A stretch of DNA of 64,000 bases. Source: Octopus vulgaris (lineage: Eukaryota). Position 1 is the stretch's first letter, and each line of letters starts with the position of its first letter. Below, piece after piece: positions 1 through 64,000 of the stretch. The position numbers were made by a program, and so were the translations under genes. The stretch lies in NCBI GenBank assembly GCA_951406725.2, contig OX597823.1, positions 42,904,001-42,968,000 on the forward strand, given 5' to 3'. The notes beneath the pieces were generated by a model that worked only from the letters and a program-made list of their open reading frames with translations, had not been told where the DNA came from and ran no database searches.

Positions 1-299
1 TCTGCCTCACTCAGATATATATCGGTATTTGATTAAACATGTCTATGAAAAGGTTTTCTTGTTCAGACAAAAACCCCAGAATTATGCCTTTCAATGATGA
101 ATACACGTTAGTTATCATAGATAGACGGCTATTTCAAATTAATTCCGTTTTAATTGCGCACCTGAAGTTTCATTCAGCCTTGCAAAATTTCCACAATGTC
201 TATGAATGTATTATACCCCGTTCGCTATATATATATATATATATATAATTATATATTCGTTAGGCATGGTATAGAGATGGCAATTTTGAATGTCTTCAA

Positions 300-1130
300 A
301 GTGAGACAATGGTAAAACCAAATTTGGAAAATAAACATTATTCACCGTGATGACAGTAATTTTCACAATTGATAGACTTACAATTAAATATTAAGTTGCA
401 AGTGTATTACAACTTGCAAGTGTATTACAGCCCTGAATATAGTTTATATAATCATTTAACCACATGGATTATCAATAATTCTAATGGAAGATTGTGACAA
501 GAGCAATTCATTAGAGGTATTCTTTCTAAGATGCGGCATGAAACAATTGAAGTTTCAGTGTAAAAACATTCTAATGTAAAATCCAAATCGGGCTATCAAT
601 TATTCGAACAAATTTTAAATGGAATTTCTTTTTGTCAATTAACGGAATTTACAGCCTCAAGTCTCTTATGTAATGGACTATCAGACTAAATCACCAATAT
701 ATGATTTTCCACTATATAAATGTCTCATATATTTAACGAGTATGCAAAGGAGTCTTCTGTTTAAATGGAATGGATAGCAACTCTGTTAGATCGCACTTTT
801 TATCTCGTATATTTGAAACGTAAATTTTAAGCACCCAGTTTTTCAATCGTGGCCATGACCATTATGTAAGTGGAATATATCGTGCACTGGAATATGTTTG
901 ACAACTTGAATGTTTTGAAAGTAAGCAAAAACTAAATGTTTCTCCACTTTAGTATAAAAAAATATTGACCAGCGGAGTCTATGTTTTAAGCTTCTCAATT
1001 ACACTAAAATCATAATCACTCCTGAGGCTGCTCTATGGCTTTCTATCATTACATCTATGCAGCATTTAGCTGTGGTATTATTTCCTTTATTTTACCAAAC
1101 CATCTCCGACAACGAAGTGGAATAGTTTTT
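300..1130 (-). mobile_element. Highly decayed Penelope-like reverse transcriptase relic (tentative)
   Basis: Broken minus-strand translation gives IDVMIESHRAAS / LVNIFYTK / PDLDFTL. These loosely follow the order of the PLE motifs FDVTMGSYDGAE / LVGLFIL / FLDVT. Many stops. Confidence 0.3.
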
Positions 1131-1317
1131 GTTTCTGTATTTAGATGAATTTATATGGTTTATGGTTCAGAGTTTTGAGAACATCAAATCATAAGTGACT
1201 TCGAAGGTTACATACTCTTCTTGCTTTTACCAGTCTTCTAGCTCGTCGTTTCCTGCAAAACCGTCCAACCCATGCCAGTTTGTAAAATTGATGTTAAACG
1301 ATGACAATGATTATATA

Positions 1318-1360
<43 letters not shown>

Positions 1361-2040
1361 CGAACGCGTTTCTTATTGAAATCCGGTATTGAAAGTTTTG
1401 TGCTTAGTAGTACGAATTTTAAAGATGTAAGTAAATATCTCATCTCTGCTATACAAATTTGTTCTTCGAATGTGCTTTCAGTTTTTTTATATATATATAT
1501 ACCTTATAAGTTTTACAATTTTACAGGAAACATTACCAACACGCTTTCACTTCATTTTTTTTAGGTTTTTAAAATGTACCTTTCTTTTACATTTTTCGCT
1601 TCACTTTTTCATTTCCTTTTAAAGATAAACTTTGGTTGTATTACTGTAGTATTGCGCGATATTTCCAAGTCATTTTTTCCCTATGAGCTTTGAACTTAAC
1701 TTGTTCGACTCCAAGTGTCTAAAAGTATAATCATTTTAACAATTTATCTTTGTATTTCTTTTTTCCTATGACGAACCTTTTCTTAGTTTCATTTTAATTT
1801 GTTCGGATTTTTATCTCTCACGTGGTTTTACAGTGAGTATAAATAAAATTTCTGTAGTTCCAGTAGTAGTTTTAATGTTTCTTGTTCTTGTTTTAAATTT
1901 TATTCACTTTAAATTTAGTTCACTCGTATCGTTCTTTTTCCTTTCGATTTTTTTCTTCGTCTTTTGTATTTCTGCTGCCGAAACCAAGTCTGATCGTTAA
2001 TTATTCATTATAGTTGCTATCATGATTTAGAATTGTTCTG

Positions 2041-2186
2041 CACAGGCGTAACTATGTGGTTGAGAAAATCGTGGTTTTAAGTTCAGTCTCACAGTGCAAC
2101 ACTTTCAAGTGTCTTGTCCTATAACCCTCAGGCCGACTAATAGCTTATAAGTGAATTTTTAAATGGAAACTCTAAAGAAGTTCGTC

Positions 2187-2190
<4 letters not shown>
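2041..2190 (+). mobile_element. SINE family A, decayed 5' half
   Basis: gttcagtctcacagtg...caagtgtcttg...ggccgac...gaaactctaaagaagttcgtcgt matches the 5' half of the intact copy at 41869-42280. Confidence 0.65.
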
Positions 2191-2221
<31 letters not shown>

Positions 2222-2224
<3 letters not shown>

Positions 2225-2582
2225 CTTTTACTTGTTTCAGTCATTTGGTTACAGTTATGCTGGAGAACCGCCTTAAAAGACCTACTCTGTGTAAGCCGAG
2301 TACTTATTCTATCGGTCTCTTTTGCCGAACCGTTAAGTTAGGGGACGCAAACATGCAAAGGTTGTCAAGCGATGGGGTGGGAGACAAACACAAACACAAA
2401 GACACACACACATGAATATATACATATATAAGATGAGTTTCTTTCAGCTTCCATCTACCAAATCCACTTTCAAGGCTTTGGTCGGACCGGGGCTATAATA
2501 GAAGACATTTGCCCAAGTGGGACTGAACCCAGAATCATGTGGGTGAGAAGAAAGCTTCTTACAACGCAGCCACGTCTGCTCT
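2222..2582 (-). mobile_element. SINE family A, near full length
   Basis: cttgtttcagtcatttg...tacttattctatcggtctcttttgccgaac...tctaccaaatccac...gggactgaaccc is collinear with the 41869-42280 copy. Confidence 0.85.
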
Positions 2583-2774
2583 AATACACAAACACACAGA
2601 CACACACACACAACACACACATATATATTGGCAAAAAAAGTTCATTTTCCATGTTTTTGTATGTCATGTCCTCCTTTTTTCATATTGTTAATTTTTTTAT
2701 TGACGTTCTGTACTCATGTATGCATGTGTATATAGATAGATATATATAAGCATGTGCATGTACATATGTATATA

Positions 2775-2817
<43 letters not shown>

Positions 2818-2882
2818 TATATTATTATATGATCGAACACCAGGCATCCATTTCCAAGTAAGTTTTATATATACATACATAC

Positions 2883-2934
<52 letters not shown>

Positions 2935-3290
2935 TCGAACTTCTCCATTGGATTCTTTATCAACTCTTTATCTATCTTTTACGGATTCTCGTTTGGATAT
3001 TTACCCTCCGGCTGCACCTCTCCTACATACGGATCACTATGGACTCAACTCTTGATGAGAAATACTTGCAATACACCAGGACATCAAAAGAAAACCTTTG
3101 AAAAAGAGTCGCCATGATAGATCGTTAGCCACTACACAAATTTTTTCCTCTCCTTGTTTTTTCTGTGTCCCTTTCTGTAGAAGAGCGTAGGCTCGAATCG
3201 TAAAAGACTTTTTCTATTCCTGAGCGATATTCTAATACATCTGTTTGTTTTGTACACCACCTGTCTTCGTCTTTTGTTTTTTTTCGTAAA

Positions 3291-3352
<62 letters not shown>

Positions 3353-3356
<4 letters not shown>

Positions 3357-4209
3357 GGGTACAGTACGTAAACTGTCATCTGAATTGCGCAAAAATGAAA
3401 ATAACACTGACATCATATTTTACCAGATATATTTACTAATATTACATAAAATTATCTTGAAATACTAAAGAGTAAATTTATTAAATAAAATCATTGGCTT
3501 CAACCTCAGCCGCCAGACGAATCACCTGCAACTCTTCTGGACGGTCACTTTATTAAGTTGGTGAATGCTGCCATAATCCTTGCCTTCAGTTCATTTATGA
3601 TGTTACAAGGAGTTTTGTTGGTCTCTTGCTCAACTGCGACGAACACATAATAATCAAGTGGGTTGCAGTCTCGGGAGTTAGGTGACCAGATGATAGGGGG
3701 GATGTGGTCACATAAATTGTTTGACAACCATGACTGGGTTTTCATGCTTTTGTGGCTTGACGCAGATTCCTGTTGCCAGACATAGTGTTTTCCAGCAGCC
3801 ACCCTCTTGACCCAGGGCAGGACTATCTCATTCAGGAACTTGATGTAGGCTACCGTCTTTAGTCTTAGGCCGTGTAGTGATCACTCCAAACACCATGATG
3901 TTGACTGGATGGTTGATCTTTATCACTCTTGCTACATGTTCTCAGATTGCGCTGTTCTCAAATTGCGCTGTCCTCAGATTGACATCCAAACACTCTGAAA
4001 TGTCCGTATTGGTGCTATCAGCGCGAATACCAAACAGTACAGCATGTCATTTTTCTGGCAGAATAAATTGCATCATGGTGCTGTGTTTCTCACAGACGGC
4101 GCCCCATTGACCCTACTATGCTCTGTAGTCGACAAAATCCAAAATAAACAATGCGCATGCGATAAATTAAAAATATAAAATGGCGACAATTTACCCATCG
4201 TTCAATGTA
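3353..4209 (-). mobile_element. Tc1/mariner-superfamily DD37D (maT-type) transposon relic, internally deleted
   Basis: ORF 3545-3802 reads YVWQQ(E)SASSH...WSPNSRDCNPLDYYV, with 37 residues between the second (D>E) and third catalytic positions. An HTH-like N-terminus lies near 3980-4075. Degenerate TIRs (gtaaactgtc / gacaatttac). Confidence 0.8.
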
Positions 4210-4212
4210 TGT

Positions 4213-4254
<42 letters not shown>

Positions 4255-4359
4255 CTGCTTGTGCTTGTCTCTAAAACTGCTTGACAACTGATGTTAGTTT
4301 ACGTACCGGTAACATAGAGGCTGGGCAAAGGGTCCATGGTAATAAATACTAGATAGTGT

Positions 4360-4546
4360 TTTTCCTGTTTCAGTAATTTGCATGCGGTCACGTCCGTGAT
4401 GGTTTCATTCTAAAAAAAATCGTCTCTAGTACATATATCTAAAATCTGTAATTATTCTATCGGTCTGCTTTGCCGAATTGCTACGTAACGGTTATTAAGC
4501 AGTGTGGGGTATAAGCACAATCACAAATCGCACGCACATGTACACA

Positions 4547-4587
<41 letters not shown>

Positions 4588-4595
4588 GCACACAC

Positions 4596-4661
<66 letters not shown>

Positions 4662-4780
4662 GCGCTCATGTGCGTGTGTATATACGGCTGTCTTCCATAC
4701 AGTTTCCATCAAAAAATACCCTGAACTTGGCAACAAGGTGTTGTGGCAAAGTGAGCCTCTTAACCACAGAGCTATGCATG
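4360..4780 (-). mobile_element. SINE family A, decayed, with expanded (CA)n
   Basis: tgtttcagtaatttg, ttattctatcggtctgctttgccgaa and cttaaccacaga blocks in family order. Confidence 0.6.
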
Positions 4781-4978
4781 TACCTATTTACACTTCATAA
4801 TATAAATTTCTTGTCGTCAGCAATAACAGAAATATATTTAAGGCTGTAAACAATGATGTAATGGTATTTATGTTTATCTCATGTTTTGCGCAGTGACAAA
4901 GGGAGTGGAACGCATAAACAGATATATATACAGTTTTGCTATGATATGCAATAGTACCTTCTATTCTATAGAATTCTG

Positions 4979-5045
<67 letters not shown>

Positions 5046-5090
5046 ATATTTTAACTATTTGATACAATCATACTTTTATCTTTATCTGAC

Positions 5091-5180
<90 letters not shown>

Positions 5181-5253
5181 TGTCTGTCTGTTTGTCTGTA
5201 TGTGCATTTCTATCTCTCATTCTCTTTCCCACCACTCTTTCCGTATATGCAAG

Positions 5254-5299
<46 letters not shown>

Positions 5300-6088
5300 G
5301 CTGTCTATCTATCTATTTATCTATCAATATATCGCTCTTTCTCCGCTCTGTCTGTATAATAACTGTATAGTGATATTTATGTTTATCCTATGGTTATCGC
5401 TGTGTTACATATAGCCAGATATCTTGATTCTCTTATGATTCGTAAATTCTAGTCTCAAGAATTCTTAATATAAGTCGTAATTATTTGTTATACTCATATA
5501 TGTCGTAATTATTTGGTATACTCATAACTTTAGTTACAATTTTAAAATTTCAAAAAATAGCCTTGTTTTAGTTTTAGCTCGGCAAAAGATCGATCAAGAT
5601 TCCAAATACACGACGTCCACGTCATCTTTCTTTCATACTGACTTTGAGCAGATATGCGTGAAGAAATGTATGGAAGCGTAAAAGTCGCGAGCAATCGTGT
5701 GTTTAATAGAACAAAGAATTATTGCAAAACAACAATGAACGCTATAAATTTTCTATGGCGTCATGTTGTCTATTTAATATATACTAACCGTTCTATGAAA
5801 ATACAGTATAAATTTTAATCAGCACCCACAATTACAATACCGTGCTATGTTAAGCCTCCTCCACCACCGCGCACATAACACTAATAAGAGGCAAATAAGC
5901 TGTATACATCTAAATCATAATTTCTGTTGTTACATAGGATTCTAAATAATTATAAACGGAATGTACTTTCCAGTTACTATACTCATGTTTACAAATATTA
6001 GTGGTATGTGTTTGTAGGTGTGTAGGTATGCATGAATATACGTATGTATATATATGTTTATATATATATGTTTATATATATATATGTT

Positions 6089-6125
<37 letters not shown>

Positions 6126-9100
6126 TTCCATATATATGCATATATATATGTCCGAATATATATATTACGTGTGTGTATATATATACACACACAGAAAGAG
6201 GTGAGAGAAAGACGAAGAAAAAAGAGAGATGCATTTGTATGTATACATGTATAATGTATGTATACTCGCACATACAGAATTTTGTTTATAAATATTACCA
6301 AGTTCTTATTAAATGTTCATATCTAATTCGAGAATGATAAATCGTTTCTAATTTATTAAAATCAACATATCTTTTTACACTCCTAACACGTTCGAATTGT
6401 ATTAAATTTTTTTTCAAATTAGAATGTGACAATGAATGATGATGACATTTCGTAATATTTCTTTTTTTCCTTTCACACTCAGGTTCATATATCTATGCTT
6501 CTTTTCAATATGTCACTCCCTGATTCAATTACAAAATATTTCAATGAGAGTATGTATCGATATCCTTTTCTGAGGAATTTCTATATCTCACTATACTCTA
6601 TCTGAGCCCTTTTGTTTATGACCTGAATGAGATCAGAGGATAATTATCTCTCCTTCTCATACAATGAAAGTCTTTTACTGATTACGCATATCAGCTAAAG
6701 TAATTTTCAAGAGATCTCCAAGCGAACCTGAAATTCAAAGAACTGACGCAATATGCAGTCGTCATAACAGTAACCCTACCTAATCTAAATCTAATTCAAA
6801 TCGGAGCAAAATAAACTGGGGTGTCAACAGCTCGGTTTCTTTACCACAGACTCAACTCGTTTGGTGAATTTATGAAGTCAACGTGATGAAAATAATCTGT
6901 CTGTAACGATTATATATTTACCGTTCGTACTAACACCTCCCTAATATCATCTTCCGTTCAAGTTTGAGTTTGAGAATGTTTTTTAATCAAAAATTTCTAC
7001 TTGAATTTCTTTTTCTGCTTTTCCGGCGATACGAGCATTATAATTCAGAATACAACCCGTTTATAGGTAGATGTAACGTAAATGCATCCAATAAAAGGTG
7101 ACATTTGATACCACATTTATCAAGTTTTCGATATTTGGCAATTGAACCTGACGAATAGTATCAACTCTTTCATACTTTATATATTAGACCTGTATAATTT
7201 ACATTATCTGGTTAAGTCTTGATAAAGTGACTTTCATATTTAATATGGGAGAATACTGCAGAGTCCTTACTCTGCACTATTCTCAATGTCACTTTGGGTT
7301 TAAATCATCTGAGCTGCAGATTTCAAATGTCATTTCTTATCCGTATAAGAACGATCGCCTTTGATTGTAATTGTGCATATTTATGATTGACCCGAAGTTG
7401 AAAAACATCATTACACAAACATTTGTTGTACGAATTGCAACTACTATTGTCTATTACAATACTGCTACCACTGCTACAGCTGCTGCTGCTACTGCTAATC
7501 CTTCTGTTATTACTGTAGTTGTCATTGTGATAAATGTTGTTCCTGTTTCTGGAATTGTTGTAATTTTACATTTCTTGATACTTATGTTTTAGCTTTCAAC
7601 AACAATCCAACAATTAATCAAATATATCGGCATGCTAAGCAACATCTTACTCGTCTATTCTTATTGTTATTTCAAGTTATTGATCCCTATTCGTTTCACT
7701 GAAAATATAGGCACAGCCATCTTTTGTGTCTCTTTGGCTGCCACTTATTTTGTTAAATCGAAAAGGAAAAGGAAGACTCAAGACTGCAACTTCCTTATAT
7801 TTCTAACGTTCTCGGCCATGCTTCTTGTATATAATTCTATATGTGGTTTCTCTTTCTATAGTTAGAACGTAAAACGTCACATTGGAACTCCTGGATTGAC
7901 AATAAGAATAATCAAACCACTGCCAACAACAGTAACTGCAACAGCAAAAGCAAGACCAACATCGTCATTATCACCAAGCACTACAAAAAGACTAAGGGAA
8001 GTGGTAACAACGACAGCACTAGCTGCAACAATATCAACAACAAAAACAAGTTATGATTAAGAAGAAATATTTATAATTATATAAATTTCATGATTATACA
8101 TGAAACATTTATGCAAAGGAAATAAAATTAATATTTCGCATGGGAACAGTTCAAAGCGCATGCAGAAGATAATAATAATAAAAATAGTGATATTAGTGAG
8201 ACTTGTACGCATTTTAATGAGAGATTAATGTTGGTAATTCTATTAAGAATATCGAGGATGTTCTCATTACAATACGATTATAATATTGTAAATATGCAGG
8301 AAATAGAGAGGGGGAGTTACTGATCGAGCTGATATGATACAGATGGTTATCCATTGAAGAATAACTCTGGTAAAAAAAAAATTAAACTGCTGATTGTGTT
8401 TGTCACATATTCATATTATAAATGGGATATTATAGAACAACCTAGAGTAGGAATTTAGATAGGCGAAGCGATAATAGATATATACTTTTGTGCGTTTCTC
8501 TATGGCTTTGTATCATTTGTGTGAATATAGGAATGAGTGAGAAAGAGAGAATAGGAGAGCGAGAGAGTGTGTATGTGTATGTGTGTGAGTGTGTGTGCGT
8601 GTTTTATAGAACGAGAAGTTTCCTGATTTCAAAAGTCAACGATTTCTATTACTATAATATTCTGTCTCTGGGCAAACAATCGAACAGTCAACCGGTGAAT
8701 GTGTTAGATAATAGGATATTAAGACAATATGACTCTACCCAGACACAATAGGATTTGCTTCAACATATGAGCTCATATAAAGAATCTTGCAAACCAAATA
8801 CAAAAGCGAAGTCAAACTCAGAATTTACTGATACGTAACTATCTCACGAAAACAGTTAACAAGTGTCAACTCAATAATTGTTGGGCACATAATAAGTGTG
8901 GTGAGTGATATTTCATTGGATTTTGGCATTCCGTATATATTGCAACATTCATAAACTCTGATGTGTTTTAGTGAATATAGAAGGGAGATTAACCACTGAA
9001 AAATACACAATAGTTTTCCGGGGTTCACATTATGTATAGTCTTACGAGACATCCATATCATGGAATGCCATGTAAGCTCTCTCAAACATACACACACACA

Positions 9101-9590
9101 TACATACACAGTAACACAGTGATGTGCATCTATATCAGATGATGGTCTTTTAAAGTGAAGACCACAATAATACAATGTTCTAACAATGCATCCAAGTTAT
9201 GTAGGATATAAAGTTTGCCATTCAGTATTGATACCGCTTCTACTGCGAATATTTATCTTTTACAGAGCCTGCTGGCTAGTTTCGACATCAGTGACTTCGG
9301 TCACTATTTTTCCATACATCGTTGCCAGTGGGATTAGGGTGTCATGCAGTGTGTGGACGCCTACAACCGATGGTGCGCATGTACGCTGAAATTGGGTGAA
9401 CTAGGAGTTCCGCCAAGCATTCTAAAGTATTCTCATCTGCTAATGGTATGTCTGTGCTTCTTAGCACTTTAATTCCCTATAAGAGACTGCTTGAAGACAA
9501 ATATCGAAGTAATACGTCGTTTTAACAAGAAATACACATTATGTAGGGTGTAAAAATTACCATTCGGAAATTAACACTTCTTTCTTCGCT

Positions 9591-9641
<51 letters not shown>

Positions 9642-9762
9642 ATATAATATAATATAATATAATATAATATAATATAATATAATATAATATAATATAATAT
9701 GATATATACATGTAAGTATGCAAGTATGTATGTATGTATACATTCATACATACATACACACA

Positions 9763-10125
9763 CACAGGGGTGGCTGTGCTAAGACGCTTGCTCCTAGCCA
9801 CACGATCCCGGGTTCAATCCCACTACGTTGCAACTTGGGTAAGTTTCTTCTACTGTAGCCACGGGCCGACCAAAGCCTTTTGAGCAGGTTTGGTAGACGG
9901 TAACTGAGAGGAGTCCGTCGTGTATATATATGTATGTGTTTGTGTCTATGTGTTTGTCCCCACGCCATCGCTTGACAACAGATGCTGGTGTATTTACGTC
10001 CCCGTAACTTAGCGGTTCGGCAAAATGGACTGATAGAATAAGAACTATGCTTATGAAGAATATGTCCTGCGGTAGATTAGTTCGACTAAAGGGTGTGCTC
10101 CAGCATAGCCGCAGAAAAACGAATA
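9763..10125 (+). mobile_element. SINE family A, full length
   Basis: A-box-like tggctgtgctaag, B-box ggttcaatccc, body gggccgaccaaagcc...ttagcggttcggcaaaa, and 3' gctccagcatagccgcag. Confidence 0.9.
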
Positions 10126-10632
10126 GAATATATATGTATATATAATCTCCCACAAAGCACTATTGAATGGAGGAGATATATTCGTGTCAAGTCATATTGA
10201 GCCCGTTCGCGTACAGTTGGGCGCGATAAAACCTTACACGGCAGAAAGATTCCCAGTGAAAACTATCCTTTTATCATGTGTAAAAAAATTGCAGAGCATA
10301 GGATGTCATAGGATCGTAGGAATTATGTGTTTCTAAGCTTTTTTGTTTTGTTTCGTCAGTTACGAATAAATTACTCACAGAACGAAAAGAACGTACACGC
10401 ATGTATTCATATATAAGAAGTGTATACGTGTGCATGTATAAATTGATATATGTATATATATTTACATCGTGACGTATATTTGCCATTTAAATATGGCTAA
10501 CCCCTAAGGGTGGATGCTACTGTAGTTTGTAGCCCCAGGAGGACACCTCCTCCAGCTGGCTATAGACACACTTTCTGTGCCCTGTCAGTATTTGCAAAGG
10601 GAAGCCATCCTTCCCGTCTCCAACTTATGATA

Positions 10633-10677
10633 CACACGGACTCGAGTATCTGGATATTGACCCGTCATCGGCGTGTG
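10633..10677 (-). ncRNA. Minimal type I hammerhead-like motif, copy 1 (GAAA mutated to GATA)
   Basis: Minus strand: cacacg CCGATGA cgggt-caat-atcca GATA ctcgag TC cgtgtg. Confidence 0.6.
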
Positions 10678-10981
10678 ACAATCACAGTTGTCGATGAAAA
10701 GTAGGTTCCCTTCACAAATACATATACTTTTTCCAGTATCGTAAAGATACTGATATCGAAAAAGTGTAAACAAGCAATAATAAATCTTAGAGCGAGTTAT
10801 AAACAGTAGCTGCAACACATCGTGACGTATATTTGCTATTTAAATATGGATAACCCCTAAGGGTGGATGCTACTGTAGTTTGTAGCCCCAGGAGGACACC
10901 TCCTCCAGCTATAGACACACTTTCTGTGCCCTATCAGTATTTGCAAAGGGAAGTCATCCTTCCTGTCTCCAACTTATGATA

Positions 10982-11026
10982 CACACGGACTCAAGTTTCT
11001 GGGTATTGACCCGTCATCGGCGTGTG
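10982..11026 (-). ncRNA. Minimal type I hammerhead-like motif, copy 2 (U4C core)
   Basis: Minus strand: cacacg CCGATGA cgggt-caat-accca GAAA cttgag TC cgtgtg. 6-bp stem I and GUC cleavage triplet. Confidence 0.7.
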
Positions 11027-11287
11027 ACAATCACAGTTGTCGATGAAAAGTATGTTCCATTTATTATATATATTTAATTTTACTTTATTATACTATTTCT
11101 TGCCCGGTTCCACAATAGTATATATATGAGCATGTATGCATAAATACATGCGTGTGTATTTTTGGATAGTCTCACATCTGTGTATAAATAGATTTGTAGA
11201 TATATAAAATTATACACAGTACATTGTATGGAGGTTAGATTTTCAACCCAACATGTATCGATATAAACGGTAAATATAGGAAGAATG

Positions 11288-14134
11288 TAGGGTGTGTCAA
11301 TTTGAGTAACGTACTAAAAATCTAATTTGGTAGTGAAATTATTGTGACTTTTTACTCCCAAACTTGAGACATGTATACCAAAATGGATTAAAATAACTCT
11401 AGCTTACATCAATTTTATCCTAAATTTTCAATACGGTGTAGTTTTGAAACAACTGAAAATTTATTTGAAACCTGATTAGACTCTTATGCTATCACGCTTA
11501 TATTATCTTTTAATTGGTTAAATGAATTAGTTAAATGAATGTTTACTCTTTTCAGGTATTCACAAGATGTCAAGAAGAAGACTAGAAGCTAGATGTCCCC
11601 CCACTTGAGCCTGTAAATCATGTACAAGGAAAGAGTTTCCTGTACCAGAGCTTCCAACAGTGAGAGACATTTTTAGACTTGGATTACTACTTCGGGAACA
11701 AAATTCCAAGGAGAGAAGGAAATATACAGATGAGGAACTCATACATGATATATAAGGAAAGGCCTTGTCAGAGAGAGAGAAGAAAAGAAGAGAATGAAGA
11801 GCGCCAGTGGACAAAAGCTAATGCACAATTCGGACCGCCAGTGATCATACAGTGACGAACAATTGAACAAAAACTAATGGGATTGTAGCAGAAATCAGTA
11901 TACACAACACTTGGTGAAGGAAACTTGGTTATAAAAAATGCTTTTCTACACTCACTTGATGCACTGTTCAATATTTTGAGCTGCAAGTGTTCCATAGTTT
12001 TGTGTTCAAAAGAGGATTGTTCTTCCACTGGTAAGAGAGGAAATCATTCCCGCATTGACTGTTGTTGCCCTCTTGAAAAGAAGATACCTTTTCTAGAGCT
12101 AGATTTCATAAGCTCAGCGAGTACAAAGGCAGGAGGCCAAGGCAGTATGCAAATGGGCTCAACTGATTATAAAGAAAGTAAGAGACAGATTTCTACTGAG
12201 AAAAGGAAAGGCATTGTCAGAGAGAAGGAAGAAAAGAAGAGTATGGAGAGTGAAGTCACGCAAAGAGAAGAACAGCACTGCCATGATGTTTATCAGTTGT
12301 TTGACAGTTCTTCTGAAGAAAATGACGTAACGTCAGATGAAAATTCTAAAGAATCTTCTGAAGCCATACCAAACAGAGGAAAATACAATAGAAGAAACTT
12401 TGCATTAGCTAGTATTCGTCACCACACTGGACTCCGTCAGGCTGCTGAAATTGCAAATGCCCATTGGATAGATGCAAGCCTCATCAGTCAAGTGGATTCA
12501 TCCTTGGTAATAGATCATAATAAACTCGGAATGAAAATAATGAGTGAGATATCTGATCAGCAAGAAAAAGAATTAAAAGGAGGGCTTTCCTGTCTTTTGT
12601 TCGATGGAAGAATAGATGAAGCCAAAGTTACGGTTGAAATAGATGGAATTTCTAAAACATTTCCAGGTCTAAATAGAGAAGAACATTATACTATCTGCTC
12701 TGAGCTTGGTGGTCAGTTTTTGTTTCATTTTACACTTGAAGTTGACGTGGAAGGAACATCATATTCAGAGGTAATTGTTGATAACATCTTATGCTGGCTT
12801 CAAGAAAGAGGGCTTGAAAATTCAGTGCAGGATATTGGTGGGGATTCAATAGCAGTGAATATTGGCTAGAAGGGAGGAGTAATGAGTTATTTAGAGAAAT
12901 AACTTCAAAGAAGACATATTTGGATTATATGTGATTTACATACAGGTGAGCTACCTCTTCGTCACCTCATCCAGGAAATTGATTGTCCAACAAAAAGCCA
13001 TTATAAGTGGTCAGATCCTCTTGGTAACATGTTGGATGAAGTAACTCAACTGGAATTTTCCAAAGATTGAAGTAGGCCCTCCCATTCTAGTGTTACCAGA
13101 AGAAATTGTCTAAGACCTCAGAATAATATCGGTTTTATGCTTATGACATTGCTCAAGCAATAAGATCAGAGGAAGTACCTCAGCCATTGGCTCTCTTGGC
13201 TCACAGCCGTTGGCTAACTACAGCTCTGCGCGTCTGCGGGATTTGGATTTCCAGACACCAACTGAAGGGAAAGGCTCTGACGAATTTGAGATTAATTGTT
13301 AAATTTTTAGTTGGTGTTTATCGTCCCAACTGGTTCAATATTAAGCTCTATCAACAATGGGTTGATGGTCCCAATCACCTTTCTTTTCAATTGCAGTTGC
13401 TGGGAACACAATATAAGTTGGTGAAGGATATCGTGTTGCCTGTGGTAAGGAGGTCCGCATGATATGCTCGATCAGAAGCTGTGTTGCAAGCAATGCTTTT
13501 CCAGCCAATGTTCAAATCTTTGTACTGAGGTTATAGAAAGAATTAGCAGTGCCCTATTTGGAGATGACCATTTGGGAGACTGCTCATTTAATTGCCCAAT
13601 TAAATGTCAATGCCATCAAGCTGTCTGAGTTGGTTAATTTGATTTCTGAGGCCTTGGAACCACCACTGACAACATCCTTAACTAGTAAGAGTCTCAAAAG
13701 CTTTAAAGATACACCAATGATAGTACCAAAATGGCCATCACACATACAAAGTGTTGAGAGGTGTGTTAACATTCTCACTGAAGCTGCGAGTTATGCTTAT
13801 AGTTACGATAAGCGAGAGAGTTATATCTAGGCACAAGCAGTCAGCCGGCAGCTGATAAAAAGAAACAACAGCAAGAAGGATGTGAAGGCTTTGACTACTT
13901 TCAAATAGTATATTGAAATGTATTATAGTATATATAAAACTTGAAAAAGAGCGATGATGATGAAAACCAATTATGTTCAAAATTCTCAAAACATAAATTT
14001 AAAACTAATATTGATGTTGTGAAGAGTTATTCAAAATTGTTTTTCTTTCCAGAATTTTGTTTTATATGCTAAACGGCAACAATAAATTATTACCAAAATT
14101 GAAGATTATGAATTTTCCTATTTGACACAACCTA
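11288..14134 (+). mobile_element. hAT-superfamily DNA transposon (hATm-like), ~2.85 kb, dead transposase
   Basis: TIRs TAGGGTGTGTCAA...TTGACACAACCTA. Broken frames keep LFDGR, EEHY, IGGDSIAVNIG, ICDLHTGELPLRHL (CxxH), HSRWLT (RW) and HIQSVERCV (catalytic E). No matching 8-bp TSD seen. Confidence 0.8.
11568..13910 (+). pseudogene. hAT-type transposase pseudogene (ORFs 11925-12869, 13187-13462 and 13549-13830 are pieces)
   Basis: Collinear DDE/CxxH/RW motifs are interrupted by stops and frameshifts. A pyrimidine tract plus CAG acceptor lies just upstream (~11545-11555). Confidence 0.8.
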
Positions 14135-14273
14135 CCAATTAGTAAGAAGGATACATGTGCGTATAAATAAATAAATATGTGTGTATGTGTGAGTGTGTAT
14201 ATATATATACATACATACATACATACATACATACATACATTCATACATACATATATATACATATATATACATA

Positions 14274-14310
<37 letters not shown>

Positions 14311-14313
<3 letters not shown>

Positions 14314-14557
14314 CAAAATAAGAAAATGGAGAAATACACCTTAATCAATAATCAACTACCAGATAATACCCAATATATTTATTTATACATATTGTACTTA
14401 TTGTATCATATTACTCATTGATGTGCATTGTTTTGTTCTGTACTATTATGTTTGACCTTGATGTTCATATGTAGTGGGTTAATAAATTATGTAATTGGGC
14501 ATTATTTGGTAGTTGATTATTCATTAAGGTGCATTTCTCCATTTTCTTATTTTGTAT
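14311..14557. repeat. Inverted repeat, ~65-bp arms with ~120-nt spacer
   Basis: atacaaaataagaaaatggagaaatacaccttaat...cccaat pairs with attgggcattatttggtagttgatt...catttctccattttcttattttgtat. Confidence 0.8.
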
Positions 14558-14723
14558 TATTAATTTGTGGTAAAACATTTTACCTTCGCCCATATAATGC
14601 AATAAATGAATCAATTGCATCGCAATTCTTAACATTTATGTATTAACTTTGTTGGGTGCTTTATTAGCAGTATATTGGATATATGTTATCCCATGGTGGA
14701 TTGCACTCACAACCCCTATCCCA

Positions 14724-14762
<39 letters not shown>

Positions 14763-15545
14763 CACATATATGAATAATACACTACCTTGCGTGTAAATAG
14801 AAAAATATGTGTACAGTCCACGTACGATAACTACGAATATCTGATTTTTCTAATAGCTTCAAAGACATATAAAATCAGGATGGTAATAAATTAACTTTAA
14901 ATACAGGTTCGCTGGTATCTAGAATGGGGCTTGTTATTTTGTTGTGAAAAACGGATGGTAATTTAGACTCTCAAAAGAGACAAGGAAACAGTGGTTAAGT
15001 ATTGAAATGGTCAGCCTTCACCACTTTATAATCACCATTTATTATTACTAAATACTTAATTTTATTTTTCATTTTATTGTTCAGTCTTTTTAGGACTTTC
15101 TTCCTTATAGACCATTAAGATAGAATGGTAATTTATAGCCAACCGGATATTTTTTATTTTTTTAGCCTGTTTCTGTATGTATTTTGATTATAAATGGCAC
15201 ATCGGGTATACATTATTATACTAAGTAAAATGACTAGAGGATCTAACGATGGGCGTATTTGGACAGTCACATGAGAAGGGACAGTTTACACCTATGATGT
15301 ATGATAATGATTACACAACTGTACTAAAGACGTAAAAATATGTAGAAACAATTGTAATAATATTAGATAAAGAATGGCTTTCATTCCATTTGTCATCATA
15401 TATCTATAGATATAATATAGTTGCCATATATAGATAATACGTAATATGCATACAATATAACATATTTATTATAATTTTACAAATTTATATATATAAATAT
15501 GTATATTTAAATATATTTGTAGATTTATTTAAATAGATATATATA

Positions 15546-15832
15546 TTCTTTTATACGTTTCAGTCATTTTGACAATGGCCATGCTGGAGCACCGCCTTTA
15601 GTCGAACAGATCGATCCCAGGACTTATTCTTTATAAGCGTAATACATATTCTGTCGGTCTCTTTTGCCGAAAAGCTAGATTACGGGGACATAAACATAGC
15701 AACATCAGTTGTCGACCAATGGTGAGAAAGGGAACAAAGACAGACACGCAAGTACATACACACATACCAAATTCACTCACAAGGCACCATGTATTAGGGA
15801 ACAAAGCTTCTCACTACTCAGCCGCTCCTGCG
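15546..15832 (-). mobile_element. SINE family A, internally deleted; a + strand tail fragment follows at ~15843-15888
   Basis: gtttcagtcattttg...gccatgctggagcaccgcctttagtcgaacagatcgatccc. Confidence 0.8.
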
Positions 15833-15914
15833 GTACACTAGGATGGCCGCAGTCAAATGACTGAAAGAAATAAAAGAATAAAAGAATATATATATATATT
15901 TATATATATGTATA

Positions 15915-15974
<60 letters not shown>

Positions 15975-16070
15975 TAGATAGATAGTTATATATATATATA
16001 TATACATATGTATTTATATTTCTATATGCACATATATATATTTCTATTTCTATATGTATATGTATATATG

Positions 16071-16107
<37 letters not shown>

Positions 16108-17957
16108 GTGTGTGTGTGTGTGTGTGTGTATTTATAGAAAAGGAAATAAGTAAGAAGTAAGTAAATATGTAAGTCAAGGGATTAATGAAGTATGGCCGTT
16201 TCAGGCGGCTCCTTTTAATCGAACAATGCAAGCATTACATCAATTTGAAATTCACCGCCATCTGCGGATGCAAAATTATAGGTTTTCAACAGACAGGATA
16301 CTCCATTATAATTTTAAACAAACATTTCATCAGAACCAGGTAATGAAAGACTTCCATGCTGATACTGTTGTAGCAGAATAAACTGCAAGAGAAATAAATA
16401 CCCGAACTACAATTTTGGAGTGGCAGAAGAGGATTACAGTGGTGGTCAAGAGATGGTAATATAGCTAAAACCTTTATCTATCCCCTTATGACAATCAAAA
16501 GATCTAATGCAGCTAGAATACTGCGTCTAATAAGAATTAAAACCACTAGGATTTGACGGTTAATTTTATCTGCTGATCATCGATCAAAAATTATCAGATA
16601 TTAATTCTCTCATTCTCTATGGCTATAAATTCCCTTGACCATATAACGAAACAAATCTCAGAAGTCATTAAGATAGTGATAAATGCCCAGGAAGAGGTAG
16701 GATAGGGGTGACAAAAACTCTTTTATTATTATCAGTTAAAGGGACCTACAATAGAAAACAGAGAACGCTACAATGAGATCTAAATAGCCATTAAGGGTGC
16801 TGAGGGAATAAAATATATAATCAAAGTATAGCAAAATGTATATCTTATTATATATTGTATAATAAAAGAAAAAAAAATTATAAAGGGATATAAGAACCAG
16901 GTAAGATAAGAAGGATATATAGACAAATTTAAGCACTAAAATATAAGATTAGTTTTATATACAATAGAAGCTTCATAATATTTCATCCTAGCAGACCTTT
17001 GATATGGTCACGATAAAACCATTCATACAATGAATCCAAATTACATTCAGAATTCTTCTGGGAAAGAGGTACACACTTTCTATTGATTGAAAACAAGGGA
17101 GCATAGGCAAAAAAAATAGATAAATGGTTCTATAAGAGATAAGGTTATCTAAAAGTATGATTATATAAAAAGTTTCAACATTATGAAGTCTTAAGAAGAT
17201 ATAACACTATATGGGACGATGTGAATGTGTTCTCTATCAAAGAATTGTTAAAGGAACAGACGAAGACAAGTACCAGCGTCGAGGAAGAGGAGGCGCATAC
17301 AAACTGGGAAATGGTAAGAAAAAGAGCAGGAAGAGAAGAAAACGACACACGTGATAAAGGGTGACCCCTAGCCCACATCCACTCTACCCCAAACACTCCC
17401 TACAGACACCTACACAGGAGTCTCGAATTTACTTCCTCCATCCTGTGATGTAAAGTATGTGATAATGTACAACGGACAAAACGAAGAACTTTACAATGAG
17501 ATAGAGTCATGGGATGGGGTGATAAAATGGATGTAACAGGAGTAAGGGGTCTGCTCGAGTACATTCACTATGCGTTGGCAGACCCAGAGTATCTGTTCAG
17601 ATTAAAGGATTATGTTGAAAACTTTGACTGCGAGTGGTGGGTCAAGAAAACAGATACTAGCACAATGTCTGAACGGGTAAAATACTTTGATATTTTAAAG
17701 AAGTAAAATATAGACATTCTGCGGAAAAGTGGAGATTAGCTGTTGCAAATGGTGTTGTAAAGAGTTTTGTTAACTAGTGTTCTAAAGAAAGAAGTTGTAT
17801 TAACAGGTTCAATGAAGTTGCGTGGAGGTGGAGCCGAACGGCTTCATTTCATTTTTAATTTTATATAATTCATCTTTCCTATTCGTTTTTTGTTTTTGTC
17901 CCCGCCTTGTGCTGTCCCCTCTATGTACAGCCTTCATGACCAATTTCATAAAATAAA

Positions 17958-18096
17958 GAAGCTTGCTTTTCCAACCACATGATTCCAGCTTCACTCACAA
18001 TGCGTGGAATCTTGGGCAAGTGTCTTTTACTCTAGCCTCCGGTCAACCAAAACCTTGTGAGTGGATTTGGTAGAGTGAAACTGAAAGTAGCCCGTC

Positions 18097-18144
<48 letters not shown>

Positions 18145-18368
18145 GTGTGCGTGTGTGTGTGTATGTGTGTGTCTGTGTTTGTCCTACCACCATCGCTTGA
18201 AAACCGATGCTGGTGTGTTTACGTCCCCGTAACAACGGTTCGGCAAAAAGATCGATAGAAGAAGTACTAGGCTTACAAAGAATTAGCCGAGTTGTTCGAC
18301 TAAAGGCGATGCTCCAGCATGGCCGCAGTCAAATGACTGTAACAAGTAAAAGAATAAATAAAAGAGTA
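17958..18368 (+). mobile_element. SINE family A
   Basis: ttgggcaagtgtcttt...gtgagtggatttggtagag...gctccagcatggccgcagtcaaatgactgtaacaagtaaaagaat. Confidence 0.9.
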
Positions 18369-18790
18369 TATTCACATTTAAGCAAAAATAACGTTTGTAT
18401 AATTGGTGCATTCATACACATTTACTTATGTATATAGTAACGTAGGTTTTTATAGATATCCATCAAAAGGGACTAAAAGGATTGCATGCCAGTATATATA
18501 TTAAACAGGTGTAGAAAATGACGGAAAGCGAGAGTTTTTCCAATTACTAACCCGGATGATACAGACACGATGCAAATGTTTGCTCTGCATGATTTCTCTT
18601 TGATATTATAATTTATGAAAGTCATGAAAGAACTGTTGTGTTCAAATCTTTGTTTGTACACACAGAAACACGCGCACATACAACCACAAACACACATATC
18701 CATGTGTATAAGAGTAAGAAAGGGAAACGGGGTATTTGTGTGTGCGTGTATATATGAGTATGCATATATATATTTGTGTTTCTGCATATA

Positions 18791-18833
<43 letters not shown>

Positions 18834-19336
18834 ACGCATGTATATATATGTGTATATATGTATGTATATATATATGCATATATATAAACATACATACATA
18901 TATATGACTGTTAGTATATATATATATATATACATCTACATGCCAATGTATATATATATATATATATATATGTATATGTATATATATAGGCGTGCGCATG
19001 CGTGTCTGTGCAAACGTATTTTCTATACGCATGTATGTATATATGTTTTTATATGTGTTTACAGTCGCGTGCTATTAAAGTTTTTTTAATGGAGAATCCC
19101 AATTAGTGTAACAACCCCAACTATATACTGTGCGGTCTGATCAACTCAATTAAGCTCTTGTTACTGGAAGAACGTATTGTCTCTTCTTATTTGATATGTT
19201 ATAAAACGGTATAAATAAAGTCATAATAAATACTTGATACACATACTCGCATGTGTATACGTATATTTATGTATTTATAGGCAAACTCATGCATAAATAT
19301 ACACATATATACAAATATACATACACACAAACACAC

Positions 19337-19381
<45 letters not shown>

Positions 19382-19542
19382 ATGTATGTATGCATGGGTT
19401 TGTGTGCACACATATGTTTCAATTCACTGTAATTTCTTGTTAAATCGTTTCATTAATATGAGACTGACTTATATGTGTGTGTGTGTGTTTGTATGAGTAT
19501 AAACACGCACACACACACACACACATATATAAATATATATAT

Positions 19543-19599
<57 letters not shown>

Positions 19600-19649
19600 T
19601 ATTTATATATATATATATATAGATATTTATATATACATATACATATATA

Positions 19650-19735
<86 letters not shown>

Positions 19736-21444
19736 CATAAGAAGCACCAAACCGTTCGTCATCGTAATATTTAATACACATAGCGCTAACAAGATTATGT
19801 CTACTCTTGCATTCTCCTAGTTTCCGTGATAGTTGATTGGTAATATAACATCTCAAATAAACAAGAAATATTTCTATAAATCACACCAGTTTAAATTAGC
19901 CATCTCTAAATTCAACCGCTATTTAATTGGATATAAACTTATAGAATGGTGGTAGACATTATATATAACACACTTGCTCATTAATTTGTGGTGCAGAATC
20001 TGATGACATAGCTGTAACTTTAAACAATCACTTTAACATTAGTCAGGAAACTTAACTTCCACATATTTTAAGACACCGGTTAAACAACTGGTTTGAAAAA
20101 ATTTCAGCTGCTCAACTCCCTATCTATGAAATATATCGATACTTCTTTTCATATTTTGTGTCTTTTATTTATTTTTTTTTTTTCTGAATTGTGTTCTTAA
20201 TTGGATAAAATTTTCCAAACATTGTATACAAGGAAAAAGGAGACAAAAAAATAGAAAAGCCAGTTGACAAGTATTGAAATGATCAGTCTTCAACACTTCA
20301 TCACAATTTTTGTCATTATTGCTTTTTGTTAAATTCACTCGCATCGTAACTGAGGTCAAATATTGCTGAAAGACGAAATCAGCTTCTAAAACCGTTTCAA
20401 CGGCAGCTTATCATTTATTTTTCAGTGGTTGACTCAATATTAAGTAAACATTGAGGAATGTAACTTTTTTTTTTTATTACAGAAAAAAATAGCCGAATGA
20501 ACAACTTCAATATACCGTTTAACGAAGGTGTAGTTAAGAAGTTACTGGACCTTCAAACAACAGCAGTTAAATGTTCTTTATATTACGTCCCGCACCCTTC
20601 AAAGAGGATAGAAGGCTATCAGAAAATAAGCGTTCGTCATAGCTAAGGAATAGTAAAGGTACTCGCTTTGCAGTCAGGTGGTTTCACGTTCGGTCTTTCT
20701 GCGTGGTAATATGGGTAAGTCTCATCTAACATAACCCTCTCCTCTGGGAAAACACAGCAAGTCAAAACGAAAAAACTGCGATAGTTGCGAAATACTGAAA
20801 AGTTATCTTAATTTTGTTTCTTCTGAGTCGGAGGTTACTGTATAATGAAAAGGAATTCAAATACCCATTCTATAATAGAATACAGTAAGTCGAATTACTA
20901 GATTTTGTCAAAGAACGGCAGTATAGCAGCGGATTGACCAATGCCTTGTGGAGTGAATTTGCTAGAAGGAAACTGCGGAAGTCCATCGAGTGTGTATATA
21001 TGTGTCTGTGTGTGTGCGCGCGCGCGTGCGTGTGTTTGTAAACACACTGGTGCTGGGATTTGTTTATGCACCCGTAGTACGGTAAAAGAACTCGATATAA
21101 TTTGTACAAGACTTTAGAAAATAAACAAAAGTATAGGGGGGTCGAAATGTTTGAATAAATCCGTCTAAAGTTTGCCTCGCAACAAGTAAAACACCAGGTA
21201 AAAAAAATACTACGTTCATAATCTTCAAAAGGATTAGAAGACTGATGAAATAAGGGTTCGTCATGGTTAGGGGGCACATAACTATAAATCTGCTGACATC
21301 AGAACTACCTTAAAGGTCTAATGAAGAAAGGGAAATAAATTACATATACTCTATAGACAATAGGTACATACGCTCTATAGACAATAGGTGAATGAAAGGG
21401 AAAACAAACATTTTTAAAACAAATTCACTTCACTACTAATGAGC

Positions 21445-21595
21445 GTTTTTGTTTGGAACTTATCCTATCGGTCACTTTTGACGAACCACTAGATTACAAG
21501 GACATAAACCAATGCTGGGTGTGCGGCGGTGGTGGAGAACAAAGACAGACACAAAGAAAGAACGAAACAGACACACACACACCTATATATGTATA

Positions 21596-21683
<88 letters not shown>

Positions 21684-21856
21684 CACACAGATGTATAATA
21701 TATGTATACGGCGGACTTATATACAGTTTCTACCTGCCAAATTCACTCACCAGCCATTAGTCGATTGAGAGCTATAGTAGAAGTCACCTACACAAGATGC
21801 CAAGCAGTGAAACTGAACTCAAAGCGAGCTTTATAACATCGCACTCATACCTGTGT
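21445..21856 (-). mobile_element. SINE family A, decayed
   Basis: acttatcctatcggtcacttttgacgaacc and tacctgccaaattcactcac...gctatagtagaag blocks. Confidence 0.7.
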
Positions 21857-22247
21857 CTATTTAATTTGCTGCTTTACAATGGTAGGTCTTATTGCTCTAC
21901 AGGATTGATATTGGTTTATTATATCGAAACTAATAAACGGAAACAAGGCAGCCAGTTGTACTGAAAGCAATATGGAAGCACTACAAATGATTTTATCCGT
22001 AATTCGAAAACGAATCATAAAGTTAATTCCAGAAGTATTTCGACACATATATACTAACACGATGTGACTAATGGAGGTATTTAGTTCAACTCAATAAAAA
22101 TATTTACTTCAATATAATAAATATTTTTAGTTCGATGCTTTAAATCCCCTGCGCTGTATTATTATATAAGCATATTTGATTGCTTCACATATATGCACAG
22201 GTATTCATTTATTTACATATATACCTTATTTAGATATTTTTGAACAT

Positions 22248-22605
22248 AGACGCAGGTGTGGCTATGTGGTAAGAGGCTTGCTTCCGAACAACATGGTTCC
22301 GTGTTCAGCCCCACAGCGTGGCAGCTTCTACTATAGCTTCGGGTTGACCAAAGGCTTGTGAATGGATTTGGTAGACCGAAGCTGGAAAAAGGCCGTCGTA
22401 TATATGTTTATATATATATTTGTGTGTTTGGCCCCCACCATCACTTGCGTTTATGTACCAGTATCTCAGGGGTTCGGCAAAAGCAACCGATAGAACAAGT
22501 ACTAGGCTTACAAAGAATAAATCCTGGGGTCGATTTCTTCCACTAACACCCTATAAGGCGGTGCTCCAGCATGGGCACAGACAAATGATTGAAAAAAAAT
22601 AAGAA
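22248..22605 (+). mobile_element. SINE family A
   Basis: gacgcaggtgtggctatgtggtaag...gtgttcagccccac...ggcggtgctccagcatgg. Confidence 0.85.
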
Positions 22606-22666
22606 AATAAAATAATAATATACAGTTTGTAAAAGAACCTGGTAATGATTTTGCATATTCTCTCTA

Positions 22667-23917
22667 TCAGATCATCACAACAGTTCTGTCAGAATTTTGA
22701 ATAAAGAAAACATATAATCAAATGTCATATTAAATTGAAATTTAATTATCAATTTACTTTCCCTGATTATCTATGACTTCCTTCCATCTATTTACAAGCT
22801 TTTTAATCACATCAATGCAAAACACTTTTTGATTTCACAGCGAAGAACTCTGAAATGTCAGTTTCGATCTCCTCCTGGCTTCAGAAAGTTATGTCCCCCA
22901 AATGAATCTCTAAACTACGAAACAAATAGTAGTCTGAAGGAACAAAGTCGGGAGAATAAGGATGAGTAATATTTTCCCAAACAAGCTCTTCGATCTTCTG
23001 TGATGTGATCTTTGCAGTGTGAGGTCGCGCATTGTCCTCGTGAAACATCACACATTTTCGATTCACTAAAGCGGGTCTTTTTTCTTCAAAGCTTGTTTCA
23101 AACTCTATAATTGCTGACAGTAGACATGAGCATTGATTGTTGCATTAGGTGGTAACAATTCAATGTGAATTACTCCTTTGTAATACCACCAGATAGAGTG
23201 AAGAACCTTTTTTCCATGAAGTTCTCTTCTCGGTTGTGGTTGAGCTTATTCCCTTTTACCAAACCACTGTTTACGTTTAACATTTCGATAGAAGATCAAT
23301 TTTTCGTCACCAGTCACAAGTCTATCCCTAAAGGGTGAAATGAATTCGCGAGAATGGAAAGAAGAGCAGATGTCAAATCGGGATTCGCGGTTGCGTTCGG
23401 ACAATTCATGAGGCACCCATTTTCCAAGTTTAGGAACCTTTCCAAGTTGTTGAAGATGACGATGAACTAAGCTTTATTGCCAATTCTTCAACTGATAATG
23501 CACGATTTTCTTCAAGTAATGCCTCAAGGAGCTTATCATCAAACTCAACTGGACGTCCTGTTCGATCTTCATCTTCAAGGCTGAAATCTCCACTTCTGAA
23601 TTTTGCAAACCATCTTCTGCAAGTCCTTTCATTCAAGCATTCCTTCCCATAAACTGAGTGTATGTTTCGCCTCGCTTCGACTGCATAGTTTCCTTTTTTT
23701 GTACTCATAAAGCATGATGTGCCTTAAATGCTCTTTGGGTACTTCCATGTTAGAAAGAAATTTTAATTCTATTATTCTGTAAAATAATATTTAATTAGTT
23801 TAAATGTACACAAATGCATAAAATAATTTTAAATTCCATTAGACATTCTAAAACACTATTAAATTTCATTCAGTTTTAAAAAAGGTAAAATCGGACAGAA
23901 CTTATGGGATGACCTGA
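22667..23917 (-). mobile_element. mariner (DD34D) transposon, full length ~1.25 kb, frameshifted transposase
   Basis: TIR TCAGGTCATCCCATAAGTTCTGTCCGA at the right end and a diverged copy at the left, both TA-flanked. Peptides MEVPKEHLRHIMLYEY, RRWFAKFRSGDFSLEDEDRTGRP, WVPHEL, LVTGDEK, HEDNARPH and YSPDFVPSDYYLF. Confidence 0.93.
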
Positions 23918-25175
23918 TATATATATTAATAATCAGAAAGAAAATATTGATTGTGAAAACAAATGTTAGGGTTATGGCGGTGTGTAAGATGAACCTTAGA
24001 AGATATTGCCAAAGCTTAGCTTGTAAAAATTAATATATGGTATTGCTTTGTTTCTTCCGCGACTATACCATTCCTGAATGAGTGTGTTTGGGAGACATCT
24101 GTACGCTTCAGCTAATAAATTTGTTTGCTGGTTCCTCTAAACAAGGGTCAATGATCTTGTCAATTCCATCGGTATAGTGCAATAGCTATGAGTGAGGAGA
24201 TAGACAATGGAGTCGAAAAAATAGCTTGTTTTGGGAACACACATCATGTAAAGGAAAAATGGGTTCTCTCATGACGAAATGCAAGAGAGGTCAGATATTC
24301 TAGTTCAAAACTGTGACCAGTGTATTAAGAATGATTAGATATTTACGTCTGTGTTTGGATTCTCCCTATTCAGCATTCATCCTATGAATTATTAACTATT
24401 TGGCAGATATTACCATGCAGCAGCATATAATTTGGTTATTGATTTCTGTAAATAAAAGCTTTTGACCTTGTCAGATTCATCGATCCGGTAGGGTAGCATT
24501 GTCTGAGGACACCTATAACCTGGTCGAAGCATCGTATTGTCTCAAAGTTCCCTGACACCGATGAACCAGTTAATCACGGGAATCATGAACACACATCTCT
24601 GATGAGGAAAAGCTGTGGTGATACACCAAAACGTATAAAGAATGCAGAGACGTTAAAGTTTTCGATTCTTGCGGTCCTGCATGGGCGTAACTATTAGCAG
24701 TATATATGGTATTGCACTAAAGAATATTGAGGGACCTTACGTTCATAAAAAAAATGGTAATTTAAATTTTGTGCATGTGCGTCGTAGTGCTAGTAGAATA
24801 TTAAAGTTAAACGGGAATTCTATGAAAGCCCTCACGGCAACTAAAGGTATTGACGTAAACACAGTCACTCAGAATATTAAAGGTTAATTGGAAAGCAAAA
24901 TATTGTAAACATGTGTATTAATAAGGTGTCGACTTTACTGAACTTTCTCACTGTCTATCGCAAAGAAAGAAATAGAAAGATATTGTGACAGAATACAGAA
25001 TTAATTGGGAAGTACTGATGTAAAATGTAACTTACATGAAAGTGAATGATAGGCTTCATTCCAAGCAGACTTAAATTCAAATATTATTTTCCTTAATTAT
25101 CAACTGCATCACATAGACACCACATACAAATACACATATGTATGCATGCACATCTATGCACATCGTGTATATGTA

Positions 25176-25248
<73 letters not shown>

Positions 25249-25280
25249 GTATAAGGGTGAAAAGGAACACACGAGTTGAT

Positions 25281-25673
25281 ATATATGAAAAAACAAGTCA
25301 AGATAGAAAATGCTAAAATAATTTTATAAAGAACATTTCAGTACCGGTTTCGGTCATTTTGAGACCTTTTCAACTGTAACGATTAAATAATTAAATTTAG
25401 AAAAATTAAAAGAAAAGTTTATTTAAAGGAATATTTGTACACAACGACCTCGAACACACAAGTGCAAACAAGGGAGACAGAGAAAGGCAGAATGCCACTT
25501 ATATTTGAACACTATACAAATATTCCTTTAAAAAAACTTTTCTTTTAATTTTTCTAAATTTAATTATTTAATCGTTACAGTTGAAAAGGTCTCAAAATGA
25601 CCCAAACCGGTACTGAAATGTTCTTTATAAAATTATTCTAGCATTTTCTATCTTGACTTGTTTTTTCATATAT
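25281..25673. repeat. Long inverted repeat (159-bp arms, 75-nt spacer) with a hammerhead-like motif in each arm
   Basis: 25281-25439 is the reverse complement of 25515-25673 with about 3 mismatches. Flanked by (TA)n. Confidence 0.9.
25339..25376 (-). ncRNA. Hammerhead-like motif with U3:A8 core (mirror copy on + at 25578-25615, GAAA mutated to CAAA)
   Basis: Minus strand: cag TTGAAAA ggtc-tcaaaat-gacc GAAA ccgg TA ctg. Confidence 0.65.
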
Positions 25674-25783
25674 ATATATATACACATATGTATATATATG
25701 TAGACATATATACATATATATATATAAATATACATATATATGCACATATATATGTATATACATGTATATATATAAATAGATAA

Positions 25784-25816
<33 letters not shown>

Positions 25817-25886
25817 CGCATATATGTATATATGCATATATATGCATATACATATATGTATGCATATATAAATATATATATATGTA

Positions 25887-25935
<49 letters not shown>

Positions 25936-25996
25936 AAAATAGAAGTTGAAAATCCACTAAGTATAATTGAAATATTTTTCATCACTATATTTAAAG

Positions 25997-26035
25997 CTTT
26001 AACCGGTTTCACAGTTTACACTGATTTTCAAAAGG
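25997..26035 (-). ncRNA. Hammerhead-like motif with U3:A8 core, different stems
   Basis: Minus strand: cctt TTGAAAA tcagt-gtaa-actgt GAAA ccgg TT aaag. Stem I is weak. Confidence 0.5.
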
Positions 26036-26399
26036 ACCAAATAGAAAGAGGTGGCTCATGTCGCAGCTGTGTTGCTTCTGACTGGTGTTTGAAGCTTCTC
26101 CTGCTTGTATAGAGAGTTCATCGCTCAACCTAGTATGTTTTGAATAGGATTTGAATATATATTCAAAACCTATATTAGTTTGAGCCATGAACACCTTATG
26201 AAAATATGGCAAGCTTCAAACACTAGTTAGAAGCAACCCGTCTTAATGAGAGTCACCCCGCAATCTTTGGTTGCTGGTGTTGATTTCTTTTGAACGTGAG
26301 TTAAACTGTTACACACTGTTATTATATATTGTTGTAGGTGTCCCCGCACAGGTGATCCAGGATCAGTGAAATTTTTAAATTGTTGAATTTCTGTCGTTG

Positions 26400-27030
26400 T
26401 TTGTGCCTGTTCTTTAAAATTGTTCCTTCCTCATTATGGGTGAAGTGAGAAAAGAAGGGAAAACGGAACGTGTTGCAAGTTATGCATCCGCAACTACAAA
26501 AGGTATTACGACCAACACCCTTGAAGTTCGTGAGATAAAAGTAGACACAAAAGACTGGAAAAAAGGGTACACGTTGTTACAAAAGGAAGTGGCCAGCTTA
26601 AAACTGATCCCCACCAGAAGAAGTGACGAAGAATGTAGCAAGGAAGACGGTAGTGTACAGGACACTATCTGCTTCTAACAAAAAGATAGAGATTGCCCCA
26701 ATAGAGGCAGTTGAGGAATGTCTAGGTAACGTGAAAAGACTAACCACCTTTTATATACGTGGGAGGAAATACGGCACAGTGGAGGTTAGGTTCTCCATCG
26801 AGGAGGACGCTATTAACCACTCCGCTGAGCCAATAAGAACACAACAGTGCCGATGTACTGTGACAAACGTGTTGCCAGAGTGAGAGTCGCCAGAGTGTCC
26901 CCCACCACCGAGATCGAACAGGCATGGCTGCAGTCATGCACGGAATGGAGGAAGATTCTCTGCTCAACTTTCTCTGTCATGGTCAATGAGAAAATCACAC
27001 GCTACACACCTTCCCTCCAAGCACTGTTGT
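26400..27030 (+). mobile_element. Non-LTR retrotransposon ORF1 (gag-like) fragment, probably Tx1/L1-like
   Basis: Frameshifted peptides VASYASAT..., IEAVEECLGNVKRLTTFYIRGRKYGTVEVRF (RRM-like) and RVARVRVARV. Resembles ORF1 text at 59162-59467 (DIEEALRCIRDDIDYIARG). Confidence 0.55.
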
Positions 27031-27668
27031 AAACAGCTGAAGTAAGCTAGAATGTTAAAACTTAGTGCGCATGTACACCAGATTTCAACGTCAGTCTGTG
27101 TGTAGGGCTTCACCCTGCGTACTTTAGCACCGTTACTATAGAAACAGGCCGGGTACTTATTGATCAGACCACGTATATCCTCACCGTTTAAAGAATAGTT
27201 TTTCTTCCAAACCCTAAGAGACGAGACATTACGTCAAAGTCTTCCCTTAATCATAAGTTTCGTACTATAAATCATATTAAATTTTTTCAGCAACAAATGT
27301 TTTTATTTTTTACTGAAGATAACTCACACATTAATGTGAGTGTGTGTGTGTGTGTATGTGTGTGTGTGTGTGTGTGTGTTTATTTGTCTATTTCAGTAGA
27401 CAAACACAAAAACAGATGTAAATAAAAAGCGACAGAGTGACAGGGAGAAAGACAGAAAATGTGCCTACATTCGGATTAAATACAGAAATACTTAATGAAA
27501 TATATAGACTATGAATTACCATTCTATTTCGTTTACTAATCGAAAAAAAATAAAATGTCGCAAAAATATTAATGGTTTTCATCGTCTATTTCTTTTTCTT
27601 TAATTTAGAAAAGTTAATTCTGTTTTGTCAAGACAGTGAAGACATCTACCAAGAAAGCTCAGTGTGTG

Positions 27669-27721
<53 letters not shown>

Positions 27722-27929
27722 CTACTCACACACGAACCCACACATATATATGTATGTTTATTGTTTTCTGACGCATTATTTTGAAGCCTACCCTATGTTA
27801 TGAATTGATACACAGCAAAAACGGACGTTTTTTTTTTATTTGACAGCGCCGCTGCTGCTGTTACTGCCAGAAGAGAGGCTAAATACTCCATTCTGCCGCT
27901 GCTATTGATCATTTCAAGTACAGAATATA

Positions 27930-27982
<53 letters not shown>

Positions 27983-28051
27983 TACATACACATATATACA
28001 TATATATATACATATAAATATACACACATATATATATATATATACATACAT

Positions 28052-28099
<48 letters not shown>

Positions 28100-28228
28100 A
28101 TGTATATGTATATATCATCCTCACTTCTCTTTCTTAGTAAGTTCTCTTTTTTTTCCTCATCTCTCGCCCAGAAAGCAATTGTAGGTGGCAGCACCGACTT
28201 TCGCCAGTGAAATTCCTACACACACACA

Positions 28229-28309
<81 letters not shown>

Positions 28310-29259
28310 AGACTCACACACAATAAATTAGTTTACAAGAATTTAGGATTGATCTTGGAAACCTGTAGAAAATCGTCGCTGCTACGATTAAGAAGAATAT
28401 TCTAAAATCTTTTGCCCGTGAAGTGTTGCATACCAATTAGAAGCCGGTGCGGGTGTCGCCGCGGCGGTTGGGGAGGTGTTCCTCCGGGGTCTAAGATTTA
28501 ATCTGTAATTTCGAACAAACTTCCATTGAGGAAAACGGAATTTCAATCCAATGAACAGAATAGTTACAGCTATGTGTCCAACAGGAAGTGCATTACATTA
28601 CATTAGTTTGGAAAAAATCAGGCACTTCTCCCCCATACTCTTTCTCTCTATTTATTTCTCTCTCTCACACACACACATACATAAACACCCGCACAGATGC
28701 ATAGAGTCGCAGAGAAGCGCTCACTTATATATATGCGCGCGCGCACCCACACACACACACAAGTGCTCTTTCAAATGTGCACTTAATTGCATGCTATCAT
28801 GCATTACTTCTCAGCTTTCTTAAAGTCATATTCCCTGTTTCCTCCGCAAATATCTCTCGCACTTTTGCATTTGTAATCTCTAATATAGTATACATATAAG
28901 TATACATACATACATATATATATATATATAATCAGATAGCTAGATAGATACATATACATATATATATATGTGTGTGTATGTGTGTGTGTGTGCGTGTGCA
29001 TATATATATATTACATGTATGCGTACACGCATACGTGCATGTGAGTATAAGGAGAGATAGGGGACAGTTAGAATGTCTCTCTCTCACACACACACATACA
29101 CACACACACATATATATACGTATCTTAACGCAAATACATGTACATGTATTTTGTGGGCATATATGTGTGTGTGTTTGTATGCATAAATATCTATAACCAT
29201 GTATATATATAGTTATAAATGTATATATACATAACTGTATTTATATACATGTGTTTATA

Positions 29260-29324
<65 letters not shown>

Positions 29325-29766
29325 TTATATATAAACAGACACATTGACACATATATAGATAAATACATAAATACCTAAAAACATACTTATATATAAATTT
29401 GCATTGATTAATCTAGAAGCGGAAAATTACAGAACCCAATAGGTAACTGTGCAGTATTCTTAAATACTTTATAGCTGAAAAGATCATAATTTCCCGTGCA
29501 TTGAATTGCACACTTTCCGAACTTTCAACTTGTAGTATTCGGAGTCTGTTTTCCCTTGAATTATCTTTTATTCGAATGAAATCTGAAATACTACACATAT
29601 GTTATTTAGAACATGCATATCTATAAGCTTTCAGAAAAGTAATCGCGGTTTCTTCAGTTTCCTCATTTTATCAGCCTGGTTTTCTGAAGAATTAACTCAA
29701 AAACTTCAAAATCTTGATCTCTCGTTTACCATAAATAACACCTTGTTCTCATTTCGATGTTGTGAT

Positions 29767-29793
29767 GCATACATACATACATACATACATACA

Positions 29794-29825
<32 letters not shown>

Positions 29826-29873
29826 CATACATGCATGCATACATACATACATACATACATACATACATGCATG

Positions 29874-29905
<32 letters not shown>

Positions 29906-30056
29906 CATACATATATGCATACATACATACATACATACATACATGCATGCATACATACATACATACATGCATACATACATACATACATACATACATACAT
30001 ACATACATACATACATACATACATACATACATACATACATACATACATACATACAT
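29767..30056. repeat. (TACA)n microsatellite; representative of dozens of (TA)n, (CA)n, (TAGA)n, (AAT)n, (GTA)n and (TTC)n tracts
   Basis: Direct reading. Others include 40857-41013 (ATAG)n, 43998-44166 (TACA)n, 53433-53600 (GTA/GTG)n, 56550-56695 (AAT)n and 62595-62690 (TTC)n. Confidence 0.98.
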
Positions 30057-30524
30057 GCCTTACACTCAGTCTAAATAAGCTTAAAGTTTGAGAAAAAGAA
30101 ATCAACCACCTGACGCGCACATTGAAAATACAATCCGTACGTGAAGTAGTAACACTAAGCAAGACTTTTCTCAAATTTAAAATGTGACGTTGTTTTCGTT
30201 ATCTACATTTCAACGATACAATGTGGTACATTTGTTAGAAAACAGCGCCTTCTTCAGAAGAAGAATTTAATTAAAAACAGAAAATAACATATATATACAC
30301 ACGCACACACATATACTACTGCATTTTTTTTCCTTGGCTCTAGAAGTATTATGTACCATTGAGTAAGTATGGTAGCTAATTTAACAGAGATACAGCTAAA
30401 CTTCCTTATTTAACTACTAGAAGTTTAGCTGAAATTATAGCAGCGCACAATGCTTGTAAGTTAAGCTTTTGTTGAAATGGATTTAGCCAATCCACTTAAA
30501 ATATAGCTATGAAAATAGTAGTAA

Positions 30525-30581
<57 letters not shown>

Positions 30582-30689
30582 CGTTGATGGATGTGGTGGC
30601 GGTGATGATGGCGGTGGTGGTTGTAATAGTAGTTGTAATAGTATTAAAAAAGTAATGGTAATTCTTTTGCTGTTACTTCTGATTATTAT

Positions 30690-31190
30690 CGCCAGGGAGT
30701 TTTGCCGCTTCGAGACAAGCTCTACACATATGGAAATGCTGCTAGACGGACCAGTACGAGAAGTGCACAGAGCGATGAAACTGTCCCGCATGCACTCGTG
30801 CAGTGTCCGTGCTTTACTGACTTGTGGTGCTTCGTCGATCAGCTGTTGTCGTGTGTAGGATGGATCCAAATATCAGCTGAGTTATTATCCATTGTGAAAA
30901 TCGACCCACCACCTGCCTTTGGCCTGGAATGAAAGGCAGTTTTCCTCTTTCTGGTGGCTATGGTGAAGAGGGTAGTGTGCTGGACGAGATTGGAAGGACT
31001 GAAGACAGATACTTTCCTCTTCTTCCAAACTCTCATCGACTTTTACAAGTTCCACTTAAAAAGGAAAGTGAGGGTAGAGAGGGAAGCTCTGTTTCTCAGT
31101 ACTTTTGTTGAAATGTGGTTGAATGGGCGAGGATAGCTCGTGTGAATGTGGCTACTCTGAACATTAACCTGTAGGCTAGAACCGTTGAAG
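30690..31190 (+). mobile_element. Tx1/L1-like LINE, ORF2 C-terminal (zf-RVT) fragment
   Basis: LPLRDKLY...DETVPHALVQCP...FLFLVAMVKRVVCWTRLEGLKT is homologous to 57560-58030. Confidence 0.8.
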
Positions 31191-31378
31191 AGAAGTGGGG
31201 TGCCCGCACTTTAATTAGCTTATGCAACTCAATTGATAGGTTCTGATAGTTGCTATTTTCTCAGTAGCTCTCTTATTGATCTTTACATCACTTGGGTCTG
31301 TAATGTCAATTACCTGACACTTTTGATTCTCTTTGTCTACTACTACTAAATCAGGTTTTCTAGCTTTTATTACTCTGT

Positions 31379-32249
31379 CGGAGATTTCAGCCTTGAAGAT
31401 GAAGATCGAACAGGACGTCCAGTTGAGTTTGATGATAAGCTCCTTGAGGCATTACGTGAAGAAAATCCTGCATTATCAGTGGAAGAATTAGCAATAAAGC
31501 TTGGTTCAAACCATACAACTGTTCATCGTCATCTTTAATAACTTGGAAAGTTTCTTAAACTTAGAAAATGGGTGCCTCATGAATTGTCCGAAAGCAACCG
31601 CAAATCCCGATTTGACATCTGCTCTTCTCTCCATTCTGGTGAACTCATTTCACACTTTTTGGATAGACTTGTGGCTGGTGACGAAATGTTAAACGTCGTA
31701 AACAGTGGTTTGGTGAAAGGGAAAAAATTCAACCGCAACCGAGAAGGAAACTTCATGGAAAAAAGATTCTTCTCTCTATCTGGTGGGATTACAAAGGAGT
31801 AATTCATCTAATGCAATAATCAATGCTCAGGTCTACTGTCAGCAATTAGAGCCGTTAAACCAAGCTTTGAAGAAGAAAAAACCGCTCTAGTGAATCGAAA
31901 AGGAATGATGTTTCATCAGGACAATTGGCAACCCCACACTGCAAAGATCACATCAGAGAAGATCGAAGAGCTTGGTTGGGTAAAAATTCCTCATCCATCG
32001 TAGTTTAGAGAATCACTTGGGGGGCATAACTTTCGCAAGCCAGGAGGAGGTTGAAATTGACATTTTAGACTTCTTCGCTTTGAAATCAAAAGAGTTTTAT
32101 ATTGATGGGATTAAACAGCTTGTAAATAGATGGAAGGAAATCATAGATAATCAGGGACAGTACATTGATGATAAAATTTCAATTAAATATAACATTTGAT
32201 CACTTTTTCCTTTATTCAAAATTCGGACAGAACTGATGGGATGACCTGA
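31379..32249 (+). mobile_element. mariner, 5'-truncated copy of the 22667 family
   Basis: Near-identical to the 22667 element (ggagatttcagccttgaagatgaagatcgaacagg; WVPHEL). Ends ggacagaactgatgggatgacctga followed by TA. Confidence 0.9.
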
Positions 32250-33365
32250 TATATCTAATTCAGTAATTCAGACATAATCTCTGTCATTTTTCCTACCTCA
32301 GTTCTCTACACCTTTCATTTGTACATATTGTTTTACACACAGTCTCGATGAGGTTTCCATGCGATTTTTTGAATACTTATATATCCTCGCATACTAGTAT
32401 ACGTGTGTGTTGCATCTGCTATATCTCTCAGTTTTCTCTTTTAGATATTAATATTTACTTATTTCCTGTACCAATTGCTTTGTTTCTCTTCCTATCACTT
32501 CCTTCTTCCTCCTCTCTCTCTCCCTCTCTCTCCCTCTCTTTGCGCCACTGTCTTTCACTCTGCATTGCATTCATAACCAGATGCTTGCAGCGGGGGATAA
32601 CCTCGCAAATTACATACCCCAGCATTTATAAAATTACAAGCGGAAGTGACAGACAAGTTACGAGCGCTAAAGCTTCCGGCGTCTTGCAAACGATAATTTA
32701 TGGTCACTACTTGTCTTAACATTACCTTTTGCACTACTTAAATATTTTTCAGTGCAGTTTATTCGCTACAATGGTATCTATTCTGAATCCTCACAGTGCG
32801 TATATTGAATCACAATTTATTCTTATATGTATTAGATGGCACGCAAATGTGTTATATGCATCATTTCACACACTGTTCTATGCATTGAATTAGTATTAAT
32901 ATAATGTGATGTACACGCGCACGCACACACACAAGATCACAGGTTTTTTTTGCAAACTAAAGTTGAATTTAAGTTGTATAAAGTGATTTATAGATTGGTT
33001 TATAACACAACCTACACACGCATGTATACACACACATGTATCTTTCCATATGTGTGTCTGTATGTTTGTGAGTATGTGTACGACAGAGAGAGTGTAATGT
33101 ATATTATGAACGATACTAACAACGGACCGTAAGAATTAAATATGTATATGCTTTTGAGTAAAGCGTTAGGCGAGTAAAAAGTGTAATATCCAATCAACAA
33201 ATGACAAGAAAATATAATTTTCGTAAGCTTTATATTTCCTTCCGGTTGTTTGTGCTATTAAAACATTGTACTCAAAGCTGAGTGATCATACATCATCGTA
33301 TAGCTTCCTCAGAGCTACCGGATGTAGCCCAAACACTTAGCTCTGTGTACTGTATTTGGTAGCAG

Positions 33366-33477
<112 letters not shown>

Positions 33478-33938
33478 CATACATATATATGCATGTGTGT
33501 GAGTGTGTCCGTGAGTGTATGTGTCCGTATATATATATGATATATATGTATATGTGTGTGTGTGTGTGTGTGTATGTGCATATATATATATATATATAAT
33601 ATATCTGTGAATATACGCTGCGACCTGGGATAACCACTACAACGACAAGAGCCGCAGCGATATCGTCAGACCAAGGCCTTGTAATAACACCACATATAGC
33701 AGTTCCAGCAACACCAGCAGCAACAACATCTCCAAGCCCGGAGCAAACCGAAGATGCACCAGAAAAGTGAACTCAACCAACAATTAAGCCTGAAAATATG
33801 TCGGGTCAGCTGGGATTGCCTTCAAGACTAACCTATAATTATTAGACCAATAGCACAGTGGATTTTGAAAAAAATATAACATATAAAGATGGGACACGTG
33901 CTATTGGTCTCGTAATTATAGGTTAGTCCTGGATGGCT

Positions 33939-34011
33939 CGGTTACTGATGAGAATTTGCCTAGTAAATTATTTTTTTACTAAGAGAAATTCGAAACCTAT
34001 AGGTATAACTG
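33939..34011 (+). ncRNA. Type I hammerhead ribozyme, canonical core
   Basis: cggtta CTGATGA gaattt...aaattc GAAA cctatagg TA taactg. Palindromic stem III; predicted cut after 34005. Confidence 0.85.
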
Positions 34012-35684
34012 TAAAAACAAGGTAAATGTTTTTATTTTTCATTCCCTTTGAAATTGCTTAAATTATGTGTTTTTCGGTCGTTTTGACTGTCTGCTATCGT
34101 GTAGAAATTGCCTGTTATATGTATAATTTCTCTTTGTGTTTAAATGTACACTATTTCATATTGAATAATATGTCGTCTATTGACATGCTACGCCACTGGT
34201 AGTGAAATTTGTAAAAATTTGTTACCCTATATATATATATATATATGTATGTATGCATGTATGCATGTATGTATGTATAAACAGAGATAGGCGGAGATGA
34301 AATGAGGTAGATGGAGAGACAGGGAGGCAGACAGACAGACAGACAGATAGATAAGATAGCGGACAGACCGTGTATTTACGTGTATTAGAGAAGAGATGCG
34401 GAATGTCTCGCTGAAATTGGAGACCTATCACAATATACTAGAAGAGAAAGAGATGTTGTAAATTGAATACGAGAAATTCAGGGTACAATACTGGGAAACA
34501 ATTGGTTATATATGGAGACAGTCATATGTACAGCGAGAAACAATTACAAACGAATAATGACGGCTTGAAAATAATGAAAGATGGTAAAAAGAATGGTGAT
34601 AAAAGCCTGATGGGGTTTGGCAAAAATATGAAGAAAACTCATAATTAGTGAAGATGGTAAAAAGTGAATAAATATGATAAAGTAACGGATACTGAGATGC
34701 AGTAGAAAGTATGAGAAACGGATAAAACAATTTGGAAGCGATGATAAAAAATATAATGAATAAAATATTGGATGAAAATAGAGAAATATGATAAGAAATT
34801 AAGGTAAACGAAATTAATATTATAGAGGAGGGAGATGGAAAGAGAAAGATGGAGGAATATTGAAAGAAGTAAACTTGATGCTAATAGGAATAAGAAGAGG
34901 AAAAAATAAATGACAAGATCTTGATTTTTGTACTTGATGAAATATTACAGGCAACTTGCCAACTTTTTGATAATATATACAAACACTAATATCTTCGTTC
35001 ATACACGCATAGATACAAACTCACACACACATGTACATATATATATATAGTCATACATGTATAAGCACACGCACACACATACACACACATATATATATAC
35101 AAATTTGTATATATACACACATATATTACATACAAATAGATGGATAGATAAATAGATATATATAAAGAGATAGATAGAGAGAACGACGGACAGACAGACA
35201 GATAATGTATGTATCTATGAATATAAGTATGTATATGTACGTTTGTATATATTAATATATATGTATATACATACAAAACTATTTGCGTGTGCACGCGTGT
35301 CATTTGTGGCCACTCAATCAAGAGATAGGTAAAAATCTAAACCAGTGGAGTATTGGTGAAGCTGGATGTATTTTGGGGAAATCGGTGGTGGTAGATTATT
35401 CATACGGATCAAAGCAAGATCTTTCCCTAGAAATTCTAGTAAAACTCACTAAATAATGAAGAAAATCTTTCCGTAGAGGCTGAGGTTTTTATTTCTTTTA
35501 TGCCTATCAGATTGCCGAAAACTTATGGCCTTTCAATTCAATTGAAAGACGAATTAAACTTGGAGTTGGTAAGAATAAAATAAACATGAATTACATAGAT
35601 TTTTTAGTACATAATTTCCATAGCCGTATAAACAAATCATCTGAGTGGTTGTTCGGCAAGGAATTGCCGAATCCTCATACGACG

Positions 35685-35767
<83 letters not shown>

Positions 35768-35939
35768 TATAGGAGGTTATGAGAGGTTATGGTGTCAGTG
35801 AGACCCAAAGGTATCAGGTAATGCTAAATGAGGTCTATAGATAGACCAAGGTTAAGTTCTAGATTCGGTGATTATGCGAATAAGGAATCCAAGTTAGGTC
35901 ATATATCAGCGTGTGTATATAAATGTTTTTTCCGTAATG

Positions 35940-36800
35940 AGATTAAAAAAAAACCAAGGCTGTGTAGATTTTAGAACATTTATAAATAAAAGGCCTTACA
36001 GCTGTTTCTAGGATATTCATTATATCCCTTCATCGGAGACGGTGTGAGAAGATGGTTAAGCAATAGTTAACTTAGATAAGATAGGAAATAGAGAGTTAGG
36101 TGGAGGAAGGAAAATAGATGTGAGATATGCAGGTATATTGTATTTGTAGATCCATTATTTAGGCAGAATGATGTACCTGTAAGATTCCAATGCCTTATGA
36201 GTAACATCGAAAAGTATTTAAAAATGGTCATTCCAAATATAGAGTCTATATACAGTGTTATTGAATCAAGGGTTTTAGTTAAAGTGACCTAAAAGTAGGG
36301 AATATATTAGTAAGGTCAAATCGAAAACAGGAATAGAGGAATAAAGAAAGAGAAAAATAGAAAAAAGAGAAAAGAAAGAGAAGAAAATAAGAGAAATAAT
36401 AAAATGATAAAAAATAAAAAAGAGGAAAAACAGGATTAGAGGAATAAAGAAGAGAAAGAAAAAAGAAAATGGAAAAGCAATGAAGAGATAGTAAGGGAAG
36501 GTGTACCAGTTAGTGGTCAGTTGAGATAGTTTGAAAGTAGGAATGGGGAGATTAAGGCGATAGAGAGAGAAAGAGAGGAATTAGAGTGTAAAAAGATAGA
36601 AGGAATGGGGTGGGGGTGATAGAGAGAGGGGTATAAAAAGTAAAGGAGTGTCAATTGTGGAGAGGTAGTGTCTAAGTGATGGGGCAGAAAGACGGGTAGG
36701 AGTATGGAATGAAGGATTTAGGAATTTGGGTGATGGGGCAGAAAGACGGGTAGTAGTATGGAATGAAGGATTTAGGAATTTGCGTGATTGGACAGGTCAA
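35940..36800 (-). mobile_element. Penelope pLTR-like repeat with hammerhead, purine-rich tract and a 54-bp tandem duplication (36676-36782)
   Basis: HHR motif at the left end, long GA-rich segment, and duplicated gtgatggggcagaaagacgggtag...ggaattt. Confidence 0.5.
35993..36041 (-). ncRNA. Type I hammerhead-like motif (U4C core)
   Basis: Minus strand: gtct CCGATGA agggatat-aatga-atatccta GAAA cagctg TA aggc. Palindromic stem III. Confidence 0.72.
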
Positions 36801-37279
36801 TGCTTAGTAGTAGAAGATGTATATGTGAAGATGTATACATATGTATATATTAGACATGTATACATCTTCACATATACATATATATTTATACAGATGTTTA
36901 TACATATCAATATCTACATATACAACTCTTACTCGTATGCATATGCACACATGCGCACCCATATATACGTGTATCTGCATGTATTATCGCTCCTGTACAC
37001 GCAGGGCTAGAGAGGCCTTCCAACTTACCTTCCTGTTGGAAATTGGTCAAAGAGAAGTTATTTTTAAACTCTGATATTACTCATACGTGAGAGTTGACCT
37101 GACCAACTAAGCTGTATTTGATGAGGATCGCTTCAATGCTTGATACGTGACATTTTGTAAGTACCTCGCTCTTATGAAATATGGTTACTCGGTATTAGTT
37201 TTGAGATAGTACGCAAGCGTCGCATATGAAAAGCGTCAAGCTGATTGATGTACTTTCGGTACAAAGTCCAAGATTCAGC

Positions 37280-37860
37280 ACCATACAGCAATGTGGTCAA
37301 GACCACCGATTTATATATACATTAACATTCGACTACAGCGATACGTCGTGGCTGTTCCATTGCCTGCGATAAAGCTTACGAAAGCGAAGCTAACCTTCCC
37401 GATTCTGGACTCTTTATTCATCTTTGCATCCTTGAACACAATGGAACGACGATAAGTGAAGGAGGAAACAGTTTTTAACGCGTTCCCATCAACATATACA
37501 GTAGGGGAAACAGCGAGAAGATGGTCACCAATGGGCTGATGGACAAGCTCAGTATTCTTGATGTTGATAATCACACCAACAGTCTTCTATACACGCGAGA
37601 AATTGCTTAGAATCCATAGCATGTCCTCATGTGTGAGTGCTACAAGTGCACAATCGTATGCAAAGAACAAACCTCGAAATGTTTGTACCAAAGTCTTAGT
37701 TTTTGCATTGAAGCTCTGTTGCTTGAACAAGACATCATAATTTCTGTACTCAAACTTTACTCCTTCTTTAACATCCTCGAACGCTGTTTGCAATATGACG
37801 GAGAAATATAAGGAAATAAGAGTGGTGCAAGAACACAACCTTGTTTCGTCCCATTTTAGA
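37280..37860 (-). mobile_element. RTE-clade (BovB-like) LINE reverse transcriptase fragment
   Basis: GVKFEYR...AKTKT...LFFAYDCALVA (cf. LFADDCAL), INIKNTELVHQP, LKTVSSFTY and RIGKVSFAF. Confidence 0.85.
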
Positions 37861-37869
37861 GTGTCCTGC

Positions 37870-38368
37870 AAAATCACATGGAAAAAAATCCTGTCGTAAC
37901 TGTTGAGGAACGTGCAGAAAAGCTTGGATTTGGTCATTAAAACAGTCATTCAAGTCGACACTAGAAGTAAAACGACTATCATTGGTTTCAAGACGAAAGG
38001 TGTTCTTCCATCAGGATAAAGCTCCGTCACATATAGCGAGGATGACATTCCAAAGGATGGAGAATTTTAAATGGGAAACGATACCCCACCCACCATATTC
38101 GCAGGACATTGCTACATCTGATTATAATTTATTCTGCAGTTGGACGATCATTTGGACGAAAAAAAAAAATGAATTCTGTAGACGAGGTCAGAACAGTACC
38201 GCAGAAGTATTTTTCGTCACGGACAAGTGAACTCTGAAAAAGGGACCTTGGAAGTCTATCAGAGCATTGTATAAAATGAAGGAGAGTATATTTTAGATTT
38301 AAAAAGTACTATGTTTATCTTGATTTTGAAAAATAAAAGTATAAAAAACGCATTATTCATAGGGCGAC

Positions 38369-38372
<4 letters not shown>
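37870..38372 (+). mobile_element. mariner relic (another family), internally deleted, right TIR retained
   Basis: NPVVTVEE...FHQDKAPSH...WETIPHPPYSQDIATSDYNLF; ends gcattattcatagggcgacccaa followed by TA. Confidence 0.82.
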
Positions 38373-38421
<49 letters not shown>

Positions 38422-38738
38422 CTGCTCGTATATGGTAATAATATGCAATAACTTTCGTTTATACATAGTTAGTTGCGCTGTAATACAACAACCTATGATG
38501 AAAACACTGGCTGTTCGTCAGCTTGATGAGATCAACAAACCGAGAGGTTTCGTCTTTCATTAAACTCATCAGGGATTCCTTGTCACACCTTACAATTTGC
38601 CAGACTATAAAGAATTAAATTTCCTAGAGTAAATGAAAACGAAATATATATACATACATACACACATACATGCATCCATGCATCCATCCATCCATCCATA
38701 CATACATACATGCATGCAAAATATATAGCTATACATAT

Positions 38739-38801
<63 letters not shown>

Positions 38802-38927
38802 CCTCGTACACATACACATATATGTAGTAATGCAATGTATATAATATAATATATGTCTATATTTATATATAGAATACATACACACATTCATATGTATATA
38901 TGCATATATTCATTTATGCACATACAT

Positions 38928-38975
<48 letters not shown>

Positions 38976-39368
38976 TGATATGGCTATGTTGCGTGTAACG
39001 ATCGTCTGTAACATCAGCCATGGGCACTCGCAGACGACAGCTACAACAATAAAACGACTGAGCGTTGACTAAAGACGATATCAACACCCGTTGACCTCTG
39101 TTCTGATTTCTATATTGACCCGACAGATATATTGTTGGCACGCCAGCAAATCTTGCCAACTTAGAACTATCTCCTGGATCGATTAATTTTAAACATTTAA
39201 TGCTAACACCAAATTAAAGCTTTGTCTCCTGGACCAGTCTGTTGCTACGGAGTAAATTCACTAGCACGCATGAATATGGAAATCGCCAATTATGAATGTT
39301 TATGCGTGTTTGCACTCACTTACAAACACATATGCATATATAGTTATATACCTATGTACATATACGCA

Positions 39369-39423
<55 letters not shown>

Positions 39424-40738
39424 ATACACATGAATATATATTTTTGCTAACCTTAGTGTAACTGTCCGACGAAGGCTAGCAAATCGAAACTTCGAAGTCT
39501 CTATTAGCGCTTCACTAAAAGCATTGTGTATAGTACTCTACAAACAGTACAAAATGTATGAAGTATATCTCCAGTTTAATATCAAATTATATTTAGTATA
39601 ACATGAGATAAATGCGAACGTTAATATACAGCTGAGTCAATTTGTTATTATGTGTGTGTGTGTGTGTGTGTGTGTATTTTCTTACATTTAGACAGGCCCG
39701 CGATATATTTCTGCCCACTGTAGACAGGCCTTGTCTAATTTTATAGCATTATTGAAGAAAATTCTTGAAGGCAGCTTTATATCATATTTTGGGACATCAT
39801 AGTTCGCTCATGTAGGGATTTACTGGCTGTAGAAATTAAAGCATTGTCAGGGGTTAATCTGGTACCCATTGTGGGATGACACCAAGGCGGAATTTCACGG
39901 GTACGCGATTCCTTAAAAGTCGAGAATCAGATGGTGAGGAGCTGAATATTTCATTGATTGATTATGCATAGAAACCAATGTATAGCAATGAAATGCTTCC
40001 TCAAACCATTCGAAAGCATCGAAACTTTGATTAAGATTATGTAACTAGACCGGCTTATTTAGTTTGATTGCTATGATATCCTGCGATAAATGCACCAGTC
40101 GATTTGTAAATCGTGGCGGATTTACAGTTTGTATGTATGGAACACCCTGTGGATTTAATCCATACACATTCCTATCTTCTTCCCTCGATATTATATTCTG
40201 CATGGCGTGCTGACTGGGGAAGTATTCGCTTCGATTTCTTCAATCCCTACTTTCTATTGCTACGTGATTTCGTAGAAGAAATTAAACGCAAAACAAATGA
40301 CAAAATGATAACGGTAATTTATTCAGTTTGCAGAGATGAATAAATATATTGAATTAACATTAGAAATTATTGCACTTCGTTACGGAGTTAAATATTACAC
40401 TAAGTCTAGCGGATTATACAGTTGTCACTCTTATTAAATGTGAAATGTTAATGACATGTTACAGCTCAATGTCGCGAATTAATTAAATTGGAATGATTAA
40501 AACTCTAACTATACTGGATTATTTAGATGTTTGAAGATACCAGGCATTAACATTCATATATTAATAACATTTATGTTTGTGCAGATTGAAAAGCTTAATA
40601 ACTATTTAACCCGTTCTTAACGACGTGGGCCACTTCGTAATATTTATTCACATATATTTATTCTAAGGAGCATTAGTTAATCCGTTCATGGTTTTAGAGA
40701 TTATCCGTAATTAAATAAAACTTAACTAAGTATTTTAT

Positions 40739-40889
<151 letters not shown>

Positions 40890-40908
40890 CAGACAGATAG
40901 ATAGATAT

Positions 40909-41014
<106 letters not shown>

Positions 41015-41017
41015 GGA

Positions 41018-41054
<37 letters not shown>

Positions 41055-41059
41055 TTTTT

Positions 41060-41790
41060 ATGTATATAAAATATAAAATGGGACAAGAATGCAAAACATC
41101 CAGACAGTTAGGTGATACAAAAAGGACAACAAAACATCCAGATAGACAATACGAAGAAAACAAGGACAGGTCATTCGGAGCTTTCTTTCCTCAGTCGGAT
41201 TCCAGATTATCTATGCAATTTCGGGTGGTTAAACGTAAGATTGCTCCAATCTGGCCAGCCCCAAGGAAAAACTAAGGTAAGACCCTTAGATTCCTTGGAA
41301 AAAAGGAGAGAATGTATACGAAAACAACAACGGAAAGAAACGGAGAATGTTACACAAATACAAATAACAGGACATAACAACAGGTGTCTTTCGACTAAGG
41401 ATGAATTGAATTAAGCTGGCGTGTGCGGAAGTAAAGCTTTACGGCAGAGACACTAGTTTTCACAGGTACAGGGAGGAATATAGATGTTGCACGGATGGTA
41501 GTTAAACCAAGAAAGAAAGGTCAGGCTTGGCCAAACACCGGTCACATGGGTAGAGAAGAGAGAGAGGTAGAGGCAGAGAGATAGAAGAAATAAGCAAGGA
41601 CGAGAAAAAATGACAGGGACACAGAGAAGTGAAAAGAGGAGAGAAAGTGAGCATGAACAGAAGGCAAGGAAATGTGAGAGAGGGGGAACACGCACATCTG
41701 TGTGCGCGGGCATTTATATATGTGGGTGGTGGGACCCTTGGCAGCTTTGATGTTTCGATGGGAGGTACCGAAACCTTGCATTTCGAAGAC
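41060..41790. mobile_element. Unclassified interspersed repeat, second copy at ~61600-62000
   Basis: gacataacaacaggtgtcttt(c/t)gactaagga...aattaagctggcgtgtg...ggaatatagatgttgcacgga is shared between the two loci. Confidence 0.7.
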
Positions 41791-41868
41791 GGATTACAGT
41801 AGCATTCTCAGTAAACAGGTGTTTACACCTAGCCCTCATCGTATACATATTTATATATATATATATAA

Positions 41869-42280
41869 ACTCTTTTACTCTTTTACTTGTTTCGGTCATT
41901 TGACTGCGGCCATGCTGAAGCACCACCTTTAGTCGAGCAAATCGACCCCAGGACTTATTCTTTGTAAGCCCAGTACTTATTCTATCGGTCTCTTTTTGCC
42001 GAACTGCTAAGTGACTGGGACGTTAACACACCAGCATCGGTTGTCAAGCGATGGAGGGGGACAAACACAGACACACAAACATATACACTCACATACATAT
42101 ATATATACACACATATACGACGGGCTTCTTTCAGTTTCCGTCTACCAAATCCACTCACAAGGCATTGGTCGGCCCGATGCTATAGCAGAAGACACTTGCC
42201 AAAGATGTCACGCAGTGGGACTGAACCCGGAACCATGTGGTTGGTAATCAAGCTACTTACCACACAGCTGCTCCTGCGCC
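41869..42280 (-). mobile_element. SINE family A, best-preserved copy (tRNA-derived head)
   Basis: Minus strand starts GGCGCAGGAGCAGCTGTGTGGTAAG (A box) and has GGTTCAGTCCC (B box), an internal (TA)/(TG) tract and a (gtaaaaga)n-like tail. Confidence 0.93.
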
Positions 42281-42299
42281 TATATATATATATTATTTT

Positions 42300-42409
42300 A
42301 TTTATTTTATAGAAGGAGCTTCTACAGGACTAGAACTGTTTCATTCAAATATGATTTCATTTGAATGAAACAGTTCTAGTCCTGTAGAAGCTCCTTCTAT
42401 AAAATAAAT
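42300..42409. repeat. Perfect 51-bp inverted repeat with 8-nt loop
   Basis: atttattttatagaaggagcttctacaggactagaactgtttcattcaaat, then atgatttc, then its exact reverse complement. Confidence 0.95.
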
Positions 42410-42474
42410 TAATTTACTCTGCTATGTATTAAGTACCTTATTTACTGTGGTTAACCCCGACTCAACCCGGGACC

Positions 42475-42516
<42 letters not shown>

Positions 42517-42853
42517 TGTGTGTTTGTGTATAGATTGTTAATGTATGGTACTTTGATAATATAAAATTATTAATAGTAAGAACTTGAATTCGCACATATT
42601 CCAGAAATCTTAAACGAGGAAGCTATACCGATAGTTAAATACGTTTATTAGGAATTAGAAGTCAATCAGGTGTACAGTCAATAATGAATGGGGTTTATAG
42701 GAAAAATTAAATTCATTTGAACTAAATCAATGCGGTTATGTGGTGTATGCAATAAATTTATTTCCACTTGGATTAATAATGTAGATGCAATGAAATATAT
42801 GCAAACTATACATTTAACAATATACCCTAGTGCTTATTTTTATAGCTATTAAT

Positions 42854-43067
42854 AATCAGTTCTACTATAGGTACAGGGTGTGGAAATTTTGGGGACGAGG
42901 CTAGTCGATTACATCGACCGATTACTGGTACTTATTTCATCGACCGTGAAAATAAATTAAAGGAATAGCAGACCGCGGAGGAATTTGAACGCGAAGTATA
43001 AAGTTATACGAAATGCCGCTAAGCATTTTACCAGGCGTGCTAACGATTCTGCCAGTGCACTACCCCG
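42854..43067 (-). mobile_element. SINE family B with 14-bp target-site duplication
   Basis: cgaaatgccgctaagcatttt...gctaacgattctgccag is shared with 56320-56530 and 62775. TTATAGCTATTAAT occurs at 42840-42853 and 43068-43081. Confidence 0.85.
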
Positions 43068-44050
43068 TTATAGCTATTAATGGTAAGTTGTAATATAATG
43101 TGTTAAAACCCATCAGAGGAAAATAGACGGGAATAAATAAAGTTATGATTAGTTCGAATATATTTGGGACATTTTGACCTGTAAAGAATCGTTATCACAG
43201 CGGTACCCAATGAAGGAAAATTCTGACTTCAGACAAAAGGTATTTAAAACACCGACGTTAGTGGGGAGCATCCTGTATGAACAAGTAGATGCCTCTGGAA
43301 ATTTTTTGCTCTCTTATATACCAGGTATCAAACAGGGCAACTCTAAATTGATTGAAAGGCTTAGTTTCCTTACAAGATTTTATCAAATATTTTATTCTGA
43401 TGAAAATAATTAAAACTGATTAAAATAAGCAATTTAGCACAATTCTTTGACTTAGCTAATAAATTTATAAGTATTGAACAGATGGCTCGGCAGGAAAAAT
43501 ACACAAAAAATAAAACAAATAAGACAAATGTGCTAGAAATAATATGCCAGAAAGATGAAGAGGAAAGCCCCTAATTTATATAAATAGAGAGAGAGAGAGA
43601 GAAAGAGAGACATTCATATTTACATACATGCATACATACATGCATACATACTAGGCATGTGCTGTCAGTAATTACTCAGGATAGGCAATTGGTGACCTTT
43701 ATGTAGAAGGCAGATTTACTTCTGCTTTTACCTCACGTAAAGAAAACGGTGTTGTAGGAGTGTACGCAGCACGTGTACTACAGCAATACTATGCGTAGCT
43801 TAAATACTGAGAATGAAAGGCAGGAGAAAATTATTCCTACCTAATCCAAAAAAATAAAATATTTTGCATTTTATCCTTAGTAATCAGAGTAACCTTCATA
43901 ATTTTGTTGAATTAGGTGTACATTGTGCCATAGAAGGAAAAGGTTGCAATCGATCTATTTTATTCAAGATTGGCACAACATAGGCAGCATTTCCCTCATA
44001 CATACATACATATATACATACATACATACGTACATACATACATACATACA

Positions 44051-44084
<34 letters not shown>

Positions 44085-44138
44085 CATACATACATACATA
44101 CATACATACATACATACATACATACATACATACATACA

Positions 44139-44169
<31 letters not shown>

Positions 44170-44884
44170 GTGTTGCATTCGGGAAGTTATTCGGCAAATA
44201 TAACTGTCCCCGATTACTGCAATTTTAGTGTATTAGTACTATTCATCATAAAACAGAACGAATGGTAAATTCACATATAAATAACATGTGAAATAACATG
44301 TGTTCAGAGATAAATAAATATACTAACAAAACATTTATTTGCATATATGGGAAAATACATGCATATGTATTGACGTATGTATACATAGTCATATACATAT
44401 TCTCGGGTGCATTACTATACATGCCGGTACGCATATTGACATAGATATACGCACGTGCATATATCTGTATTCATTTGAATTAACAAGAATATATATATAC
44501 ACATAAAAATAATCTGAAACTGGAACACGCACAAAGAGATAGAGGAATTCATACACATAAGTTCACGTTTTCTGACACATGTGGATATAAAGACGAAATC
44601 TCATATACTATAGCATATATATTTTTAGGAAGGAACACATAAATATGTAAAATTTAGGTATCGGCAGAAATATGAAAAAAAAAGTGAAAATGAACAAAAT
44701 GTTTGTTAATATTTTTATTAATATGGGAATGGAAACGCGTACAAGCAAAACATTTACATTAATAAGCAAAATATCTCGTCATCAAATTTTTATACTGATA
44801 TATACACATAACATCACATATATAATATAAGGGGATATATATGTGTGTGTGTGTGTGTGTGTGTAGTAAGTATGCATGTATGTA

Positions 44885-44964
<80 letters not shown>

Positions 44965-44982
44965 CATATATATATATATATG

Positions 44983-45590
44983 TTGTATAGAGGGCATTAT
45001 TACACATAAATGCCACACGCTAGGAGGGACTCTTAAAGTCATAACTACCAAATATAAACAAATTGTACCGAATGCAATTCTGAAAGCGAGTCATTTAAAA
45101 ACAGAATTTAGCTCCATATCACCTGTGATTTCGCAATTAACGCGTTATTCTCGTCCCTTGCTCTTCAGGAGACAACGTGCTTTTTCGGAACAAATTTCTT
45201 GTTAAGATTTCTTATTAAGATTTTATCCTATTTTTAAAATTTGTTCCGAAAAAGCACGTTGTCTCCCGAAATGCAATTCAAAAGAGCCCGCCACTTACAT
45301 AAATGTATGTTGGGTAAACATTTCCATATACTACGATGACGGCGACGTTTGTGCATCTGGTGTGATGTTTTTGTTTATATATGATATATTTTGGATTCGC
45401 TCCACTGAAGAGCAAGGGACGCGTATAACGCGTTAATTGCGAAATCACAGGTGATATGGAGCTAAATTCTGTTTTTAAATGACTCGCTTTCAGAATTGCA
45501 TTCGGTACAATTTGTTTATATTTGGTAGTTATGACTTTAAGAGTCCCTCCTAGCGTGTGGCATTTACGTGTAATAATGCCCTCTATACAA
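44983..45590. repeat. Long inverted repeat (186-bp arms) with nested inner inverted repeat; carries a hammerhead
   Basis: 44983-45168 is the reverse complement of 45405-45590 with few mismatches. Inner ~30-bp arms lie at ~45168-45198 and ~45237-45266. Flanked by (TA)n. Confidence 0.92.
45399..45462 (+). ncRNA. Type I hammerhead ribozyme, canonical core, all stems paired
   Basis: gctcca CTGAAGA gcaa-gg-gacgcgt-ata-acgcgtt-aa-ttgc GAAA tcac-ag-gtga TA tggagc. Predicted cut after 45456. Confidence 0.9.
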
Positions 45591-45715
45591 TATAAATAAA
45601 TATTTTCAAAGAAAAAAATTTACAGTTTTTTTTCTTTTATGAGGTTTTTCACGCTAACTACTTGATAATTTCTTGTTAAGATTTCTTATTAAGATTTTAT
45701 CCAATTTTTTATATT

Positions 45716-45811
<96 letters not shown>

Positions 45812-45830
45812 GGGTGTGTGTGTATGTACA

Positions 45831-45887
<57 letters not shown>

Positions 45888-45890
<3 letters not shown>

Positions 45891-46000
45891 CGAACGATTG
45901 AAAGATACCATTGACAAGCAACTCAAAGATAAGCATGCAGGTTTCAGAAAGGAGAGATCATGCACGGACCAGATTGCGACGCATCTTGGAGCAGACAATG
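45888..46000 (+). mobile_element. Short RTE-like LINE RT fragment
   Basis: [31 protein letters not shown] (cf. QAGFRxxRSCxDQI). Confidence 0.75.
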
Positions 46001-47220
46001 GAATGGCAAGGAGCAAAAAGGATTAAGAAGAATATATATATACATAGACGACTTTAGGTCATCAGAATCACTCGAGCTCATAATGGATATCGTCACTCGG
46101 GTTCATCACAGATTTCGCGTAAGACATAATCCTACTTGAAGAATTTTCTCACGTTTTTCCGCAATAGTTCTCACCCCAAATGCCTTACTTTTTATATGTA
46201 GCATTATGTCTTTCCCCATTTCTAAATTAAGGTTAAAAATAAAGGCAATCCTGCAAAACACAACTGATCTTTACACACAGACGCACAGAATAAGAACAAT
46301 CAAATAACCCCAGCGGAGTGCTCAACAAATATCAGCGATCTGCCTGTCGCCTGTACCCTTGACAAGAGATGCCAGTTAGTCGTTTACACCTACTCGTTCG
46401 TTTTAGCCCGAGTTGCTGGATAATTTTTTCGTTCCTTTAAGAATATTGTAGAACGGAAGTTTTCATCGATTGGAATTTAAATCCTATTCTCTCTAAAAAT
46501 TTATTGCTTCAAGAAAACATTGAATTTGATTTACTTTTAATTTTTACGATTATAGATAAAATCTCGGGCTGTAACTTCCTAATCCGAATCAGGCGCATGT
46601 AAACGATGCTATAAATGATATTTTTTGACACAGGGCATCCCTAAGACGAACGCCAGACGCTGAACGAAAATAAATGAATTGCGACCAGGCTCGATAAAAG
46701 TAGCTCGATTATTGGCTACAATTACATATTTGAAGTTAGTGTTGGCAGAAATTAAATCAGCTTGCAAATATGCGTTCACTTTACTAAATTTATACTGGAG
46801 CTAAACCCGAACAACCCGAGTGCCGGAGTCGCCACTGATATATATATATGTAAGCATACATATAAATATATATACAAAAAGTTCTTTTTTTAATTATCAG
46901 CCCCGAGAAGTTCTTCCCCCTTAAAGGAAACTTCACCCTTCCTTCTACCTATTCAACAAACTCTCTTTCTCTCCGTCTCATACTCCGAAAGCAGCTCTAC
47001 ATGGCAGTACTAACAACCACCAGTCAAATTTCCCACGTACACAGACATACATACATACAAACATACATACAAACATACATACATACATGCAAACATACTT
47101 ACATACATACATACATATATACATACATACATGCATGCATGCATACATACATACATACATACATACATACATACATACATACATACATACATACATACAT
47201 ACATACATACATACATACAT

Positions 47221-48803
47221 TGTTCCAGTTGATCCGATCAACGGAAGAATTTGCCCGTGAAATTAACATGCAAATGGCTAAGCCCTCCACAGATACGTTA
47301 CGAGGGGCGTTCAATAAGTAATGCCCCTGACCCACTTCCCATAGCAGTAGAGCAACGAAACTTGGCACAGTTATTAGTCTTTTTCTACATAGGAACCACT
47401 CAGAGGTACGCATTTCTCCCATCGTTTGATGCGGCTCTGGAGACCGTTTTTGTAGAAGAACCCAGCTTGGTCCTCCAACCTCAACGTGACTTCAGAAATC
47501 AAGGCTGCATCATCTGGGAAACGCTTTCCTTTCAAAAACAACTTCATGATTGGGAAGAGGTGAAAATCAGAGGGTGCAAGGTCAGGAAAGTAGGGGGGAT
47601 GGGGAGGAGTTCATAGCCATATGCCTGTGCTTCTGATCTGGTGACAAGCGAGTTGTGGACCGGAGCGTTGTCCTGCAGGAGGAGGATGCCTTTGCTGATC
47701 TTGCCCCGCCTCTTGATTTTGATAACTTCTCTTAATTTCCTCAAAAGTGAAGCATAATAGGCTCCTGCAATTGTGGTACCCTTTGCCAGGAAATCTGTCA
47801 TCACTACTCCGTCCTGGTTCCAGAAGACTGTGAGCATGGCCTTGCCAGCGGAGGGCTGCACCCTTGCCTTCTTTGGAGGGGGTGAGTCACGGTGCTTCCA
47901 CTGCATTGACTGGGCTTTGGTCTCTGGATCATCGTGATGGACCCAGGTTTCATCCTGTGTAATCAGTCTTTTGAAAAATTTTGACTTATCTTCTTGGCAC
48001 GTCTCCAAATTCACCCTCGAGCACTCGACGCGTTCTTGCTTCTGCAAAGGCGTGAGCAACCTGGGAATCCATCTGGCAGACACCTTTTGCATATGCAAAT
48101 GGTCATGAATGATAGTTTCCACAGACCCGGTACTAATCTTGACCTCATGGGCTATTTGGCGAATAATTATGCGTCGATCTTCCAAAATGGCAGCCTCAAC
48201 TTGACGGACAGATGCCTCATCAATGGCAGAACGGGGCGACCAGATCTGGGAGCTGTTTCCACAGAGTTCCGACCATGTTTGAATTCACGATGCCAGCGTT
48301 TTACAAGGTCATATGATGGGGCATCATCACTATAAGTTACTTTCATTTCATCAAAAGTCTCCCGTGGTGTGCGTCCTTTCAAATACAAAACCGGATCACT
48401 GCTCGACACTCAACAGGCTCCATTTCACACTTGACTCGGTTCAAACACCTGTAAATCAGAAACCACAATTAATTCAGAGCTGTAATTTGCCACTTACTCT
48501 ATAGAGATATAAATAATTGCACATGCAAAATTTCAGCAAGATCAAACAACTGCAAGTGGGTCATAGGCATTACTTATTGAACGTCCCTCGTATATCCTTA
48601 ACGTAGTAGTGGGGGAGATTCAGCGTGACACAGAATGTGAAATGGTTGGCTTTTTGAAATGCCAGCATTATACATCTTTGTCAGCTGAGTGGACTGGAGC
48701 AAAGTGAAATAAAATGTTTTGCTCAAGAACACAATACTTCGCCATGTATCGAACTAACTATTTACGATTGTGAGTGGAATAACTTAAAGATAAAGCCACG
48801 CGC
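47221..48803 (-). mobile_element. SINE family C split by a mariner insertion (parts 47221-47298 and 48593-48803)
   Basis: gttccagttgatccgatcaacggaa...ccacagatacgt continues after the mariner as tatccttaacgtag...cagctgagtggactggagcaa...gctcaagaacacaa...atcgaact (B-box-like on the minus strand). Confidence 0.7.
47301..48590 (-). mobile_element. mariner (DD34D, irritans-like TIR), full length 1290 bp with TA TSD
   Basis: TIRs CGAGGGGCGTTCAATAAGTAATGCCCCTGACCCACTT and AAGTGGGTCATAGGCATTACTTATTGAACGTCCCTCG, with TA at 47299-47300 and 48591-48592. Motifs WIPRLLT, TQDETW, QDNAPVH and PPYFPDLAPSDFHLF; a few frameshifts. Confidence 0.96.
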
Positions 48804-49779
48804 GCACGAGCAATCGTATCGGTAAATACTTCTCTATTTGTAGAGAAGTATATATTTGTCACGTAGACAATTGCACATAAAACATAATAAAATGTTACAT
48901 GAACCTAGATATATGTGATTGGTACGTAGGTAAGTAATACGTACAGCAATAAGCATATGTGATGATAAAATGGTACAATCGGTGTTTATTCTAGAACGGT
49001 AAGAGATATACACATGTGTAAAACTAGTTCAGCCACAACGCTTTTCATAAATCTGTTTAGATGAGGGAGCGTTGTCAGTAGTTGTAAGCTGTGTACATGA
49101 TATGAAGATAAGCAATATGATGAAATCTGTCCACAATCTTCTTTCAGCCACTAAATATACACATGTTAATTACACGGGTATTTTCTTTAAACAAGCAGAA
49201 ATCAATACCACCAATTAGTTCGTTATCATCACCATCAACCAAAGAAGTATATAATTGACTCTTTTTATTGCCTAAAACAATTCATTTCCAGGGCTTGTTT
49301 GTTTTCCAGTAGTAATTTAGAATTATGCAAATCTTCAGGAAAAACAATGTTTAAATCAATTTTTTTTTCAAAATTATCTATAAACTGGAAAAACTCCAGC
49401 AGCATTGAAAGAAGCAATTATTGGTAAAGATGGAAAACCGTGGAAAGATGGTTAATTAGAGATCTTACATATAACTAAAACAATGGAACAAGTAGACCGG
49501 ACTAAATGCGTTAACTCCCTGGAGAACAATAATTTATTCTTTAGTGGTACTCAGCCTCGTTTTCACACTTTACAAAACTACTTAACACGTCTTCAACAAT
49601 ACGACAGTGTTTTGAATAATATTGTTGACAGCATGTTTCTGAATTTTGTATGTGAAACAAATTGACCGAGTGATTCTATGTCGCATGGTACAAGATTACG
49701 CAAATAACACAACATACTTTGTTATGTACATGTGTATAACTATATACATGTATACATATATACATACATATATACAAAC

Positions 49780-49816
<37 letters not shown>

Positions 49817-51296
49817 CACAAATACACACGCACACGTACACGCACGCAGACACACACACACACACACACACACAGGAAAAAGAAAAGAGAATGCTATTCT
49901 GGCACTCAACTTAGAGTGCACTGCATCCTATAGCAGAAACAACTAATGAATTTCATAGCATAACCATTGCTTTTCTCTGCCTTGTTTTTCTTATTGCCGA
50001 TCTATATTCATCTAACACTGTGTTCTGAAACATACGTGTACTGAGTTCTAATTCTATGTTATAAGTCTAATAAATAGATAGAATTTTTGACCAATAGGAC
50101 ACATAAATAAAATTTCTCTCAAATAGTTTAACAGAGCCAGAAGATGGAAGAAATTCATGTTGTCGCTATTGTAGCTAAGAATAGACTACACTTCCAAGAA
50201 TCGCATGACAAGTATTGTTGTCATAGTGTTGTAAGGGATTGTAATTAATTTCTAATTCATTTACCTCCTTAACAACTACCAAATCTAAGATTAGAAGACT
50301 GTCTATTTTGAATAAAGGACAAGAGTGGTTGACCACTCATGGCTAGGTATGATCATGTATACAGCATATGTGATTCAGGTAATATTTCGGACGATGACAT
50401 GATGTAAGAGATATCTACAATTAGCGCACAGGTTGGTCTACTGCCTAAGCTCAAACTTCAACAACGACTATAGAAAGGAGGGTGGTTATAGCCTAATGAA
50501 GATTAGCTATAACCGGTGTTTAAATTGACCAGGTACGTATATAATACAATAAATGCATAAACAGGCAAACAGCTGTTATCAGGTCAGATTTTGACGTTAT
50601 ATATTTTATTGAATATGCAGGTTGATAAATGACCAATTGAAGAATGAACATATTGGTTATGATATTTTCTAGTGTTAGATGAAGCTGGTCATCTATCTAG
50701 AATCCAGACAGGGAGAAGAAGAAAGGAAGAAAGAGTGGAAGTGGTTTGCTTTTACAGCTGTTTCAAAAATATATGTGCAGTGAGAGCATTTCTCTGCAAA
50801 CAATCAGCAGACATATTTATAGTTGGAAGAGGAATGAGAAACTGCCTAAATAGGAAAGTAAGGATCTACTAGTGGGAGGTATACAGAAGTAAGCTTAAAC
50901 AAAGACTGGCAGATAATACATGGACATAACAATAGGGAGATAGATAAAACGAACAAATATGACAAGGGATATATATATATATATATGAAGTTCATGAATT
51001 GGAGGAAGACATATTGAAACATGTAGCCTCTTGTGATCTATACTCGTGTATACAACACCCAGGTTTGAATGTATAAACATCATATTCTTATCTGATAATT
51101 GTTTGCTTATTTTTCCGTTTATTCTCTCTTTTTCTTTCTCTCTGTCTCTCACTCCCTCTCAACCTCTCTCCCTGACGATCAATATATATGTGTGTGTGTA
51201 TATATGTGTGTGTGTGTATATATATTATCGCTTTGTTTACCATGTAGGCAATCATCGAAATTTTTGTTTGTCTTGTTGTCGAGAGAGGCTCCCTTT

Positions 51297-51378
51297 CTTT
51301 CCTGATGAGAAGATTGCATAATGCACCCTTTATTCCTTTGGAATGAAAACATTCTGTTTTCGAAACATGTGTCGAGAG
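51297..51378 (+). ncRNA. Type I hammerhead ribozyme with long stem II insertion
   Basis: ctttc CTGATGA gaaga...ttttc GAAA catgtg TC gagag. GUC triplet; predicted cut after 51373. Confidence 0.72.
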
Positions 51379-51582
51379 TAAAGGAATTTTGTTAACATCT
51401 TCGTTCGACTCCATTCTTTCATTTATTCATATACAACACAAACATTTCTACACATGAACCCGGAGTTTCTACCCTTGACAGGTCGCTTCAACCGTGTTTT
51501 TTGACGTGAATTTGCTCCCCAGGTTTCAGTTAAACGAATTTTCCATGCTGACGATAAACATAGGATAATTAATTCACCTACG

Positions 51583-51644
<62 letters not shown>

Positions 51645-51735
51645 TGTGTATATGTGTGTACATACATATATATATACATATGTACATACATACACACACG
51701 TACGTGTATATATATATATATACATACATACATAC

Positions 51736-51772
<37 letters not shown>

Positions 51773-52115
51773 CAAACAGTATTAATGTTCACACCCTATA
51801 ATGTGTTCATGTCTACAAAGTCTCAATTTCATACTTGGAAAACGTATCAAATTTCAAATTTAATAGTATTTAAACCTACTTGCATAGCGGTGGCCATATT
51901 TTTCTCAAGGCTGCAACATGGTTACTGCACGAATCATCTACTAGCGCAATATTCACTGTCACATACATTCACTTTTATTCTTACTTATATCTTTTTTATA
52001 ATGAAATCTCATCATCCAACATTCGCATACCATTTCCTGTTTTACTCCTGATGTATTTTTCTTTTTCAGCAAAACACGCAACATAAGATATATATGTGTG
52101 TGTGAGTGTGTAATG

Positions 52116-52165
<50 letters not shown>

Positions 52166-52572
52166 ATGTGTGTGTGTGTGTGCGTGTGTGTGTGTATATA
52201 TATATATGTATGTATGTATACATGTATGTAGGTTTGTATGTATGCATATACAAAAAACTATGTGTGTACGTGTGTGTGTGTTTGTGTGTGTCTGTATGTG
52301 CGTGCGTGTGTTTCTATATGTGCTGTCTCTATACATATCACATACAATGGTAATCTTATCCAATAGTGGCATATGATTTCCATTTTCACTGCCTGCATCT
52401 TCTGCCATTGTTGACATACATAATGTATGTATATGGGTTACCTTTTCCTATATACACAATATATATTGTTTATTTTTTCTTGCTGCAGCACACACACACA
52501 TACACCTACATGCAAACTTATAATGATATGTATATATGTATGCATGTACGTATATATATATATATATACACT

Positions 52573-52610
<38 letters not shown>

Positions 52611-52731
52611 CACTCCTGTATATACATGTATATATATTCATACATGCTTACACACACATATAATCAGGCACAAATGCATATACATATATTACTGTCTATA
52701 TGTATATATATATATATACATACACACGCAC

Positions 52732-52766
<35 letters not shown>

Positions 52767-52774
52767 TATGTATA

Positions 52775-52821
<47 letters not shown>

Positions 52822-52929
52822 TTAAGATATGCTTTCCTAAAATTGTATGTATATAATCTTTGTGGCTATAAAAACATGTGTGTGTGTACGTGCCTAAGCT
52901 TATGTATAGGAACGTACACACATATATTC

Positions 52930-52980
<51 letters not shown>

Positions 52981-53431
52981 CTCATTACTTGTTTGTGTGC
53001 ACACATGTACACAATATATATCATTTTCAGAGGCAATAAATATACTCCATGCTATTTGCTGTTTGCAAAGCAATTCGACATTTCGTTGATATCCTATTTG
53101 CATTTAACGGAAATCAATGAGAGACGTGAATGACAGAGAAGTAAAGGAAGTAGGAAGAATCGAGAAATACGTGGGAGACAGTCAGACAGACGTTAAGAAT
53201 GAAAAGTAGTGATGGGGTTGGGGATGAATAGAAAGCTACATTGTGGGAGCGAGGGAGTAGAAGGACGTAGGAATGTGGTATTGAGAGAAGGAGGGATTTT
53301 TGTGAAATTTAAGAGGGATTACGTCGTGTTAAGCCAGGGGAAAATAACGATAGATATAAGACGTCACACACGGCAACAAGTAGATGATGAGGTGAAGACA
53401 AAGAAGGAGAAGACGAAGAAAGAAGAAAAAT

Positions 53432-53474
<43 letters not shown>

Positions 53475-53495
53475 GGTGGTGGTGGTGGTGGAGGA

Positions 53496-53561
<66 letters not shown>

Positions 53562-54450
53562 GGTGGTGGTGGTGGTGGTGGAGGTGGTGGTAGTAGTAGT
53601 AGTGGTTGTAGTAAGGGTAGTAGAAAAATAAGATAGCAACAAGATGGAGGAGATAAAGAAAAATGAGATGGAAGAAGAAGAAGAAGAAGAAGAAGAAGAA
53701 GAAGAAAAAAAGAAGAAGAAGAAGAAGAAGATGATCATGATCATGATCAGCAGCAGCGGCATGCAGAGTTGTTTGGTATCAGTTGGTACGTAGATCTTGC
53801 TTTTTCTTCCTTGTCCTCACGAACGAAACCCAACCAATATGACGAAACGAACCAAAAGCAATTTCGGTAAACTAGTTTGGATTAAAATAAATTGGACGAT
53901 TTAACTTGAGGGGAATGGTGAGTGCTTGGAAGGTGAATAATTCATTCTAATGTCATCCTTCACGTTTTCATCCTTGCTCCAGATATCGTTATGACTGCAA
54001 ACACTACAGTTCAAGCTGCTACGACAGCAGAAACATAAACAACATCAGCAAGACCGTAACTTAGCTCCGCCACAATCAGTAACTCATCATGTTCACTAGC
54101 AACACCGCTGAGAATTTTACCACTGCTGTAACTATGATAAGCATCTCAGTTCCACTATTTTCTTGGTTTGAGGTAATTTATCCTCAAGGAACCTTCGCAT
54201 TTGGATGATGTCTTCATGAAAATGGAGCAGTCGATCAATGCTGTAATACATTTATACCTACATACATACGCACACACATATGTACATACACACATAAATA
54301 GATGTATATATATATATATATATATATGTGTATATGTGTGTATATATATATATACATATGTGTTTATATATATATATATATGTATATTCATATCTATAAA
54401 TGTATATATATATGCACATATATATATATGTATATATATATATGTATGCA

Positions 54451-54501
<51 letters not shown>

Positions 54502-54615
54502 TATATCTTTAATATATTACATACACCGTATTTTGGATCCCATGTAATTATGCGAAGTATGCCAATTTGTATTTATCTGACTTTCATCATCTCAATGTTT
54601 CTCTTTCTGCTTTTC

Positions 54616-54680
<65 letters not shown>

Positions 54681-54769
54681 CACACTTATATAAACATATA
54701 AATGTGTGTATATGTGTGTATATATGTATATCGTTATCATAATCATATAACCAGCTTTAAAACAATCAA

Positions 54770-54990
54770 TAAGAAACATTCAACATCTTTGGCTAAGTTT
54801 GTATGGTGATTGAAGGAGGATAAAATTAAGTACAGCATAACTTGGTCCGTAGTAAGGCACGCACAACCATGCGATATAATGACCAGGAGATGCCGTCTCT
54901 GCTCCGAGGAATCCCTGTCTATTATGTGGACTTATGAGAAGATCATTAATAGAAGCTTCTCAAGGTGTCTATACGCATATATTCCCACAA
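54770..54990 (+). mobile_element. Penelope-like element, C-terminus of GIY-YIG endonuclease
   Basis: STSLAKFVW*LKEDKIKYSITWSVVRHAQPCDIMTRRCRLCSEESLSI...INR...SRC matches the PLE pattern TxLSKxxWxLK...W...CxLCxxE...LNxR...CRH. Confidence 0.78.
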
Positions 54991-55537
54991 TGCAGTGGGA
55001 ATGACTTTAAGTAATCGTTAATACATTTTACTTTAAGGTATGGATGAATTAAGTTTACTTTTAACCTCCCCATTCTTATAAACACCAAGTATTTAACTCG
55101 CTTTGTGATCGTGAGTGCACGAAACTACATGTGTGCGTATGATTACATGTTTGCGGATGCTTGTATGAGCGAGTGTACACTCGACATGCAATTTGCTCGA
55201 GGGCGTTTATGCATCCATATTTGTTGATGGTTATTTTTAACACTTTTCTCGCTGTATTCCGTGTTCGTTTTCTTTTTGCATCTCTGATTTTATTTTTGGT
55301 CTATATAAATGAATATATTTCCTTCGTTTTGTTGCATTTCTTTCTGCGAAATGAGAAGATACATCGCAGAACTATTATATTAATAAGTTGTGTATATTTA
55401 TCATCCAATGAGACACATCAGCACTGAACCAGTTGTTTAGTGTCCCACCCGTGAGGGAACGATGGAAGATATGTCGAAACAATTGTCGGGATTGATAATA
55501 AGTTCTCGTATATTCCATCTTCCGTCTTTCATTTACC

Positions 55538-55579
<42 letters not shown>

Positions 55580-55989
55580 TGTACATATACGTATACTATA
55601 CGTATATGTACATATACGTGTACTATACGTATGAATATATCTGTATATTGGTTTTGTGTATATGTGTGTGCGTGTTTGTGCATGCATGTGTGCGTGTCTG
55701 TGTGCATGCGTGTGACCGTTCGTACGTGCATGTGTGCATATCCGCAGGCACGCGTTTGTTTTATTATTTTGCCAGATTTTTATGTCGTTTGATACTGTTG
55801 AAATATAAACGTTTCTCCAAGTAGTGAACGTGAGAAAATGAAGTGATTCCCCATTAAAGAAATTTCAATTATCTATTTCACTCATAAAACAACAGTATTT
55901 ATATTTGTGGTCTAAACGGGGGGGGGGGCAGCAAGGCCGCAGTCAAATGATTAAAACAAGTAAAAAAGAAAAGAAAAAAGAAAAATTAT

Positions 55990-56530
55990 TGCTTTCAAAT
56001 TTCCAGTATTCAACTGGTTCTTATTTTATCGACCACGAAATACTGGAAGTTTATTGAATTTGAAACCAGAACGTGGAAACAGCGGAAATGTCGCAAAGCA
56101 GTTAGCCCAGGATGGGACAGATTCTGCCAGCACGCGCTGGTAATAAAAAAGAAGACAAAGAAACATACACATTAAATTTAGTAAAATTCCATTCTACAAT
56201 TAGTACAAGGCCTATAATTTGAACTCGAAACGTGAGCCGGACGAAATGCCGCTAAACCACCTGTCCGATGTGCTAACGGCTTTGCTAATTCACTGCCGTA
56301 AAAACAACAATAATAATAATGGATTCAAAAGTTGCCACAAAGGCAGCAATTTGGAGGGAAGGGATGAGTCCATTATATCAACCCCAGCATTCAACTGCTA
56401 CATCTTTTATCGACCCCGACAGGATGGAAGGGAAAGTCGACCTCGGTGTAATTTGAACTCAGAACGTAGCGACGGACGAATTGCCGCTTAGCATTTCACT
56501 CGGCGTGCTAACGATTCTGCCAGCTCGCCA
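55990..56530 (-). mobile_element. Cluster of three SINE family B copies or fragments
   Basis: Repeated tttatcgacc...atttgaactc...cgaa(a/t)tgccgct...gctaacgattctgccag blocks, separated by (AAT)n or A-rich linkers. Confidence 0.75.
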
Positions 56531-56544
56531 ACCTAACAACAACA

Positions 56545-57215
<671 letters not shown>

Positions 57216-57230
57216 AATAATAATAATAAT

Positions 57231-59470
57231 TCTTTCTTTATTGGCCACCAAGGTCAAACACAAAACATACAGGACGATACACAGACGAGGGACAGAGAGG
57301 TTAAAGTGTAAACAGCCAACACAACGAATATTAAAAAAGATATTACGTCAGCTATATGCTTCCCCAATAGGAGATGGAGGAAGTTCCATTTTAAGATAAT
57401 CAAAGAGACCTCACGAACTTTGGATCCCTTAACACCAAGGGCTCCTCAGGAAGGCACCCTTTCTCCTCCCTTCCATCCGGCCTACAGGCGCACATATAGC
57501 GTAGGCCCATTCACGTGGGCCATTCTTGCCATATTCACCTACCTTTCAACGAACGTACTTGATGACAGTACTTCCCTCTCCAGCTTCACTTTCCTTTTCG
57601 GGTGGAATAAAAAAGGTCAATGAGGCCTTGGCCAAAGAGGAAGGTACTTGTCTTCAACCCTTTCAATCGCGTCCACCTCAAAACCTCTTTTGCCATAGGC
57701 ACCAGACAGAGAAAAATTGCCCTCCCTTCCGGGCCAAAGGAAGGAGGCGGAGCGATCTTCACAATGAAGTCGGACGATGGCCGAATCCGCCCTACACGTG
57801 ACAATAAGTATTCCACAAAGCTTCACAAGTTAGTAATGCGGCGGACACTACGGGAGCATGCAGAACGGTTTCATTACTCAGTGTGCATCTCGAACAAGAC
57901 CGATTGGCTGCACCCCCATGCATGTAGAGCTTATTTCGAACTGGCAGCGGCCCCCGGAGACACTGCAAGACCAGGGATTTCTGGAAATTATCCATAGCTC
58001 CCGGCCCGAAAGTTCTCCGGAAAAAAAACAACCACTAGATCACTCTCGACGCCCAGGACATCTCCGAGTACATTGTTGCTCTTGTCCTCCACTAATCCCT
58101 TATAGGACTTCAAAGTGGAACTTCCACCGACCGCATTGCCCGACTGGCCAAGGGCTGTGAACGCTTGGAGAAACTATAGGAAGCAAACGCCCTGCCTCGG
58201 TCTACGCTTGACCCAGGACTGGGCATCCTTGACGGACCGAACGTGTGATACTAAACGATTCCAAGAGGTGGCCATTTACTTTGACCACCGAACAGATGTC
58301 GCTGTACATAGTAGCGATCCAGCCTCTGAAAACGGGACCGAAACCTCCAAGTAGAGATGGTTGATCCTATCAAAAGCTTTCGATTGATCCAAATGGATCA
58401 GGGCGCCACCCATGCCATGTTCTTTACCAATCCTCTCCATGATGTATCGAGTGAGGTGGACGTTGCCGTGAATAGTTCTGCTGGGGATAGCGCAAGTCTG
58501 CGCATCACCCACCTGTCTTTCAACGTCAAGCGTCAATCTCTTTGCTAACACCTGGCCAAAATTTTGTAATCTGTATTTAGCAGAGTTACTGGCCTAAAAT
58601 GATCAACAATGTTTGTTCTTGTGTCTGTTTAGGTTGTTTGCGTTTGAGAGATTCTGGTAACAGAGAGGATGCTGGTTGTGCTGGTGTTGGTGATATTGGA
58701 GAATTGCTTTCGTGGGTGTTATTTTTATTTTTTGTTGTGGGTGTTGTTATGCTTTGTGGAGTTTTCTATTGTGTTTTCTCGTTCTTTTTTTTTTTGGTGG
58801 GGGTCCTTTTGGATTTCCTTAATTTTCACTACTGGAAGATGAGGGGTCTGTAGCAGTAAGTGTTCTCTGTGTGTTTGTTCATATTCTTGTTTATGTGCGT
58901 ATTTTCTTTTGTGTGACGGGCGTTGGAGAGGTCTCCTCGTTTTCCCCTAGGGTGGTTAATGTCTTTTGTGTTTTGTTTGTTCTTACTGGTGGTTTTGCCG
59001 ATGCTTGTGTTGTTTGTGGTCCTCGTCCGGGCGTAGAGAGCAGTGGAGGCCTTTGATTCCTTGCAATTTGTACCAATTGAGGGCAGGGCAGCAAACTCGC
59101 AAATGAGCAGTTTCTCCACAAACGAAACAAAGCGGCCTTTTGCCCTCAGTCATTATGTGTATCACTGTCCGTTCTGAAGACGGATGTGGTCCGGGATTGT
59201 TTTTATGTTTTCGGGCCTGATCTGGAGAAGTATCTCTATGTCAACCCCGGACCAGTCCTCCCGGCAGTTCTTGTCACCTCTATTGCGACGGTATCCGTCC
59301 CCTCCACATTTACGCGTCCCAGAAGCCACCACATATAAAGTGCTGCCCCTCGCTATGTAATCGATGTCGTCTCTGATGCACCTTAGCGCCTCTTCAATAT
59401 CTACTTGTGCTATTAAAGCCAGGATCCACTCATTTTGTGCTTGGAAAGATCCCTTTGAGTGATACACTAC
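57231..59470 (-). mobile_element. Tx1/L1-like LINE with large internal deletions
   Basis: ORF1 zinc knuckle CFVCGETAHLRVCCP. RT RPVTLLNTDYKILARVLAKRL...LDQSKAFDRINH. C-terminal CSRC...ETVLHA and WTRLKGLKT. 3' end AATAAAGAAAGA runs into (ATT)n. Confidence 0.88.
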
Positions 59471-59479
59471 AGAAAAAAA

Positions 59480-60245
59480 AAGTTGGGGAAAACTGAATCA
59501 CTTGCTAAAATGTGAAGCAGAAATGGACAACTTAGTCCAGTCTGTGCAGATTTTCTCCAATGATATCAAGATGGATTTCGGGCTCTCAAAATATGCTACG
59601 ATGGTGATGAGACGAGGAATGTTTGTCAGAACAGAAGACATAGTTTTGCAAATTGGTAAGATGATGAAGGTAATTCAACCTCAATCCAGCTATAAATACC
59701 TGGAAATACCTGAGGCAGATGGAATTAAACACAATGACATGAAGGGTAAGACATGTGAGAATATTACTGGCTTTAAAGCTGAATGCCAAAAACATAATTT
59801 TGGCCATAAATTCGCGCGCACTCACAGTAGTTCGGTATGGCGCTAGAATCCTGAAGTGAACAGAGGGGAAGCTAAAGGAGATGGACAGAAAGTCAATAAA
59901 GCTCCTAGCGATGCATAGAGTCTATAATCCACGTGCAGATACTGATCGCCTATATATAGAGAGAGCAACTGGAGGAAGGGGAATGATAAGTGTGAAAGAC
60001 TGTGTATGTATCGCACTCGAGAGCTTAACGAGATACCTAGCCCAAAGTAAGGAAACCTTGTTAGTGTCAGTGAGGAACGAGGGTGTATTGAAAGCAGAGA
60101 AAAAAGGAGAAAGGAAAGAAGTACAATAATGACACGAAGAAGAATTAAGCAACCAGGGATTGCACAATCAATTCCATGTAGCCATAACAAGTTGCTGGAA
60201 AAATAGGTGGGATTGGCTGAAAAAAGGAACACTAAAGAGACCGAG
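59480..60245 (+). mobile_element. R4/Dong-clade non-LTR retrotransposon fragment
   Basis: LNHL...FSNDIKMDFGLSK, YKYLEIPE, MDRK...DTDRLYIERATGGRGMISV, LHNQF and WDWLKKGTLK. Confidence 0.85.
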
Positions 60246-62437
60246 AGCACTCTTTTACTTGTTCCTGTCATTTAACTGTGACCATGCTGGAGCACCGTTA
60301 AGAGCTCCTTCACTTATTATTTTATTTAAATTGTCGAGTAAAGTGGGATGATTTTCTCCTGCTTTCATATGTTTTTGGATAGTGTTCCATGTTCAAATCA
60401 TTACTCTAATTCGTATTATTAGCAAAAACATTATCATCTGCAATATGAAAATTTCGAATATCACCAGAATTTCTATTTGCGCCACAGATATATAGGCTTG
60501 TGTCTTCTCTGTGTATTTGCCAAAATGATAATAATGTGCGTAACTCCTTCCAACTGCATCTGTGCTTAATTGTTAACAATCTATGTTGTTTAACTTTTTT
60601 TTTAACTTTTTTAATTTGTGCTGATGTTTTTTCACGTTTTCCCCCTACTTGAAGTTATTGAATTTCATTGCTTTTCTATTAGATGAAGCACATTTTAAAA
60701 AATAGTAAACAAGTAAACTAGCATATTTTAAAACAAAAAGTCTAAAAGACAGACTATTGTTTATATTTGATAATGGAACAGACCATGAAACATTTCTATG
60801 TCACAGAAGAACTCCCAAAGAAAATACCGTACTACAACAATAGCCCTTTCTTCTATTTCCTTTCTGCTATTGGTACGAGGCCTGAACTTACATTGATCCC
60901 AGTGCTGAATTGGTACTTATTATATTGACCACAAAAGACTGAAATGCAAAGCCTACCCCAGGAAAATTTCATCGCAGTCGCATTGTTACCAAGTATTCTT
61001 GCTGCTGTTGTTTTTGTTCTTGATCTTTTTCTTATTATTATTATCTATATTATTCTACGCATTTCTGCGTTTCTATTTATTTTATCCGTGTGTTACGCCT
61101 TGGCCCAAGAAATAACGATTCAAATGGAAAGTAGTATATATGGAAAGAGGAGGAGAGCGGGAGAGCCTAAGAAAGAGTGAGGCGAATAGGAAGATGAGAC
61201 GGTCCCAATTATTCTACATTTGCGTGTTCAAATCACAGACACAGTCAAAAGGTTTAACATAATGAAACAATGTCATAAAGATTTATAAATTTACGCATCA
61301 AACATATCGCTTGATAGTTAAATTAAAGTTAGATAACCTTAGCAAATAGCTGTGGATGTTACACATTTATCTTTTACATATTCCATATCAAAGGCTACAG
61401 CCATGCTCGAGCACCACCATTCCTTTTTTGTTATTTGCTTTAGATACTTATCTAGCTAGCTGTCCAGCTAGCTAGATAGATAGATAGAATGATAGGTACG
61501 TAGGTGAGTTTTCAGACATATCAACAGATATGCAGATAGAGAGATATGTTAACAGATATACAAGTAGTTATGTAGAGAAGTAGGCTGAAATGAAAAGATA
61601 CAAGGAAAACTAAGCTATGAGCGTTACATTCCTTGGAAGAAAGCAAGGACGGAAAAACATGTTACACAAATATAATTAACATGACATAACAACAGGTGTC
61701 TTTTGACTAAGGACGAATTAAATTAAGCTGGCGTGTGTGAAAGTAAAGCCTTACGGCAGGGACAGGAGACTTAACAAGCACAGGAAGGAATATAGATGTT
61801 GCACGGACAGTAGTCCAACCAAGAAAGAATGGCCAGGCCTAGCCGAACACCGGACACGTAGGGAGAGAAGTGAGGTAGAAGTAGAGACAGAGGGATAGAA
61901 GAATTAAGGAGGGCTAGAAAAAAATGAAAGAGACACTGAAGTGAAAGAGGGAAAGTGAGCATGAAAAGAAGACTAGGAAATGTGAGAGAGGACCGAAAGA
62001 ACGAAGTGTGAAAGGGCTGAAAGAAAGAAGGAAAGAATGAAAGAATACAAAGAATAATAGAGTCGTACAAAATTTATATATATATAGTTATGTATAAGAA
62101 ACCAAAGTGTACGTACGTTGCTATGCATGTATGTATGTATATATGAGTGTGTTTATATACGCGCGAACGAGTAGTGTGTGAATGTGTATGTGTACGAATA
62201 AGTTTTATCGTTTTAATTCATCTTTTAATTCTTTAAACTAAAAATCACACCATTTCTGTCAAGCAACTTAAAAGGAGAAAAAGAAGCAATACCATTTAAG
62301 TTCATTTCTATAAGATATTATTAAATGACAGGATTTCAAAAAAACGTTTTGAAATTCCTTGCTTAACATAATTATATAATGTTTTCAAATATACTGATCG
62401 ACGCTGTGAAATCTCCTGCTAATTACTATTATCATAA

Positions 62438-62595
62438 AGCAGCGAGTTGGCAGAATCGTTAGCACTCCACGCAAAATACTTAACATCATTCCTTCTGTCC
62501 TTACGCCTTACGTTCTGAGTGAAAATCTGCCGAGGTCGACTTTGCTTTTCTTTCTTTCGGGATCGCACTGGAGTTGCTATAATCGACTATCCCCT
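62438..62595 (+). mobile_element. SINE family B, decayed
   Basis: gcagcgagttggcagaatcgttagcac...cgttctgagtgaaaatctgccgaggtcgactttgc. Confidence 0.75.
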
Positions 62596-62694
62596 CTTCT
62601 TCTTCTTCTTCTTCTTCTTCTTCTTCTTCTTCTTCTTCTTCTTCTTCTTCTTCTTCTTCTTCTTCTTCTTCTTCTTCTTCTTCTTCTTCTTCTC

Positions 62695-62754
<60 letters not shown>

Positions 62755-62774
62755 GTTATTATTATTATTATTAA

Positions 62775-63474
62775 GGCGGCGAGCTGGTAGAAACGTTAAT
62801 GCGCCGGGCGAAATGCTTAGCGGTATTTCGTCTGCCTTGTTTGTCTCCTCTGTGTTTAGCCCCTTGTGGGTAGTAAAGAAATAGGTATTTCGTTTGCCGT
62901 TACGTTCTGAGTTCAAATTCCGCCGAGGTCGACTTTGCCTTTCATCCTTTCGGGGTCGATAAATTAAGTACCAGTTACGCACTGGGGTCGATATAATCGA
63001 CTTAATACCTATGTCTGTCTGTCCTTGTTTGTCCCTTCTGTGTTTAGCCCCTTGTGGGTAATAAAGAAATAGGTATTTCGTCTGCCTTGTTTGTCTCCTC
63101 TGTGTTTAGCCCCTTGTGGGTAGTAAAGAAATAGGTATTTCGTTTGCCGTTACGTTCTGAGTTCAAATTCCGCCGAGGTCGACTTTGCCTTTCATCCTTT
63201 CGAGGTCGATAAATTAAGTACCAGGTACGCACTGGGGTCAATGTAATTGATTTAATCCATTTGTCTCTCCTTGTTTGTCCACTGTATGTTTAGCCCCTTG
63301 TGGGTTGTAAAGAAATAGGTATTTCGTCCGTCTGTACGTACTTAGGTCAAATTCCGCTGAGGTCAACTTTGCCTTTCGGGGTATATAAATTAAGAACCAG
63401 TGAAACACTGGATTCGATGTAATCGACAAAGCCACTCTCCACAAATCTGAGACCTTGTGCCTCCAGCAGAAAGG

Positions 63475-63475
<1 letters not shown>
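62775..63475 (+). mobile_element. SINE family B multimer (head plus tandem body/tail units) between (ATT)n tracts
   Basis: Head ggcggcgagctggtagaaacg and B-box gagttcaaattcc. The body occurs 3 times and the ~60-bp tail unit 4 times, with a 250-bp higher-order period (62822/63072). Confidence 0.88.
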
Positions 63476-63536
<61 letters not shown>

Positions 63537-64000
63537 TATCGAACGCATGCTCCTGAGAATTTAGTTCAGCAGAGCAGGACATGTTCGAACGCCAGATAAT
63601 AGCATTCCGAAAATTCTTCTGTATGGCCGACATGCAGATGGATTCCGCGATAAAGGAAGAACTCTGCTAAGATAAGGATAAGTGGAAACGGTCTCTAATA
63701 TCCCAACAGCTTAATGTAACGCTATAAAATGTGTCATAATGCATCTGAACAATTTGAGTTGAATGGAAAAATAATAGAAATCAAAATCATAAGTGTCCTC
63801 TTCGTGGCACCGTAGCAAAATCCATACCTAGATTCGAATTACATACATGCATACTTTGCAAATAGATGTAGCTTACTTTTTTTTCTAATCATTTCCTTCA
63901 AACTCTCGTGAGTCAAGGATGATCTTCATTCTCATTAAACCTTCATTTTCAACAGTATTTGACGATGTGAGCGTATGATTAAACATCAGAACAACAAATG

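Follow-up and report, generated by a model that had tools for sequence, protein, structure and literature searches.

How does a hammerhead ribozyme motif come to carry U3 and A8 where C3 and G8 are the rule, and does the altered pair still serve an active site? This question is raised by a 64,000-nucleotide stretch of Octopus vulgaris DNA (contig OX597823.1; hereafter the window), in which a sequence-only reading had pointed out three TTGAAAA cores, each with an ACCGGT palindrome. All three are present where that reading placed them. We consider it probable that they are inherited parts of two related families of Penelope-like elements (PLEs; families A and B), at whose 3′ ends a minimal type I hammerhead with a U3-A8 core is carried. 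In full-length elements this motif likely cuts weakly as a dimer; the truncated window copies are probably inert. The motifs are real, and the example is new; the variant and its setting have already been published.

Table 1. Coordinates of the features discussed, in the window or, for the last two rows, as loci elsewhere in the genome
Feature	Position	Strand	Basis
Microsatellite (TA)n/(TATG)n on the left flank of the family A insertion	25140-25245		Sequence; flank type recurs in most of 30 loci
Inverted arm of family A insertion: PLE 3′ end (pseudo-LTR) with ~30-nt tail at about 25250-25279	25246-25439	minus	95.9% match to L245 5′ repeat
Copy 1: family A minimal type I hammerhead, intact	25339-25376	minus	Family pattern, folding, weak Rfam match
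5′-truncated family A 3′ end, ending at (TA)n	25440-25675	plus	93.8% match to L245 over 240 columns; inverted repeat
Copy 2: mirror hammerhead, G12C at 25603	25578-25615	plus	Sequence, inverted repeat, folding
(TA)n/(TG)n microsatellite separating the A and B insertions	25676-25930		Sequence
Family B PLE 3′ fragment, older; a short inverted piece lies at about 26160-26236	25931-26236	minus	Best copies 76-87% identical
Copy 3: family B hammerhead, U3 (26031), A8 (26026), ACCGGU, U17 (26001)	25997-26035, core 26031-26001	minus	Alignment with family copies
~360-bp tandem hammerhead family	L113-L119, L168, L194 (G000:C4:80857199-80857948), L200, L214-L243		Genome matches
Second C3-A8 family, older, A10.1-A11.1	L252-L266, L181, L204-L206		Genome matches

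Three hammerhead motifs, one of them intact

The description of the motifs as otherwise well formed holds for copy 1, the sole intact one of the three, but not for the other two, which are damaged. Read along the minus strand from 25376, copy 1 runs in the order stem I CAG, core UUGAAAA, stem II, GAA, palindromic helix III ACCGGU, A17, and CUG. Stem I is the CAG/CUG pairing, U3 lies at 25373 and A8 at 25368, and stem II is GGUC-7 nt-GACC; G12-A13-A14 follow at 25351-25349, then A15.1-CCGG-U16.1 and A17 at 25342. Folding returns stems I and II as drawn, two copies form a dimer through ACCGGU, and the predicted cut falls between 25342 and 25341.

The mirror copy reads CAAA where GAAA is expected and thus departs from the hammerhead core; the changed residue, G12, is the catalytic base of the hammerhead, and the copy is predicted to be inactive. 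The accessible text of PMC7151607 places G12 in the hammerhead core consensus. Copy 3 has the same core as copy 1, with a U-U opposition (U10.1-U11.1) that opens stem II, and its stem I has decayed through three changes at 26034, 26036, and 26037 that are private relative to 34 other family B copies. U10.1, U11.1, and U17, on the other hand, are family traits (34/34, 32/34, and 32/34 copies, respectively). A reading of U10.1 as a base inserted ahead of a normal stem was rejected because C would then face U. Both families, and copies 1 and 3 within the window, have the core N3-UGA-N-N8-A ... GAA-A15.1/U16.1-H17, in which positions 3 and 8 form a Watson-Crick pair; the closing pair is G10.1-C11.1 in family A and U-U in family B.

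The idea that such motifs are chance matches in AT-rich DNA draws on their low Rfam scores. Copy 1 matches Hammerhead_HH9 (RF02275) at 20.9 bits (E 0.008, with 351 nt searched) and copy 2 at 16.8 bits, both below the gathering score of 52, and for copy 3, the Rfam search returned no hammerhead match. Of the 254 matches from a scan of the whole window, the 150 listed were microsatellites and hairpins that resembled miRNA-type models, with no hammerhead among them. Against chance, our descriptor finds two matches in the window; 200 Markov-resampled windows averaged 0.005, and not one of them had as many as two. Genome-wide, the family A pattern has 1,845 exact matches and the family B motif 474 within two mismatches (87 exact), with zero control matches for either. 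We regard chance as refuted.

Contigs of four runs over 25253-25514, a comparison that included two other organism labels, cover the motif and contain no alternative letter at or above 5% at U3 or A8; as assembled contigs, they are uninformative for expression or cut ends.

The motifs lie in truncated ends of Penelope-like elements

The three motifs do not represent three events. The family A insertion consists of a 236-nt truncated end and a 194-nt inverted, tailed end set back-to-back at 25439/25440, an arrangement that Craig et al. describe for PLEs (PMC8557442, accessible text). Its inverted arms share 161 nt at 98% identity with three differences, one of them G12C. We therefore rejected the mirror, the inverted arm of the same insertion, as independent support, and what had been presented as separate cases comes down to two inherited source states. 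Likewise, the "two different elements" of the sequence-only reading are two families, but not unrelated ones: both are PLEs, and 16 of 29 family B loci match the family A protein at 35-60% identity.

The assignment comes from longer copies elsewhere in the genome (2.8 Gb, microsatellite-rich, background ~35% GC). In longer family A copies, a reverse transcriptase (RT) domain (Pfam RVT_1, E 2.9e-8, above cutoff) is followed by a C-terminal GIY-YIG endonuclease (EN; 23.5 bits in L065, above cutoff, and 22.4 in L249, just below), the order that defines EN+ PLEs. A C-x4-C-x2-C linker joins RT and EN in families A and B, and the family A hammerhead lies 630-930 nt downstream of the RT/GIY-YIG frame. 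The full-length element L245 has the order hammerhead, tail, ORF1, RT/EN (broken in this copy), and hammerhead, its two hammerheads being direct repeats on one strand, 4,386 nt apart. Pseudo-LTRs, an inverted 5′-truncated copy, and a 30-40 bp tail are further PLE traits that we observe.

Used as a query, the family A arm found 1,262 candidates, and the 40 scored copies are 99% identical. Among loci chosen for whole motifs, copies end in (TA)n, 14 of 30 have a tail of roughly 30 nt, and most are 5′-truncated; the microsatellite to the left of the window insertion is likely its target. Family B, the older of the two, has its hammerhead observed at the 3′ position only, compared with both flanking repeats in family A. 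Judged by linker and microsatellite flanks, the two families likely belong to the Neptune (or Nematis) clade.

The window copies themselves have neither a coding region (no tblastn match to PLE coding sequence) nor a direct-repeat partner of their own family. We considered and rejected their classification as a non-LTR retrozyme, that is, as short non-coding tandem monomers, because they are truncated ends of a coding element.

Several other features were seen along the way. An upstream 436-codon frame of family A (L245:4864-3554, minus strand, and L247) has no Pfam match; in two copies it overlaps the RT/EN frame in a different phase, which may reflect a programmed frameshift. At L067:5766-3622 (minus strand), a 714-codon frame has RT-like and C-terminal GIY-YIG-like motifs by eye and no Pfam match; it likely represents another PLE clade. 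At L065:5636-9001 (plus strand), an open 1,122-codon frame that resembles a non-LTR retrotransposon adjoins a family A insertion. Within the window, positions 23433-23723 (minus strand) hold the decayed remnant of a mariner-type transposase (Pfam HTH_48, E 3.6e-13), which the neighboring frames 22881-23473 and 31542-32199 resemble by eye with no Pfam match. A long hairpin at 45158-45276, whose two strands each match MIR5512 weakly and well short of the gathering score, is probably a small inverted-repeat element.

Positions 3 and 8 covary between lineages

The sequence-only reading expected C3U and G8A to form a compensatory pair, and U3-A8 is indeed the family state in both families. Among the first 100 of the 1,845 family A matches listed, 96 keep the family letters at positions 3, 7, 8, and 12, one carries A8G, and three have lost G12. 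A genome pattern with the N10-24 spacer and GAAACCGGT fixed, which covers the ACCGGT helix III class only, gave 9,101 U3A8, 325 C3G8, 314 C3A8, and 215 U3G8 matches, against 99, 40, 48, and 46, respectively, for reversed-pattern controls. These counts are not numbers of events because copies are inherited, and many mixed-state matches are single-change copies of large families. The odds ratio of 44 for 3-8 covariation is computed over the same non-independent copies and so overstates the support. As had been foreseen, searches restricted to CUGANGA miss this class, about 96% of it in this genome.

Two abundant repeats deserve separate mention. One, at L099-L127, matches CTGATTA...GAAACCGGT without hammerhead-like stems I and II, so loose C3 counts are inflated. 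The other (L074, L081, L091, L096, and L097) is a U3-A8 family with U10.1-U11.1, a weak U/A-rich stem II, and A, C, or U at N17.

Stems I and II, which lay outside the search pattern, differ between families yet stay paired. Among the first 30 U3 matches listed (five stem groups), 3.17 of 4 stem I positions are paired, compared with 1.62 in cross-family swaps, and stem II has 3.23 paired compared with 2.41. Position 7 is free in the same 30 matches (A18 C8 U2 G2), and related repeats replace the ACCGGT palindrome of helix III by other palindromes. Stems that are rewritten with their pairing retained support selection on the fold.

The same observation weighs against the view that U3-A8 goes back to a single inheritance from an AT-drifted ancestor and survives as a neutral relic without current function. 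A single origin of U3-A8 is compatible with such a relic, as is the finding that core positions within families decay like their flanks, with no sign of copy-level selection. Families as little as 35-60% identical in protein nevertheless share the core even though both of their stems have been rewritten and still pair, which is unlike neutral sequence, and we judge a relic to be very improbable.

Predicted dimer folding and a competing U3-A17 pair

If the motifs act as inherited PLE hammerheads, as we favor, a read-through transcript would bring together the two hammerheads of a full-length or tandem element, and their ACCGGU palindromes would pair to form helix III. U3-A8 would then stand in for C3-G8 in organizing the active site, and the RNA would be cut after N17, trimming the element RNA. 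Dimer cutting has been proposed for PLE hammerheads (PMC4209133 and PMC6765202, accessible text). Folding agrees with its first steps: the ACCGGU self-duplex has a free energy of -8.3 kcal/mol, and the ACCGGU dimer is favored by 5-10 kcal/mol in cofolding of all eight U3-A8 motifs folded (8/8).

In family A, a competing pair between U3 and A17 is predicted to lower activity. Its probability is 0.72 in the family A monomer, and it persists in the predicted dimer fold; the values are 0.53 in a sister family and 0 to 0.11 in six other U3-A8 motifs, two of which have A17. This predicted pair is an analogue of the C3-G17 trapped state of hammerheads (PMC3884650, accessible text), so weak activity is likely, and it could damp cutting in family A. 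Minimal hammerheads of metazoan PLEs are reported to cut poorly in vitro. As for the window, in any transcript spanning 25246-25675 the two arms would fold onto one another, which makes these copies probably inert.

Mismatched intermediates have been amplified

Covariation is not strict. All four 3/8 states occur among 847 matches of a ~360-bp tandem, retrozyme-like hammerhead family; by hand count of the first 100 listed, 63 are U3A8, 24 C3G8, 10 U3G8, and 3 C3A8. A C3-A8 subfamily has been tandemly amplified, and a U3-G8 sublineage recurs. We masked positions 3 and 8 and built a midpoint-rooted tree from 41 monomers, in which C3A8 rows are oversampled; U3A8 is paraphyletic there, and the most divergent relatives are among its members. 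A C3A8 clade (7 rows, 94/91) and a C3G8 clade (13 rows, 88/97) are sisters (97/99). The shortest path in this tree suggests that the likely route was U-A to C-A to C-G; the alternative, CpG-type loss through G8A from C-G, costs one more step.

A second C3-A8 family, one subgroup of which has ACTAGT instead of ACCGGT, has 29 U3A8, 10 C3A8, 2 U3G8, 1 A3A8, and 0 C3G8 among its 42 matches, all counted. State labels in its tree of 15 rows clustered no more than shuffles did, and we use the counts alone. From these sequences, the 3-8 pair covaries at the level of lineages, but mismatched states can spread. The expectation of covariation at positions 3 and 8 is thus borne out in the dominance of U3A8 and in lineage-level covariation, but amplified C3-A8 sublineages set a limit to it.

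The claim of selection for catalysis fares similarly. Selection on the fold is supported by the re-paired stems, whereas catalysis specifically was overstated, given that C3-A8 has been amplified in two other families and that Poseidon PLE hammerhead mutants still insert. The last point comes from Frangieh et al. (PMC11167929), in whose accessible text hammerhead mutants left PLE insertion in vitro unaffected and no RNA-seq reads ended at the cut site; by analogy, cleavage may be dispensable for insertion here.

These findings bear on a further reading, in which the fold is retained for something other than catalysis, for example to be recognized by the PLE protein or to help the RNA fold close to where reverse transcription starts, and U3-A8 spread by AT-biased mutation under a loose pairing constraint. 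Both changes are transitions (C-to-T and G-to-A) in a ~35% GC background, mismatch lineages were amplified, insertion proceeds in vitro without cleavage, and the youngest and most abundant family bears the predicted U3-A17 trap. On the other hand, GA at positions 5-6, GAAA, and the N17 register are retained across families with different stems, even if the search patterns demanded them; the tandem family returned to C3-G8, contrary to an AT bias; and a PLE hammerhead does cut and depends on its 3-8 pair (PMC11167929, accessible text). We find a non-catalytic role unlikely, though a good deal less so than a neutral relic.

Catalytic hammerheads with likely weak dimer cutting remain our preferred account, and a broader picture may be drawn from it, albeit tentatively and with somewhat less than even confidence. 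The genome may hold a natural fossil series of an active-site pair, in which U3-A8 is dominant and ancestral in several PLE-linked families, C3-A8 and U3-G8 intermediates have been amplified, one family has gone from U-A through C-A to C-G, and the youngest successful PLE family carries a U3-A17 trap that may tune cutting down. Our literature search, which took in few subscription journals and no supplements, found no prior report of such a stepwise 3-8 walk or of a U3-A17 trap. If the picture is true, the compensatory evolution of a catalytic base pair could be replayed with natural sequences, and amplification would be compatible with weak or absent cutting. The amplified single-mismatch alleles are ready-made for asking whether PLE and retrozyme hammerheads must cut to spread.

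Comparison with known hammerheads and Penelope-like elements

The novelty implied by the sequence-only reading does not stand. As far as the accessible text of the papers compared here goes, Perreault et al. (2011; PMC3088659) report that U3-A8 covariation and the U10.1-U11.1 mismatch occur naturally and that U-U is tolerated; citing Przybilski and Hammann (2007), they give U3-A8 as active in vitro. Both non-canonical features are seen here, U10.1-U11.1 in family B; PLE dimer motifs are not covered in the section of that paper on these variants. Cervera and De la Pena (2014; PMC4209133) found ~1,300 U3-A8 PLE hammerheads with an adapted descriptor after a strict one had missed them. Further related literature includes PMC7229834 and bioRxiv 10.64898/2026.07.22.740005.

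The PAc Poseidon hammerhead of Anolis (Frangieh et al., 2024) is similar in that it also belongs to a PLE and lies close to the tail and to the start of the ORF, but it has a canonical C3-G8 core and belongs to another clade, Poseidon; single and double mutants of its 3-8 pair were made with C3G/G8C. Neptune and Nematis PLEs (Craig et al., 2021) share with the octopus families a C-terminal GIY-YIG domain, a DKG motif, and the CX2-5CxxC linker, as well as 5′ truncation, an adjacent inverted copy, a 30-40 bp tail, microsatellite targets, and a pseudo-LTR hammerhead. The linker is common to Neptune and Nematis, and the features seen here do not separate the two clades.

The closest counterparts are the U3-A8 hammerheads of Schistosoma mansoni Cercyon PLEs in Cervera and De la Pena (2014), which are likewise type I, minimal, located in PLE pseudo-LTRs, and predicted to act as dimers. 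They too occur mostly as single truncated copies, with opposite-strand pairs 100-700 bp apart. The small palindromic helix III described there for PLEs of fly, rotifer, shrimp, and mosquito is also alike. Unlike in Cercyon, however, U3-A8 forms the majority of the ACCGGT class in octopus (9,101 compared with 325), stem II has 3-4 bp instead of 7-8, family B carries U10.1-U11.1, and family A has an A17 that is able to pair with U3.
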